The notes under the pieces are model-generated. The model ran no database searches. It saw only the letters and a program-made list of their open reading frames with translations, and was not told the origin of the DNA. A stretch of DNA of 64,000 nucleotides, from positions 1 to 64,000 of the IMG/VR virus record IMGVR_UViG_3300045012_000181, one strand, 5' to 3'. Every line of letters starts with the position of its first letter. Position 1 is the stretch's first letter. Below, one piece after another: positions 1 to 64,000 of the stretch. Source of the DNA: a virus. Position numbers and translations under genes: made by a program.

Positions 1-726
1 TTCCTCCTGTGTTAGACCGTCTTGGAGCATCTTGGCGATGGCCCTATCGGTGCCATCCAGGCTTTTTAACCACTCGTCAAATAACAGGCGCTTCTCCGCG
101 GTGAGCTCCTTAGAGGCCCCCAGGGTATTTTCATCCAACTCCACGTGTCTGAAGTGGCCCTTGGAGGTTTTCCATAATCTGAGGGCATCCTGAACATTGG
201 TGCGCACGATTATTGTTACGAAGGTCTTAAAATTGGTGCGTGTACTGTCGAAGTCCTTGAGGCGTTGCCAGATTTCTAAGAGGCTCTCGGAGATGGCATC
301 TTCAATATTTGAGAAGGTGAAGTCATCCGGAGCATTCCGGCGCACCAGGGCTTGGGCGAAGCGCTTCAGGGCCTCGTAGAAATCATCCTCATGAAGACTG
401 CCGGCCTTATAGCGCTCATAGGCCTCGTCTACACCCAAGGTCTTTCGGCGGCGGACTTCGAGCATGTGGGCCTTTCGAGAGAGCATTTCCGAGGCGACAT
501 CCTCTTGGAGCTCCCCGGCATCCACGGCCCGGTCCAAGGCGTATTCCAACTCATTTATGCAGCTTCGGAAGCGTTCAGAGGGGCTGTGCTGAGAGGCCCA
601 TTCCTCCTGAGAAAAATTCACTTGGCCATATTCCAGGAATCGGATACCGATACAGTGCGGTTTGTCAAACAAGACGGTGCCTTTACCCCATTGGGGGTGT
701 ATTACGGTGGAGCCTGAGGGGAGCAT
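1..726 (-). CDS. ECF/sigma-70-family RNA polymerase sigma factor with N-terminal Tudor-like extension (partial; runs off the window start)
   Basis: Manual translation from ATG at 726 (RBS AAGGA) is open to base 1. Region-2-like NIEDAISESLLEIWQRLKDFDSTRTNFKTFVTIIVRTNVQDALR and region-4-like WLKSLDGTDRAIAKMLQDGLTQEE. Not in the ORF track because it has no stop inside the window. Confidence 0.8.
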   Translation of the reverse strand, partial: MLPSGSTVIHPQWGKGTVLFDKPHCIGIRFLEYGQVNFSQEEWASQHSPSERFRSCINELEYALDRAVDAGELQEDVASEMLSRKAHMLEVRRRKTLGVDEAYERYKAGSLHEDDFYEALKRFAQALVRRNAPDDFTFSNIEDAISESLLEIWQRLKDFDSTRTNFKTFVTIIVRTNVQDALRLWKTSKGHFRHVELDENTLGASKELTAEKRLLFDEWLKSLDGTDRAIAKMLQDGLTQEE

Positions 727-931
727 GCGGGTCCTTTAGGTGGGATGTCTCAGAGGTGGGATTGCGGTAGTAACTGAGGTTGCGAATTTTCTCTAGCGGA
801 ATAAAACCGGCCTTGCGCAGGCAGATATGACCCCGCCTGTCACAGGGCTTCCAGTGGTCATCGAATTTGTAACCGGAACGCATTATAACGAAGATGTGCG
901 CCCCGGTGGGGAAGTGCGTGTGTAGGTGCAT
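683..931 (-). CDS. hypothetical phage protein
   Basis: GGAGG RBS before ATG, same strand as neighbours. Confidence 0.5.
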   Translation of the reverse strand: MHLHTHFPTGAHIFVIMRSGYKFDDHWKPCDRRGHICLRKAGFIPLEKIRNLSYYRNPTSETSHLKDPHAPLRLHRNTPPMG

Positions 932-1089
932 GGAATTGGCGCCTCCGTAAGCCTCCCGCCACAGATACTACAGGTTCCGGCGTCGCCGCCTAGGGCCTCA
1001 AATATGTATTGGTCATACCACTGGTGCTGTATGCGGCAAAGCAAGTTGCGAGCGGCCAGTTTTAGGAGGGGGTCTTCAACCAAGGTCAT
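883..1089 (-). CDS. hypothetical protein with CxxC
   Basis: ORF track, packed between neighbours. Confidence 0.4.
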   Translation of the reverse strand: MTLVEDPLLKLAARNLLCRIQHQWYDQYIFEALGGDAGTCSICGGRLTEAPIPCTYTRTSPPGRTSSL

Positions 1090-1282
1090 CTCCGCAATTT
1101 AGGCAGTGCATGTCCGGTTCCCATCCACCAGGGTTATAGAACACCACACCCCCCGGGTGGCCTTTGGATCGGCACTTAATGACACGGAGACGCCAAAAAG
1201 GCTCGTCGTTGTATCGAACGCCTTTCATGGGCCCTAGCAGGTAGCGCCACCAGTCGCGTGTTAGCCAGTAAGGTAGGTACAT
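1076..1282 (-). CDS. hypothetical phage protein (Cys-rich C-terminus)
   Basis: ORF track, tight packing. Confidence 0.55.
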   Translation of the reverse strand: MYLPYWLTRDWWRYLLGPMKGVRYNDEPFWRLRVIKCRSKGHPGGVVFYNPGGWEPDMHCLNCGDDLG

Positions 1283-1283
1283 T

Positions 1284-1454
1284 TCAGTCGGCGTAGGCGT
1301 CTTCTAAAACGGCTTGGTAGCACTTTTTGCAAACGCGGGCGTTCTCGTACATGTAGCCGCCCATTTCGGGTCCGCGGGGGTCGGGCACGGTGCGGTATAC
1401 CCTGTATTTCGCCGGATGTTTCTTACAGAATTCGCAGCGAGGTTTTCTCTTCAC
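1284..1454 (-). CDS. small Zn-finger-like protein
   Basis: CEFC...CKKC. GTG start overlaps the upstream TGA (GTGA coupling). Confidence 0.55.
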   Translation of the reverse strand: MKRKPRCEFCKKHPAKYRVYRTVPDPRGPEMGGYMYENARVCKKCYQAVLEDAYAD

Positions 1455-1669
1455 TTGTTGAACCAATGCACATAACCATAGCCGTTATTCAGCACATGGC
1501 CGGCCAGGGCCTCGGAGGGCTTTGCGGGGGCCTCGTGGTCGTAGTGCGTGGGCGTGCCATAATATCCGGAACCGTCATCGTCGACGAAATAGCCCTTGCG
1601 TACGGCCTCCACGAATTCCTTCACGGGCATGAGCTCCGTTATGCTGGCGTTGAAGGGATGTAGTTTCAT
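1451..1669 (-). CDS. hypothetical phage protein
   Basis: Coupled ORF, natural composition (FVDDDGSGYY...VHWFNK). Confidence 0.6.
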   Translation of the reverse strand: MKLHPFNASITELMPVKEFVEAVRKGYFVDDDGSGYYGTPTHYDHEAPAKPSEALAGHVLNNGYGYVHWFNK

Positions 1670-1935
1670 AGATTGGGGTAACTCGGGCGCAGGTGGCGTT
1701 CCAGTCCTCGGCGAAACAACTCCCGGCGAATCTGCTGCTGTCCCCTCTGAGAGCGCGTTCGGGAGAGCATTCGGGCAATGTTTATAAGGTGCTTGTCCGA
1801 GAGCTCCTGGAGGGGCGTAAGGGAACCGTCCTTGGAGCGCCAGGCATTGGCCGTGCAGAGGAAGCCCTCTCGGGGCCTTCGGGGCTTGGACCTACTGGAG
1901 CGGTGCCACCAGGTTTCGAGTTCTTGGGTGTCCAT
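1666..1935 (-). CDS. hypothetical phage protein
   Basis: Coupled ORF containing WRSKDGSLTPLQELSDKHLINI. Confidence 0.6.
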   Translation of the reverse strand: MDTQELETWWHRSSRSKPRRPREGFLCTANAWRSKDGSLTPLQELSDKHLINIARMLSRTRSQRGQQQIRRELFRRGLERHLRPSYPNL

Positions 1936-1959
1936 TGTGTATTAGCTGTGTAAAGGGCC

Positions 1960-2098
1960 TACTAGCCGACACTTTAAGGCGAGCTATTTCCAAACGCGCA
2001 GCGGCTCGCACCAGGTTGAGAGGTCGGAAAACTCAGAGCCTGGATTTCTTCACTGGGTCTGGCCTCTTATTGGCTCGCCAAAAGAGTGTCGGCTAGTA
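1960..2098. ncRNA. candidate 139-nt rod-like structured RNA
   Basis: Perfect 14-bp terminal inverted repeat (1960-1973 / 2085-2098) enclosing further nested stems, fully intergenic. Confidence 0.45.
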
Positions 2099-2115
2099 AG
2101 ATTGAAAAATTGTTG

Positions 2116-2394
2116 TTAAACAACCTGCCCCATCGAGCGCGGCTCCTGATTTTTGAAGCTACAAAGCCTTATGAGCTCCTGGCGCTTGACCTTCAGACCC
2201 AGCCAGCAGGCCCTGTGCATCCACTTGTGCTCGAAGCCCGTGTACTTGGCCCAACCATATTCCCACTTGTCCATGTCCGGGAGCCAGTAGACGGCCTCCC
2301 GAAGTTGTTGGAAGGACATGGGCTCCTGACAGGCCTCACAAAGCGCGACGTTGTAGTCTACGGCTGGATATCGGCGTCGGTGGCGTTTAGACAT
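2116..2394 (-). CDS. hypothetical protein (CxxC)
   Basis: ORF overlapping the stop of the DHH gene. Confidence 0.5.
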   Translation of the reverse strand: MSKRHRRRYPAVDYNVALCEACQEPMSFQQLREAVYWLPDMDKWEYGWAKYTGFEHKWMHRACWLGLKVKRQELIRLCSFKNQEPRSMGQVV

Positions 2395-3364
2395 TGGTTC
2401 TCCCTAGGATTTCATCAAGGGTCTTGCGGGCCTCTGGCAGAGGCAGCTGAAATCCCGCGGCATTGCGATGTCCACCTCCGTTGAAGGCCTTGGCTATCTC
2501 GGAGACATCCATGTTACCGTTCCCACGCAGTGAGAACTGCACAACACCATCCCCGCGTTCAAACCATGTCAGGCTGACGCCGTGGGCTTTGGCCAGTTCG
2601 TTACCAACCTCAGAACAGTTCAAATAGGGGACGTTGAGAACGGCTGTATTGAAACTACGCAGCACGCCCACCCGGGCGTGCTTCACGGCCTCCCGCACAT
2701 AGTGTTCTACGTGCGATAGAGCGCCAACACCCAGCTGTATAGCTCGGGCCTGATCGAAGCCCTGTTGGTCCAGCGTGTCCCAGGCCTCCTTGGTGTGCGG
2801 GAGGGTCATGAGGTAGGCGTTGATTTCCCGGGAGTGCGAAAGTTTCCAGTTCCACAAATCCCGGTCCTCTACATAGTTTACGTACCACGGGCGTTCTTGG
2901 AACTTCTCACCATAAGGTCCCATGGAGTCCTTGCCAAACAGAAAGTCCCAGGCCAATCCGGCCCCACTGCGAGCCATGTCAAAAGTGGCATAAGGAGCGC
3001 CCTCCAAAACCGTCTGCGCGGTCCTGTGATGATCCAGAATTCGAAAAGACTTGGCCAGATTCGCCATCCTATCATTCTGCTCGCGAGTACGCCACGAGAA
3101 GTCCACCACCAGAACATTGCGGCCTTCTACGGCTTCATAGGGAGGTTCCAGGCCGTGGTCCCGAGCCAGTAACTGCGCATTGGGATATCTCTTGGCGGCC
3201 ACGAAGGCCGCACACCAGCCATCGGGACAGGCATTGTGGTAGATAATCAAGCCCACTTGAGGCTCTTTTCCTACCAAAGGGTCGCACTTAGGACAAGTGC
3301 CTTCGCCCTCGCGTCTAAACTTGCCCACGCCGGCACCGCAATGCTCACAAAATTCGCTCACCAA
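2387..3364 (-). CDS. DHH/DHHA1 phosphoesterase (NrnB-like) with N-terminal Zn ribbon
   Basis: YHNACPDG, DFS, LDHH, EDRDLW, FSLR and GGGHRNAAGF motifs. Confidence 0.88.
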   Translation of the reverse strand: MVSEFCEHCGAGVGKFRREGEGTCPKCDPLVGKEPQVGLIIYHNACPDGWCAAFVAAKRYPNAQLLARDHGLEPPYEAVEGRNVLVVDFSWRTREQNDRMANLAKSFRILDHHRTAQTVLEGAPYATFDMARSGAGLAWDFLFGKDSMGPYGEKFQERPWYVNYVEDRDLWNWKLSHSREINAYLMTLPHTKEAWDTLDQQGFDQARAIQLGVGALSHVEHYVREAVKHARVGVLRSFNTAVLNVPYLNCSEVGNELAKAHGVSLTWFERGDGVVQFSLRGNGNMDVSEIAKAFNGGGHRNAAGFQLPLPEARKTLDEILGRTNV

Positions 3365-3585
3365 GCCTCCATATCCCAGTCCTCGTCTGTAGCTGGCGCC
3401 AAAGTCCAGTCCTTACCCCGGATGCTGCTAAGAAGCAGAATTTCACACATAGGCCCCTGGGGCGTCTGGATATCAGCCAAGGGTGAGATGGCCGACCAAG
3501 CAGATGGCCCACCGGGTACGGCGCCCATTTTCAACAAGACCTCCTTGCCCCGTCGGACCTCCAGATACAGTTCAATAGGTTGCAT
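3358..3585 (-). CDS. hypothetical protein
   Basis: ATG at 3585 overlaps the end of the upstream ORF. Confidence 0.45.
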   Translation of the reverse strand: MQPIELYLEVRRGKEVLLKMGAVPGGPSAWSAISPLADIQTPQGPMCEILLLSSIRGKDWTLAPATDEDWDMEAW

Positions 3586-3760
3586 CGAAGGTGCCCTCGC
3601 TCTCGCTGTCCCACTTCCACAGTTCCAGCTGTTGGATGTAGTCAAATCCTACATCAAAGCCGTCCTTCATGAGCTCTTCGTAGACCGCCGTCCACTTGTG
3701 TTGAGCGGCCTGTTGTAGCAGTTGTTCGTAGGCCTGTTCTTGGGTGAGTTCCTGCATCAT
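3572..3760 (-). CDS. hypothetical acidic protein
   Basis: GGAGG RBS, ORF track. Confidence 0.55.
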   Translation of the reverse strand: MMQELTQEQAYEQLLQQAAQHKWTAVYEELMKDGFDVGFDYIQQLELWKWDSESEGTFDATY

Positions 3761-3861
3761 GCTATCCTCCTAGTGCCGCAATCAGCCACATAATAGACAT
3801 GTCCACAATGTCGTCCTCATCGGGTGCTTCTAAAGGGCTGGATTCCGTGGGCGCGTCCACT

Positions 3862-4432
3862 TCAGTCTCCCAGGCCCGTGGCCAAATACTTCTTAGGATG
3901 GTCCACGAACTTATCAAACTCGACAGGGTAATAGCCCGTGTACTCGATGGCCAACAGGCGCTGCCACTCATGGCGAAGTTTGATGGGTGGCAAAGATGAG
4001 CGTTCTTCAAGTTTATTGCCGTCAACATCTCGAATGTGAAAGCCGTGCCAGATGTTATGTAGATGCCCGTGGATATTGAGCTTGCAGCCGTCGGCCAGAC
4101 TCGTTGAGGGCTCGTGCGTGAGCCAGCAATTGCGGAACTTCATGCCATCACAAGCGAAATCGAATCCGGCCGTCATCCACCTATCGCAGGACCATTGCCT
4201 GTCGTGGTTGCCGCGCACAAGGGCCTTGCGCCCCGGCAGGCTCTTGAGGATGTCCTCGATATCGTGCTTCTTGTGCAGGATGACATCACCAAGGTGGATT
4301 ACGAGGTCTTCGGGCTTGACGGTGGCCTTCCAATTGGCGAGAATGCGTTCCGTAAAATCAGCCGGGCGATCACAATACGTCGCAATATTGGCGTGATTAA
4401 AGATGCGTGTCAGTTATGAGATAAACCTGCAC
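3862..4432 (-). CDS. calcineurin-like metallophosphoesterase interrupted by a +1 frameshift at codon 11
   Basis: AAGGAG RBS and GTG at 4432 give VYLITDTHL then TAA. The +1 frame continues NHANI...HLGDVI...RGNHD...THEP...NIHGHLH. Confidence 0.8.
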
Positions 4433-4441
4433 GGAACTCCT

Positions 4442-5746
4442 TTAGGTATCAAGATATTGTTCGGCGGCTTTATACTTCCGTAGGCTCTCTGGGGTTCGCC
4501 CAATCACGTGCAAGTCGAAAAAGTCACAGCGCTCCCAGCCCCTCTTGCAGGCATTCATGTTGGCGGGCCACCAGTTTTGTTTCCGGTGCTCTTCTATACG
4601 GTCGGCCACATAATTCACGTTTCGAATGGCCTCGGCTAGCGCATCCGGTGTGCTGCTAATATCATCGATGCGATAGAAGATAGTGGGGCGTCGGGCCTTA
4701 GGGCTCTGTCGACTAACCACGTCGACCGTAAGGCGGGACACACGCTGTTCCGGGTACAGCGCGCCAAGTGCGTACAGATAAATTTTCGCTTGAGTGCGTC
4801 CGGACCAATCCTCGCGAGTGTTGTAGCCCTGTCGGGACTCCGTTTTGGTGTCAAACGGCCCGATAGTCCCATCAGGGTATCGAACCACTGCGTCAAGCTT
4901 AACGACGAGTTCGTGTTGGGTGAAGGTTGTTCCGCATTGCTGGCAGGTTCGTTGGTCGGTGCCCAAGTCGGGTCGAGATTCTCCCTGACCAGCGCATTGT
5001 GGGCAAGGCCGCCGTAGGGGTATGGCATGTGTGCGCTCGGATTCGAGGTATTCGAGGTCTTTGACCCAATGGGCCTCGTAGGCCGCGAGTGTGGATTGCG
5101 CTTCGGCTTCGAGGCTTTCGTCGGCGGATTCGGGTCCGGGCTGGAAATATCCTTCGGGAAGTTGAACCCTCCGAGATCCCAGTTCTCCGCTTGGAGGAGC
5201 TTGACTTGTTCCGGATGTAGGACTATCTTGGGCACTGCTGGCGGAGGGGGCATGGGCGTCCATTTCACGTTGTAGGTGGGCCATTCCGGCGGCGTCTCCG
5301 TGTCGTAGCTGAACTTCATGACTTGGCCCAACTCCCCCGGATGGGGATTCGCTGGCTTGGGCGGGCTGGGTGGGTGTAGGGTCCTCCAACCGGCCTTGTA
5401 AGAGCTCCAGCCCTGTTCGGTGTGGCGCTTTAGCTCCTCCCGGGTCAACTCCACTTTGTCTCCCGGTAGATGTGGTTGAGGGTCCAAGGGGGCGTAATCC
5501 CAGTCGTACCAGTCGGCGCTCGTGGAGGAGCTGGTGGAATCGGGTGCCGAAGTCGATGCCTTCGGACTCTCGGACGAGTCGGATACCGCGGGGGGCGTTG
5601 TTGAGGATTGGGAGGGTTTGGGCTCCGGCTCCATCCACCCCCATTTGGATAAGTTGTACCAGGTCATCGTTCGGGGCCTCGTATCGCTCAAAGTAAAGTT
5701 GCCCACACTTCATGTAGGCAGTAAACATGCTATTGTCGATACGCAC
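4442..5746 (-). CDS. PD-(D/E)XK exonuclease (Cas4/AddB-like) with a large internal insertion and a Zn ribbon
   Basis: N-terminal NSMFTAYMKC, FGTRFHQLLH, KLDAVV...FDTKT catalytic motif, C-terminal ACKRGWERCDF, CPQC/CQQC ribbon. Confidence 0.8.
   Translation of the reverse strand: MRIDNSMFTAYMKCGQLYFERYEAPNDDLVQLIQMGVDGAGAQTLPILNNAPRGIRLVRESEGIDFGTRFHQLLHERRLVRLGLRPLGPSTTSTGRQSGVDPGGAKAPHRTGLELLQGRLEDPTPTQPAQASESPSGGVGPSHEVQLRHGDAAGMAHLQREMDAHAPSASSAQDSPTSGTSQAPPSGELGSRRVQLPEGYFQPGPESADESLEAEAQSTLAAYEAHWVKDLEYLESERTHAIPLRRPCPQCAGQGESRPDLGTDQRTCQQCGTTFTQHELVVKLDAVVRYPDGTIGPFDTKTESRQGYNTREDWSGRTQAKIYLYALGALYPEQRVSRLTVDVVSRQSPKARRPTIFYRIDDISSTPDALAEAIRNVNYVADRIEEHRKQNWWPANMNACKRGWERCDFFDLHVIGRTPESLRKYKAAEQYLDT
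4636..5706 (-). CDS. overlapping same-strand ORF in the +1 frame of the exonuclease (possible nested gene)
   Basis: 356 open codons. Between about 5140 and 5520 this frame, not the nuclease frame, shows the G/C-rich third positions of real genes here. Confidence 0.4.
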   Translation of the reverse strand: MGNFTLSDTRPRTMTWYNLSKWGWMEPEPKPSQSSTTPPAVSDSSESPKASTSAPDSTSSSTSADWYDWDYAPLDPQPHLPGDKVELTREELKRHTEQGWSSYKAGWRTLHPPSPPKPANPHPGELGQVMKFSYDTETPPEWPTYNVKWTPMPPPPAVPKIVLHPEQVKLLQAENWDLGGFNFPKDISSPDPNPPTKASKPKRNPHSRPTRPIGSKTSNTSNPSAHMPYPYGGLAHNALVRENLDPTWAPTNEPASNAEQPSPNTNSSLSLTQWFDTLMGLSGRLTPKRSPDRATTLARIGPDALKRKFICTHLARCTRNSVCPALRSTWLVDRALRPDAPLSSIASMILAAHRMR

Positions 5747-6137
5747 GTTTTAACCTCTTCATTTCTAGGACGAGGCGTGCGCGTTGCTGCAATTCCCTTG
5801 AGGTTAGTTTGGTATTCTTTTTGTGTACGCCCTTCCTAAATTGGAAAGCCAAAAGGACTTGGGGCTTCTTTATAACGCAATGCGGAAGTACTGCTCTCAA
5901 AAATAGCTCGGCCGTCTTGTTGGTGACAGTCCAGACAAACACACGACTATCGGGCTTGAAATGTACACTACCGCGAAAGCGGTATTTGAACATTTTAAGA
6001 ACGCCCTCATGTTGATTAGCAACGGAGACAGACAGAGTGTACTCGCGATTGCGACCGTTTCTAAAGTTTCTAGAATGCAGGCTTACACAACCTTCTCCAT
6101 CGAACAAACCGGCCAAGTAACGGATATCCGGCTTCAC
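5730..6137 (-). CDS. LAGLIDADG homing endonuclease (single motif, free-standing)
   Basis: YLAGLFDGEGCV motif, WTVTNKTAELFLRAVLPHCVIKKPQ. GTG start coupled to the upstream TGA. Confidence 0.9.
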   Translation of the reverse strand: MKPDIRYLAGLFDGEGCVSLHSRNFRNGRNREYTLSVSVANQHEGVLKMFKYRFRGSVHFKPDSRVFVWTVTNKTAELFLRAVLPHCVIKKPQVLLAFQFRKGVHKKNTKLTSRELQQRARLVLEMKRLKRAYRQ

Positions 6138-6415
6138 GGTATCACCTGCACTTTGGTGACGCACCCACGGGGCAGGATTAGCAAATCCATCAAGCCCAGT
6201 GTGCTATCCAGCGGGCCCATGGGGCTAATGGTGTGCGCCAGTGTGAGCGCCTCCGGTCCAACTCCAACCAACACGCCATAAGAGATTTGCAAGCGCGGTG
6301 AGCTATCCACGCCTTCGCCCTCGTGTAGCCAGTGCCAGCCCTTTAGCGAAGTGGTATCAAGCCATTCCACACGGACTGCGGTATTCAAAGCAGGCAACTT
6401 CACAGAGGATTTCAA
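6134..6415 (-). CDS. hypothetical phage protein
   Basis: VRVEWLDT...GW...SYGVLV...LILPRGCV pattern typical of small phage proteins. Confidence 0.65.
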   Translation of the reverse strand: MKSSVKLPALNTAVRVEWLDTTSLKGWHWLHEGEGVDSSPRLQISYGVLVGVGPEALTLAHTISPMGPLDSTLGLMDLLILPRGCVTKVQVIP

Positions 6416-6451
6416 TACGGGGCTCCAGTACTGCGGGGATTTTTAGCGAGG

Positions 6452-6477
6452 AAAAGGCAGACTTTGCCCGGTCTGCC
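6452..6477 (-). terminator. rho-independent terminator
   Basis: GGCAGAC/GTCTGCC stem followed by TTTT on the minus strand, downstream of the 6519 stop. Confidence 0.6.
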
Positions 6478-6518
6478 AGCGGGAAGGAAGGTGAGGCCGA
6501 TGCAACTACAACTACACT

Positions 6519-7400
6519 CTAGGAAAGTACGCCCTTGCTGAAATCGGGCATCCAGTCCTTGAAAATATTCAAGTCGAAATTGTGCGGACACTTTTGCACG
6601 TCGGTGAGCAGTTTGCGCACCGTGCCCCGAGCCTCAAAATTGTGACCCAGTTTGTAGTCCTCGGCGCTGTAGAAACGCTTCCAGCCGTTGGGGAAGGGCG
6701 TCCCACGGGGCAACCAGCCCACGGTCAGATAGCTCTTTCGCTCGCCGGCGTCGTGCGCCTTAATGGCCGCCAGGCCAGCCCGACCATCTACACCGCAATT
6801 GTTGAGCCCAACGGAATCAGCGGGTGAGCCAATGTTCTTGGGCCCCGAAGGGCCTTGGACCTTCCACCAGACATGTTCGTAGTGCTCGTGGCGGTCGGGT
6901 ATTCCGGGATGGCAACGTTCCTTGCTCGTCGCGGCCTTATAGCCCGGATGTAATTGGCAGCTATCCTCCAGCAACTGAAAGCCCCGGCTCTTCAAGAGGC
7001 AGGCATTCTGGTACTGCGAGAAATAGGTGGGCGTGGTGCTCAGGATGACGCAATCCTTCAAATCCGCCAAGGTGGCATCCAAGGCACGTTCCTGAAAGGC
7101 CTGCGAGCGCACCAGACTTCGGGGCCATTGCGCCTTGGCGTAGCCCCGCGCCTTGAGCTGATGGACTTGCTGGCGGGCCCAAATCTCGCCGAAGCCCACA
7201 AAATATCCCAGATACCAGACGCCCTCGCAGAGCTTGCTGACATTCTGTCTCTGGTCCACGTAGGATATATAGAGTCCTTCCAACTCGTCCACGGTGGGCT
7301 CCTGGGATTCTGGTGGTGTCGGTACAGCCGGAACGGCCTTGGTGGTATTATATGCGATACCGCCGAGATTGAAATATCCCGTACTGACGTTCAGACGCAT
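6519..7400 (-). CDS. hypothetical protein, paralog of 7405-8241, possibly degenerate GNAT-like
   Basis: Shares ordered blocks with 7405 (LKSRGF/LKAAGW, NNCGV/KSCGI, FPNGWKRF/WPKGWNAF). Confidence 0.65.
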   Translation of the reverse strand: MRLNVSTGYFNLGGIAYNTTKAVPAVPTPPESQEPTVDELEGLYISYVDQRQNVSKLCEGVWYLGYFVGFGEIWARQQVHQLKARGYAKAQWPRSLVRSQAFQERALDATLADLKDCVILSTTPTYFSQYQNACLLKSRGFQLLEDSCQLHPGYKAATSKERCHPGIPDRHEHYEHVWWKVQGPSGPKNIGSPADSVGLNNCGVDGRAGLAAIKAHDAGERKSYLTVGWLPRGTPFPNGWKRFYSAEDYKLGHNFEARGTVRKLLTDVQKCPHNFDLNIFKDWMPDFSKGVLS

Positions 7401-7404
7401 GCTC

Positions 7405-8241
7405 TCAGACCTCCAGCGGATGTGGGCATTTTTCTTGCGAGGTGTCTAGTTTCCCGAGATTCGTGGCCCAACTCAGACCGCCGTATTCCAGAAACGCATT
7501 CCAGCCCTTGGGCCACTTTTTGTCCTGCTCTTGCGCGGCAATGCAAAAGAACTCCTCATCCAGTTCCTTACCGCACTCCGGCAGACCGAAGCCCATGGCT
7601 ATCCCACAGCTCTTGCTCAGACGACCCCAGTTGGGGCACCAGCGCGGCGTACCGCCCACATTCTTGATACTTCGGCCGCCCATGTAGTTGATGTGCCACA
7701 AGGAGCCCAGCGAGCCCTTGGTCAAATCCACGTCGCCCGTGGTGGCCTTCAAATCACGGAATTTGGCGGAGAAGTCAAATTCCACGGCCTTTTTCCGCCC
7801 GGGCACGATTGTGTAGAAGGCATGAATCCACTTGTGGAAGCCATCCTTGGACTCCCAAGCCGGGGCCTTGGGATTGCCCGAAGTGCCGTGCTTGGAGCCC
7901 GGGCCCTTGTAGGATTCCCAGCCGCCCCAAACGCGATTGAGGGCACATCCCGGAACCTGTTTCCAGCCAGCGGCCTTCAGGGCCACGAGCCACTTGCCAT
8001 ACGTGCCCTCCAGGGGATTTCCGGCGAAGTAAATTCCGGGTTTGGCGTCCTCCATCGTGAGCTGGATGCTCTTAACGGCGCCCTCCAGTGTAAGAGCCTG
8101 GGGCATATAACCACTGGCCTGTTTGAGGCCCTCCAGTTCCGAGGGCATGAAAATCTGAGGAGTGAAATAGCGCACGTCGCCCACGCCATCACCCCAAGGG
8201 TACACCACCAGTTTGGTGGGTTCCATGGCCTTTAGAGTCAT
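7405..8241 (-). CDS. hypothetical protein, paralog of 6519-7400
   Basis: Long ORF, tandem similarity to 6519. Confidence 0.65.
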   Translation of the reverse strand: MTLKAMEPTKLVVYPWGDGVGDVRYFTPQIFMPSELEGLKQASGYMPQALTLEGAVKSIQLTMEDAKPGIYFAGNPLEGTYGKWLVALKAAGWKQVPGCALNRVWGGWESYKGPGSKHGTSGNPKAPAWESKDGFHKWIHAFYTIVPGRKKAVEFDFSAKFRDLKATTGDVDLTKGSLGSLWHINYMGGRSIKNVGGTPRWCPNWGRLSKSCGIAMGFGLPECGKELDEEFFCIAAQEQDKKWPKGWNAFLEYGGLSWATNLGKLDTSQEKCPHPLEV

Positions 8242-8426
8242 TTTAATTTTCCTTTCTGTTTGAGCCTTCTGGGAATGGTTTCCGTGCGCCCCGAAAGGCC
8301 TTCGTTGTAAGGACTTCGGTTGACGGCCACAAGATAGTCCTCGGTATTGCCCAGACAGACCGTTACGGTGGCATTGCGCAAATAGACAACTATTTCCTCA
8401 TCGTTGATTTCGATTTGCGCCCGCAC
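8238..8426 (-). CDS. hypothetical protein
   Basis: Packed ORF. Confidence 0.5.
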   Translation of the reverse strand: MRAQIEINDEEIVVYLRNATVTVCLGNTEDYLVAVNRSPYNEGLSGRTETIPRRLKQKGKLK

Positions 8427-8642
8427 TTAATTGAGCCTCCGCAGGGTATAGTCCATCCGGGGTTGGGCCACGTGTCGCAACTGGCCCACTAATACGGTAT
8501 ACTTCCCGCCCCAGCGTTGGTTGGCCCGGAGGGCCTTGCGAACTGCGGCACTACGCGTCCGGGCCATAAAAGAGGCCCAGCTATTATTCGAGCGCTCGGA
8601 CAGTTCCTGACCCGAGCCCTTGCAGACTACGGCTATGTACAT
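8427..8642 (-). CDS. hypothetical protein
   Basis: AAGGAG RBS before ATG at 8642. Confidence 0.5.
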   Translation of the reverse strand: MYIAVVCKGSGQELSERSNNSWASFMARTRSAAVRKALRANQRWGGKYTVLVGQLRHVAQPRMDYTLRRLN

Positions 8643-8804
8643 TTTTTGTTGCTCCTTTTTAGAACCACCAGTTGAAATCTTCGCCCCACAATCGCCTAGC
8701 GCAGCGAGCACAAATACCAGCTTCCGCCGCTATCTTCAACGGTATGGGAAAATCGCAGACGCAAAGGCCTAGGACATATTTTCTGAACAGTTTACGCATG
8801 GCTT

Positions 8805-9809
8805 CTAGCGCTCCAAGGGATTGTCCCGTCGCCAGCGCGGTTTGAAATCACTACTGGGATCGGCCTGAATTTCCTCGAAGCCCCGGCCCTCTATGAATCG
8901 ACTGAGAATCCAGGCATCCACATCTCCCTCGATGTGTTCGTCCAGCCACGCCAGAAAACCTGTCTTAAGGGCCTGTTTGGAGGGCCACTCCACCGTACTG
9001 GGTCGAGCAGCCGCCAGTTTATATGTGGTGAGCGCTGCCAAGGCCTGCCCCGGTTTGTCCAGCCAGCTGGGCGCACACCGATACTCCACGTGCCCGTTGC
9101 ATTCCCGGACGGCATCGCCGCCGTTTTGGTGACCGTATTTATAGGGCTGGTTTAGCGAGAGCTGCAGCCTTCGAGTGTTTTCCTTGTGCGGCAGGATGTC
9201 CAAATTCAGCAGGCCCGTTGTGACGGCGTTCAGGGCCGCTCTTTGCGAGGGATTAAAACCCCCGATTCCAAAATGCACGTGCCCGCCCAGGGTGTCCAGG
9301 TCGTTGTCCTGAACTGCGGGCTGGACCGGGGTCCCATAGACGGCATTCTGTTGCTGTTGTTGCACGTAGGCCTGTTGACCGGCATTGCTGGCCTGCTGGA
9401 GCGTAAGGCCATATTGCGGCTGGTTGAAGTGCGCAATCCAGGCCTGCAGGGTCGTTGGGTTGGCATGGCCCTGATGTTTCTTGGCACCCAGCGCCCCGCT
9501 CTTCCACTTGAACTTCTCAACCTTATCCAATTCCTGTTGCCGCAGGAGCTTCCAGATATTTATGCACACCACGTAGGCACTCGGGCTTGGAGCCGGCCGG
9601 ACCTCCCAAACCCGGCCATTGTGGTCGCTTCCAATGGAGCCCGCGGCCTTGGAGGTATTGACGGCCAACGGACCCGAATTAGGCACCACCACATCCGGCG
9701 GCGTCATGACGGCCCATTCCGGGTCGGCGCCCAGCAACCAAGGATTTACAACGTCCTTGAGATATTTGGAGGGCAGGTTGTGTTCTCTGAGAGGAATTTC
9801 GTCTGACAA
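8805..9809 (-). CDS. phiEco32-like COOH-NH2 ligase type 2 (amidoligase) with Gln-rich insert
   Basis: LGADPEW, GSDHNGRVWEVRPAP, LGGHVHFG, VEYRCAPSW. Confidence 0.85.
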   Translation of the reverse strand: MSDEIPLREHNLPSKYLKDVVNPWLLGADPEWAVMTPPDVVVPNSGPLAVNTSKAAGSIGSDHNGRVWEVRPAPSPSAYVVCINIWKLLRQQELDKVEKFKWKSGALGAKKHQGHANPTTLQAWIAHFNQPQYGLTLQQASNAGQQAYVQQQQQNAVYGTPVQPAVQDNDLDTLGGHVHFGIGGFNPSQRAALNAVTTGLLNLDILPHKENTRRLQLSLNQPYKYGHQNGGDAVRECNGHVEYRCAPSWLDKPGQALAALTTYKLAAARPSTVEWPSKQALKTGFLAWLDEHIEGDVDAWILSRFIEGRGFEEIQADPSSDFKPRWRRDNPLER

Positions 9810-9843
9810 GTTTCACCTCTGGTATTGTTAGAATGCCAAAATT

Positions 9844-10137
9844 CTAGTAAGAATGTCCGCCGGGGTGGTCCAGGGCCCCGTTGCCATCCCAGTTGGATTT
9901 CAGACGGGCCTTGGCCACCTGGCAGTTCTCCAGGATGCACTTCCTGCAACAGCGCACCAGTATGCCCCGCCAGTTGACCCAGCAACAGGGCCTCGTGCCG
10001 TGCTCGTTGCACACCACCTGCGAGCCCGAGAGCTTACTGGGGCCGTTTCGATTCAGGCGCTCAAAGCCAATCTTGACTTCGGGCCAGATGGGCACGAGCT
10101 TGCCATCCTTCTCGACTTTCCAAGCCGTGTTTTTCAT
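9844..10137 (-). CDS. hypothetical protein (Cys-rich)
   Basis: Coupled to the RNA ligase stop. Confidence 0.5.
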   Translation of the reverse strand: MKNTAWKVEKDGKLVPIWPEVKIGFERLNRNGPSKLSGSQVVCNEHGTRPCCWVNWRGILVRCCRKCILENCQVAKARLKSNWDGNGALDHPGGHSY

Positions 10138-11090
10138 TGCGAGGCCTCCGTCGTTGTGGCTTTCTCCAGGGCCTTCTCCAGCAACTTCTGTTTGTAGTAC
10201 TCCGGGAAGCCTCGCAGCACTCCGCGCTCCACATCGTTATAGAACTCCTTCATCAGCCGTTTACTGATGAAATCGTGGTGTTCCATACCGAAGTCCTTCT
10301 TGACTGCACCAATAAGGTAGCCAATATCTTTGGCCTCACCCACCAGCTGGCCTTCATCGCGGGCGTGCTGGATGGCCTTTTCCCAGACGGCCTCTTTGTT
10401 GAAGGTCGCGATTATGCGGTCAATTATGTTGCCTTGCTTCTGCTGGTCCCAGTTGGCCGCGTTCTGTTCCTTGAAGTCATCGGCCACAATCTTGGCCGCG
10501 AGCATCTTGCCGAAGCCATCACAGCGCCCGTAATTCTTTATGACGACGCCCTCTATTCTGGGTCCGCCCAGAAAGCTCTCCCGATTGGCCCAGTTCTCCG
10601 TGTAAAATTTAAGGGCCTCATGCATCGTCAATGTGCCCTCGAAGAGCGTGGGCGCAACCTCCAAGGACCACTTGGCGGCCAGATGGGCCACCTGTCGAGG
10701 CGCCAAGTACATCTCCGAACCGTCCTTCTCGGAAATGTCCCAGATGACCACGTTACCCACCGGGACGCGCTTGTAACTTAGGGTGTTGTGGTGGGGCTTG
10801 TCCAGGCATTCTCCACGAATAACCATGCCTTCGGGAATGGTACCAGTTTGGAAGACCAAATCGGCCGTGCGGACTGCGGCCTTGAACATACCTTCCTGGT
10901 TGCCTCCGTATCCAATCTGCTGGCCCTTGGAGCGGCAGTGCAATTCGCCGTTCAAGTTGCCGAAACTAAACTGCGAACCATCGACCTTCTCTTGAACAAC
11001 GACGGCCCCGGTGAAGAGACCCTGGGCCTGCATGTGCGAGAGTGCCCAAACCTTACTGTAACCGGATAGTTGTGCCACGGTCAGCTCCAA
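10134..11090 (-). CDS. ATP-dependent RNA ligase (Rnl2-like)
   Basis: QEKVDGSQF motif I, RSK, RGE, EGVVIK motif IV, AKIV...FKE motif V. Confidence 0.85.
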   Translation of the reverse strand: MELTVAQLSGYSKVWALSHMQAQGLFTGAVVVQEKVDGSQFSFGNLNGELHCRSKGQQIGYGGNQEGMFKAAVRTADLVFQTGTIPEGMVIRGECLDKPHHNTLSYKRVPVGNVVIWDISEKDGSEMYLAPRQVAHLAAKWSLEVAPTLFEGTLTMHEALKFYTENWANRESFLGGPRIEGVVIKNYGRCDGFGKMLAAKIVADDFKEQNAANWDQQKQGNIIDRIIATFNKEAVWEKAIQHARDEGQLVGEAKDIGYLIGAVKKDFGMEHHDFISKRLMKEFYNDVERGVLRGFPEYYKQKLLEKALEKATTTEASQ

Positions 11091-11914
11091 ATTCCCAAGC
11101 GCAGGCGCGGTTTGGCCTTCTTGTCCGGTTCAACTGCGATTTCGGCCTTGGAGGTCTTATTTGTGGTCTTCTCGGGAGCGTTGTACCAGTCGTCCCCGAC
11201 GGGCTCCAGGCTATCGCGCTTGAATTTCTTTGGAGCAGGGGCTTTTTGCTTCTGAGAGGCCTTGGCCTTATCGAGTTTTGCCACCATGTGCTCATAGAAC
11301 GAGCCGGGAATTGGCGTCGTACTATCAGGCGGTTGGATTTTCCAAGGCGGGGGCGCAGAGGCGTTAAGCAAGACCTCGGTTGCGAATTGCAGGGAGCCCG
11401 CGCCTGCGAGACCCGAACCATACAGCACCTGTGAGGCCCCGGAGGTTATGGCCGGTGCTACTGCTGCAGGGCCCTTGGAGGCCTTCCAGCCCCAACTCCG
11501 GGGATTGCTTAGCGAGTGCTTCCAGCGCCTGTTACGGCTCTCGCGAAAGATCCTCAACTGGCAATAACTCTTGACGTGCTGGGGCAGATTTTCCCATAGC
11601 CATTGCGCCCGGTCCAGCAGGCCCTTGAAGGCCAGTGGGCGTTCGGGCGGCGCAAGGGCAGGCTTCGGACCCAACAGATACTGGCGCTCCGTGCCAAAGG
11701 GTCCGATACGCAGGCCCTTCTTGACGAAGGCCGGTTTACCCAGTCGTATCCACTCATTCTGATCCACCCAGCCCTGTGGTACGGGCGGGGTCGCCGTTCC
11801 AGGCGGGCTATTTTTGGCCAGGGCTTCCATTGCGCGCAGGGCCCGTAGGCCCACATGCGCCGTATGAGGGCCCTCCAGTTCGCAGTGGAACAGAATTCTT
11901 ATCCTATTCGACAC
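11081..11914 (-). CDS. hypothetical protein
   Basis: 277-aa ORF overlapping the ligase start. Confidence 0.6.
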   Translation of the reverse strand: MSNRIRILFHCELEGPHTAHVGLRALRAMEALAKNSPPGTATPPVPQGWVDQNEWIRLGKPAFVKKGLRIGPFGTERQYLLGPKPALAPPERPLAFKGLLDRAQWLWENLPQHVKSYCQLRIFRESRNRRWKHSLSNPRSWGWKASKGPAAVAPAITSGASQVLYGSGLAGAGSLQFATEVLLNASAPPPWKIQPPDSTTPIPGSFYEHMVAKLDKAKASQKQKAPAPKKFKRDSLEPVGDDWYNAPEKTTNKTSKAEIAVEPDKKAKPRLRLGIWS

Positions 11915-12197
11915 CCCAAAGCTCCTTGGTTAGAAATTTGCCACCAAACACGCCTTCAACCCACCAAAGCCCGGACTGGCAGGTGGCCTGAACCTGAAAG
12001 ACTTCAAACCAGTTTCCGCTTAACCGATCGCGTGCGTAGGCCTTCATAAATCACGGTCTCCGATAAGATGCCTACTTCGCCAACGTAGTAAGTGCTTCCG
12101 GCAGAAGAATAAAGTGCACCTGCCAACGCCCTTTATGTAGACGTGATGAACCTTCACACTGGGGTGCCAGCCGCAATCCAGTACACAGCAATGGGGT

Positions 12198-12953
12198 TCA
12201 TTCCCCAACATTCTTGTCACCATTGCGCCGTGGGCAGCCCAGTCTTTGCCAGTTCCGGATTTTCTCGGCCAGCGATTTGAGTCCGGCCCGGTCTGCTGAT
12301 TCGGCGCCAGGAGCTGTATTCAGCTCCAACAAATAAAACGCTCCATCAACGCCCTTGAGCACATCCACCGCTCCGAAGTCCAGTCCCAACACATCGCAGG
12401 CCTTACTGGCAATCTCCCGCAGGCCCTCGGGCACCAGGGCGCTGTTCATGAGCAAGAAGGCATATCCATTCCGGTGATTTGCGCCCACACGATTACGCCG
12501 GAGGGCCTCTTCGGGCCTTACGAGGCGCTTCTGATAGGTGGCCAGATGTCTCCGGCGATAGACCCAACAGCGATATTCCGTGGCCCGGGGAACATAACGC
12601 GTGTAGAAATCCGACTTGCTAAATATCTCGGCCATCTCCGGTTCCATGATAAGTTTGATGTCCGTGCCGCCATGGTGTTTGAAATTTCGTCCAAGGACCG
12701 GGAAGTCTTCAGCTGCACTGGGCAGTTGGGTAAAGAAGGGCACCGTAAGAAGACCCCCGGCCTTGAACTTCTGGAGCTGCTGGAGTTTGTTGGCCAGACT
12801 TGCTCGCGCATTAAGTGTTGGTTCTGCGCCATTGTGGCCCACACCCCAGCAGACTACCCCCGTACGAGAAGCGCCCTGAGCGCTTCCGACGAGTTCCCGC
12901 AGAAGACTGCCAGTCTTCTCGCAGCCCGCGGCGAATTTGAATTGCAAAGACAT
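12198..12953 (-). CDS. ATP-grasp peptide ligase (phiEco32/YheCD-like)
   Basis: EYRCWV, LGLDFGAVDVL, YLLELNTAPG. Confidence 0.88.
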   Translation of the reverse strand: MSLQFKFAAGCEKTGSLLRELVGSAQGASRTGVVCWGVGHNGAEPTLNARASLANKLQQLQKFKAGGLLTVPFFTQLPSAAEDFPVLGRNFKHHGGTDIKLIMEPEMAEIFSKSDFYTRYVPRATEYRCWVYRRRHLATYQKRLVRPEEALRRNRVGANHRNGYAFLLMNSALVPEGLREIASKACDVLGLDFGAVDVLKGVDGAFYLLELNTAPGAESADRAGLKSLAEKIRNWQRLGCPRRNGDKNVGE

Positions 12954-13142
12954 TCTATTCCTCCCCGATATTTAGTATAATTTTTAGCTGACTGGTCAGC
13001 AGAAAGTGTCCCAAACGGCCTGCCCATGTTCTACGGCACTGCCCACAAGGTAGCATACGCCAAGGCATGAAGAGCAAGAAAATATAATCCAGCATCTCAA
13101 GGGCGTTCGAAAAGATACCCAGCAGGCAGATTCTAAGGTGTC

Positions 13143-13373
13143 TCATAGTCGGCAGATGCCATTTCCCGCCCCGCACACCGTACAGCGATAACCGATCTTG
13201 CCGTCCTTGTTGCAGGGGTTATGGACACGCATTCCAGCGCCATAACGCTGGTCCTGAAAGGCGCTCACACAAAGCATGAACTTGCTGCTGTAGATACTTG
13301 GAGACTGGCCCGTTAGGCCAAAGTTCACGTTCCCACCACCACAACGCTTGATTACCTGGTCCAGTTTGGACAC
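13143..13373 (-). CDS. small Zn-binding phage protein
   Basis: QDQRYGAGMRVHN...RCTVCG; GGAGG RBS. Confidence 0.6.
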   Translation of the reverse strand: MSKLDQVIKRCGGGNVNFGLTGQSPSIYSSKFMLCVSAFQDQRYGAGMRVHNPCNKDGKIGYRCTVCGAGNGICRL

Positions 13374-13388
13374 TTAGAACCTCCCTTG

Positions 13389-13589
13389 TCAGTCGTCGCC
13401 CAAGCCAAAATGCATGAACAGAAAAATTAACGACACCAGCCCGATTATTCCACAAATCACCACGGAATGTGTAACGCGCATGAGGCTGATGAAACGCGTA
13501 AGGGCCTCCGTGAGGAAGCCCGTTGATAGCGCCGTCAGGAGGAATGTGCTGGTGCGGTCTTCGCCTCTAGTCACAGGGATGTGCTCCAT
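13389..13589 (-). CDS. small membrane protein
   Basis: Hydrophobic C-terminal segment. Confidence 0.4.
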   Translation of the reverse strand: MEHIPVTRGEDRTSTFLLTALSTGFLTEALTRFISLMRVTHSVVICGIIGLVSLIFLFMHFGLGDD

Positions 13590-14028
13590 GCTCCAAAAAG
13601 TATTTGTTGGCTCGTTTAATGCGGCCCTTCACCCAGAAGCCCCACTTCTGCAATTTGGGCCCCGTAACCAGCAGGCTCCAACAACCGCCCTTGGATACCT
13701 CAACGTAGTGCAGCCACTCCTTGGGACGGAATCGAATGGACCTAACTCTCAGGCGTTCACGCCAAATCGGGCCCACATCCGTATAGGAGCCCTTAAGAAT
13801 ACAAGTCACGAAGGCCCAAGGATGATTGTGGAAGTACCTGCTATCGTCGCTGTGCAACCAGTGATGAAGCCTTACAGAAAACCAAGGCGTCTCTAAATAC
13901 CACCGGCGATTGTAGACGCCCGTGGCGCATCGGAGTTCCTCGGCCCAGCGGATTGCGAATCTGGTACGCGGGGGTGGAGTCGAACCGACCTGCCCCTCAG
14001 TTATCATCTGAGTGCTCTCGCTAACCAT
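13567..14028 (-). CDS. cupin-fold protein
   Basis: VRLHHW...FHNHPW...ILKGSYTD...LHYVE. Confidence 0.75.
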   Translation of the reverse strand: MVSESTQMITEGQVGSTPPPRTRFAIRWAEELRCATGVYNRRWYLETPWFSVRLHHWLHSDDSRYFHNHPWAFVTCILKGSYTDVGPIWRERLRVRSIRFRPKEWLHYVEVSKGGCWSLLVTGPKLQKWGFWVKGRIKRANKYFLEHGAHPCD

Positions 14029-14072
14029 GATTTCTCATAGCGCTCCCGTTGAGCTACCCGCGTATTGAAAAC

Positions 14073-15167
14073 TCAATTAATACTCATAGAGGCATCCGGC
14101 GCCCCGGCCAGATTGGTATTGCAGCTCTCGCAGGCCAATTGGGCAATGCTTGCAAGCTGGCGGTCCTGTGCGCTGAGTTCCACATGCTTGTTGCACTTCA
14201 CATTAGGGCAGATTACGAACTCGAACAGTTGCGGGTCGCTCTCGTCGCCCGTCGCCGCAGCCGCGGCCTGTATGGGCACCAAACTGTTCACACCCGTGAA
14301 GGTCTTTTCCGTACGTGCGGCCATCAGGGCGCGCTCTTTGCGGTCATGGAAGGAGGTGTTCTTGGAATACTTGGTGTACCCGCCATGGCCCTTGCCATTG
14401 CACTTGAACACGTCGTGCTCCTCCAGGCCCTGTGGGCCGATGATCCATCCGGTCTCGTTGGGCATGGCCACGAAAGACAAATCCGGTGCATGCACCTGCA
14501 TGCTGATGTTGTGCAACTTGATCCAGGGCTTGAGGGCCTTGTGCAGGGCCTCTTTGTTTGAGGCGAAGGCAATGGTATCCCTTGTGGCCCCGATTACCAG
14601 GGGATTGCTATCGCGCAATAACAGGAGCTTGCCCGGGCTGTTCCGGTGGATGGCCGCAACGGCGGCCGTGCCCTCTGCGAGCTGCATTTCCCTGATGAGG
14701 CCCTTGTCGATGCAACCATAGTTGTCTATGAGCGCCCGCAGGGCATCGGAATCCGTGGCGCAAGACCTCTGGAAGGCCGGAAGCTTTTTGTTGCTCTCAA
14801 ACAGCCCATCATCATTGCGAATCATGCCGTTGTGCACGACCAGACTGGCGATCGTGGGCTGCGCAAAGAGCGGATGGTTGTTGGCGATGACCAGCGGTGA
14901 GCCCTTGGTGTAGGCCCGCGTGTGACAGAGCATGATGCGCGTGTGCTCCGAGAGATTCTTATCGGCCCACTTGTGGAAATCCTCGGAGGCCGTGGCGACC
15001 CAGGCCGGACTGGCGCTCTTCCAGGCGAAGACCTTGCCATCCGCATTCATCAACGCAAACCCCGTGGCGTCCGTCCCGCGGGTTTGCAATTCGCAGGCCA
15101 TCTCCTGCAGTTGCCACTTTCGAATGGGGCGTTTGCCCAATCTGTAAATTCCGCCGATCCCGCACAT
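14073..15167 (-). CDS. class II (Ntn) glutamine amidotransferase with C-terminal Zn ribbon
   Basis: N-terminal MCGIGG, RGTDATG, CHTRAYTKG, NNHP, VHNGMI, DSDA. Confidence 0.92.
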   Translation of the reverse strand: MCGIGGIYRLGKRPIRKWQLQEMACELQTRGTDATGFALMNADGKVFAWKSASPAWVATASEDFHKWADKNLSEHTRIMLCHTRAYTKGSPLVIANNHPLFAQPTIASLVVHNGMIRNDDGLFESNKKLPAFQRSCATDSDALRALIDNYGCIDKGLIREMQLAEGTAAVAAIHRNSPGKLLLLRDSNPLVIGATRDTIAFASNKEALHKALKPWIKLHNISMQVHAPDLSFVAMPNETGWIIGPQGLEEHDVFKCNGKGHGGYTKYSKNTSFHDRKERALMAARTEKTFTGVNSLVPIQAAAAATGDESDPQLFEFVICPNVKCNKHVELSAQDRQLASIAQLACESCNTNLAGAPDASMSIN

Positions 15168-15170
15168 TAG

Positions 15171-15431
15171 CTATCTCCTTTTTCTTTTGGAATCTTGTCG
15201 GGCCCACCAGCCGTTGACTTCACAGCGATGTTCCAATTTCTGAAGAATTTCTTCATAGAGGCACTCGTTTGCCGGGTAGCCTTCCATGAGTGGGATTAGC
15301 CAATTCAAATCCTCTGCCGAGAATGTTCCCAAATCTTTTTTGGCAAAGGCCCTCTGTAGGCGCTCCAACCTGTCGTTCCTGTCGATTGACTCGCGCCATG
15401 TACTGGACATTTCGCTGGCATAATGACCCAT
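15171..15431 (-). CDS. hypothetical protein
   Basis: Starts MGHYASEM; packed. Confidence 0.6.
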   Translation of the reverse strand: MGHYASEMSSTWRESIDRNDRLERLQRAFAKKDLGTFSAEDLNWLIPLMEGYPANECLYEEILQKLEHRCEVNGWWARQDSKRKRR

Positions 15432-15644
15432 TTAGGACTCCTCCAGAACCCACAAAAGGGCCTCAATCTGGCCCTCCACACTTGAAATCGTATTCCCCAG
15501 AATCCGGCGGCGTTCGGCGTCCGACAGCCCGCCCAGAAGGCGCTTGGTCTCGGAATCCGAATACTTGGCCAACCGGGTCTTCCAGTGCTCCAGGTCGCTC
15601 TGTAATTCGCCCAGGTACTTGCGCAGTTGGGTTTCGCTCTTCAT
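15432..15644 (-). CDS. hypothetical coiled-coil protein
   Basis: GGAGG RBS; packed. Confidence 0.6.
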   Translation of the reverse strand: MKSETQLRKYLGELQSDLEHWKTRLAKYSDSETKRLLGGLSDAERRRILGNTISSVEGQIEALLWVLEES

Positions 15645-15912
15645 ACGCTAGCCCTCCACGGCCGCATAGCGCAGACGAAAGGGCTTCTTGAGTAGTCGTT
15701 TGTGCTTCCGGCACGCCATAAATTGCCAGCCGTGGATTAACCCGGCATCCGCGTATTCGACGGGCTGTTTGCAAGAGCCCTTATAGGGCCAGCCATCCAT
15801 GATACATCGAGATTTGTAGCAACAGCCCTTGGCCGCACGCCCCTTAATAAAACCACCTATGTTTTGCATTTTGGGACCCAGTGGCTCCGATTTTAGTGCG
15901 AGTAAGCGCATG

Positions 15913-17451
15913 TTAGAGGCCGGCCCGCTCCAGAAGTATTTTGGGCCCACTGGGACCCTCCAGAGCCTTGAGCCGGGCCTTCCATAAGTCGTAACTGTTG
16001 TTGCGCACGCCCTCCAAGCTCCAGATGGGCAAGGCACCGCTCTCAACAATGATGGTCCGGGCCTTCAGGAACAGTTCCAGACTGAAATCCTTGGTAGCGC
16101 CCAGTTGGATGTTGCCGGGTTCCGTGCTTATAACCGCGACGCAGCGGGCCTCGGAGAGCTTCTCCAGCAGACCCGAACGCTTGATGGCCTTGGACATATT
16201 CACTGGGAACCTGAAGGCCGCGCCCTTGTGACCACAGTTGGTGAATTGCAGGGGCTGGTTTTTGTGCATAACGAGGCCCATACAAAACTCCCCAAGGCCC
16301 GGTGCCAGTTTGGTGTCCACCTGGCTGATGCAGTGCAAGTAGCCCTCGGGCAATTCAGAGGGCCAGGTAGGTTTCAGCGGGCCCGTTTCCGGTGGTCGGT
16401 CCTCAAACATCGAGCAAGCCAATTCACGCTCTTCGGTGTCTAGAGATGGTACGGTCTCGGGCTGCACCAAGGGCAGACTCTCGACTGCGCCCGTGCGGTC
16501 CAGCGGTCCCCGAGGATATACGCCCCAGGCGCTCTTGAAGTCCATGCCCGAGGCGTGCCCGGGCCAGCCCCGGCGGTTCAAAATGGCAAAGGCCAATCGC
16601 GCATCGTCGTCGAGCGGGCTGTAATACGCCAGGATAAGCCTAAGCTGGCCGCGAGCCTGTTCAGCGCTGAGGCTGGCATCGGCCTCAGACAGAGGCGCCA
16701 CCAAATCCGGAAAGGCAACAACGAGCTTTGCCAATACAAGGTTAAAGTACGCCAGCCAAGGCCCATCAATCCAGCTGGGTAGCGTGCGATATTCGTAGCC
16801 ATGCGGCTGCTTGCGCACATCGCCCAGTGCGCCGTAGGGCTGACCCGCAGGTGCGCCCTGAGCCTGCCGAACACGCAGGCGGCCTTCCTCTTTGTCAAAC
16901 AGGCCAGCCACGAACTGCAAATGCGTAAGTCTATCAAGACAAGCGACCTCTCTTTCACGCAATTTTTCGCGTTTGCGCCCGAAGTGCACATGTCCGCCCA
17001 GGCCATCGCCCTCGTAGTAGCCGCCGGAACGCCAGCTGTAGCCCAGCGTGGGCGGATGGTACAAAACCATCCAGCGCATGGCCAGCCACATCGAGGTTAG
17101 CACCGAAAGGGCACTCCGGCTGGGATGCGGGCGCAGTTCACAAAGGCGGCCGTTGTTGTCCGCACCGAAGGCCGGTCCGGCCTTCAGGCCCAGTGCTCGG
17201 GCATCGCAGCGCTGCAGGCCATCATGGAACACAAACTCCGGATCGGCTCCGAGCATGAAGTGATTGACCAAACGGCCCTCTACGGGCAGCGGACCGTCGG
17301 GCGCCTTATAGAGCCTTCTGTACCAGCGCTCCAGGCGTTGTGGCGGAAGTTGTTGCTGCCATGGCGCGGGAACATCCGAAGCTCGGGTCCAGCCCTTGAG
17401 GAGCGCTTCTCTTAAAAGCTCAGACCTTAATTTTTGCAGCTCTACGCTCAT
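15913..17451 (-). CDS. phiEco32-like COOH-NH2 ligase type 2 with C-terminal extension
   Basis: LGADPEF, GADNNGRLCELRPHP, LGGHVHFG, GYEYRTLPSW. Confidence 0.87.
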   Translation of the reverse strand: MSVELQKLRSELLREALLKGWTRASDVPAPWQQQLPPQRLERWYRRLYKAPDGPLPVEGRLVNHFMLGADPEFVFHDGLQRCDARALGLKAGPAFGADNNGRLCELRPHPSRSALSVLTSMWLAMRWMVLYHPPTLGYSWRSGGYYEGDGLGGHVHFGRKREKLREREVACLDRLTHLQFVAGLFDKEEGRLRVRQAQGAPAGQPYGALGDVRKQPHGYEYRTLPSWIDGPWLAYFNLVLAKLVVAFPDLVAPLSEADASLSAEQARGQLRLILAYYSPLDDDARLAFAILNRRGWPGHASGMDFKSAWGVYPRGPLDRTGAVESLPLVQPETVPSLDTEERELACSMFEDRPPETGPLKPTWPSELPEGYLHCISQVDTKLAPGLGEFCMGLVMHKNQPLQFTNCGHKGAAFRFPVNMSKAIKRSGLLEKLSEARCVAVISTEPGNIQLGATKDFSLELFLKARTIIVESGALPIWSLEGVRNNSYDLWKARLKALEGPSGPKILLERAGL

Positions 17452-25633: not shown

Positions 25634-26781
25634 AGCCCGCCCACCTGCCAGTCCTGTACGACATCCAAGCCCCAGCCCCCGATGACCTTGTCCAGCCCGC
25701 CCTCAATGGCCGCCCAGAAGGCCTTCTCGGAACCGTACATCAAGCGCGCCCACTGGGTGTAAAACTCCCGGTTAAGTTTCATGAAGTCCTTGGCGCTGCG
25801 CACATCGCCGTAATTGATGGTATCCCGGATGCTCTGTTCGCGGTCCGCGCCTACGAAGATGCCCCGAAATCGGGCCCGGCCAATATTCAAGGCATGTCGA
25901 GCCAAGTCGAACACCAGCATGAAAGCCCTGGGATGCATCAGCCAAAAGTTCGATAGCGTCCGGTACTCCAGCCCATGTGGCGGCAGGCGAAATTCCCCGG
26001 CCAGACCGTAGTATCTGCGCCTGATAAAGTGGTCATAATTCTGCGCCAGGGCCACACAGGGAATGCCCAGCAGGGCATCCAGGGTCTTAACCAGATAGCG
26101 GATGTTCTCGATTTCGCGCTCTTCCTCCGGCAACTCAAAATGCACATGCCCCCCGGCGAAACGCCAGTTGAGGCAGCGGGGACGCTCCACACGCCGACCA
26201 CTGGAACCGTAGGCATTCCGGCTGGGGTCGCAACCCAGTGAGACGTGGGCCTCCGAGGCCAGCTGGAGCATGATGGGCGGAACACGCCAGACGCTCTGTG
26301 GGGCGATGTTGAGGCCCTTCTGGGCGAGGGCCTGCAGTTGCCGGCCAATCTGCTGGGCCAAGATGGCATGGCACTTGATTTTGTGGGCCTTGCAGCTCGC
26401 CGTGCACCACTTATAACAGGCCTTCGGGTCCACGGTGGTTTCGGCCTGAAAGCCATCCCAGAATAGGCCATCCGTGGTGCCATGCTTGTCCGGCAGGAAG
26501 TCAAAAGCCGGAACAACTTGGCGTTCGCCATTCAGGCGCAGGAAAAATTCCGGATCGGTGCCCATAACGGGCTCCACGCCATAACAAGTATCGATGCCTT
26601 CAACGGCCGCCGTCAAAGAAGGCACACGGGGCGTCAGCCCGGCCCTAACGGGACCAGACTTAACCCTGATGGGTCTGAGGCCCTTCTCGGCGAAGAGCAT
26701 GTCCTTCTTTAAGAACCATACATCTTGGCCGTAGCGCTGGCCCAATTTGGGCCCTTGTGGGGAATTTCGTGCCAGGTCCAT
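25597..26781 (-). CDS. phiEco32-like COOH-NH2 ligase type 2
   Basis: MGTDPEFFL, DGFQAE, GCDPSRNAY, RFAGGHVHF, GEFRLPPHGLEYRTLSNFW. Confidence 0.9.
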   Translation of the reverse strand: MDLARNSPQGPKLGQRYGQDVWFLKKDMLFAEKGLRPIRVKSGPVRAGLTPRVPSLTAAVEGIDTCYGVEPVMGTDPEFFLRLNGERQVVPAFDFLPDKHGTTDGLFWDGFQAETTVDPKACYKWCTASCKAHKIKCHAILAQQIGRQLQALAQKGLNIAPQSVWRVPPIMLQLASEAHVSLGCDPSRNAYGSSGRRVERPRCLNWRFAGGHVHFELPEEEREIENIRYLVKTLDALLGIPCVALAQNYDHFIRRRYYGLAGEFRLPPHGLEYRTLSNFWLMHPRAFMLVFDLARHALNIGRARFRGIFVGADREQSIRDTINYGDVRSAKDFMKLNREFYTQWARLMYGSEKAFWAAIEGGLDKVIGGWGLDVVQDWQVGGLWTQVPAWKDLG

Positions 26782-27191
26782 TAGTAGGCGTGACCCCCTT
26801 CGGGTGGTGGAATGTTAAGGCCCGGAGCCTGAGCCTCTAGGGTTTGGGGTTGGGCCTCGGGTGGGTTGCTGTCGCCTTCCAATTCGGTTTTGGTCAGCTC
26901 CCGGCATTTCTTCTCGGGATAGGTAACGAAAGTCGTGGGCGAGTTCTTGCTATGCCCGTAATGCCAGCCATTTTCCTTCAGTTCCAGGCTCAGAACGGTG
27001 AAGTAGATGGCCGGTTGCTCGCGCATCCAGGGGTTCTTCTGACCCGCGAAGGCCACCAGTTGGCCCAGTTTGAATTTCGGGGGCTTGGGCCGGTAGCGCT
27101 CCACCTCGTCTTCCAATTCCAACACACGGCGCAATAGTTCATCCCTGCTGGCCGTTTCAAATTTGTTTGGTGAAAGTTTAGCGTTCTTCAT
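26781..27191 (-). CDS. hypothetical protein with SH3/YorX-like domain
   Basis: PKFKLGQLV...WHY. Confidence 0.6.
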   Translation of the reverse strand: MKNAKLSPNKFETASRDELLRRVLELEDEVERYRPKPPKFKLGQLVAFAGQKNPWMREQPAIYFTVLSLELKENGWHYGHSKNSPTTFVTYPEKKCRELTKTELEGDSNPPEAQPQTLEAQAPGLNIPPPEGGHAY

Positions 27192-27774
27192 CGGTTAGGG
27201 CCTTCAAACCTTCCTCAAATTGCCATCCAATATTCTGTACCTTGTACTCCCATATGGATGGACTAATGGCATTAACCTTCCTATCAAAAATCTTGAGGAA
27301 CTGGCCGCCCCAGTGCACAACTTGGCCCACGCGGAATTTGGGCTCAGACGGGCGGAGCTTCTCCAATTCCTTTAGGCGTTCGTCCAGTTCTTCGGTCTTA
27401 ACATCGAGTAACTCCGTGGCCTCTTTGAGGTCCTCTTGGGCCTTGCGTTCTTGAGCTACCAAGCCCTTCACGGCCTGAATTAGGGGAACGTGCAGGAAGC
27501 GTATTGGCAATTGCAGCCGAATTTGTACTAACTGTTCTTCGTGCTCTTTCTTGAGGGCGTCTTTCGTGCACGTGGTAGAGCTCTCTCGCCTTAGGGCCTC
27601 ATTCTTCTCCTTGAGGGCCTCGGCCAGCATTGTGGATTGCCTAGAGAGCTTCTCGCGCAGCCCGCTAATTTCATTTATGGCGGCACGATACAAGACCTCC
27701 ATGTCGGGCGCCTGATTGACGTGGAAGTTGAGTAATTCCACGAGTACAGGATAATTAGGGGATGGCGTTCTCAT
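27178..27774 (-). CDS. coiled-coil protein with C-terminal SH3/YorX-like domain
   Basis: Heptad-rich region then PKFRVGQVV...WEY; same module as 26781. Confidence 0.6.
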   Translation of the reverse strand: MRTPSPNYPVLVELLNFHVNQAPDMEVLYRAAINEISGLREKLSRQSTMLAEALKEKNEALRRESSTTCTKDALKKEHEEQLVQIRLQLPIRFLHVPLIQAVKGLVAQERKAQEDLKEATELLDVKTEELDERLKELEKLRPSEPKFRVGQVVHWGGQFLKIFDRKVNAISPSIWEYKVQNIGWQFEEGLKALTDEER

Positions 27775-27909
27775 TTACTTTCACACTCCTTGCACACTCT
27801 CAACTCCACCCGTCCACGGGGCATGGCCGCCCTATGACAATGCCTGCACCTAAAGAACCCCGGGTGGTTGTTGTCGGGTTCCAAAGTGGACATGCGACAA
27901 TATTCGCAA

Positions 27910-28476
27910 CTACTCCCCAGAGACTTCTGGCACTTCCGGCACTGTCGAATCACTCTTGCACCCCTTGTGGTATGTACACTTGTTCTGGCCGTAGTCGCGT
28001 TCTGAAACAATTCTTAGACCGCCTGGAACGGCCTCCAAACCGTACTTATAATACCGATCCACGTCCTTAAGGTACTCCGCTTGGGTGTAGTTGTTATCAA
28101 AAAACTCCCTCACTATGTGCACTCGGGGCCACCAGGGCTCAAACAACTCTTGGAAACACTCAATCGTCAGATGCACAAGAAACATCTCCGCCACATACAA
28201 AGCTTCCTTATCCCACCAACCTTTTTCCTTTGTCCAGAAGTCCCTATTGGCCTTGCCGCGCTTGTACAGGCCAAATTTTGGATCTGGGCAGGTGGCATTT
28301 TCGCCGTAGGTCTCGAATCTAAAGATGGCCTCCTCGGGAGTGTCGTACGTCGTGAGGGGGTTGGGATTGAAGGCACCAATCCCCGCCGGCAGGCCGTCCA
28401 TGGGCGTACTACAATGGGCCCACTCCAGATAGTTCTCAAGTCTCTTCTGGTAGCGCGCCGTTAGGCGGAACGTCAA
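27910..28476 (-). CDS. hypothetical protein
   Basis: 188-aa ORF. Confidence 0.5.
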   Translation of the reverse strand: MTFRLTARYQKRLENYLEWAHCSTPMDGLPAGIGAFNPNPLTTYDTPEEAIFRFETYGENATCPDPKFGLYKRGKANRDFWTKEKGWWDKEALYVAEMFLVHLTIECFQELFEPWWPRVHIVREFFDNNYTQAEYLKDVDRYYKYGLEAVPGGLRIVSERDYGQNKCTYHKGCKSDSTVPEVPEVSGE

Positions 28477-28966
28477 CGGGCCCTCCTTCGGAAATCATGG
28501 CGTCAATCAGTTGGTCTATCGCAGTCCTCGTGGCAATGCCCGCAGCAGCTGGGTTCGGGCCTTCTGACGGGACAGAGGCAGTCGTCGACGAATTCGTCAG
28601 TGACGAGGCCGGTTCGGATGTTGATGTTCCCGACTCGGGGGCCTTTATAGCCTCTGGCGCAGGTTTTACAAGCACCGGTCCCTTGACATCTGTCGCACAT
28701 ACCAGCTCCTTTTCGGCCAGCTCAAGGGCCAGCAGGGCGCTCTCGGCCTCGGCCCATTGGAAATCACAGCCCTCTCGGCCGCACTCCGTCACCACGGAAT
28801 ACCTATCGCCAAAGGCCGCGTAACAGCCACAGGAGGCCCAGACCACAATCAAGTCCGGCAGGCTCTGATGGCGCTCGGCCACGTAGCCCTCTTGATGTGT
28901 TGGAGCGGGCATCTTATCGGAGAGTTGTGCGGCCTGGGAAATGCGGGCCTTCTCGGTGGCGTTCAC
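28436..28966 (-). CDS. hypothetical protein
   Basis: Packed ORF. Confidence 0.55.
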   Translation of the reverse strand: MNATEKARISQAAQLSDKMPAPTHQEGYVAERHQSLPDLIVVWASCGCYAAFGDRYSVVTECGREGCDFQWAEAESALLALELAEKELVCATDVKGPVLVKPAPEAIKAPESGTSTSEPASSLTNSSTTASVPSEGPNPAAAGIATRTAIDQLIDAMISEGGPVDVPPNGALPEET

Positions 28967-29181
28967 TAGGAGGGTTCCTCCATGTGCGCGACCTCAACCA
29001 CCAGTTTGAGTTTGTCCTCGGCCCAACCTCTATATATGCGCGCATCCCTTTGAAGATCCTCGATTAGGGCCATTCGGGCCTTTCGAAAACTGGGATAGCC
29101 CGAACCGCTGGATAGGCTTTCACCGGGCTGCAACTTGTCTATACGAGGCGGTGTGCTAACAAAATACCAAATCTCCTTCAC
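28966..29181 (-). CDS. hypothetical protein
   Basis: Packed ORF with RBS. Confidence 0.55.
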   Translation of the reverse strand: MKEIWYFVSTPPRIDKLQPGESLSSGSGYPSFRKARMALIEDLQRDARIYRGWAEDKLKLVVEVAHMEEPS

Positions 29182-29567
29182 GGTTTGGACTCTCCTTTGG
29201 GCTCCGACTCCATAAACTGCAACAAACTACACTTCAGGCATTGCCAGGTTCGCGCATCCATTTGCTCGAACTGCCCATCACAGCTATTCGAGGCCTCCAG
29301 CGAAAGGGGATTGATGTGGCTGCCAAAGTCCTTCTGCACCCGGGGCTTAACTACGGGGGCCTTGTAAATCCATTTTTCGGGCCAGTAGGTGGAGTAGCCA
29401 ATGGGCTTTGGATAGGTCCTCGGTGGCAACGGGCGCTCGGGCTCTTCGGGCCTCCAGGGCTCATCTATGCCGAGAACCCAATTCCAGAACGCGTCCGAGC
29501 GCAAAACCATACTCAGCCAGTAGAGCACCAAAAAGATACCGCACACCCACAGGAGGAATTCCAGCAT
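29178..29567 (-). CDS. membrane-anchored protein with C-terminal Zn ribbon
   Basis: N-terminal hydrophobic helix; C...WQCLKC. Confidence 0.55.
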   Translation of the reverse strand: MLEFLLWVCGIFLVLYWLSMVLRSDAFWNWVLGIDEPWRPEEPERPLPPRTYPKPIGYSTYWPEKWIYKAPVVKPRVQKDFGSHINPLSLEASNSCDGQFEQMDARTWQCLKCSLLQFMESEPKGESKP

Positions 29568-29573
29568 AGGCCT

Positions 29574-30494
29574 CTACTCCCCCGAGGACTCCAGAATGAT
29601 GGCCTTGACGTGCGCCGCGGCTTCGGCCATTTCGGCGTTGATGGGCTCGGGCCCGTAGCGAGGATCGGTTTCGTCCCCGCCATCCAGTAGGGTGGCCAGC
29701 GCGGAAGAGCTGGGCTTGGCCGCGGCTCGCAGGGCCTTCTGACTAACGCCGCAGGTCTTGCAGGTCCACCACAGATGCGGACCGCTCTTATCATTGTCCG
29801 CGCGATGCACGGCGGCGGTCATCGTACCGGCACAAGAGGGCGTGAGCGTACAGGTCCGGGAGCTGGCCGGTATGAGACGAATCTTGGCCCGAGGTGCTTC
29901 CGCGGAAGGATGTCGTTTGCCCATTTTGTTCTCCAAGTCGGCCGGAGCCAGGAAATTTCTGGTCTTGCAGAAGGTACAGTACTGCGTGCCTGGTTCGGCA
30001 TAGGTTATGCAGCCCAGTAGGTTATCTCGGTTGAGACAGTAACCGCTCTCAATTTTCTTGAGCCTGTAGGCCTCTCCGCCCGTGGGCGCCGTCATCTTAT
30101 CCAAGCAGCCCTCGCAGCCGTCATCAACGGTGGCCTCGGCCACGCAGCAATAACAGCAGAGCTTGGCCATGAGTTTCCAATCCTTGCCCAAGTAATATTG
30201 CACATGGTTATCGCAGGCCACGAGGTCTTCATCGCGCGCCAGCGGGCTCTTGGAGGCCTCCAGACGGATTTTGTGTCTGTGCGGGTGCATGGGCGGATAG
30301 CAAGACTTGGTGCCGTCCATACCGATGGCTCCGCAAACGCATCGCCTTTTAATCGCGCCAACCATGCTTTCTCCTATAGAATTCCCAGCTCTGGCCTGGG
30401 CCTTGTCGTCCAGCCACTTCTCCACATCCCCGAAGTTCTTGAAATTCAGGCAGTCCTGGCCGAGCGGAGCGCCAAAATACAGGCGGGTTTTCAC
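29574..30494 (-). CDS. multi-Cys (Zn-binding) protein
   Basis: Numerous CxC/CxxC motifs. Confidence 0.6.
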   Translation of the reverse strand: MKTRLYFGAPLGQDCLNFKNFGDVEKWLDDKAQARAGNSIGESMVGAIKRRCVCGAIGMDGTKSCYPPMHPHRHKIRLEASKSPLARDEDLVACDNHVQYYLGKDWKLMAKLCCYCCVAEATVDDGCEGCLDKMTAPTGGEAYRLKKIESGYCLNRDNLLGCITYAEPGTQYCTFCKTRNFLAPADLENKMGKRHPSAEAPRAKIRLIPASSRTCTLTPSCAGTMTAAVHRADNDKSGPHLWWTCKTCGVSQKALRAAAKPSSSALATLLDGGDETDPRYGPEPINAEMAEAAAHVKAIILESSGE

Positions 30495-30496
30495 CT

Positions 30497-31006
30497 CTAG
30501 AACCCGGAATCGCCGCCGGAACTGGAACCGCTATCAAAGGAGGAGCCGCTGTCGAACGAGCTACCGCTATCGGAAGAACAGCCAGAACTGTCCGACGAAC
30601 TTGACGTGTCGGAGGGCGCATCCCAACTTCCACCGGCCCCGCCTCCACCACTTTCGCCGCCGCCGAAGCCCTGAAAGGTTGGTGTATCATCGGAGCTATC
30701 CGGAGTGGGGTTACTTGCTGGAGATGTCATGGAGCCTAAAAGTTCACCCACTACAAAACCCCCAACCATGGCTGGCAGCACGCCATCGTCATCGTCGGAA
30801 CGCCGGGGCTTCGAAGGCACGGGGTCCACAAGGTACCTGCGCAGCTTGCTATGAGGCTTTGGCGCAGGTGGCACAACGGGTGCATGGATATGCGGTGCAT
30901 GCACGTGGTGCGCATGAGGGGCGTGCAGGTGCGGTGGTTGAATGCCCGGATGTGTTGCGGGAACAACCACAGCGGGCTTTTTCTTGAAGATATCAAATGG
31001 CCACAT
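30497..31006 (-). CDS. hypothetical protein with Gly/Ser/Asp-rich tail
   Basis: GGAGG RBS, MWPFDIFKKK start, FQGFGGGESGGGGAGGSW tail. Confidence 0.65.
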   Translation of the reverse strand: MWPFDIFKKKPAVVVPATHPGIQPPHLHAPHAHHVHAPHIHAPVVPPAPKPHSKLRRYLVDPVPSKPRRSDDDDGVLPAMVGGFVVGELLGSMTSPASNPTPDSSDDTPTFQGFGGGESGGGGAGGSWDAPSDTSSSSDSSGCSSDSGSSFDSGSSFDSGSSSGGDSGF

Positions 31007-31298
31007 CTTTAGAACCTCCCAGAGATTCCTTAAACTTGTGCGGTACGTCCTGTCCACAGCATTGACAACGACCACGGCGCTTCACTAACTTCAACAAGTT
31101 CTCAGGCCACCAAGCCGAGTAGCCAAAGCCCTTGACGACTAGGGCATAGTCAGGTGGCAGGCCATCAGTACGCCCATACTCGTCTCTGTAGGAGTACTGT
31201 ACAATAGCCAGTTTGCCTTCCCCATGGAAGTGCGCCATATCGGACGGTAGGTGTTTGGCAATGCGTACTAAATCGCCCTTGAAGAACTTTTGGCGCAC
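30993..31298 (-). CDS. hypothetical phage protein
   Basis: QKFFKGDLVRI...SAWW. Confidence 0.6.
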   Translation of the reverse strand: MRQKFFKGDLVRIAKHLPSDMAHFHGEGKLAIVQYSYRDEYGRTDGLPPDYALVVKGFGYSAWWPENLLKLVKRRGRCQCCGQDVPHKFKESLGGSKDVAI

Positions 31299-31431
31299 GT
31301 TTAGAACCTCTCTTGTTTCTGGTAGTGTTCAGTCAGGCAGTTGTAAACCACCCCGATTAGCGCCGCGAACGCAATTCCACCTACTAGGAGCTCCGGGATG
31401 TGTTCAACAAACCAGCTCACTTCGGAACCTC

Positions 31432-31614
31432 CTATTGCGAATTCGCACTGGGACACAGGCCCTGTTTATAACAGCGCGCCTCACAGGCCCTATCTTGGGG
31501 ACAACGGTTGTTGCACAGGTTGGCGTCGTGGACACTGAAGACAATCAACAGTAGCCATCCCGCCAGTAGCACCAAAAAGATTGCCACACCCTTCATGAAA
31601 TTCTGGAAGCTCAA
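31432..31614 (-). CDS. small membrane protein with Cys-rich tail
   Basis: TM helix plus CxxxC/CxxxC. Confidence 0.45.
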   Translation of the reverse strand: MSFQNFMKGVAIFLVLLAGWLLLIVFSVHDANLCNNRCPQDRACEARCYKQGLCPSANSQ

Positions 31615-31617
31615 GGC

Positions 31618-32022
31618 CTACTTCCAATCCTTAACGTTATAGTTACCGTCCGGTATGCGCCTATCGGCGCTGTGCAATTTGCGCTGGTAAAAATAGGCCT
31701 GACATTCGCCAAAGTTGGGCGTCTGGATGGGCTCACGTTTGTACATCCAGGGGTGGCCCTCTATGGAGTCAAGGCGCGCCAAGAGGGCATCTCCGACTTC
31801 GTAGACTTCGCCTTGAACTACGTCCTCCGGGCCTTCGGCCGGGCGCAATGCCGGATAGGAGCCCAAGTGATAAAGCTGGCCGGGGAAAGTCGTCTCGCCC
31901 AAGAAGCGGGCGCTCTGCATGTTGTGTGCCAATTTTCCGCCCTTTTTTAGCGAGCCGTAGACACAGATTCTTACTCCTGTCCTTGAGGGATTGGCCAGAA
32001 ATTCGGGACTTTGTGTTTCCAT
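31618..32022 (-). CDS. gamma-glutamylcyclotransferase (GGCT/AIG2-like)
   Basis: VYGSLKKG, LYHLGSYPAL, VQGEVYEV, LDSIEG; GAGGAG RBS before ATG at 32022. Confidence 0.9.
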   Translation of the reverse strand: METQSPEFLANPSRTGVRICVYGSLKKGGKLAHNMQSARFLGETTFPGQLYHLGSYPALRPAEGPEDVVQGEVYEVGDALLARLDSIEGHPWMYKREPIQTPNFGECQAYFYQRKLHSADRRIPDGNYNVKDWK

Positions 32023-32032
32023 GTTCTCCTCT

Positions 32033-33205
32033 CTAGTCTTTGTAGGGATCTCTGATGTCCGGACCGGCCATCGCAACCCCGACCGGGACAAGTTGATGCA
32101 GAATTTTGATGCTATCACCGTGTTCGGCCAGCACCTCAGGCAGCCTTTTGTAGCAATCCGGGCTCTCGTCCAACCCGGCTCCCCGCAGTTCCACATGGGC
32201 CTTTTGGAGCCAACCGTCCATCATTTCCTTCGTGACCTTACCAGCACGCAGGACCGCACCGGTCTTCCGATGCACCTTGCCGGCGGCCTCCCGACGGCCC
32301 ATAACACGTCCGGCGCCATGCACGGTGCTATAGAGCGAATACTGGGCCTCCTCGTTCTGCACGCCCTCCAAAATTACGCTGCGTTCGCCCATCGTGCCGC
32401 CTACAAAGCCCCTCTGACCGGGAAAGGCCGGAGTGGCGCCTTTCCGTACAACCCACAGGTCCTCTCCGCCATGCGTCTCGCGCCAAGCGAAATTGTGGTG
32501 GTTGTGTACCTCTTCCAAAATCTTGGCACCTAAAATCAAGGCGACTTTCTGACAGACCCAATCCCTGCCAGCGTAGGCATACTCTCCGGCCAGCTGCATG
32601 CACTGCAAGTATTCCGCGCCCAGCGGACCCTCAACGGGTATCACACAGGGTTCCACGTCCATACCATCTTTGGCTCCGGCTTTGTTCAGAAACCAAGTTG
32701 CGGTCTTGTGACCCAGCCCTCTAGAACCGAAGTGCACGCCCACCCAGACCCTATCCTGTTCATCCGTAAACAAGTCCACATAATGGTTGCCCGAGCCTAC
32801 AGTTCCGAGCTGGTCGGATGCCATCTTCTTCAGGGGCGCGATGGCCTCACAGGACCAAGCCGGACTATCGAACAGCGCGTGGTCTACAGATTCAGCGTTC
32901 TGGCGGCCAATGCCAAAGGCAATATTTTTCCACACATCATCCATGATTTGCCTGATGCCCGCTCGAAGCGCACTCCCGGGCATATCTGTTAAAACGGCCT
33001 TGTTACCGCAGGCGATATCGAAGCCCACGCCAGACGGCGAGATGCTGGCCTTGTAGGCCACCACGCCGCCGATTGGCACGGCATACCCAAAATGCCCATC
33101 CGCCATGAGGGCGGCTTTGTCGGCCGTTCGGGCACACGTGCGGATCTGCTTCAGGGTGTTTTCATCGTGCTTGCCCCAGATGGGAATGCCTTCAACGATG
33201 TTCAC
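32033..33205 (-). CDS. rtcB: RNA-splicing/repair ligase RtcB
   Basis: DGHFGYAVPIG, VGFDIACG, GTVGSGNHY, VHFGSRG, HNHHN, VVRKGAT, HGAGR, DESPDCYK. Confidence 0.96.
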   Translation of the reverse strand: MNIVEGIPIWGKHDENTLKQIRTCARTADKAALMADGHFGYAVPIGGVVAYKASISPSGVGFDIACGNKAVLTDMPGSALRAGIRQIMDDVWKNIAFGIGRQNAESVDHALFDSPAWSCEAIAPLKKMASDQLGTVGSGNHYVDLFTDEQDRVWVGVHFGSRGLGHKTATWFLNKAGAKDGMDVEPCVIPVEGPLGAEYLQCMQLAGEYAYAGRDWVCQKVALILGAKILEEVHNHHNFAWRETHGGEDLWVVRKGATPAFPGQRGFVGGTMGERSVILEGVQNEEAQYSLYSTVHGAGRVMGRREAAGKVHRKTGAVLRAGKVTKEMMDGWLQKAHVELRGAGLDESPDCYKRLPEVLAEHGDSIKILHQLVPVGVAMAGPDIRDPYKD

Positions 33206-33960
33206 TGTTTCTCCAGCAGTTCGATATAGGTACTTAAAAGATGGTTTAGAATCAAATCTAGCCCAAAGGGCGCCTTCAGGCGCACCCGGTTGTTCACATG
33301 CGAGAAGGGCGGCGCCGTGGGCAGATTGGGAATCACATCCCAGGGGTTCTCGTACCGACGGGTAGTTGGGGCCGAGCCCAAATCATACCAGTGCGTCCAG
33401 TCGGCATCTCCAACTCGGGGACTGCCGAACGTAACGCTACTCAAATCAAAATCACTGAAAGCACTGTTTTGCGCCAAGAAGTCCAGATGGTCCACTAGGA
33501 TTGTTCCAAGTGCGCCTCCGAGACTGTGCCCCGCTACCACAACGGCATCCACCTGCTGGCTCTCCAAGAGACTGCGCACGTAATCCGCCAAGGTTACGGA
33601 TTTGGCCGCGGGGCTATTCTTGGCCAGTTGGAGGCTCTTGTAGACCTCCAAAAAGCCCGCATGCACCAGGCCATGCCCCCAAGGACACGGTACAGGAAGG
33701 GCTGTGGCGTCGTCCAGCCACTCCAGCAGCCTTCGGGGGTCCGTGCCCCTTAAGCACACGATGAGCGCTTTGTCCTGTTGGGCCAGGAATCCAAAGCTTA
33801 CCTCCAGAACATTTGGGGGCAAATCCGCTCCGCGAATCTCCTGCAGAAAATTACAGCCCAGGGTTTTGATGGCTGCGAATTGCTCAGGTCCGTATGCGCC
33901 AGGAATACCCGCTACTTGAACCAGACGGGCCAACGTCAGGTCATTGAGAGTGTTTGGCAT
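33202..33960 (-). CDS. lipase class 3 (alpha/beta hydrolase)
   Basis: LRGTD, VHAGFL, AGHSLGG nucleophile elbow, TFGSPRVG, DVIPNLP, C-terminal H. Start uncertain. Confidence 0.9.
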   Translation of the reverse strand: MPNTLNDLTLARLVQVAGIPGAYGPEQFAAIKTLGCNFLQEIRGADLPPNVLEVSFGFLAQQDKALIVCLRGTDPRRLLEWLDDATALPVPCPWGHGLVHAGFLEVYKSLQLAKNSPAAKSVTLADYVRSLLESQQVDAVVVAGHSLGGALGTILVDHLDFLAQNSAFSDFDLSSVTFGSPRVGDADWTHWYDLGSAPTTRRYENPWDVIPNLPTAPPFSHVNNRVRLKAPFGLDLILNHLLSTYIELLEKQ

Positions 33961-34755
33961 TCTTGGCATTCCTACCGGCCCCTTACGAAGGCCCTGAAGG
34001 CCCTTATGCACGTGGCCAGCCCAACGAAGGCCAGCACCCAGACCACCCCACAGGCCGTCCACAGATACCAAGGAATATAGATACCGCCAGCGTCCGACAT
34101 AAGAGCCTCCTATTGGTGGTACTTGTTGATTACGTTCTGAATGCGCTTCTTGAGGGCTTCCAGCTCAGTTGGTGATTTGGCCTCGAACAGCACCTTGCTG
34201 ACGTAGACCACGCCGTGCCTCTGAAGAAGCTGCAGAATTTCGTCCACGATTTCAACAGAGATGGCGGTCGATAATTTGTCGGATGCGCTCAAGGATGGCC
34301 CCCCGGTCGTATTCGTCCATTAAATCACCGTTGTCTCGTGTCATGGACCACTCGTTCGTATCCGCGCCCAGACCAACGATGTGCTCAGCAATTTCCTGTG
34401 CGGCCTTCTGGGAATCCGTCATGGTCGTGTATTCTTAATCAAGCAGCCCAACATATAGATTGCCATTAATCCGGCTGGCAGCAAGATTGCCGGTACGAGG
34501 CCCATTAATATACAAATATACAAATCGCCTCGCGAATCCGGCCAATAACCTTCGGAAATCCTGTAAACCGGCGCTCCAATAAGGGCCAAGAGGGTTAGTG
34601 TAATTAAGATGACGCCCAATCCCAACAGGAAACAAATCACAGATCCTCCCAATCCCCGGAACCTCCAGAATTCGCCAGCCACAACGAACCCAAAAGGGCC
34701 CAACCTCAAATGAACAGCGAGCCACAAGTGAGAATCACGAAGCCCTCGGGCATGG

Positions 34756-35034
34756 CTAGGACACTCCTACAACGGTTAAATTCGTGGGTGGGGCCAATCC
34801 TCCAGTGGGCGTTCGTGTGATGGCCCCGGTTTGGATACTCACAACGGCGCCTAATGGGACCTCATGGCCCACGCTATCGAAGGCATACAGCTGGCCCGTG
34901 GAGGGGTTACAGCCGATGCCCTCAGGATACACACCGTCCACCCTGAAGCTCACATAGGCCAGCGTGGTGCCATCCGAGAGCTCCAGGGTGCAATCAAAGG
35001 AGCCATCCGCGTTGGGCACGTTGTTGCAGCCCAT
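34756..35034 (-). CDS. small beta-rich protein ending in an Fn3-like strand
   Basis: C-terminus LAPPTNLTVVGVS. Confidence 0.55.
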   Translation of the reverse strand: MGCNNVPNADGSFDCTLELSDGTTLAYVSFRVDGVYPEGIGCNPSTGQLYAFDSVGHEVPLGAVVSIQTGAITRTPTGGLAPPTNLTVVGVS

Positions 35035-35037
35035 GAT

Positions 35038-35478
35038 TTAGACTGAGGGCTGGACTGCTGGAGAGGCCTTCGTGGTCGATGGAACACAGGCCGGTGCGAC
35101 CAAGAGGCCCACACGCCTGCGAAAATTGGCCGAGCGCTCCTTGGGCCTTCGAACCTTCAGCCAGTAGGCCTTCCAAATGGCCTCTCGGGCCTCGCGGGGC
35201 ACCTGTTCCAGGGCTCTCGTGAGGGCCAGCCGGCTGGCCACGGACTTGACAAAATTGTCTTTCTTGCTGCACAGGGCTTCGCCCTTCAGGCCCGTGACGC
35301 AGTGCTTAGGCTCCGAAGTGCCCACGACGCAGATTCCCGTATGTACAAGTGCTCGCGTTACCACGTCCCAACTGCGACGTTTCCTACGGGACAGCTTGCT
35401 GTCATCCTCCAAAAACTCATGGTGGATATGGATGTACCAGTGTTGGGCCTTCTCGCCTTCACCTATTTCTAGGATCAT
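35038..35478 (-). CDS. hypothetical phage protein
   Basis: GEALCSKKDNFVKSVASRLALTRAL motif typical of a widespread phage family. Confidence 0.65.
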   Translation of the reverse strand: MILEIGEGEKAQHWYIHIHHEFLEDDSKLSRRKRRSWDVVTRALVHTGICVVGTSEPKHCVTGLKGEALCSKKDNFVKSVASRLALTRALEQVPREAREAIWKAYWLKVRRPKERSANFRRRVGLLVAPACVPSTTKASPAVQPSV

Positions 35479-35492
35479 GAATGGTCTCCTTT

Positions 35493-35849
35493 TTAGATTC
35501 CCAAGAGCCTACGTTCCTCTGGGGTAAGCTTTTTGAGGGCCTTCTTGCGCATGGAGAGCCTGTCGGCCTCCTCCCGCTCACGCTTGAGGCACTCGCGGTC
35601 CTTTAGTTCATGCTCTTTAATCCAATTCCGGGTCTCCTTGCTCAAATTATTAATAGGGTAAATGCGGCTGCCATCTATGTAACCAGACAATTCGCAGGCC
35701 ACCCGGGTTACACGCTCCAGTTCCACACGAAGACGGTCCGCGTCTTCGGCGTCGTAATCAGACCTACAAGGCATCTCAGCACCTCGAAAATAGCGTAAGG
35801 AATTCCAACTTAGTGCGAGCGTAATCGCCGGGGAAGGCATTCTCACCAT
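35493..35849 (-). CDS. hypothetical phage protein
   Basis: MPCRSDY...WIKEHELKD...ALKKLTPEERRLLGI; true start probably internal. Confidence 0.6.
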   Translation of the reverse strand: MVRMPSPAITLALSWNSLRYFRGAEMPCRSDYDAEDADRLRVELERVTRVACELSGYIDGSRIYPINNLSKETRNWIKEHELKDRECLKREREEADRLSMRKKALKKLTPEERRLLGI

Positions 35850-36002
35850 GCTTAGTTGCAGCGCTCTGTGTGGCTTCGTATAGACCTAAGGCATCAATGG
35901 GTTTCTGCGTCAACTCCCATTGTACACGGCTGTCGTTTACAATAGCGTCCGTTGTGTTTTGGTCGATGCCCGAGCCCGCAAGCCACAAAACCAGATTAGT
36001 TT

Positions 36003-37451
36003 TCATGTTCGTACGCGCTTTCGAATGGTATCGAAGTCCTCTCGAATCAACAACTTACCGTTGCTAAAAATCTTCTGGAAGGCACAGTTGTTAAGGGCTG
36101 CGGGCAACTGTTCATCTACGACATAAAGACCATCGGCCTTGCTGCTGTAAACAGCCGGAATGCCCTTCAAGGAGGCCTTGCTAAAACCGCCTTCGGCCGT
36201 AACGGGCTTCTTGAAAATATCCAGAATTTTGCCCGAACGCCTGACCGCAGTGGCCTTCATGGCGAATCCGTAGGTATCACGGGTGACGTATTCATAGGTA
36301 TAGGAACCTATTCCGAATACGATGTTAAACGGGCTCAGGCCCATCTTCACACAGCCCTCTAGAATGGCATCCGCACGCTCCAATGAGATGCCGTCGCCGT
36401 AAATCAAACCGGCTTTGTTGATGTGTCCGGCGCCGTCCGTGCCCAGCGCCCGGCGTAGCAGCTCTAAGGCCCCATAAGCCGCAGGGTGCGTGCCATAGGG
36501 TGCGTCGGAGTCGCCCAGCATGATCTTAACAGGGTCTCCGCTGTCCGGACGGATTACAACCTTGCCGTCCCGTGCGAGGATTTCCTTGCGCAGGGCCGGA
36601 ATGTACTCCATGAGAACCTTCCAAAGGTCCCAAGTATCCGATACGATGCTAACAATTCCAGTGGGATAGGTCTCCGTTATGAGACGCCTGAAGGTCTCGA
36701 ATTCACCATCCATACCACCGGCGCACATCACAGAATGTTCAGTGGCAGGGACGCTCCCACCACAGCTCAAGGGGGCATCATAGAATTCCCTAGCGGCCAG
36801 AATCGCGGGTATGGTATCCGTGCCGTTGAAGCTCAATAGATGACCCATACCGGAGAACATGGCGTCCTCCAACCCACTCATACCCCGATAGGAGAAATCG
36901 TGGCCCTGCCAATCCACGAAACTCAGGTCCTTCTCGCCAAAATTCCGGGCGTGCTTGATGAACAGTTCCCGGAAGCGGGCTGCTGTAGTTGCGGAGGTGG
37001 TGGACTTCCAGAGCGCATTAGATAACGCGGTCTCAAGAAAATTCGGAAGCCAATAGGCGCTATCATTGGTATTGGTTATGACAAGCATGGGCACGCCCAG
37101 CGGAACACGGGAGCCCTCCGGCAAGGCCCAAATATCCAGCGGAAGGTAGCCCAGTTCCCAGAGCCTTCTTATGTGGTCCAGTTTGGGCTCTTTGAGGCCC
37201 AATGTGGCCAGCACGAATTCCCTGTATTGTTCCGCTATAAGACTCCAACTCTGTTCAAAAAATGCCGGCTTCCAGCGCATGAGATTGTTCTGGATGAAGG
37301 CCCTTGCACCGAACCAGCGCACGTCCTTCTCGCCGGGTATTCGCGAACTGCGGGCCGTCCAGTTGGACCAGACCTGTTGCGTATCGGTGGGATATTGCTC
37401 CCAATGGTGAAGCTTATAAAAATCCGCGTGGTAAAGCGGTGAAGGGTTCAT
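36003..37451 (-). CDS. nadV: nicotinamide phosphoribosyltransferase family protein (NAMPT / Namat-like)
   Basis: ADFYKLHH, HDFSYRG, GTDTIPA, PATEHSVM, SIVSDTWD, VIRPDSGDP, IYGDGI, FGIGS, TRDTYGFAMKAT. Confidence 0.93.
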   Translation of the reverse strand: MNPSPLYHADFYKLHHWEQYPTDTQQVWSNWTARSSRIPGEKDVRWFGARAFIQNNLMRWKPAFFEQSWSLIAEQYREFVLATLGLKEPKLDHIRRLWELGYLPLDIWALPEGSRVPLGVPMLVITNTNDSAYWLPNFLETALSNALWKSTTSATTAARFRELFIKHARNFGEKDLSFVDWQGHDFSYRGMSGLEDAMFSGMGHLLSFNGTDTIPAILAAREFYDAPLSCGGSVPATEHSVMCAGGMDGEFETFRRLITETYPTGIVSIVSDTWDLWKVLMEYIPALRKEILARDGKVVIRPDSGDPVKIMLGDSDAPYGTHPAAYGALELLRRALGTDGAGHINKAGLIYGDGISLERADAILEGCVKMGLSPFNIVFGIGSYTYEYVTRDTYGFAMKATAVRRSGKILDIFKKPVTAEGGFSKASLKGIPAVYSSKADGLYVVDEQLPAALNNCAFQKIFSNGKLLIREDFDTIRKRVRT

Positions 37452-37454
37452 AGA

Positions 37455-38315
37455 CTAGTCTCTCCCACAGTTGTTGCACTCGCAATCGCACTCTTCGGAT
37501 TCGGGCATCTGGATACTGTATTCCGAGGTGAAGACCTGCTTGAAGTGCTTCAGCAACACGGCCCTGCCCTTGGAGAAAATTCCATGGCTCACGTACAAAT
37601 ACAGTTTCAAGTCGGGATTGATTTTTAAGAGCGCCTTAGCCAACCCAATAAAGGTTCCGCCGCCGTCGCAGATGTCGTCTATAATGAGGGCCTTCTTGGC
37701 GCGCTCCACTTGCGGCAGGTCCTCCCACCACACACTGAAGCCGCTGAGTTTGCCCGTCTTGGCATCCCGTTGCTTTCGACAGCAGGCCGTGGGCAAGCTA
37801 TAACGCAGGATGTCATAACGCTTATCTGAGCCTTCATCCGGCAAAATCAATACGAGGTCCCTACGACCCAGTTTCCTTATGATGGGCTGAATTTGGTCGC
37901 ATTGTCTATCCGTGGGATTGAGGTTGGCCAGATTTTCAAACAAATTGTGCGCCACGCCACTGTGCACATCAAAAGTCCAAACCACGCTGAAGTTCAAATT
38001 GTTAATCAACCGGGCCCAAACACCCAGGCCATGACTATCCCCGCCCACGAATCGACGGTCCGCACGGGCATAGGGCATGTAGGGCAGGAATAGACTGGAA
38101 CGCCAGAATCCGCCGGCGTGCTCAAGGGCGTCCTTGAGTTGGGCCAGTTCTATGATATCCGGGATGGGGTTGCAGATAATCTCAAACTCGTCTTTGCCCT
38201 TCACAGCGGCCAGCCCTTTGGCCGTTAGCCGGACTTGGATTTCGCCAGCTGGATAGTGGATTACGCTGTAGAGCACGCCCCGGTCTTGGGGGATTTTGAG
38301 GGTGAGTTTTTTCAC
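37455..38315 (-). CDS. prs: ribose-phosphate pyrophosphokinase family protein (Prs / Adps-like)
   Basis: YPAGEIQVR, LPYMPYARADRR, DVHS, PDEGS, IIDDICDGGGTF. Confidence 0.92.
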   Translation of the reverse strand: MKKLTLKIPQDRGVLYSVIHYPAGEIQVRLTAKGLAAVKGKDEFEIICNPIPDIIELAQLKDALEHAGGFWRSSLFLPYMPYARADRRFVGGDSHGLGVWARLINNLNFSVVWTFDVHSGVAHNLFENLANLNPTDRQCDQIQPIIRKLGRRDLVLILPDEGSDKRYDILRYSLPTACCRKQRDAKTGKLSGFSVWWEDLPQVERAKKALIIDDICDGGGTFIGLAKALLKINPDLKLYLYVSHGIFSKGRAVLLKHFKQVFTSEYSIQMPESEECDCECNNCGRD

Positions 38316-38968
38316 CAGCCAGCCTCCAACTTGTCATGTGGCACGTAGACTTGTACCTGCGAGCGCACTTCGTTTTTAGGTGGACGCTCGTTACCCAATG
38401 TTAGGCGTACGAAGGCTCTCCAACCATCCTTGGTCGCGGGCATACCTCTGTGAAATGTCATACTATCGAATTCGTAAAGACCCTCGGAATACGCAGTGGC
38501 CGCATGCCCTGAATATACATCCTTAGGAAGGTCGTTTATGAGAGTGTTATAGAAACCGTACACAGGACCGGACCCCTTTGGTTCGGGCATCTGCAAGGGG
38601 AAATCCAAAAATTCCGTGAGGCTGGCATCACCGTAGAGCACCATGAAATGTCGGGAGTTGTGTGCCGGCCAAAGATTAGCCAAATCCGGCTGTCCGCCAG
38701 TTGGTCGGTAGAAATCATCACAGTGCCAACCCGGTATGCAAGGATACCAGCCCTTCTTTAGCATGGTGACTTTCACATCCAGACTTTGGTACTTGAAGGA
38801 AAAGGGGTTCACGGGCAGGTGGCTTATGAAGTCCCATAGGAGCGGAGCCTTTTTTAGGGCGAAGGCCACATCTGCCCTATAAAGCATGGGCATGGTGCGA
38901 ATTTGCTCCTGTGTTAGGAAGAAGAGCTTGCGGTTGTGATAGGTGAATTTGTTGGAAAACTCAATCAT
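38312..38968 (-). CDS. putative 2OG-Fe(II) oxygenase-fold protein
   Basis: PGWHCD (HxD), FHRG, WRAFVR. ATG at 38968 is coupled to the upstream TGA. Confidence 0.65.
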   Translation of the reverse strand: MIEFSNKFTYHNRKLFFLTQEQIRTMPMLYRADVAFALKKAPLLWDFISHLPVNPFSFKYQSLDVKVTMLKKGWYPCIPGWHCDDFYRPTGGQPDLANLWPAHNSRHFMVLYGDASLTEFLDFPLQMPEPKGSGPVYGFYNTLINDLPKDVYSGHAATAYSEGLYEFDSMTFHRGMPATKDGWRAFVRLTLGNERPPKNEVRSQVQVYVPHDKLEAGW

Positions 38969-39198
38969 TGAAAGTTCACCGGCCCCCAAGGGCATCGAAT
39001 TTTGTCCTGAACCCATCCCAGTCCTATTACTGCATAGATGCCACCAAAGGCCAATAGAAAAAGTGGTCCCCACAGGGGCGAAAGCAGCGCAACCAATATC
39101 ACGCGCATCCAGTAACCGCAAGCAGAAGGCACACGGAAGGAGTTTGTGGTAAAATTCCGCCAAATCCAATAGTGCCAGCTTTGTTTGGAGATGTTCAT
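38965..39198 (-). CDS. small membrane protein
   Basis: Hydrophobic segment; coupled to 38968. Confidence 0.55.
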   Translation of the reverse strand: MNISKQSWHYWIWRNFTTNSFRVPSACGYWMRVILVALLSPLWGPLFLLAFGGIYAVIGLGWVQDKIRCPWGPVNFQ

Positions 39199-39227
39199 TT
39201 TTGTGGCTCAACCGCTCAAGGAACTCC

Positions 39228-39584
39228 TTAGGATTTCCTAACCAACGTCGAAATCACCGCCACCAGAAACACTCCCACGGCCAGCACGCAGAAAATATCA
39301 CCCAGACTGTAGCGCGCCCAGTCATCGCCATAGACATCAGCCAGGAACTTTAGGTGCGTCTGCGGCGTCAGAACCACATGCAGATGGTCCGAAGGCGGTA
39401 TGAAGGGTCGAAATCCACGCATATCCACGGGCATGTGACCATCGTTGGCCGCGATTACCAGGCCGTTCATCAAACCAGCCAAAGCAGCCAGAGCCGTAGC
39501 CACGCCCGGGGCCCATCGGCGCTTACGCCACAGATACCAGGTGGCTCCGAGGGCCAGCAGGGTGGCCAATATTTCGCTAGTCAT
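39228..39584 (-). CDS. DUF5317-like membrane protein
   Basis: NGLVIAANDGHMPV...H...LADV...SLGDI. Confidence 0.75.
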   Translation of the reverse strand: MTSEILATLLALGATWYLWRKRRWAPGVATALAALAGLMNGLVIAANDGHMPVDMRGFRPFIPPSDHLHVVLTPQTHLKFLADVYGDDWARYSLGDIFCVLAVGVFLVAVISTLVRKS

Positions 39585-39615
39585 AATAAGAGGGCCGGGT
39601 TCCGAGGCCCGGCCC
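39585..39615 (-). terminator. probable terminator after Ro60
   Basis: GGGCCGGG/CCCGGCCC stem followed by UCUUAUU. Confidence 0.45.
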
Positions 39616-39686
39616 AGTAGAGACGGCCTTCTTAGGTACTGGCGGAGACTCTTGTTTTACGCCCAGTGGGCGAATTTTCCCACGCT

Positions 39687-41081
39687 TTAGTCGCGGGAAG
39701 CCTGCTTTTCTGTAGTCTGGATGTAGTTCAGCACGGCCTCAGACCAACCATCCACGTGGGTCCATGGGCCATATCCAATGCCGTTCTTGTACGACGCGAC
39801 ATTGATAAAATAACCCTGTTTGGGCATGCCATTGTAGGATGGGTTTCGGATGGCCTGGTGGCTCTGCTCATCCGTAATCACGACGATGCGGTCGTAGGAT
39901 TCCTTCTGCGCAAGCGCCAAGGCATCATCGGTGTGCGTGGCGTTGTGCGAGGTGGCGTTCTGGATGGCATCCCTCAGAGCAAAACCCCTCCGAGCCGGCA
40001 CCAACACGGGGTTCACGGAGTAGCTGATTACGAGGGCCTCCTCACAAATCTCTCGCAAAAGAATGGCTAGCGCACAGGCCGCGTCCGAGCGGTCCATGTC
40101 GGATTTCGCGGAGATTTTGGCGCCGTACATCGAGCCACTGTTGTCCACCACGATGCAGGTCTTACCGGGGAGCTTTTCGAAGCCCTCCAGAGAGCGCAAC
40201 ATGGCCTTCTCCAGCTCGGGTTCCCACTGCGGTACATATCGAGCGGCCGCCACGAACCTGAAGGGCAGGATGCGGTCGGTTTTCATTTCCAGCAAAGAGC
40301 CCCGGATGAGCTTCTCGGAGACACCGGCCTCTTTCATGTTGCGCAAATTGCGAATAAGGGCCAGTCCACCGAGCTTGTTCTCCGTAAGGAGGCGCTCCCA
40401 AGATTCCCGTTTGGCTTCGCCCTTACCGGCAGACAACTCAACCTCCCAAGTATCAGGAGTGGCCAGCTTGCCGTCAATCAGGCGCTTCCACAGTTGGGCC
40501 TGCGGCAGACCATCGCGTTCGGCCTTGGACATTCCCACACCCCAGCCCTCAGGTCGCGGATGCACAAGGAACAACACATCCCGTAGTTTGATGGCATTAT
40601 CGCGATTCCACTTCGCAAGCTGATATTCATTAAACTTCTGAAATGCCCTTTGGAGGCCCTTTTGGAGCTGGTGGGAAAGCCTGTTGAGTTTCTTGGTTCC
40701 GGTGCGCTCCCGACTGTAGATACTTAGAATCTCGGCCAGCTCGTCCGCACGCTGGATGATGCAGGCCACCAAATCCGCAACGACGTGCCTGTGCGTCTTG
40801 TGCTTGGCGCATTCCACAGCCAACAGCAGTGGAACATGGCGCAGATGCATGCGCTCACGGGCCTCGATGGCGATTTGCGCCACGGTCTCAGCGGGGACCT
40901 TAGGTACGAGCTCGCAGATGCGGGCCGCGATAGAGACGCCGCTTTCATAGAATTCGGATTCCCATAGCAGGCAGCTCATCACGCTTCGACGCAACTCCTG
41001 CTCAGGCGTGGCGTGCTGGTAGGCCGTTGCGCCTTCGAATGTGAGCTTCTTGGGACGCAGTTCCTTTTTATTTAGGTTCAT
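39687..41081 (-). CDS. rsr: Ro60/TROVE RNA-binding protein with vWA domain
   Basis: ELRRSVMSCLLWESEFYESG, YQLAKW, LRDVLFLVHP, TPDTWEVELS, LALIRNLRN, ILPFRF, VVDNSGSM, VITDEQ, INVASYKNG. Confidence 0.95.
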   Translation of the reverse strand: MNLNKKELRPKKLTFEGATAYQHATPEQELRRSVMSCLLWESEFYESGVSIAARICELVPKVPAETVAQIAIEARERMHLRHVPLLLAVECAKHKTHRHVVADLVACIIQRADELAEILSIYSRERTGTKKLNRLSHQLQKGLQRAFQKFNEYQLAKWNRDNAIKLRDVLFLVHPRPEGWGVGMSKAERDGLPQAQLWKRLIDGKLATPDTWEVELSAGKGEAKRESWERLLTENKLGGLALIRNLRNMKEAGVSEKLIRGSLLEMKTDRILPFRFVAAARYVPQWEPELEKAMLRSLEGFEKLPGKTCIVVDNSGSMYGAKISAKSDMDRSDAACALAILLREICEEALVISYSVNPVLVPARRGFALRDAIQNATSHNATHTDDALALAQKESYDRIVVITDEQSHQAIRNPSYNGMPKQGYFINVASYKNGIGYGPWTHVDGWSEAVLNYIQTTEKQASRD

Positions 41082-41099
41082 GTGCTCTCCTTAAAAAAT

Positions 41100-41184
41100 G
41101 CCCGGGAATCAAGCGAATGCGGTTATGCCTGTTAGGGCATTCTCATTTTCAGTAAGAAGTAACCGCACTCTAACGTCACCGAGC
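41100..41184 (-). ncRNA. Y-RNA-like RNA Y1
   Basis: GCUCGG-U-GA-CGUUA-stem ... stem-GCUUGAU-UC-CCGGGC, UACUUC motif, followed by a U-tract. Confidence 0.7.
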
Positions 41185-41430
41185 CCTTACACGGTCTGGA
41201 ATATGCAACTGCAATAGCTTCACAACCTCTACAAGTTCGTAGTCACTAGTATGTGGGTAGTGTCCATGGCCGATGTCGCGAACGTATTCCACGGAGCGCA
41301 TCTGCGCCATTGTGGGATTGCGTTTTAACAGGTCCGTCAATGACAACTCTCTAACGTGTTCAGCTATACCGTAAACAAAATCTGTTTCGTTAGCCTCTCT
41401 GCCGCGCTTTACATACTCCTGAGGTGTCAC
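41176..41430 (-). CDS. hypothetical protein within the Y RNA cluster
   Basis: GGAGG RBS, natural composition. Confidence 0.55.
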   Translation of the reverse strand: MTPQEYVKRGREANETDFVYGIAEHVRELSLTDLLKRNPTMAQMRSVEYVRDIGHGHYPHTSDYELVEVVKLLQLHIPDRVRAR

Positions 41431-41446
41431 CGGGCCTCCAAAAATA

Positions 41447-41548
41447 CACGGGCATCAGGCGAACTCAGAAATTGTGGGGTTTGAACCCACCACCGGCCCT
41501 TGCGGGCCAGTTCTTGACCAGAAGTATCTGAAGTTCTACGGCACCGTG
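41447..41548 (-). ncRNA. Y-RNA-like RNA Y2 with T-arm-like hairpin
   Basis: CACGG-U-GC-CGUA ... GCCUGAU-GC-CCGUG, AUACUUC, GUGGG-UUCAAAC-CCCAC, GCAA-capped stem. Confidence 0.78.
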
Positions 41549-41561
41549 TTCAAAATTAAAG

Positions 41562-41645
41562 CCGGAAGGGCAGCGACGTTTCTACGGCATTGGAGGATAC
41601 CACCTATTCGATGGTAGACGTTATTCACCCGCGCCACCCATCCGG
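41562..41645 (-). ncRNA. atypical structured RNA X in the Y RNA cluster
   Basis: CCGGA/UCCGG and GGGUGGCG/CGCUGCCC closing stems, internal UGCCGUAGA, U-rich 3' end. Confidence 0.5.
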
Positions 41646-41669
41646 TTGGTACTTTGTTGCAACAAAAAT

Positions 41670-41803
41670 CGAGGAGCATCAGACGATTGGGGTGTCTTTT
41701 TGACAGGCGCTCTCCCAACTGAGCTACGGTCTTGCGACCGACGGGGCTCGAACCCGCGACATCCTGTTTTACATGAAGTATCCCGCAATCTACGGCATCC
41801 TCG
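41670..41803 (-). ncRNA. yrlA: YrlA-type Y RNA (tRNA mimic) Y3
   Basis: Bulged terminal stem plus permuted tRNA-like domain: T arm GCGGG-UUCGAGC-CCCGU, acceptor-like CGGUC-GCAA-GACCG, D arm UAGCUCAGUUGGGAGAGC, ACAGG/CCUGU connector. Confidence 0.88.
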
Positions 41804-41814
41804 TTGAACTCAAA

Positions 41815-41880
41815 GGTGGCGCAACAGGCACCCAAGGAGTTTTCATCCATTAGAAGTATCCATGGGTTACGGCAGCCACC
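41815..41880 (-). ncRNA. minimal Y-RNA-like RNA Y4 (66 nt)
   Basis: GGUGGC-U-GC-CGUA-ACCCAUGG-AUACUUC ... UUGGGU-GCCUGUU-GC-GCCACC. Confidence 0.75.
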
Positions 41881-41923
41881 CGGAGCGTAGCTCCGTTAAA
41901 ACCATCCGTCGCATAAAAATCAT

Positions 41924-42025
41924 GGGCACAACGTCTCCCGATTAGTGCTCTCCCGCTTCGGAGCTGTCGGATGCGCCCTGCGGGCTGTGTTCTTTGACGC
42001 AGCCAACGACCTGTAGTACGGCCCC
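41924..42025 (-). ncRNA. degenerate YrlA-like RNA Y5
   Basis: GGGGC-CGUA ... GUUGU-GCCC, D-arm-like AGCUCCGAAGCGGGAGAGC, T-arm-like hairpin, followed by a U-tract. Confidence 0.55.
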
Positions 42026-42039
42026 GGTCGCCTCGGAAT

Positions 42040-42330
42040 TTAACGCTGCACAACGACTTGCGAGGCCTTCTGAGTTTCCAGGGCCTTACGAATCTCAGTG
42101 CTCATATACTGCAGGGCCTTGGCTTCGGCCTCAAACTTAGCGGCCTTGACTTCAGAGGCCTGTTGGTCAGCGGTGCGTTGCTCGGCCAGTTTCTCGCGTT
42201 GCAACTCCACATTCAGGGCGTGTTCGGCCCGACGCATGACATTGCCGTGCAACGTACAGACCATGCTGGCCAGCGCAATGCTCGCTGTCATTCCAAATGC
42301 GCCCAGCATAATACAAGGTGTTATGTCCAT
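42040..42330 (-). CDS. membrane-anchored coiled-coil protein
   Basis: GAGGAG RBS before ATG at 42330; TM helix then heptads. Confidence 0.6.
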   Translation of the reverse strand: MDITPCIMLGAFGMTASIALASMVCTLHGNVMRRAEHALNVELQREKLAEQRTADQQASEVKAAKFEAEAKALQYMSTEIRKALETQKASQVVVQR

Positions 42331-42433
42331 GGTTTTCTCCTCAAAATCGAGCGCCTTTTGGTTCTCTGTTCTACATATCAACCCGGCCCGGCGCTTAACA
42401 GGCGCTTTCGGACGCTCTACCAACTCAAAATCA

Positions 42434-42520
42434 ACGCAGGGCATCAATCGTCTGGAGCGGTGCCTCCTTGACGGAGGCGCTTCTTAACGGGAAGTAGCTC
42501 CAGGCATACGGCACCTGCGC
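42434..42520 (-). ncRNA. Y-RNA-like RNA Y6
   Basis: GCGCAGG-U-GC-CGUA-...-CUACUUC ... GAUUGAU-GC-CCUGCGU, followed by a U-tract. Confidence 0.75.
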
Positions 42521-42643
42521 TTTAGAATCAAAATTTGTTCCAGAACCAAGTCAAGGCACGCCTCACCAGCGTATAGAGGCCCCAGAGTGCCAGCAGTAGC
42601 AAGCCCGTGCAGAAACCAAGGGCTTTCACGCCTTCCTGAGACA

Positions 42644-43054
42644 TTAGTGCTTCACCGGACTGGGAACCGTATTCGCGGAGATGTCAAAGAGCACTTCATC
42701 CACTACGTATTCCCTGCCCCCGGGGCAAAGGGCCTTGGTCGCGGTCACCACAACATCCGGGCTGAGAATGGCCGCTTTTCGAATAACAGTGCATTGCAGC
42801 AGCCCAAGTGGGGGATTGTCCGAGCCTTTCAGGCGGCCCATGCCCAACGTTGGCGTCATGAGGGGCTTGAAGTATGCGTGCCCTTCGCGTTCGCGCTCCA
42901 TATTGAACCAAACTTTCCCGATAACAATTTCCTGGCCGGGGAAGTCCAGCACCTGTCCAACACGCCATTGTCCTCCTAGAGGCGCATCAGCACACAAGAT
43001 GGCGCTGCCGGTTAACAAGAGGGCCCCAGTCCAAAGTGCTCGCAGGTTGTGCAT
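42644..43054 (-). CDS. exported hypothetical protein
   Basis: Signal-peptide-like N-terminus. Confidence 0.55.
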   Translation of the reverse strand: MHNLRALWTGALLLTGSAILCADAPLGGQWRVGQVLDFPGQEIVIGKVWFNMEREREGHAYFKPLMTPTLGMGRLKGSDNPPLGLLQCTVIRKAAILSPDVVVTATKALCPGGREYVVDEVLFDISANTVPSPVKH

Positions 43055-43497
43055 CTAATTTCTCCCTCAATAAAGTTCTACAACAGGCCTTACAGATAAT
43101 CCTTCCGTGCGTGGGCAAATGGCTTTCTTGGATGTCTTCGGTTGAGGTCCCTTGGCACAGCAGGCACTTGTAATGGAAAAGCACGCTAATTCAAGCCCCA
43201 AGTCAGTAGTAGTGTCAGGCAAATCGTAGTACCCAAAGTCAACAATCCTCCGCAGAAGCAAATAAATACGGTGCCTACAAAATCCTCCCGAATGTCACAG
43301 GCCGCGGCGAAGGTCCCAAGCGCACTAGCACCGAGGATTAGTGTTCCCAGAACCAGCCAAATCGTGCCCAGTACGTGCCAGAAGTTCATAGCAGTCTCAC
43401 TGGTGTTTGGGCTTCAGATACGTAGCAATCTCACAGAGCTTCCAATAACAGACCGTCAGCATGCAGCAGAGGAAACCCAGACAGAATCGAATTATGT

Positions 43498-44037
43498 TCA
43501 TGGCAGCTCCAGAACATCCCTAGACGGAATGGAAACCCTTTGTCTATAAACCCAACGAATTCGCGGAACGCCAGCGGGTCTTCGGTGCAGGCAATGCAAA
43601 TTGTGAAAAATCACAATTTCGTAGGGCCTAGGCTGGTATATTTCGTCCTCGTGTTTCCTGAACGCTGCCACACCATGTTGGTTGGTCCACTTGATTTCCG
43701 TTGGGTGATTCGAGGCCCAGAGCACGATGGCGCAATCAGGCTTGGAGCCCTCTTGTAAATCGCCATCGTAATGAAATGACTCGGCCTGATTTGTTTTGAA
43801 CGTACGACGCCGCACCTCAGCGTGCAAGACCTTGCTGACCCAATTACGCCCCGTGAGTTCAAGCGGTCCATGAACTGGATCATAATGCGGAAGGAGCCCA
43901 AGCTCGCACGTCAGGTCCGTGAGCTCTCGCCCAACAGTGCTGGCTCGCCATTTGGAGGGCTTGTATGTGCCAAGAACCAAGTAGGGTTTCACTTGACCTC
44001 CAAATCCAACCTTTTCACTACAAGGAAATTCTTCCAC
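43498..44037 (-). CDS. putative 2OG-Fe(II) oxygenase-fold protein
   Basis: SFHYDG (HxD), IVLWAS, LHRRP, RWVYR; start uncertain. Confidence 0.6.
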   Translation of the reverse strand: MEEFPCSEKVGFGGQVKPYLVLGTYKPSKWRASTVGRELTDLTCELGLLPHYDPVHGPLELTGRNWVSKVLHAEVRRRTFKTNQAESFHYDGDLQEGSKPDCAIVLWASNHPTEIKWTNQHGVAAFRKHEDEIYQPRPYEIVIFHNLHCLHRRPAGVPRIRWVYRQRVSIPSRDVLELP

Positions 44038-44318
44038 GTGCCGGCCTCTTTGGAGGCGCTCTCGTAGACAAACTGCCCATGCAGGCCCTTCCAGACGGGC
44101 GGCACACCATCCATTAGATGCACCGTGAATAGTGCATGCTCCTCAGTCTCTATAATCACATAAGAGCCCTGTGAGCCGTCGCGCACGACGATTTCGCGCA
44201 CGTAGCCCTGCGTGCTGATCCAGTAGCCCATAGGGGCTGGAGGCTTGGGCTGACTCTGGGGCCCATCGTCACAGCCACCTAGAAGCAGGGCCCCTAGTGC
44301 TAACAGTGGAAATTTCAT
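43989..44318 (-). CDS. lipoprotein
   Basis: MKFPLLALGALLLGGC lipobox-like signal. Confidence 0.7.
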   Translation of the reverse strand: MKFPLLALGALLLGGCDDGPQSQPKPPAPMGYWISTQGYVREIVVRDGSQGSYVIIETEEHALFTVHLMDGVPPVWKGLHGQFVYESASKEAGTWKNFLVVKRLDLEVK

Positions 44319-44375
44319 AGAACTGTTATCCCGCCTTCGCCATTGGCCATCAGGAACTCTGTGATGTCTTTGAGC

Positions 44376-44627
44376 CTATCCCGCGGCCTTCTGGCAAGTC
44401 AAGGCGGCCTCTGTTTCAAACCGCTTGGCCGAACTCAACTGGGATTCTTTGTTGATGCGACTCTGGACGGCGAATTGCAGACTTTGTTTCTCGTTGGCCA
44501 GCGTGCGCTTGGCCGAGTAGAACTCCGCAGCCAAAATGTCTCGAACGGTTTTGTTCATCTGCGTACCATTTGCCCCACAAGCCAGCGAATCGAGCGAAAC
44601 AGACCCGTCAGCGCGATACTGAGGCAC
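44376..44627 (-). CDS. hypothetical protein
   Basis: ORF track. Confidence 0.5.
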   Translation of the reverse strand: MPQYRADGSVSLDSLACGANGTQMNKTVRDILAAEFYSAKRTLANEKQSLQFAVQSRINKESQLSSAKRFETEAALTCQKAAG

Positions 44628-44759
44628 AACAGCAGGCCCAGTAGACTCAAGAAGAACACTAGGAGCGCTCCTTGGGATGATAAAGTCGGTAAATCAAACT
44701 GACGGCCAAGTAGTCCAAGCCTATGAAGGCCAGAACGCTCAGAACCACCGCGATGGCCT

Positions 44760-45122
44760 TCACAAGAGGCCCAGCTTGCGCTCACGGCGCTGGCGCTGCC
44801 AAATCTCATGGTAAAACATCAAGCCCTTCTGCGCCATGATGGCCTCGTTCATATCACAGCAAAGCATGCACACTTCACCAATACTGGAGGGCCATCCGCA
44901 CTGTGTGCAGACCTTGGGTTTGTAGGAGCGATTTCGGGCGGCTATCAAGAAGGCCTGTTCCTGCGTCAGGTGGTGCGAACGATGGTCCCTTAGCCAATGC
45001 AATGTAAGGGGCCAATCGTCCTTTACGACCTCGGAAGCACCGCAGCCCGAACAGTAGCTGCGCAGACCACTCACCACCACGAAGAAGTCCAGCTTGCGGC
45101 CGCAGGTGCAGGTGGTGCTCAA
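44760..45122 (-). CDS. Zn-finger protein
   Basis: CTC, CSGC, CTQC, CMLC. Confidence 0.55.
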   Translation of the reverse strand: MSTTCTCGRKLDFFVVVSGLRSYCSGCGASEVVKDDWPLTLHWLRDHRSHHLTQEQAFLIAARNRSYKPKVCTQCGWPSSIGEVCMLCCDMNEAIMAQKGLMFYHEIWQRQRRERKLGLL

Positions 45123-45577
45123 TGGTGCACCACCACGTTATTCGGAAGCGGCTCCATCAAATGCGCCACTTGCAGGAGCCAACTCAGGCGGCCATTTCCA
45201 CAGCCCAATCTCGGAACATGGAATGTTACTTGGGGATGATTTTTGGATTCTTCCATGAGAAATCTAATACTCATAATCACCAAATCCACATCGGCCTTTT
45301 CGTACCAGTTGTGCTTCACAGGCAAGATTAGGAAGGTGTTTTGGAAGCCCAATATGCTAAGACTTTGCGTTGTCAATCGACCGGGCACGTTACCCTTGGC
45401 TTTCAGGTGCTGACCCAGCAACAACGGTAAATCCGGGTGCATCTGGGCCGCTGTCAGGGCACAACCCCGACCCATGACGCCTCGGCCATCGCGCTTTATG
45501 AAACCATTGGTACTGATTCCCACCAAGTGCCCCGGCTCGTTGAGTTGCGCAAACAAATCCTCGCAGCGTTCAATCAT
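45119..45577 (-). CDS. macrodomain (ADP-ribose binding/hydrolase) protein
   Basis: ISTNG...GVMGRGCA, LPVKHNW, HVPRLGCGNGRLSW. Confidence 0.88.
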   Translation of the reverse strand: MIERCEDLFAQLNEPGHLVGISTNGFIKRDGRGVMGRGCALTAAQMHPDLPLLLGQHLKAKGNVPGRLTTQSLSILGFQNTFLILPVKHNWYEKADVDLVIMSIRFLMEESKNHPQVTFHVPRLGCGNGRLSWLLQVAHLMEPLPNNVVVHH

Positions 45578-45801
45578 TCCTCGATACTCCCAGGTGTAAA
45601 ACGTTTATCGCCTTGGCCCCAGTTGCGGGTGCGGTAGCGTAGTTCCCAATAATCGGCATTGGGTCCCACACTCAACCAACTGTAGACTGTAGCCGCAAAA
45701 GCCAACAGGCCCCAAAACAGGTTAATCTCTGTCATTATGACGCCTGCGCACATCAAGGCGGCGAATATTCCCGGAGCGGCTCTTAGCATGTTGTGTGTCA
45801 T
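45574..45801 (-). CDS. small membrane protein
   Basis: Two hydrophobic segments; coupled. Confidence 0.5.
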   Translation of the reverse strand: MTHNMLRAAPGIFAALMCAGVIMTEINLFWGLLAFAATVYSWLSVGPNADYWELRYRTRNWGQGDKRFTPGSIEE

Positions 45802-46608
45802 GCCTCAATCGCCTTCGGGGCCCTCTTGGGCTTCAGGGCCTCCAGGCGTTGGAACTCCTCAGCTCGGCGCTTGTTGGCTCCATGCGTCGTTACGTGCCCA
45901 CAGTGTTGGCACTTGTTGGAGCCCTCAGGGAACACGTGCTTTCGACGCTGGGAGCTCAAACGGCCCTCTTGTCGGGATTTGCAAGCCACCTTACTGCACG
46001 ACTCGCTTTCCAAAGTGTCTGTGTTGGCTCTCTATTAGAGGCTCAGCCGGAGTCAGGACGTGGTCTTGGCCATCGCGCTCGATGCTGTAGCGATAAGTGC
46101 CCCGCAGGCCCTGAATTTGCACCAGTTCACCTACTTTCAGACCGGCTTTTGCGAGCCATCCGCCGGATTTGGGATCCGTATTGAAATAGGGAATTGTTCT
46201 CATTTTACGACCTCTCCTACAAATTCTGCCATTATGCGCCGCAGTTTCTTCACACAGGCCGCGCAAAACAGGCGATAATTGCCCATGAAGGGCATGTAAT
46301 AGATTTGTTCGAAGCTGGTTTCTTTTATATCCTTATCCTGTACGGCTTGGCCCTTGTAGGGGATATGCGTAAATAGGGCACAATGTTCGCATGTCAATAG
46401 CACCTGCAATTTGCTCACAAATCCTCCAGGCGCTCTCGAATAGTCTGCCAGAGCACATACAGAATTACAAAGAGCGTTATCGAGAGCGGCGTCACTAGGA
46501 TCATGTTCAATAGCATGGATTCCTCCTGATTCTAAAGATGGCCCCTGTCGGGTTAAGTCAGAGGCCATCCGGGGTGACAACGTGGTGTACGGCACACGGA
46601 GGACTGGA

Positions 46609-47463
46609 CTAAATTGTTCGGCGACCTTCAAAGCCGGGCTCATCCCATACGTCGATGTAGCAACCGATGCCCTTGTAATCGGCCACCAGAAAAGGGTCCG
46701 GTGCAGGCGGAGGCAGGTATTTTTCCGTTTGGAGTTCCTTTTTCTCAACCGTCAACTCCTGCACGGAAAAGGTCACTTCAGGCAGGGCCTTCTTCAGGGA
46801 AACCATGCGCTGAATGGCAAAGGCCGGAATGGCGGCTTTGTAGCCATCGTTATAGTTCTCGCCTGTGTCGTGTACTTGATGTGATGTCCAACTGGCTTGA
46901 ATTTCTAGGGCCTTTTTGTACCGCAAAAACATCAGAACGCTCCAGATGGCCAAGGGAACCGCGGGCCAAGCCATTATGTGACTGGCCTGTGTTAGGCTCA
47001 TGTACTTGAAGAGCTCGACACTGTTATGGCCATTCCATCCCCAACCCGCGTGGTAACCCCCGAAATGCAGGACCGCGCAAACGGCTGACACGCCAACGGA
47101 GGCCAGCCAAGTAGGCCAACCCAAAACAGATACAGTATCGTGGCCGTCCCACTCACGTTTGTTGGAAGTGTGCATGAAGCGAGTTATGGTAAGGCTTTCG
47201 CCCCTGTGGGCCTTCTTGAGCATTTGGGCCTTATATTGCTCCACACTTTGAATTGTGAAGGGTTCGATATCCACCTCAGCCAGGGCCTTGGCCAGTACGG
47301 CCTCATTCAAAGAGCCTTTGCGGATTTGTTCGGCCTCTAGCAGGGCTTTGGGTCTGTAACCGATTAACTTGGCGGCCTCTTGCAAAAGCGCGGCATCCCA
47401 ACCTTCTTGCACTTGCAGGGGCCTGAAAGGCGCTCTTACGAGGGCCTGTGTTGCAGTACTCAT
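46609..47463 (-). CDS. hypothetical membrane protein
   Basis: Two TM segments; C-terminal PDPFLV...IDVWDEPGFEG. Confidence 0.7.
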   Translation of the reverse strand: MSTATQALVRAPFRPLQVQEGWDAALLQEAAKLIGYRPKALLEAEQIRKGSLNEAVLAKALAEVDIEPFTIQSVEQYKAQMLKKAHRGESLTITRFMHTSNKREWDGHDTVSVLGWPTWLASVGVSAVCAVLHFGGYHAGWGWNGHNSVELFKYMSLTQASHIMAWPAVPLAIWSVLMFLRYKKALEIQASWTSHQVHDTGENYNDGYKAAIPAFAIQRMVSLKKALPEVTFSVQELTVEKKELQTEKYLPPPAPDPFLVADYKGIGCYIDVWDEPGFEGRRTI

Positions 47464-47786
47464 GTTTTATTCCTGTTCTCCCAGACGTTTTGTACGCGCA
47501 CGTCTAAGACTTTAGAAGCACCTTGGGTGCTTTAGCCCATGCGCCTTCCCGGGGTACATGGGCCAAAGAATCCAACTGTGTGGAGTGCTTTTTCCGTTTT
47601 AGAGTTTTCTGCTCAAGCCCTTTGAACCTTTCTTTTGAATTTAACTACATCCCTTAGAACCGGGATTTCGTTTGGAGCCGCCAAGAGCCAGCCCCAGAAT
47701 GAATAAAAGGCCCGCTGCACCGATGCCCCAGATAATAAGGCCATGCCAGTAGAGCCACTGGATAGCCGGGGATTCCGGATGGGCGT

Positions 47787-48419
47787 TCATAACTTAATGC
47801 CCCATATGCTCTCCAAACGCAGGCGCACCTCAGCCGCAAGGGCCTCTATTTGGTCCTCCGGCACGGCATAGGCCCTCAAGTGACCCGCTATGTCGTTGAC
47901 CAATCGGCCATCTTCCTTGCCAATGCTCTCAGGCAACGTGAGGATGTCCTCATAATGCGGTCTAAAATCGGGTCCCCACTTCTCCTGCCCGGAGGCCTTG
48001 GGGAATATACCGCCCCTACGACCCACGGATTGTCCCCGGAAGCCCCGAACGTGTGTCTCGAAATTTCGGAGGATTTGTTTGACGGCCCAGCGGGCATGCT
48101 GTCTGTAGGCCTTCTCGCAGTGCAATTGTGAGATGCCTTCGTAGTACTCCGAAACCTGTCGTAGAAACTCCTCGTGGCCCAGTTCTTCGTACATGAAACC
48201 GGGATTCTGGAATAGTGGGGGTTCAATCCAGTGCAGGGGCGCTCGCCATCCCCTCAAGAAGGCCCCTCTGGAGGCCGTCAAGAGCTTTCCGGCGGCTTGC
48301 TTGGCCAAATCCCTCTTGGACAACTTTGGTGGCCGAATTATAAGGGCATCCATAGGCCAGTAGCCCTCTTTGTTGAAAAACTCCTGCCGTTCTTGCGGGG
48401 TCATGGGCGCACCCCCCAT
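47787..48419 (-). CDS. hypothetical protein
   Basis: 210-aa ORF. Confidence 0.55.
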   Translation of the reverse strand: MGGAPMTPQERQEFFNKEGYWPMDALIIRPPKLSKRDLAKQAAGKLLTASRGAFLRGWRAPLHWIEPPLFQNPGFMYEELGHEEFLRQVSEYYEGISQLHCEKAYRQHARWAVKQILRNFETHVRGFRGQSVGRRGGIFPKASGQEKWGPDFRPHYEDILTLPESIGKEDGRLVNDIAGHLRAYAVPEDQIEALAAEVRLRLESIWGIKL

Positions 48420-48750
48420 ATGGATTGTTTGGACTGATTGGTCTTGCGGTTACCCGGACAGGGCCGCTGACCGCGCTTGCTGTATTCACGGATGGGACCA
48501 CCAAGCCGGGCCTCCTCCTTGTGCCCACCAAAGAAGGCCAGCAGTTGCACCTCGGCGTGCTTGAAGATGCGATGGATTCTATTGGCTTGGACATTTCCGG
48601 GGTTGGTTATGCCCCCGGCTCTTATCCAATCCACTACGATGCTCTTTAGCAGGCTCAGTCGAGCCAGCCCATATGTCACATCAACGGTGCCTTGCATTTG
48701 CGCTCTCCTTTCGCAAACTCTAGAATCGGGATTGTTTGTTCGGTGTCTCC

Positions 48751-49653
48751 TTAGGTCAGACCTGTGTAACCAGATTGTGTGGCCGGGATGTGCCTGTCGC
48801 GACGGATTTTACCGTTCGTACCGGCTAGGGCCTTGGTTGTGAATTCCAGTTCCTCGGCCTCATTTCGCAGGCGTTGAACTTCGTCCAGGTACTCCTTCTC
48901 GGTCAGTTCCTCTTCCTCTAGGAGCATGCGTAACCAGCCCCTATAGTCCGGTTGGACCTCATACCGGCGGGCATCCCTTTCGGTCCAAAGGTCTTGGGCC
49001 TTGTCACGTTGGAAGCGGGCTTCCCACTTGTTGAGAGGATTGGTTGTTATTGAGGTGCGACCAAAGGGGTCATCAACTCTTTGAAGAGTTTCCAACCCAG
49101 CTTGGCCTTGGCTCTCCGGGCTGTCGTCTGTGCGAACTTGACCACGGGCCGCTCGCTCCTCAATGTTGCGTTCCCCAGCCCACCAGACATCGGATTTGGC
49201 CTTCTTGTAGCCCTCTTCATGGTCCGCACAAGGCCTATCGGTGGTCTTGCCGCCAACACGGGCCGTCTCTTGATAGCACTTGGGACAGGCCTTGAAGATG
49301 GCCTCCCAAGCCTTTAGATTCGAGAGAAGCTGGCCCGTTCTAAGGAGCTTAAAACGCTCCTTTTGAATCTCATAGGGCCAAGTGTCCTTGCGGCGCATAT
49401 GCCGGCTGGGCCTCTTGTCGTCCACTTGGAAAACATTCTCGGTTTTGATTCTAAGTGCGGTTTCGTAGGTTATAACCTCGTCTAGAACGCTAGCAGGCAA
49501 ATGCCCGTTGGCAATCGCACGGTGCCATTGTTGCTCTTGTTGTTGCCAGTAGAGCGTGTTCCAGGCCAAATCCCTGCGGTCATAGAGTTTGCCCATTAGC
49601 CGCCTCCTTAGGGCAGGGTGGTATGGGCGTAGTGGAAACGGCTTCCCCGACAC
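48751..49653 (-). CDS. hypothetical protein
   Basis: 300-aa ORF with CPKC. Confidence 0.6.
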   Translation of the reverse strand: MSGKPFPLRPYHPALRRRLMGKLYDRRDLAWNTLYWQQQEQQWHRAIANGHLPASVLDEVITYETALRIKTENVFQVDDKRPSRHMRRKDTWPYEIQKERFKLLRTGQLLSNLKAWEAIFKACPKCYQETARVGGKTTDRPCADHEEGYKKAKSDVWWAGERNIEERAARGQVRTDDSPESQGQAGLETLQRVDDPFGRTSITTNPLNKWEARFQRDKAQDLWTERDARRYEVQPDYRGWLRMLLEEEELTEKEYLDEVQRLRNEAEELEFTTKALAGTNGKIRRDRHIPATQSGYTGLT

Positions 49654-49721
49654 TTTGGTGCGAGCATTTTTGACAGCGGGCCATATTGCGGCAGATGGGC
49701 TGTTTGCAGATGGGACAGCGT

Positions 49722-49982
49722 TTAGTCATTGGCCACCTCTGCTAGTATGTCGGCATGACAGGGTAGCGGAGCGCACCAACAACCAAGAATCTTGCCGCGT
49801 AGCTCTTTCTTGATTTGCGCCATCAGAACTATGTTTTTGTTGAGGTACTCTCGAAATTTGGCTATGACCTCACTTCGGGTGCCGTCTTTCCCGATGGAAA
49901 AGGGGTTCCCGAATTTGCTTGGACGGCCAACGTAGACATCAAATTTGGCTCGTTTACAGTGCACAACCCATTTGGAGGCCAT
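49722..49982 (-). CDS. DUF4326-family protein
   Basis: VVHCK...DVYVGRPSKFGNPF...ELRGKILGCWCAPLPCHADIL. Confidence 0.9.
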   Translation of the reverse strand: MASKWVVHCKRAKFDVYVGRPSKFGNPFSIGKDGTRSEVIAKFREYLNKNIVLMAQIKKELRGKILGCWCAPLPCHADILAEVAND

Positions 49983-50233
49983 CAGAGCACCCCCGACAAA
50001 TTTCGCTCGCCGTAGAGTGTCGGCCTAAGGGGTTGGACTTCGATGGGATACTGCTTCTGTGATTGTTCCTTGGCTAGCAATGCGGCTTTACAGCGCGCGC
50101 ACTGGTCGATTTTAAGGCCGCAGACTTCCAGATGAAACTGGTCAGCGACCCAACGTATCTGTTGAAGTTCTTGTGTACTCATGGCCGACCTCCTAAGGGC
50201 GCGCTGGCCGACACTTTGTGCGAGCCATAGCAC
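49982..50233 (-). CDS. hypothetical protein
   Basis: ORF track; true start probably MSTQEL. Confidence 0.45.
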   Translation of the reverse strand: MLWLAQSVGQRALRRSAMSTQELQQIRWVADQFHLEVCGLKIDQCARCKAALLAKEQSQKQYPIEVQPLRPTLYGERNLSGVL

Positions 50234-50430
50234 AGTTCGACCATACGCCTGTAGGCCATGTAGGCGGGCATACTCAAATCCGCCTCCAGCAGAATAACGC
50301 TCCAGGCCTCATAACGTGCTGCCCGTACGGCCCGTTCGGATTCCCAGTTGCTGGACCGGAAGCCCACAACCGTTTTCAGATAGGCCTTGGCGGCCTGCGT
50401 GTGCTCTCTGGCTGAGGCGGTGGCGCTCAT
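50179..50430 (-). CDS. hypothetical protein
   Basis: Coupled to the upstream ORF. Confidence 0.45.
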   Translation of the reverse strand: MSATASAREHTQAAKAYLKTVVGFRSSNWESERAVRAARYEAWSVILLEADLSMPAYMAYRRMVELCYGSHKVSASAPLGGRP

Positions 50431-50642
50431 TTGAACACCCCTACTTTTAGCGGCGGTACTTCTCGTCCAACTGCGGTCCAGCGCTCGGCCACCATACTCA
50501 CAGCAGACCGAGCATTTTTGCGGCTTTTAAACAGCAATCCGCGAATCGCACGCCAACGTCCATTAGGACGCTTGCGCAATACTGTGTAGCACTTCTTACT
50601 CCTTGACATGACATTTTCACCTCTCCCAGTGAAATGAGGCAA
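50427..50642 (-). CDS. small basic protein
   Basis: Arg/Lys-rich; true start probably MSRSKK after GGAGAGG. Confidence 0.5.
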   Translation of the reverse strand: MPHFTGRGENVMSRSKKCYTVLRKRPNGRWRAIRGLLFKSRKNARSAVSMVAERWTAVGREVPPLKVGVFK

Positions 50643-50844
50643 TTCCTAGCGCCCCGCACAAGTGACACAGAGGAGAGTAACCGCGCTATTTAAAGCGCGC
50701 TGTGCCACCTGAGCATGGCGCTAGGCCATGCCTTAGAACCACCAAAAGCACTGGGTTGCCAGTTCAGGCTCGTATAAACGCCCAGTGCTCTTGGAGTCCA
50801 AGTGGCAGACATCCGGTCTGCCAGCGGGTGACGTGGAGTAAAAA

Positions 50845-51252
50845 CTAGCCGTTGTTTTCGGCGGGTTCCTTGATTTCCGTCTCCTGAGAAGCCGAACTTC
50901 CGGCCTGTTGAGTCGGTTCGGTCGTTGAAGCGGGATCGGCCATCACAGGAAGCGTTGCGGTATTGCCTTCCGTGAGGACCTCTTCTTCGGTGCCTTCCAA
51001 GTGTTCCTCGATTAGCTCCTCGCCTTCGACAGCGTCGGCGGCTTCAAGGGCCTGTTCTTCGCTAATTAGTTCGGAAGTGGCCTCCTGAGAGACGCCTTCC
51101 GCTGCCGTGGGGTTCGTTTCGTCCTTCATGCTTTTCGCTCCCAGAGAGGGCGGATGAATCGTTGCCAGAGCACCTTGGTGTCTCCGGGCCAGCTTGGCCG
51201 CATGCCGGAGCTTTTTGCCACTCCTCCGCGACTTCGTTGACGGTTGACTCAT
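50845..51252 (-). CDS. protein with Arg/Lys-rich N-terminus and acidic C-terminus
   Basis: GAGGAGAGG RBS; KSRRSGKKLRHAAKLARRH followed by an E-rich tail. Confidence 0.65.
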   Translation of the reverse strand: MSQPSTKSRRSGKKLRHAAKLARRHQGALATIHPPSLGAKSMKDETNPTAAEGVSQEATSELISEEQALEAADAVEGEELIEEHLEGTEEEVLTEGNTATLPVMADPASTTEPTQQAGSSASQETEIKEPAENNG

Positions 51253-51538
51253 ATCACCTCTCCTCAGTGTGATTTAACTGCGTACCAAGCCCCCATTTCA
51301 CAGCACAGGAAGTCGGCCTAGTGGCTTGTCATCCGTGCTGCTCCTGTCTTACGCCGTTTCTCAGCACGAACGACTAGAGCCGAGGCGGACTGTGAACTGG
51401 AGTGCTTGCCTAGTGCGCTCTGAACGTCGGCGTGTACAGCAAGGGAGCACGGAGCGACAGTTTCCAGAGCGCCTAAGGAAAACTCTCAAGTTTTGCAGCG
51501 CCGCCGAAGCGTTAGCGAGAGGCGGCGTACTAGTAGAC

Positions 51539-51727
51539 CTAGGCGGCTTTTTCAGTCACAATTGAGATGCCCTGAGGAATCTCCGCAGGATAGAACAACT
51601 CCTCAATCGTGATTTTGGCGCTTTGATCCAGTTCGGTTGTGAGCCTATCAACCAATTCTTGGTCCGTGTCACTTGGGAATTCCACTACCGTAGTGATTTT
51701 CATGTGCTCTCCTTCACAACCAAACAC
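51539..51727 (-). CDS. small acidic protein
   Basis: True start probably MKITTV after GGAGAG. Confidence 0.5.
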   Translation of the reverse strand: MFGCEGEHMKITTVVEFPSDTDQELVDRLTTELDQSAKITIEELFYPAEIPQGISIVTEKAA

Positions 51728-52515
51728 ACTTTAGAACGTTCCAGTGTGCTTGCCCAAGGACTCCAGTCAATTCGCAGGAGCCCTTAGGGGAAGCATACTA
51801 CAACTCAATTGCTGGGATTCATCCAGATACTATGGCCCTCAGACAGCCAGAACTTGACCATCTTTCTATCACAGAGGATCCATTTGCCCTTCATTGTCTC
51901 CCAGTACTCTAACTGGTTTGTTTTGATGGTGTTAGCGGTCCAACGCACCTTGATTGTGGTCATCAGTTCCAAACCTGGCCTTCGGCCTCTGATAACGTGT
52001 CCAAACAGGCCTCCTGAACTTCAGCGGACCAATCCTCTTCCAAAACGTGCCAAATGGCCCGCTCAAGCATGGAAAACCGCTCCGGCGGACCCATAAGGGC
52101 CTCATCGAGGTTCATAGACAGGACACCAGTACGATAAGCGCCCAGAATGCCAGCCCAAACAAGAGCGCTCCACAAGCGCCCCTGAAGGCATCCAATTCAT
52201 CGTGGGGTATCTCTAAACGTCTCCTGACTCTAAGCATAACGGCTCTCCTTCCGTCTGAGCAGCCTTGAACGTGCTGGATGCTCAAGTAGGGCCTTCAGGA
52301 ACGCTCTATTGATTCTAAAGGACTTACTGGAGCACTCAAATTTATTTTCGATTATTTTTAGCGCGCAGGTTGCAAAAAGTCGTTTTCAAACGTACTCTTT
52401 ACGACTTTGAGTCTTCAAGAGCACTACGGACCACCACGGTTCCCAATAAAAATGGCCCCAGAAGCCCTCTTTCGAGAGCCTCCGGGGCGCAAGTGGTTGA
52501 CTGGAAGGTACTTGT

Positions 52516-53025
52516 CTAGAGTTCCGTGAGAGGCGCCTTGCCCTCTGAGGCCCTCCGGCGATTGACGGCATCCAACAGGGCGGTATTGGACATGGAATCG
52601 CCCTTCTTGATTTCCCGTGTGGCCGTTTGGACCTGGCGTTCCTTACGACGGGCTTCGGCCTGCGCCTGATGAGTCACATCAATGAGCGTGACTCGGAAGC
52701 CCAAGGCCATCGGCACGCCATGCAGCGTGTTGAGCTTGCGGCTCTGTACGGCGCTGAGGTCGATGCTTCGATAGAGCCCCGTTCCCGGTCCCAAATCGAA
52801 GGCGCCCCAAGTCGTTGAAGTGGTCGTCTTGCCTGTCCCAGAGGTTTTGACCTCAAGGGGAATGGCATTGCGCCGGACCAACTCCTGAGCAACCCGCACA
52901 CAGAAGTCCTCAATCGACAAGTCCTCAACGGCCTTCAAGAAGCCATCTTCGGGCATTGCAATCGAGGGCGCGGCAATTACTGGGGCCTTTGTTGCTGGAA
53001 CAGCGTGTTGTGTAACTGGGTCCAT
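52516..53025 (-). CDS. hypothetical protein
   Basis: GGAGG RBS, 169 aa. Confidence 0.65.
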   Translation of the reverse strand: MDPVTQHAVPATKAPVIAAPSIAMPEDGFLKAVEDLSIEDFCVRVAQELVRRNAIPLEVKTSGTGKTTTSTTWGAFDLGPGTGLYRSIDLSAVQSRKLNTLHGVPMALGFRVTLIDVTHQAQAEARRKERQVQTATREIKKGDSMSNTALLDAVNRRRASEGKAPLTEL

Positions 53026-53163
53026 AACTACCTCCTAGTATTTAACGTCCTTCGGACGGGACAGCGCATTCCCCTTTAGAACCACGTGGCGTTCTGGAAG
53101 GGTTTACAGGCGCTCCCTTAGAACCACCCTTAGAATCAGATGGTTCTACAGTAACGTCTGGAA

Positions 53164-53409
53164 TTATTGGGCTTGTTCCAACTCGGTTACAGAAGGCTTC
53201 AAAACGACAGCCTCTGGTTCAAATGTTACAGGATCTTCAGACGTACCGTCCCAAACATGAATGCGTAGTTTCTTTGCACCACCATCGGCAGCGTAATACT
53301 CAACGAATATCTGAGAGGGCTGCCAACCGGGGTCGCCTTTGAACCCCGAAACGCTGATTTCTAAACCGCCGTCTTCAACTAGGTCTTGTGGACACAGACT
53401 GAGTTTCAT
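53164..53409 (-). CDS. hypothetical protein
   Basis: Coupled to 53406. Confidence 0.6.
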   Translation of the reverse strand: MKLSLCPQDLVEDGGLEISVSGFKGDPGWQPSQIFVEYYAADGGAKKLRIHVWDGTSEDPVTFEPEAVVLKPSVTELEQAQ

Positions 53410-53744
53410 GCCTGCACCGCCCTCATCCTTTGAACAAGCTCCTGGCCCTTCGGGGTGATGAAGTACTGATTGTTGGAATGGCGCAACCAGCCTGATTCTG
53501 CAAGGTTGGCCATCATGGTTGTGTAGGCACTCAGAGTGCCGCCCTGTGTCATCCAGAACATATAGAGCATTCCGGAGGGCACACCATTAGGCTCTTCGGA
53601 GATTGTCTCCAAGAGGGCCTTAATAAGCAAGATGGCCTTCTGAGTTTGAATTTTGTTACTGGGTGGACAAACCACATGCGTTGTAACTGGTTGACCTTGT
53701 CTGTGTCCCTCAGGGACGGGTTGACCACAGATAGTGCAATTCAT
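53406..53744 (-). CDS. winged-helix-like protein with N-terminal CxxC
   Basis: LAESGWL...YFITPKGQELV wing motif; AAGGAG RBS. Confidence 0.6.
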   Translation of the reverse strand: MNCTICGQPVPEGHRQGQPVTTHVVCPPSNKIQTQKAILLIKALLETISEEPNGVPSGMLYMFWMTQGGTLSAYTTMMANLAESGWLRHSNNQYFITPKGQELVQRMRAVQA

Positions 53745-53951
53745 AACAGGCTCTCCTTCCTGTATTTTAGCAGTCAGGCCAACGCTCGGAGCACGCTAGG
53801 TGCGAGTCTCGTAGGGCACACTGAAACTTCCAAGTCCCAAGGAGCTTTTACTGGAACGTTGGCCTGCTAACACCAAAAGGCCCCTCATAGCCACCCTCTT
53901 GTTAGAGGATGACTACAAGAGGCCAGTTGGTGCGGTAGACCCCAGGTAAAC

Positions 53952-54242
53952 TTAGGCGGCTTTGGCAGCCAGAGCGGTTAGCTCGGCAATCTTCGCCTCA
54001 AGCTCGACCTTAGACATCTCCGAGGCGGGCTTCGCAAGGGGTTCGGGTATGGTAATCACCAGCTTGATTTTGGTACCGGGCTTACTAGTACCGGCCAATT
54101 TTCTCAGATGCGTTACGGCCTGTTCGAACGTTTCCGGGCCGCCAGTGACTTGCCGGTAGGCATCATTGTCAACCATCTGGCCCTTGTTGAATCCGCGTTC
54201 TGCGACGTGTTTATTGGCAGCAGCGATGGCAAGGTAATACAT
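53952..54242 (-). CDS. hypothetical protein (first gene of the leftward arm)
   Basis: GAGGTG RBS; last minus-strand gene before the strand switch. Confidence 0.65.
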   Translation of the reverse strand: MYYLAIAAANKHVAERGFNKGQMVDNDAYRQVTGGPETFEQAVTHLRKLAGTSKPGTKIKLVITIPEPLAKPASEMSKVELEAKIAELTALAAKAA

Positions 54243-54540
54243 AATTCACCTCATATGTTACGGGCTGTAGCATGCTATGTTCCTTTGATGCTATCAGTTA
54301 CCGGAAACTGTTTGGACAGAATTTCCGGCACCCTTGCAAAGTGCCTCGCGCGCACCACTCGACGGCGTGTAAGAACATTGGTTTCTAAGAGTTAGGGAGG
54401 GTGTAAATAATTCTTTCCCCCTGCCAAGTTGTTGAAAATCACAGTTTTAGCCCTAAATCCTTTAGAATCAGCGTTTCTTAGTTTCGTCTGTGTTAGTTCT
54501 GTAACAGCTGGGGGTTTTGCTAGAGTTTCGAGGGAGTTTG

Positions 54541-54795
54541 ATGGCCGACTACAACACATTTATAGCAGGCTCTGGGGACTTCGAGCTCTCCAAGAGCTTC
54601 TCAGACTACAAGGTCTCCACAGAGACCAAGCCCTCCGGCGGACTGTCTTACAAAATAGCGGCCCGATTTACCTTCGACACCCCAATTGGCGAGGTGATTC
54701 CTTGGTTAGAGGCCGGCGGAACGATTAGTTTCACCCGAGATGGTCAGCCAAAGCGCATAGTACTGGAGACAATAGATGGGACTCAGGGGGCCTAA
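54541..54795 (+). CDS. hypothetical protein (first gene of the rightward arm)
   Basis: GGGAG RBS before ATG at 54541. Confidence 0.6.
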   Translation: MADYNTFIAGSGDFELSKSFSDYKVSTETKPSGGLSYKIAARFTFDTPIGEVIPWLEAGGTISFTRDGQPKRIVLETIDGTQGA

Positions 54796-55252
54796 GGCCC
54801 GAAATCAACAGGACTGGATGGTTCCAGTAGCGGAATTGATGATACAGGAGTTCATGAGCTTCAGTGCGGCGGCCCTGGCACTGGGCGTCAAGTTCGAAAA
54901 CACCGCAGATGAGCGCGGCATCCAGCACTCTGAGGCCTTCCAGAACATTCTGGATGCCCTGAGTTATAGGTTCTATGCCCGAATTGGTGACAATCCGCTT
55001 TTAACTAAGGGCGTACTGGCCGGCACACTGATGACAGCCATACGCCGGCTGGGCGAAATGGATCAGTGGGACAAGGTGGCCATGCCCGGCAAGCTCCTAG
55101 CTGACCTTATGGGCTGGACAGAGAAGGCCCCTGAGAATGAGAAGGTCATTGGGAACTTGACCCAAAGCGATATAGACAAGATTCGGGCCGACCTTAAAGC
55201 TCAAGAGGAACAGGCCAAGACCGTAGTCGTAGTGGATGGCACACCCAATTGA
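54776..55252 (+). CDS. candidate terminase small subunit
   Basis: Helical 158-aa protein shortly upstream of TerL; position-based inference only. Confidence 0.4.
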   Translation: MGLRGPKARNQQDWMVPVAELMIQEFMSFSAAALALGVKFENTADERGIQHSEAFQNILDALSYRFYARIGDNPLLTKGVLAGTLMTAIRRLGEMDQWDKVAMPGKLLADLMGWTEKAPENEKVIGNLTQSDIDKIRADLKAQEEQAKTVVVVDGTPN

Positions 55253-55671
55253 CAGACGAGGACCAAGAACTGTTAAAGATGGCTCAATTGCCTCTATGGT
55301 CTTGCAAAGGGTCTGCAGAGGAATGCGAAGATAGTTGGATGGCCTTCCTGGGTGCTACTCGTTGGAAGGGCAAATGGATTGGGGTGAATAGCCTACTCAA
55401 CTATGAGTGTAGCGTTTGTGGAGAACTTGGGCATACGTGGTGCATATAGATCTGAAGCACTGTGATGTCTGTGGGAAACCGTGGTTGGGTTATGGCAACG
55501 ATATCTGGGTTGTGTCTAGTAATTCAAACCCCAGACAGTATAGTGGGCACAAACGTTGTATACATCCTGAAGAGCCTGTGAGGGGCTGGAATGTTTTTAA
55601 TACTGATAGCAGCAGTGATTCTGATACGGGCCTTCCTGTTGGAGCCGGCCCCGAGAAGTAGGGGTTAGCCC

Positions 55672-57138
55672 GTGAAACTACCTGACGACCCCAAGCTGGC
55701 CTCGGCCATTCTCGACAGTATGGAGAAGAAGCGCCGGGATGAACGCTTTATATCCTACTGGCAGCCCTTCCCCTACCAAAAGAAGGCCTTTGACAAATTC
55801 CGTCCCGGTATCAAGATTCTAGTAGTGGCTGGTGGTAACCGTTCGGGCAAGACCGAGGTGGGCGCCGCCCTGACAATGGCCTTCGCCGAGGGCAAGGAGT
55901 ACTTCCGTGGCGATCCTGCATGGGATTGGGTCAAGGACCTGCCCATCCCAGACAAGCCCCGCCGAAATATCTGGATAGTCGGACTGGACTTCAAACTCCT
56001 CAAGGATGTCATCTGGCGGGAGAAGCTCCTGTCCGGGGCCAACCATCCGGGTTTCTTGCCCAAAGACGACTCCGTTGTCAATGTCCTCGAACGGGACATG
56101 CAAATCGAGTTTACAGACAATACAGCCATCACGGCCAAATCGGCGGATTCCGGTCGAGAGAAGTTTCAGAGCGCCTCGGTTGACCTCATTTGGATAGATG
56201 AGGAGTGCGATGCGGAAATTTTTGATGAATGCTATCAACGCACTGTTGATTGTGGTGGGGTCATTATTGTTACTGTCACACCTCTTATTGACATCAATAG
56301 CGGCGTCAAGACACCGTGGATCTACAACCTCTGGGAGGATATGAAGAATGGCCGGAAAGATATTGCCTTCGTCAACCTCTCAGTCCTCGATAATCCAATC
56401 GTCCCAGAAGCCGAAAAACAGAAACTCCTCGACAAGTGGAAGGGCCATCCGGAAGAGCGGGCCCGTCTTTTCGGTGAGTTCGTCCGACGCGCTGGACTCG
56501 TTTATCCTAACTTCGACCGGAAGGTGCATCTCAAGCGCACCAACCCACCTCCCGATTGGTATACTATCGTTAGCATTGATCCAGCGGCAACTGGACCGAC
56601 GGCTGCGCTGTGGGGACGTGTGGACCCCTCCGGCAACATCCACCTCTATAGAGAATACCTAGAGGCTGATTTACCCGTCTCCGAGCATGTGGCCAACATC
56701 AAGCTTAAGAACCGTGGTGACAAAGTCGACCTCTGGCTACTGGACCCCACATGGGGCTCTCAGCGAACGGCCGAGGCCCACAAAACGGGCCAGCAGCTTT
56801 ATAGAGATGCCGGATTGCCTGTAAGATTGGCCTGTGTAGATAGAGATTTTGGCCGATTAAATCTCTGGGAATATCTTCAGGGTACTGTTTTAGGTCCCGA
56901 GGGCCGGCAGCCCAAACTCTGGATTGACCCCTCTTTGCATGAATTCGTAGAAGAGATAGAACACTACATAGTGGATAGTTACCATTCCGGCCCGCTCAAG
57001 GGTCTGTCTAAGGATAGGCCTCGTAAGCGGGCCGACGATTTGATTAATGCCGCACAGTATATGGCGGCACAAAAGCCCCGGGGCCGTCTAAGAAGCGATC
57101 CCGATCAGGCCCCGCCTTCTGGTGGGAGTTATTTCTAA
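55672..57138 (+). CDS. terL: terminase large subunit
   Basis: Walker A GGNRSGKT, Walker B DLIWIDEE, TVTP coupling motif, RNase-H-like IDPAATG and DDLINAAQY. Confidence 0.95.
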   Translation: MKLPDDPKLASAILDSMEKKRRDERFISYWQPFPYQKKAFDKFRPGIKILVVAGGNRSGKTEVGAALTMAFAEGKEYFRGDPAWDWVKDLPIPDKPRRNIWIVGLDFKLLKDVIWREKLLSGANHPGFLPKDDSVVNVLERDMQIEFTDNTAITAKSADSGREKFQSASVDLIWIDEECDAEIFDECYQRTVDCGGVIIVTVTPLIDINSGVKTPWIYNLWEDMKNGRKDIAFVNLSVLDNPIVPEAEKQKLLDKWKGHPEERARLFGEFVRRAGLVYPNFDRKVHLKRTNPPPDWYTIVSIDPAATGPTAALWGRVDPSGNIHLYREYLEADLPVSEHVANIKLKNRGDKVDLWLLDPTWGSQRTAEAHKTGQQLYRDAGLPVRLACVDRDFGRLNLWEYLQGTVLGPEGRQPKLWIDPSLHEFVEEIEHYIVDSYHSGPLKGLSKDRPRKRADDLINAAQYMAAQKPRGRLRSDPDQAPPSGGSYF

Positions 57139-57293
57139 ATAAAATTTTAAAGCGAGGGGACGTGAGGGACTCACGAGTTTAGGCCACTTTTTAGAAAGTC
57201 CCTCCAATGGCCTAAAAGAAAGCAGCCCTCTATTACACGAACACTTCTGTCGCTAGATAAGCTGACAACAATGGGAAGAAAGCACATCAATAC

Positions 57294-58736
57294 TTGTCAC
57301 ACGAAATCACGATTCAATGGGACCCCTCCCCGGGAACCATCTCCGGATATAACGTTTATCGCGGAACCGTAAGTGGAAATGAAAGTAAGATTCCTCTTAA
57401 TGGTGGAACCCTTGTACCGCCAAGCCCTGCTCCGACTTTTGTAGATGTTACAGTTGCAGCGGGCGTCGTATACTATTACGAAATAACCGCAGTTCTTAAT
57501 GGCGTAGAAAGTCTGGATTCGGTGCAGGTAAAGTCTGTGCCCGTCCCGTTTTCTCCCTCCCCTAAGGCCATCACCTTGGGTATCGCTAGTAGCTTTGGCG
57601 TCTTGGCTGGCTCCACAGTCACCAATACTGGTCCTACTAGCGTCATTGGAGATGTGGGCGTCAGTCCTGGAACGAGTATTACAGGCTTCGGTGCACCGGC
57701 CTCTATTACTGGCGTTTTTCATGCCGGCGATTTTGTGGCTGCTGCTGCACAACAGGATCTTACAACGGCCTATAACGCCGCCGCTAGTGCTTTAAATCCC
57801 TCTGGCCTGTTTCCGGGAGTAACCACAAATTACGGGGTTACCTCGGTGGCCACAAGTACTGCGGGCGGAACGGCCCTCTATACAGGGACATTTCCTACTG
57901 GGGGCCTAAACGGCCAAAGCATCACTTTTTCAGGTTTTACGAATGCCTCTAATAATGGCACCTTCTTGGTTTCAGCCAGCACCATCACAACGGTCACGGT
58001 CAATAATAGTTTGGCTACTGCCGAGACCGCTACAGTCGTAGGCGCAGTTACTTCGGGTGGTGGCACAACGGCCGTTACATTGCCCGCGGATATCGGAGGT
58101 ATGACTCTAACGCCCGGTGTCTACAATGTGGCCTCAAGTCTGGCAATCACGGGAAATGCTATCTTGGATGCTCAAGGCAATCAGGATGCTGTTTTCATCT
58201 TTCAGATTGGTTCCACTTTAACAACGGCTGCTGGTAATAGCGGCGTCAGCTTGGCCGGTGGAGCTAGTGCCTCTAACATCTACTGGCAAGTCGGTTCAAG
58301 TGCCACACTGGGTGTGAATACGTCCTTCTCGGGTATCATTATGGCACAGGCCTCGATCACGGCCGGTCATGGTGCAACCATCAATGGCCAGTTACTGGCC
58401 CGAGTGGGTGCCGTCACACTGGACAGCAACGATGTTAGTTTGTTTATTCCAGGTGTCCTCAGGCTCTATGCCAGTAACACCCGATATGATGTTGGTAACA
58501 TCATCTTCGATTGTCCCACACATACCTTCCAAGAAGCCATCATAGGCGGCGTCACGTGTCCATCTTCACCAAGCTTTAATCCCACCATCGGTGGAACAAC
58601 GGCCGATTGCGGAGTGACTTGGTTGACACTGAATCCGCCAGTCGGGACACTCCTTCCACTTCCGCCTTCTCCGCCTAACGTCCCGCCCGTACCACCGGCG
58701 GCTCCTCTCAATCCTCGGATCACTTCCGAGGCCTGA
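57294..58736 (+). CDS. Fn3 + DUF3494 ice-binding-domain protein (no signal peptide)
   Basis: FGVLAGSTVTNTGPT...GDVGVSPGTSITGF, TLTPGVY, LDAQGNQDAVFIFQIGSTLTTA, NIYWQVGSSATLG, GQLLARVGAVTLDSN; N-terminal W...GYNVYRG Fn3 signature. Confidence 0.9.
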   Translation: MSHEITIQWDPSPGTISGYNVYRGTVSGNESKIPLNGGTLVPPSPAPTFVDVTVAAGVVYYYEITAVLNGVESLDSVQVKSVPVPFSPSPKAITLGIASSFGVLAGSTVTNTGPTSVIGDVGVSPGTSITGFGAPASITGVFHAGDFVAAAAQQDLTTAYNAAASALNPSGLFPGVTTNYGVTSVATSTAGGTALYTGTFPTGGLNGQSITFSGFTNASNNGTFLVSASTITTVTVNNSLATAETATVVGAVTSGGGTTAVTLPADIGGMTLTPGVYNVASSLAITGNAILDAQGNQDAVFIFQIGSTLTTAAGNSGVSLAGGASASNIYWQVGSSATLGVNTSFSGIIMAQASITAGHGATINGQLLARVGAVTLDSNDVSLFIPGVLRLYASNTRYDVGNIIFDCPTHTFQEAIIGGVTCPSSPSFNPTIGGTTADCGVTWLTLNPPVGTLLPLPPSPPNVPPVPPAAPLNPRITSEA

Positions 58737-58905
58737 ATACCCGACGCTCTCGGTAGCGCCAAAAGCGCGACCGGCGTTCTCATAAGTAATCCCTAGAATA
58801 TAGAGGCTTAACAGTATGAGGGCTCTGGAGCACTTCTGGTGCAGGTGGCGGCGTCTTAAACGGCACCGCCACCGGCATCACAGACGTTCGGCAAAAGGAG
58901 AATTA

Positions 58906-59202
58906 ATGCCAGCAACAATTCAAGTAGGTGGTCATGGTGCAACCTTCGTGTTCACGGAGTTCACTGGACCCAATGGCACGGGTTCCATAATTAATCCCGT
59001 TGGCGTAGTGGCCTACACTAGTTCAAATACCGGGGTAGGTACGGTAGATACTTCAGGCAATGTAAGTGCAGTGGCTCCTGGTACTTGTAATATCGTAGGA
59101 ACGGATCCGGGAAATGGCCTCACGGCCTCGGATGTTTTGACGGTTACGGCTTCGAGCATCGTGGCTCAAAGTGCTACTGGTGTCCTGACGGCTAATGCCT
59201 AG
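58906..59202 (+). CDS. Ig-like (Big_2) protein, probable virion accessory
   Basis: YTSSNTGVGTVDTSGNVSAVAPGT; AAGGAG RBS. Confidence 0.75.
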   Translation: MPATIQVGGHGATFVFTEFTGPNGTGSIINPVGVVAYTSSNTGVGTVDTSGNVSAVAPGTCNIVGTDPGNGLTASDVLTVTASSIVAQSATGVLTANA

Positions 59203-59276
59203 TTTTTAGTCATAGAACGCAAAAGGTGGGGGCCTCTAAACAGGCTCCCCTCTTAATGAAGCTAAGTGGAGGAAAG

Positions 59277-59462
59277 ATGTTCGAATTCGCAATTTTGTTT
59301 AGTCTCAAAAGCTACGCCATCGTCATCGCAGCCAGTGCTGTGGGTGGGGGCGTGTTGGGTTTTCTATTCGGGAATAAGGTGGAAGCAAAGGCCCAGGCTG
59401 AAGTTGCCAAGGCATCATCTGCTGTTAGTGGTATCACCGCAAGCGTTGCAAAAAAGCTGTGA
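59277..59462 (+). CDS. small membrane protein
   Basis: Single TM helix; GGAGG RBS. Confidence 0.55.
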   Translation: MFEFAILFSLKSYAIVIAASAVGGGVLGFLFGNKVEAKAQAEVAKASSAVSGITASVAKKL

Positions 59463-59764
59463 AAGTCTCAAACCAAAAGGCACTGGAACTACTGGAGAGC
59501 CTCCCGATGGACAAGGTTTCTAATGAGGCCAACTTCCTTGCGCCCCTGCACATCCGGGGGCGCTCAGTTAGCACGGAATACACCGATCCTGGCAACGTCA
59601 AACTTGAGCAGGCCAAGCGCCGGATTGCTGATGCCCTGGGCGCCGTCGGTCCCACGGACAACAACAATGTCTGGTACGAGGTTCAGTATGATAACAATAC
59701 GGGCGTGCACAAAATCAAGGGCACCCTCTTAAACGATAGCGTGCCCATCAAAGTGGTGAGTTAG
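59459..59764 (+). CDS. hypothetical protein
   Basis: GTGA-coupled ORF. Confidence 0.6.
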   Translation: MKVSNQKALELLESLPMDKVSNEANFLAPLHIRGRSVSTEYTDPGNVKLEQAKRRIADALGAVGPTDNNNVWYEVQYDNNTGVHKIKGTLLNDSVPIKVVS

Positions 59765-59788
59765 TGGAAAGTCCCGGGGGGATGCACG

Positions 59789-60052
59789 ATGGCGGAGTCG
59801 GAATTGAACCCTGGCAAATCCCCAAGTTCGGCGGTTCAGTCGGGGGCTCGGGCCGAGGAATTGGCCAAGGCGCTGGAGGTACTACTGCCGGTACTACCCA
59901 GGGAATTGGCTCTACAGGTGTTGGCGGAGTTTTCGCTACTGGAGATTGGCCCGGAGAAATGGCGCCTATGTGGCACCGGGGTCTCTACGGTGGATTTGGT
60001 GACAGAACAGGAAGCGCAACCTAATGGACCCCACAAACAATCCCAGTCTTAG
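59789..60052 (+). CDS. hypothetical protein
   Basis: Packed ORF. Confidence 0.45.
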   Translation: MAESELNPGKSPSSAVQSGARAEELAKALEVLLPVLPRELALQVLAEFSLLEIGPEKWRLCGTGVSTVDLVTEQEAQPNGPHKQSQS

Positions 60053-60473
60053 TATCCGACCCACGCGTTCGGAGATTCGCAAGAGCCAACTGGAAGACCT
60101 AAAGAAGCCCGGCTGGGTTGTAATCCTGCACACCGGTGAAATTATAACAAAGCCCGTAGACCCACAAGTGGAAGAGCCCTCTAAGTGAAAACCATCGTGG
60201 CCTTGCAAATTGGGGGCTTTGTGGCCAGTCTGGCTTGTTTGGCCATTCCGCACATACCGCACTGGGCCTTCATAGCGTGCTTTGGTATTCACGTCTTGGG
60301 TGATGTATTGTTTATTCGCAGAGAGGGCCTCCTATGAGTTTGCTTAGTGCATTCGAACAGAACGTCAAGCTAGCGCCCTGGTTGCAGTTCGTGGGCTACA
60401 TGCTGGCCTTTGGCGGGTTGGTTACTCGACATCCCATACTGGCCTATGTGGGCCTAGGCGTGAGCATGGCCGG

Positions 60474-60689
60474 TTGGTTGTACAAGAAAATCTATCCATG
60501 AGCGTCGAAATCAGTTTGGAAAATCGTATCGACCCCTTCGCCCCGAAATTTGAGGCCTGTAGCAAATGTGGCGGGAGATTGGCCCTTCGAGTAGAGAATA
60601 TGAGCAACGGCTCCCAGCACACAAGTCAAGTGTGCCGTAAGTGTGGCCATAAGGTTCTGACAGCGCGTGTAAACGTGATAAGGATTTGA
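60474..60689 (+). CDS. small Zn-ribbon protein
   Basis: CSKCGG...CRKCGH. Confidence 0.5.
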   Translation: MVVQENLSMSVEISLENRIDPFAPKFEACSKCGGRLALRVENMSNGSQHTSQVCRKCGHKVLTARVNVIRI

Positions 60690-61115
60690 GATGCGTGCCT
60701 CTAAAATTCCTGTTGTAAAGGTCTCCCGGGGTGGTGCCGTAGGAACGCCCGAGGACTTTGAAGCCCGGTATGACAAGCTCCGAAAGAAGGGCTCTGGACA
60801 AGTCAATCGGCCGGCGCCGCAGCCCAAACTCAAGCCCTTGGAGAATCCCTCTATGGGAGATCGGATGGCCGACTTTGGCATCGAGGAATAACAGATTCAA
60901 GAAGGCCCAGGAGCAGGCCTATGGCAGTGCGCAGGTCAATGAGCAGGGTGGTCCGGAGAACCCCTCTCAGATTCCCGTAGAGGAACTGCACAGCCGTTAT
61001 AGGGGCTTCAATGGCCGGGTCTCCACGGATGCCGCTTTCCATGGCGTGCGACGTAAAAACAATAGTCAGAATCCCAGCGTGGCCAAGTCCGAGACCCCTG
61101 AGACCGAGATGAAAA

Positions 61116-61352
61116 ATGGCGAACGGTAAGAACAATCCCAACAACCCGGCCGTGGCCAAACAACAACCCGCCCCAGCGGACCAACCTTGGAACCGTAGCA
61201 CCATGGAAATTGAGCCCTCGCCCGAAATGGATTCCCAGATCACACCGCAGGGCCGCTACAATGATAGGATTAAAATTTCGCCCATGAACGAACAGGGCGC
61301 CGCCACTAAGAGGGCTGTTAGGGGCTGGCCCGTGGGCCAGAAGAAGGCCTAA
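61116..61352 (+). CDS. hypothetical protein
   Basis: Packed ORF. Confidence 0.5.
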   Translation: MANGKNNPNNPAVAKQQPAPADQPWNRSTMEIEPSPEMDSQITPQGRYNDRIKISPMNEQGAATKRAVRGWPVGQKKA

Positions 61353-61365
61353 TGGAGGGTGTGTT

Positions 61366-61557
61366 ATGAAAGATTTTACAGCGTTGGAACTCACAGAGAT
61401 ATACACAAAAATTATCGACAGTTCCAGGTTCGCCATGCGTGAAACCACTATCGCGGCTGTATTGGAAGAGCTTTCCAACCGGGGCACCACCCCTGAAGAG
61501 CTTAGTGGACTGGACCGGGCCATTCGCGCCCGAGTACCTCTAGATGCCCGCGCATAA
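61366..61557 (+). CDS. hypothetical protein
   Basis: GGAGGG RBS. Confidence 0.55.
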   Translation: MKDFTALELTEIYTKIIDSSRFAMRETTIAAVLEELSNRGTTPEELSGLDRAIRARVPLDARA

Positions 61558-61786
61558 GCTTCCAGTTTATCCCAAGGACCATGCAGTCGGGAGCGTCGTG
61601 GCCGAAGGCGGTTCGATGTGCGCCAACTGCGAATACCTACGGGCCAATAATGTCTGCGCCCAGAAACTCTTTGTGCAGTGGAACGGCTCTTCCAAGATTC
61701 CAGCGCCCATCAAAAATTACTGCTGTGACTTTTGGGAAGTCAACCCACGAGTGTTGGATGTCAAGCTTGAGGATGTAGGCCTATGA
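61544..61786 (+). CDS. small Cys-rich protein (HiPIP-like Cys spacing)
   Basis: CANCEY...C...CCDFW. Confidence 0.55.
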   Translation: MPAHKLPVYPKDHAVGSVVAEGGSMCANCEYLRANNVCAQKLFVQWNGSSKIPAPIKNYCCDFWEVNPRVLDVKLEDVGL

Positions 61787-61945
61787 AGAAACTCCGGCCC
61801 CTGAATTTGCAGGAATGGCACGACAAAATCACAAAAGTTTTGGCCCAAAAAGCCAAGCGCCGGCTCTTAAGCCGGACCCCGAAGTAACACTGTGGACGAA
61901 GTCCACTTACTCAATAATCGAATAATCGTTATCGAAAGGAATTTA

Positions 61946-62236
61946 ATGTCCCATCAAGTAAATCTAGCTTGGACAGCCAGTACAGACCCCGTCACAGGCT
62001 ATAACGTTCTTCGAGGCACCACGGCTACCGGTCCATTTACCGTCGTGAATAGCACGCCCTTGGCCTCCACTGCAACGACCTACACCGACGTGGGGCCCTT
62101 TCCTAACTTGGGGCCTTTCTTCTATACGGCTCAGTCCCTGAATGGCTCTGAGACTTCGGTCGATAGCAACGTTACCGCTGCGGTGTTTCTTCCCCCCTTG
62201 CCACCGACGAATTTGCAAGTGGCTTCCGTTTCTTAA
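61946..62236 (+). CDS. fibronectin type III domain protein
   Basis: HQVNLAWTAS...GYNVLRG...YTD; paralogous to the N-terminus of 57294; AAGGA RBS. Confidence 0.8.
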   Translation: MSHQVNLAWTASTDPVTGYNVLRGTTATGPFTVVNSTPLASTATTYTDVGPFPNLGPFFYTAQSLNGSETSVDSNVTAAVFLPPLPPTNLQVASVS

Positions 62237-62320
62237 TAGCATGCTCAGTAGCTGGTGTTATTGTAGGTAAATCGGGAGGGCCTCTAAATGGGGCCCTTCT
62301 CATCTAAAGCGTGAGGGCTT

Positions 62321-62515
62321 ATGTCAAGAGAAGTTTATGATAATCCGTGTGATGCCGGAATGCATCGCTACTTTGTTATTACGGATGGCACAGTTGAGGG
62401 TCTGGAGACCATTAAGGTTTATTCCGTTATCGCCTGTACTGTATGTGCTGATAGCAGGCTTTTGGAGCACATCATGGTCAAGGATGCGGACAAGTTAACA
62501 CAAAAAGGAAAATAA
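62321..62515 (+). CDS. small Cys/His protein
   Basis: C...H...CTVC. Confidence 0.5.
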   Translation: MSREVYDNPCDAGMHRYFVITDGTVEGLETIKVYSVIACTVCADSRLLEHIMVKDADKLTQKGK

Positions 62516-62521
62516 AACTCC

Positions 62522-63190
62522 ATGAGTTCTCGTCAATCCACAGTTGCCACCAGCGTCAGCCAGAATGCCCTGCAGTATCAGGCGCCTAATGGCTTCGCCG
62601 TTGTTCAAAATGATATCGCTCTGTCTAACCAATCCGGAAATCCGGCTCTTAAAGGCATCGTTAGCGGTTTGGGTACTACGGCGGCCGCCACACAAACCCT
62701 ACCCATCCTTACTTCTTCGGGTGCCAATCATGGCCTCACTAGTTCGGGCACCACGGCCACTTGTACCTTGGGCTCGCCGCATGGCTATGCCATAGGCGCC
62801 GGCAGCATCACGGCTACTGTAAGTGCCAGCAATGCGGCCTATAACGTAACGGGTGCCACCGTGGCCTTCATAAGCCCTTATGCCTTCACCTATACGACTT
62901 CCGGTTCAAATTTGGCCGTCTCGGATGGCGGCACGGTTGTCATCACCACCCCGGCTTGGAGCACCACGCAGAGCGCCAATCAGGGCTTTAGCCCCCTGCC
63001 CGCCGGTACGGCCGTGGGAACCACGGGCCAGCCCTTCTATGGGGGCATCACGGGTACGACCTTTAATAGTGCCACCACGGGCACGATTGAAACTTGGGGC
63101 GATGGTACCTTCTGGGATCTGACCAACAACCGAGCCGTCAGTGTAAATGCCCTGGGTTTTGATCCGGCCTTCCAAGGGCACTCGGCCTAG
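62522..63190 (+). CDS. probable virion protein (Thr/Ser/Gly-rich beta), paralog of 63221
   Basis: Shares N- and C-terminal blocks with 63221. Confidence 0.65.
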   Translation: MSSRQSTVATSVSQNALQYQAPNGFAVVQNDIALSNQSGNPALKGIVSGLGTTAAATQTLPILTSSGANHGLTSSGTTATCTLGSPHGYAIGAGSITATVSASNAAYNVTGATVAFISPYAFTYTTSGSNLAVSDGGTVVITTPAWSTTQSANQGFSPLPAGTAVGTTGQPFYGGITGTTFNSATTGTIETWGDGTFWDLTNNRAVSVNALGFDPAFQGHSA

Positions 63191-63220
63191 TTCTAAGTCC
63201 AATAAAAAGGAAAATCAAAT

Positions 63221-63508
63221 ATGGCTTCGCGTCTTACAGCAGTTTCAACAAGTGTTAGTCAGAACGGCAACCAGTATGGTGCCGGTCAGGCCGGGGCTTC
63301 TCAGGTGGATATTTTCCTGAGCCCCGTGCCGGCGCTCAATTTGGGTTCGGCCCTTTCAAACGCCATCCTCGGAACAACCATTCGTGGTAATCTTGTCAGT
63401 ACCATCGAGTGCTGGTCTGATGGCGTTGTCTGGGACGTTACAAACACCCGTGCGCTTATTCCCAATTTGGATTACGATCCCAGTTTGCGGATGCGTTCCG
63501 GACTTTAA
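63221..63508 (+). CDS. probable virion protein, short paralog of 62522
   Basis: SVSQN..QY and TIE.W.DG..WD.TN.RA shared with 62522. Confidence 0.65.
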   Translation: MASRLTAVSTSVSQNGNQYGAGQAGASQVDIFLSPVPALNLGSALSNAILGTTIRGNLVSTIECWSDGVVWDVTNTRALIPNLDYDPSLRMRSGL

Positions 63509-63534
63509 AAATCTAACAATCCTGTGAGGGGAAT

Positions 63535-64000
63535 ATGTCAGAAGAAAGTAAAGCACCAGAATTTATCGGTGAAAGCCTTGAAAGTCTTTCTCCAGTAAAG
63601 AATAAAGTTGGTCTAATACTGGGTTTGCCTTTGGGTCGACAGGTGGTTCGTAGGGAATGGGCGCATGCCATGATGACAATTGGCTGGCCGCTTAACATAA
63701 CCATAATGCATAGCGTGGTTACGGATATGGCCATCTCGGATGCCCGGAACCTAATCTGTAAACAGGCACAAGAGGTTGGCGCCAAGTTTATTTGGTTCGT
63801 TGATGATGATACCGTTGTGCCCTCGGCCAGCATTCGAATGCTCATGTATCAGTTGGAACAGCATCCTGATGTATTGGCCATTGGCGGTATTTATTGTTGC
63901 AAGACCGAACCCACCCAGCCCATGGTCTTTGCGGACTTCGGTGCGGGTTCATACTGGGATTGGACCCTGGGCGAGACCTTCGAGTGCGCGGCCGTTGGAA
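63535..64000 (+). CDS. glycosyltransferase family 2 (partial; runs off the window end)
   Basis: Manual translation: DARNLICKQA...KFIWFVDDDTVVP...IGGIYCCK. Not in the ORF track. Confidence 0.85.
   Translation, partial: MSEESKAPEFIGESLESLSPVKNKVGLILGLPLGRQVVRREWAHAMMTIGWPLNITIMHSVVTDMAISDARNLICKQAQEVGAKFIWFVDDDTVVPSASIRMLMYQLEQHPDVLAIGGIYCCKTEPTQPMVFADFGAGSYWDWTLGETFECAAVG

What the first reader, a model, noticed from the sequence alone, without database searches (positions are those of the whole stretch)
41100..42520. Array of six Y-RNA-like genes upstream of a phage Ro60
Seen: six minus-strand RNAs (41100-184, 41447-548, 41670-803, 41815-880, 41924-42025, 42434-520). They share a terminal stem of different sequence but the same core: stem-U-GC-CGUA-stem on the 5' side and stem-GNYUGAU-GC-stem on the 3' side. 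Five have UACUUC 9-10 nt after the CGUA motif, and most end in U-tracts. Stems covary between copies, which supports structure. Payload domains differ: full permuted tRNA mimic (Y3), T-arm only (Y2), degenerate mimic (Y5), simple hairpins (Y1, Y6), minimal (Y4). Established: Ro60 binds a bulged Y RNA stem, YrlA RNAs mimic tRNA, and bacteria usually have one or a few. Inference: a modular set of Ro60 adaptors, each tethering or decoying a different partner such as nucleases, PNPase or anticodon nucleases.
Basis: partly seen in the sequence, partly recalled or inferred. Interest (0 to 1): 0.8.

Follow-up and report, generated by a model that had tools for sequence, protein, structure and literature searches.

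The report
Five Y RNAs beside phage Ro60
An uncultured soil phage carries five small folded RNA genes in front of its Ro60 gene, all built on one docking stem with different heads; this is a real but common and largely unannotated branch of the known Ro60/Y RNA partnership.

Summary
Five of the six proposed RNAs are real. They are Y1 41100-41184, Y2 41446-41549, Y3 41670-41803, Y4 41815-41880 and Y6 42435-42519, all on the minus strand. 'Y5' (41924-42025) fails every test.

The five share one scaffold: terminal stem, bulged U, 2 bp, an internal loop (CGUA opposite GNYUGAU), an 8-bp second stem, then UACUUC. A covariance model built from 16 short units finds only these five in the 125.6-kb phage genome. 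It also finds 206 units in 77 viral Ro60 loci and 179 in 47 bacterial Ro60 loci, mostly Acidobacteriota, all on the Ro60 strand. It also finds 8 in Caulobacter phage CcrColossus and 5 in Xanthomonas phage MET23-P3. Pairing covaries strongly (94% paired; 16 of 16 pairs change on both sides).

The 5' motif is a variant of the published Ro60-binding motif GNCGAAN0-1G. tRNA-like units score 33-52 bits on Rfam YrlA, below its cut-off of 69.

So this is a divergent branch of the YrlA/Y RNA family. Arrays of 2-8 units are normal in this clade, so five is not exceptional. This scan has already reported such arrays in at least 15 other genomes.

Binding to Ro60, expression and payload function are inferred, not shown. 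One recurrent payload class looks like an anticodon stem-loop; Y1 carries the loop CUGAAAA.

The parts
39687..41081 (-). Ro60 (Rsr-like) gene, 464 aa, TROVE ring plus vWA domain. The RBS AAGGAG follows directly after Y1's U-tract.
   Evidence: Pfam TROVE 1.1e-18, VWA_2 and vWA_Ro60 just below their cut-offs. phrog_850 'RNA-binding protein' 1e-49 over residues 4-455. Closest solved structure is Thermus phage phiLo Ro60, 9KOP/9L5Y, E 7.5e-22.
41100..41184 (-). Y1, 85 nt. Scaffold with a GA:UC pair in place of GC:GC, and CGUU. Payload is a hairpin with the 7-nt loop CUGAAAA plus a second hairpin. It ends 18 nt before the Ro60 start codon, and its first bases overlap the stop codon of ORF 41176-41430.
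   Evidence: R1 63.2 bits, E 1e-15. Fold z -3.8. Loop analysis.
41176..41430 (-). Possible 84-aa ORF (GTG start, GGAGG RBS) between Y2 and Y1. Coding status uncertain.
   Evidence: No Pfam or PHROG hit. No tblastn hit in 166 related loci. Weak codon score.
41446..41549 (-). Y2, 104 nt. Scaffold plus a GNRA-capped hairpin and a T-arm (5-bp stem, loop UUCAAAC).
   Evidence: R1 38.9 bits, E 1e-8, not in the seed. Fold z -3.4.
41552..41668 (-). Spacer 'Y2b'. It holds an orphan copy of the 5' motif (UGCCGUAGAA, 41583-41592) with no 3' partner. Probably a relic of a duplicated unit; moderately structured.
   Evidence: GCCGTA hit at 41583-41588. No R1 match. Fold z -2.2.
41670..41803 (-). Y3, 134 nt. 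Scaffold plus a YrlA-type permuted tRNA mimic at 41705-41765: T-arm, acceptor-like hairpin, D-arm.
   Evidence: R1 45.9 bits, E 1e-10, not in the seed. Rfam YrlA 33 bits, E 7.7e-5, model positions 23-85, below the cut-off of 69. Fold.
41815..41880 (-). Y4, 66 nt. Minimal unit: scaffold plus a short UACUUC...GAAAA loop.
   Evidence: R1 66 bits, E 2e-16. Fold z -3.2.
41924..42025 (-). It is ordinary hairpins after the ORF stop, ending in a U-tract. It could be a decayed unit or a terminator.
   Evidence: No R1 match with filters off at E <= 10. Fold z -0.2. No similar sequence in related loci.
42040..42330 (-). 96-aa ORF with a strong RBS (GAGGAG) and an N-terminal hydrophobic segment. It interrupts the array.
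   Evidence: ORF list. Translation and codon score 0.25. No family hit.
42338..42432 (-). Spacer 'Y6b', not a family member. It holds a D-arm-like stretch (AGUUGGUAGAGCG) and a GCGC-CUGUUAA-GCGC hairpin.
   Evidence: No R1 match. Fold z +0.5. 13-14-nt matches to D-arms of tRNA-like units elsewhere. No tRNA called.
42435..42519 (-). Y6, 85 nt. Scaffold plus a hairpin with the 7-nt loop CCGUUAA and a second GC-rich hairpin. It starts right after the stop of a 38-aa ORF (42528-42644).
   Evidence: R1 54.7 bits, E 4e-13. Fold z -4.1. Loop analysis.
32033..33205 (-). RtcB RNA ligase on the same strand, about 6.5 kb downstream of Ro60. Given as context, not shown to be part of the system.
   Evidence: Pfam RtcB 8.8e-64. 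phrog_1075 2.8e-67.

Best explanation
Five genes for small structured RNAs of the bacterial/phage Y RNA kind, a divergent branch of YrlA/YrlB, lie in front of the phage's Ro60 gene. Each RNA has two modules. The constant module is a terminal stem, a bulged U, 2 bp, an asymmetric internal loop (YG-W-A opposite G-N-Y-U-G-W-U), an 8-bp stem and UACUUC. It is most likely the docking site for the phage Ro60 ring. The variable module is displayed at the tip. It is a YrlA-type tRNA body mimic in Y3, a T-arm in Y2, anticodon-arm-like hairpins in Y1 and Y6, and almost nothing in Y4. The units are probably transcribed together with the small ORFs and Ro60 as one precursor and then cut out at the A/U-rich spacers. 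On the published Y RNA model, each RNA would then gate Ro60 or tether it to a different partner that recognises tRNA-like shapes. What is shown: the RNA family, its fold, its strict linkage to Ro60, and its kinship to YrlA. What is inferred: Ro60 binding, processing, and what the payloads do.
For: Scaffold and fold. Only five copies exist in the genome, clustered on one strand. Family evidence: R1 finds 29 units in the window plus six relatives and 206 units in 77 IMG/VR Ro60 loci. It finds 14 in three of four cultured phages tested, including 8 in CcrColossus and 5 in MET23-P3. It finds 179 in 47 bacterial Ro60 loci, mostly Acidobacteriota. Every hit is on the Ro60 strand. Covariation on the MAFFT seed alignment: 91.8% paired against 63% shuffled and 39-52% with slid partners, and 17 of 19 pairs change on both sides. 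On 112 units: 94.3% paired, 16 of 16 pairs covary, and G-U pairs fix the strand. Invariant positions are the bulged U, G11, UACUUC and G180. Ro60 is the only conserved neighbour. The 5' motif GGYGWAG includes the published Rsr-binding motif GNCGAAN0-1G (Chen 2014, PMC4201824); one relative has it exactly (L003). Mutating CGAA weakens binding to phage phiLo Ro60 three- to four-fold (PMC12135203). tRNA-like units align full-length to Rfam YrlA at 37-52 bits. Co-transcription is suggested by three things. Units sit only about 10 nt apart in relatives. No sigma-70-like promoter lies on the minus strand in the array. RBSs follow directly after Y1, Y2 and the spacer before ORF96.
Against: There is no expression or binding data for this phage. 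Nothing here reaches Rfam's YrlA cut-off. The window's motif is GCCGUA, not GNCGAA, with U at the fifth position. Y4 at 66 nt is shorter than the 80-130 nt given for characterised Y RNAs. The U-tracts and the position next to RBSs also fit cis-acting leader or terminator roles. The 112-unit alignment was fitted to the model, so its pair counts lean towards the structure; the MAFFT seed alignment does not have that bias.
Confidence: 0.75

Rival explanations
1. The units act mainly in cis. They would be leader or attenuator structures and leaky intrinsic terminators that set expression of Ro60 and the small ORFs. Y1 could be an operator that Ro60 binds to repress its own translation. They would not be free trans-acting Y RNAs.
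For: Every unit in the window is followed by a U-rich tail. Y1 ends 18 nt before the Ro60 start, with the RBS straight after its U-tract. In at least 10 related loci whose match starts at residue 1, the last unit ends 11-21 nt before the Ro60 start. RBSs also follow Y2 and the spacer before ORF96.
Against: Most units are followed by another unit, not by a gene. Only 35 of 112 units have a U4 tract within 10 nt. Elaborate payloads such as tRNA mimics are not needed for attenuation. In some loci the units lie downstream of Ro60 (L068, L079, L087). The two roles do not exclude each other; the Ro60-proximal unit could do both.
Confidence: 0.15
2. The region is a decayed tRNA gene cluster or a set of tRNA-derived repeats with no functional link to Ro60.
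For: Y3 and Y2 carry T- and D-arm-like elements. The spacer at 42338-42432 has D-arm-like and anticodon-arm-like pieces. One CcrColossus unit is annotated as tRNA-Gln in RefSeq.
Against: ARAGORN finds no tRNA in the window, the whole phage or the CcrColossus array. The T-AS-D order is permuted. Most units (about 60 of 112) have no tRNA-like part. The conserved part is the non-tRNA scaffold, and it is strictly linked to Ro60 in more than 120 loci.
Confidence: 0.03
3. The repeats work at the DNA level, for example as protein-binding iterons or recombination sites.
For: They are tandem, similarly sized repeats with a conserved core.
Against: The stems keep pairing through compensatory changes while their sequences differ. 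Frequent G-U pairs would be A-C mismatches on the other strand. All 400-odd hits have the orientation of Ro60.
Confidence: 0.01

Closest known systems
YrlA and YrlB, bacterial and phage Y RNAs bound by Rsr/Ro60 (Rfam RF02553; Chen et al. 2014, PMC4201824; YrlA structure in bioRxiv 10.1101/312249)
   Same: They are encoded within a few kb of Ro60 on the same strand. The 5' and 3' ends pair into a stem that carries a GNCGAA-type motif. The design is modular, with a docking stem plus an effector module. Y3 has the permuted T-arm, acceptor-like hairpin and D-arm of YrlA. Y2 has only a T-arm, as described for YrlB and D. radiodurans Yrn1. Several Y RNAs occur per locus.
   Different: Scores are below Rfam's cut-off: 33 bits here and 37-52 for relatives, against 69. 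The scaffold has its own invariant signature of a bulged U, UACUUC after an 8-bp second stem, and a G-N-U-U-G-U-U 3' strand. The window uses GCCGUA and UGAU. Most units are minimal (59-71 nt) and have no tRNA-like part. Copy number is 5 here and up to 8 in relatives, against 2 described for Salmonella and at least 2 for M. smegmatis.
Thermus phage phiLo Ro60 with Yrl1 and Yrl2 (PMC12135203; PDB 9KOP, 9L5Y)
   Same: A phage-encoded Ro60, the closest solved structure (E 7.5e-22), with Y RNA-like genes upstream. Binding depends on the CGAA motif. The host PNPase is recruited in vitro.
   Different: phiLo has two RNAs, found by motif and folding. No shared UACUUC scaffold or tRNA-like payload is reported. 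The proteins share only distant sequence similarity.
Vertebrate Y RNAs (Rfam RF00019) with Ro60
   Same: A terminal stem with a single bulged pyrimidine. Conserved 5' strand (GGUCCGA) and 3' strand (UUGAC) resemble GG-YG-WA and YUGWU here (resemblance from my own knowledge). A U-rich 3' end. Two to four paralogues per genome with different loops.
   Different: No Rfam match even at E <= 10. Vertebrate Y RNAs are separate Pol III genes, not an array inside an operon. They have no tRNA-like modules.
The same unannotated arrays in cultured phages and bacteria: Caulobacter phage CcrColossus, Xanthomonas phage MET23-P3, Granulicella mallensis
   Same: The same R1 scaffold sits directly upstream of a 46-57% identical Ro60: 8, 5 and 5 units respectively.
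   Different: In CcrColossus most units carry full tRNA-like payloads; here only one of five does. According to PMC12135203, Chen 2014 reported a Y RNA-like RNA in CcrColossus. I found no description of the whole array.

Membership tests
Bacterial/phage Y RNA (YrlA/YrlB class, Chen et al. 2014) | Encoded within about 4 kb of a Ro60 (TROVE) gene, on the same strand | tested here: met
   The five units lie 18-1438 nt upstream of Ro60 on the minus strand. All 400-odd family hits share the strand of Ro60.
Bacterial/phage Y RNA (YrlA/YrlB class, Chen et al. 2014) | 5' and 3' ends pair into a stem that carries the motif GNCGAAN0-1G on the 5' strand | tested here: inconclusive
   The stem is present and covaries. 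In the window the motif is GCCGUA(G) or GACGUU, with U instead of A at the fifth position. The family consensus GGYGWAG includes the exact motif in about a quarter of units (C at position 10 in 51%, A at position 13 in 47%), for example L003 GUCGAAG.
Bacterial/phage Y RNA (YrlA/YrlB class, Chen et al. 2014) | Bound by Ro60/Rsr in vivo or in vitro | not testable with these tools
   Needs RIP or EMSA. Ro60 is the only conserved neighbour, which is indirect support only.
YrlA (Rfam RF02553) | Reaches the family's gathering score (69 bits) | tested here: not met
   No gathering-level hit in the window. Y3 scores 33 bits over model positions 23-85. Related tRNA-like units score 37-52 bits full-length. 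The same model also gives sub-threshold hits in 9 of 14 control genomes.
YrlA (Rfam RF02553) | tRNA-like domain with a T-arm, an acceptor-like hairpin and a D-arm, in that order | tested here: met
   Met by Y3 only: 41705-41765 aligns to the T, AS and D elements and folds that way. Y1, Y2, Y4 and Y6 lack it.
Vertebrate Y RNA (Rfam RF00019) | Match to the covariance model | tested here: not met
   No hit at E <= 10 in 40900-42800.
tRNA genes | Cloverleaf recognised by a tRNA finder | tested here: not met
   ARAGORN finds none in the window or in the whole 125.6-kb genome.

The most novel reading that the evidence does not exclude
The array is a panel of tRNA-part mimics displayed on Ro60. Y3 copies the tRNA body, Y2 the T-arm, and Y1 and Y6 the anticodon arm. 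Y1's loop is CUGAAAA, the shape of a Phe-GAA anticodon loop. Y6's is CCGUUAA, close to the CUGUUAA of Asn-GUU. Across 443 distinct units from phages and bacteria, 89 have a hairpin built on the invariant CUUC with a loop of exactly 7 nt, against about 16 expected. Of these 89, 64 follow pyrimidine-U-NNN-purine, with 25 different central triplets. Such a panel could decoy or sense host anticodon nucleases or other tRNA-directed enzymes during infection. It might work with the phage's RtcB ligase. Hughes et al. 2020 (PMC7790460) already suggested competitive inhibition of an anticodon nuclease for YrlA.
Probability: 0.2. Interest if true: 0.8.

Novelty: new variant of a known kind. Interest (0 to 1): 0.5.

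Why it matters
Ro60 and Y RNAs are conserved from bacteria to humans, yet the job of the bacterial tRNA-like Y RNAs is still open. This locus belongs to a large, unannotated branch of the family. In that branch one docking handle is reused 2-8 times per locus with different heads, in phages and in soil Acidobacteriota. That gives many natural 'swap' experiments and a clear sequence signature to mutate: the bulged U, G11 and UACUUC. It also gives cultured systems in which to test what the heads recruit: CcrColossus in Caulobacter, MET23-P3 in Xanthomonas, and Granulicella mallensis. Here the array sits in a phage alongside RtcB and an NAD+ salvage gene pair, which fits a role in countering host attacks on RNA, though nothing here shows it. 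For annotation, the covariance model would label hundreds of empty 'gaps' next to TROVE genes. It would also correct at least one likely mis-called tRNA.

Tried and rejected
- **Rfam at gathering thresholds, whole window:** nothing.
- **ARAGORN:** no tRNA or tmRNA.
- **blastn of 39600-42700 against 50,697 phage records:** no match.
- **Sigma-70 promoter scan of the array:** no minus-strand site. Only Y1's end met the simple terminator rule.
- **Y5, 'Y2b' (41552-41668) and 'Y6b' (42338-42432) as extra units:** rejected. No R1 match with filters off at E <= 10, and no unusual folding for Y5 and Y6b. I considered a second class with a UCCGA motif (inner Y5, Y6b) and dropped it for lack of any homologue.
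- **Conserved partner proteins:** the two small ORFs inside the array, RtcB, NAMPT, Prs, DUF5317 and other neighbours gave no tblastn hit within 3 kb of Ro60 in 90 phage loci, apart from one GGACT hit. RtcB lies upstream in 5 of 80 bacterial loci.
- **Codon-usage scoring of ORF84 and ORF96:** not discriminating. A control ORF that overlaps the RNAs scored about the same.
- **Literature:** the Annual Review on bacterial Ro60 (PMC10870794) is not held. The supplements of Chen 2014 are not held. So I could not check how many units they listed for CcrColossus.
- **Not run:** protein structure and complex predictions, because they would not bear on an RNA claim.
Full report
**What is in the window.** The window is the first 64 kb of a 125.6-kb single-contig IMG/VR virus record. 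It has a large terminase gene at 55672-57138. ORF 39687-41081 (minus strand) is a Ro60/Rsr-type protein. It matches TROVE at 1.1e-18, carries a vWA domain, and matches phrog_850 at 1e-49 over its full length. Its nearest solved relative is Thermus phage phiLo Ro60, 9KOP/9L5Y.

**The observation.** On the minus strand upstream of Ro60, five stretches share one plan.
- The 5' side reads: terminal stem of 5-7 bp, a bulged U, 2 bp (GC:GC, or GA:UC in Y1), CGUA (CGUU in Y1), then a second stem, with UACUUC starting 9-10 nt after CGUA.
- The 3' side reads: G-N-Y-U-G-A-U (UGUU in Y4), then the closing strands and a U-rich tail.
- Unconstrained folds return this architecture for all five, with z-scores from -1.4 to -4.1.
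- A deliberately loose descriptor finds these five and nothing else in 125.6 kb. Shuffled genomes give about two scattered hits.

**Relatives.**
- Six IMG/VR contigs encode a 48-56% identical Ro60, and all have the same unit in tandem just upstream.
- A MAFFT alignment of 16 short units (A1) supports the structure. It shows 91.8% of cells paired, against 63% after shuffling and 39-52% with slid partners. Seventeen of 19 pairs change on both sides.
- The covariance model R1 recovers Y2 and Y3, which were not in the seed, at E of 1e-8 and 1e-10. It finds only the five units in the whole genome.
Y5 folds no better than shuffled sequence (z -0.2). So five of the six units stand.

**How widespread it is.**
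- An alignment-based scan found 255 viral contigs with a Ro60 relative. R1 gives 206 hits in 77 of the fetched loci, every one on the Ro60 strand. Most lie within 600 nt upstream; a few lie downstream.
- Among four cultured phages tested, CcrColossus has 8 units in an unannotated 1.4-kb gap and Xanthomonas phage MET23-P3 has 5. A crAss-like phage has 1 and Ralstonia phage RsoM2USA has none.
- The closest cellular Ro60 proteins (55-59% identity) are almost all in Acidobacteriota (Terriglobia), including Granulicella mallensis. In 47 such bacterial loci, R1 finds 179 units, again all on the Ro60 strand.
- A rough regex count, which overcounts by about one, puts the usual array at 2-4 units in phages and 3-5 in these bacteria, with up to 8.
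- Five units is therefore on the high side but not exceptional. This scan has already reported similar arrays in at least 15 other genomes.

**The family's signature.**
- On 112 units (A4), 94.3% of cells pair and all 16 pairs covary. This alignment was fitted to the model, so A1 is the cleaner test.
- Invariant or nearly invariant positions are the bulged U, G11, A14, UACUUC, G180 and the UUGUU stretch.
- The window's lineage uses GC:GC and UGAU, which are minority variants.
- Flanks are A/U-rich on both sides. Only 35 of 112 units have a U4 tract, so the U-tracts seen here are a local feature.

**Relation to known Y RNAs.**
- Chen et al. 2014 defined GNCGAAN0-1G on the 5' strand as the likely Rsr-binding motif. 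They found YrlA near Ro60, on the same strand, in 254 bacteria and 22 phages (PMC4201824). The family consensus GGYGWAG includes that motif. The window has GCCGUA.
- In phage phiLo, mutating each CGAA base weakens Ro60 binding three- to four-fold (PMC12135203).
- tRNA-like units of relatives align full-length to Rfam YrlA at 37-52 bits. Y3 aligns at 33 bits over the T, AS and D part. All are below the cut-off of 69.
- The YrlA consensus ends (ggCgaAUGCuu ... AcUuGucGcc) resemble R1's ends.
- I therefore read this as a divergent branch of YrlA/YrlB, not a separate invention.

**Payloads.**
- Across 112 units, lengths cluster at 59-71 nt (minimal, about 60 units) and at 126-138 nt (tRNA-like, 17 units). 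Intermediates carry a hairpin plus a capped hairpin, or a hairpin plus a T-arm. The window has one of each main class.
- In 443 distinct units, 89 form a hairpin on the invariant CUUC with a loop of exactly 7 nt, against about 16 in shuffles. Other loop sizes sit much closer to their shuffle expectations. Of the 89, 64 follow pyrimidine-U-NNN-purine, with 25 different central triplets.
- Y1 (CUGAAAA) fits this pattern. Y6 (CCGUUAA) fits except for a C at the second position.
- This is the signature of an anticodon loop, but it is a resemblance only, not a demonstrated mimicry.

**Organisation and mechanism.**
- No minus-strand promoter-like site lies in the array. In relatives the units are only about 10 nt apart.
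- Here, RBSs follow directly after Y1 (Ro60), Y2 (ORF84) and the spacer before ORF96. Y1 ends 18 nt before the Ro60 start. The last unit ends 11-21 nt before the Ro60 start in at least ten relatives whose match begins at residue 1.
- I infer co-transcription followed by processing. Ro60 might also regulate its own translation through the proximal unit.
- Ro60 is the only conserved neighbour. The invariant scaffold positions are therefore best explained as Ro60 contacts.
- RtcB lies on the same strand about 6.5 kb downstream of Ro60 (32033-33205). NAMPT-like and PRPP-synthetase-like genes lie between them. RtcB is also near Ro60 in 5 of 80 bacterial loci. This echoes the known rsr-yrlBA-rtcBA operon (PMC7790460).

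**Limits.**
- I have no expression or binding data.
- Literature coverage is partial. I found no paper describing these arrays, but the key review and the supplements of Chen 2014 were not available.

Noticed in passing
window 42338-42432 (-): The spacer between Y6 and ORF96 holds a D-arm-like stretch (AGUUGGUAGAGCG) that matches the D-arms of tRNA-like units in several relatives. It also holds a GCGC-CUGUUAA-GCGC hairpin whose loop equals an Asn-GUU anticodon loop. It is neither a tRNA nor an R1 unit, and may be a decayed tRNA-like payload.
   Followed up: partly
window 41583-41592 (-): An orphan copy of the 5' scaffold motif (UGCCGUAGAA, identical to the start of Y2) with no 3' partner. It looks like a relic of a unit duplication.
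   Followed up: partly
L094:2124-2288 (Caulobacter phage CcrColossus NC_019406, record 109217-109284): The RefSeq 'tRNA-Gln' feature lies inside an R1 unit, starting 4 nt after the unit's 5' end. ARAGORN does not call a tRNA there. It is probably a Y RNA payload mis-annotated as a tRNA.
   Followed up: partly
window 41082-41099 and related loci L012, L013, L019, L036, L038, L043, L063, L064, L088: The Ro60-proximal unit ends 11-21 nt before the Ro60 start codon, so the RBS sits right at the foot of the docking stem. This suggests possible translational autoregulation.
   Followed up: partly
L097-L176 (genome contigs): The closest cellular Ro60 proteins (55-59% identity) are almost all from Acidobacteriota/Terriglobia soil MAGs and carry the same RNA arrays. 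This hints that the phage's host, or the cassette's source, is an acidobacterium.
   Followed up: partly
window 36003-38315 (-): A NAMPT-like gene (phrog_448, 4e-155) and a PRPP-synthetase-like gene (phrog_619, 1e-62) lie back to back just downstream of Ro60. This is a phage NAD+ salvage pair of the kind described as counter-defence.
   Followed up: no
whole genome G000 (125.6 kb): The phage has no tRNA gene, even though it carries RtcB, Ro60 and tRNA-like Y RNAs.
   Followed up: yes
window 42528-42644 (-) and 42040-42330 (-): Two small ORFs with hydrophobic N-terminal segments (38 and 96 aa) flank or interrupt the array. They have no homologues near Ro60 in 166 related loci.
   Followed up: partly
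window 31618-34071 (-): A class-3 lipase-like gene (33202-34071) and a GGACT/AIG2-like gene (31618-32196) flank RtcB.
   Followed up: no
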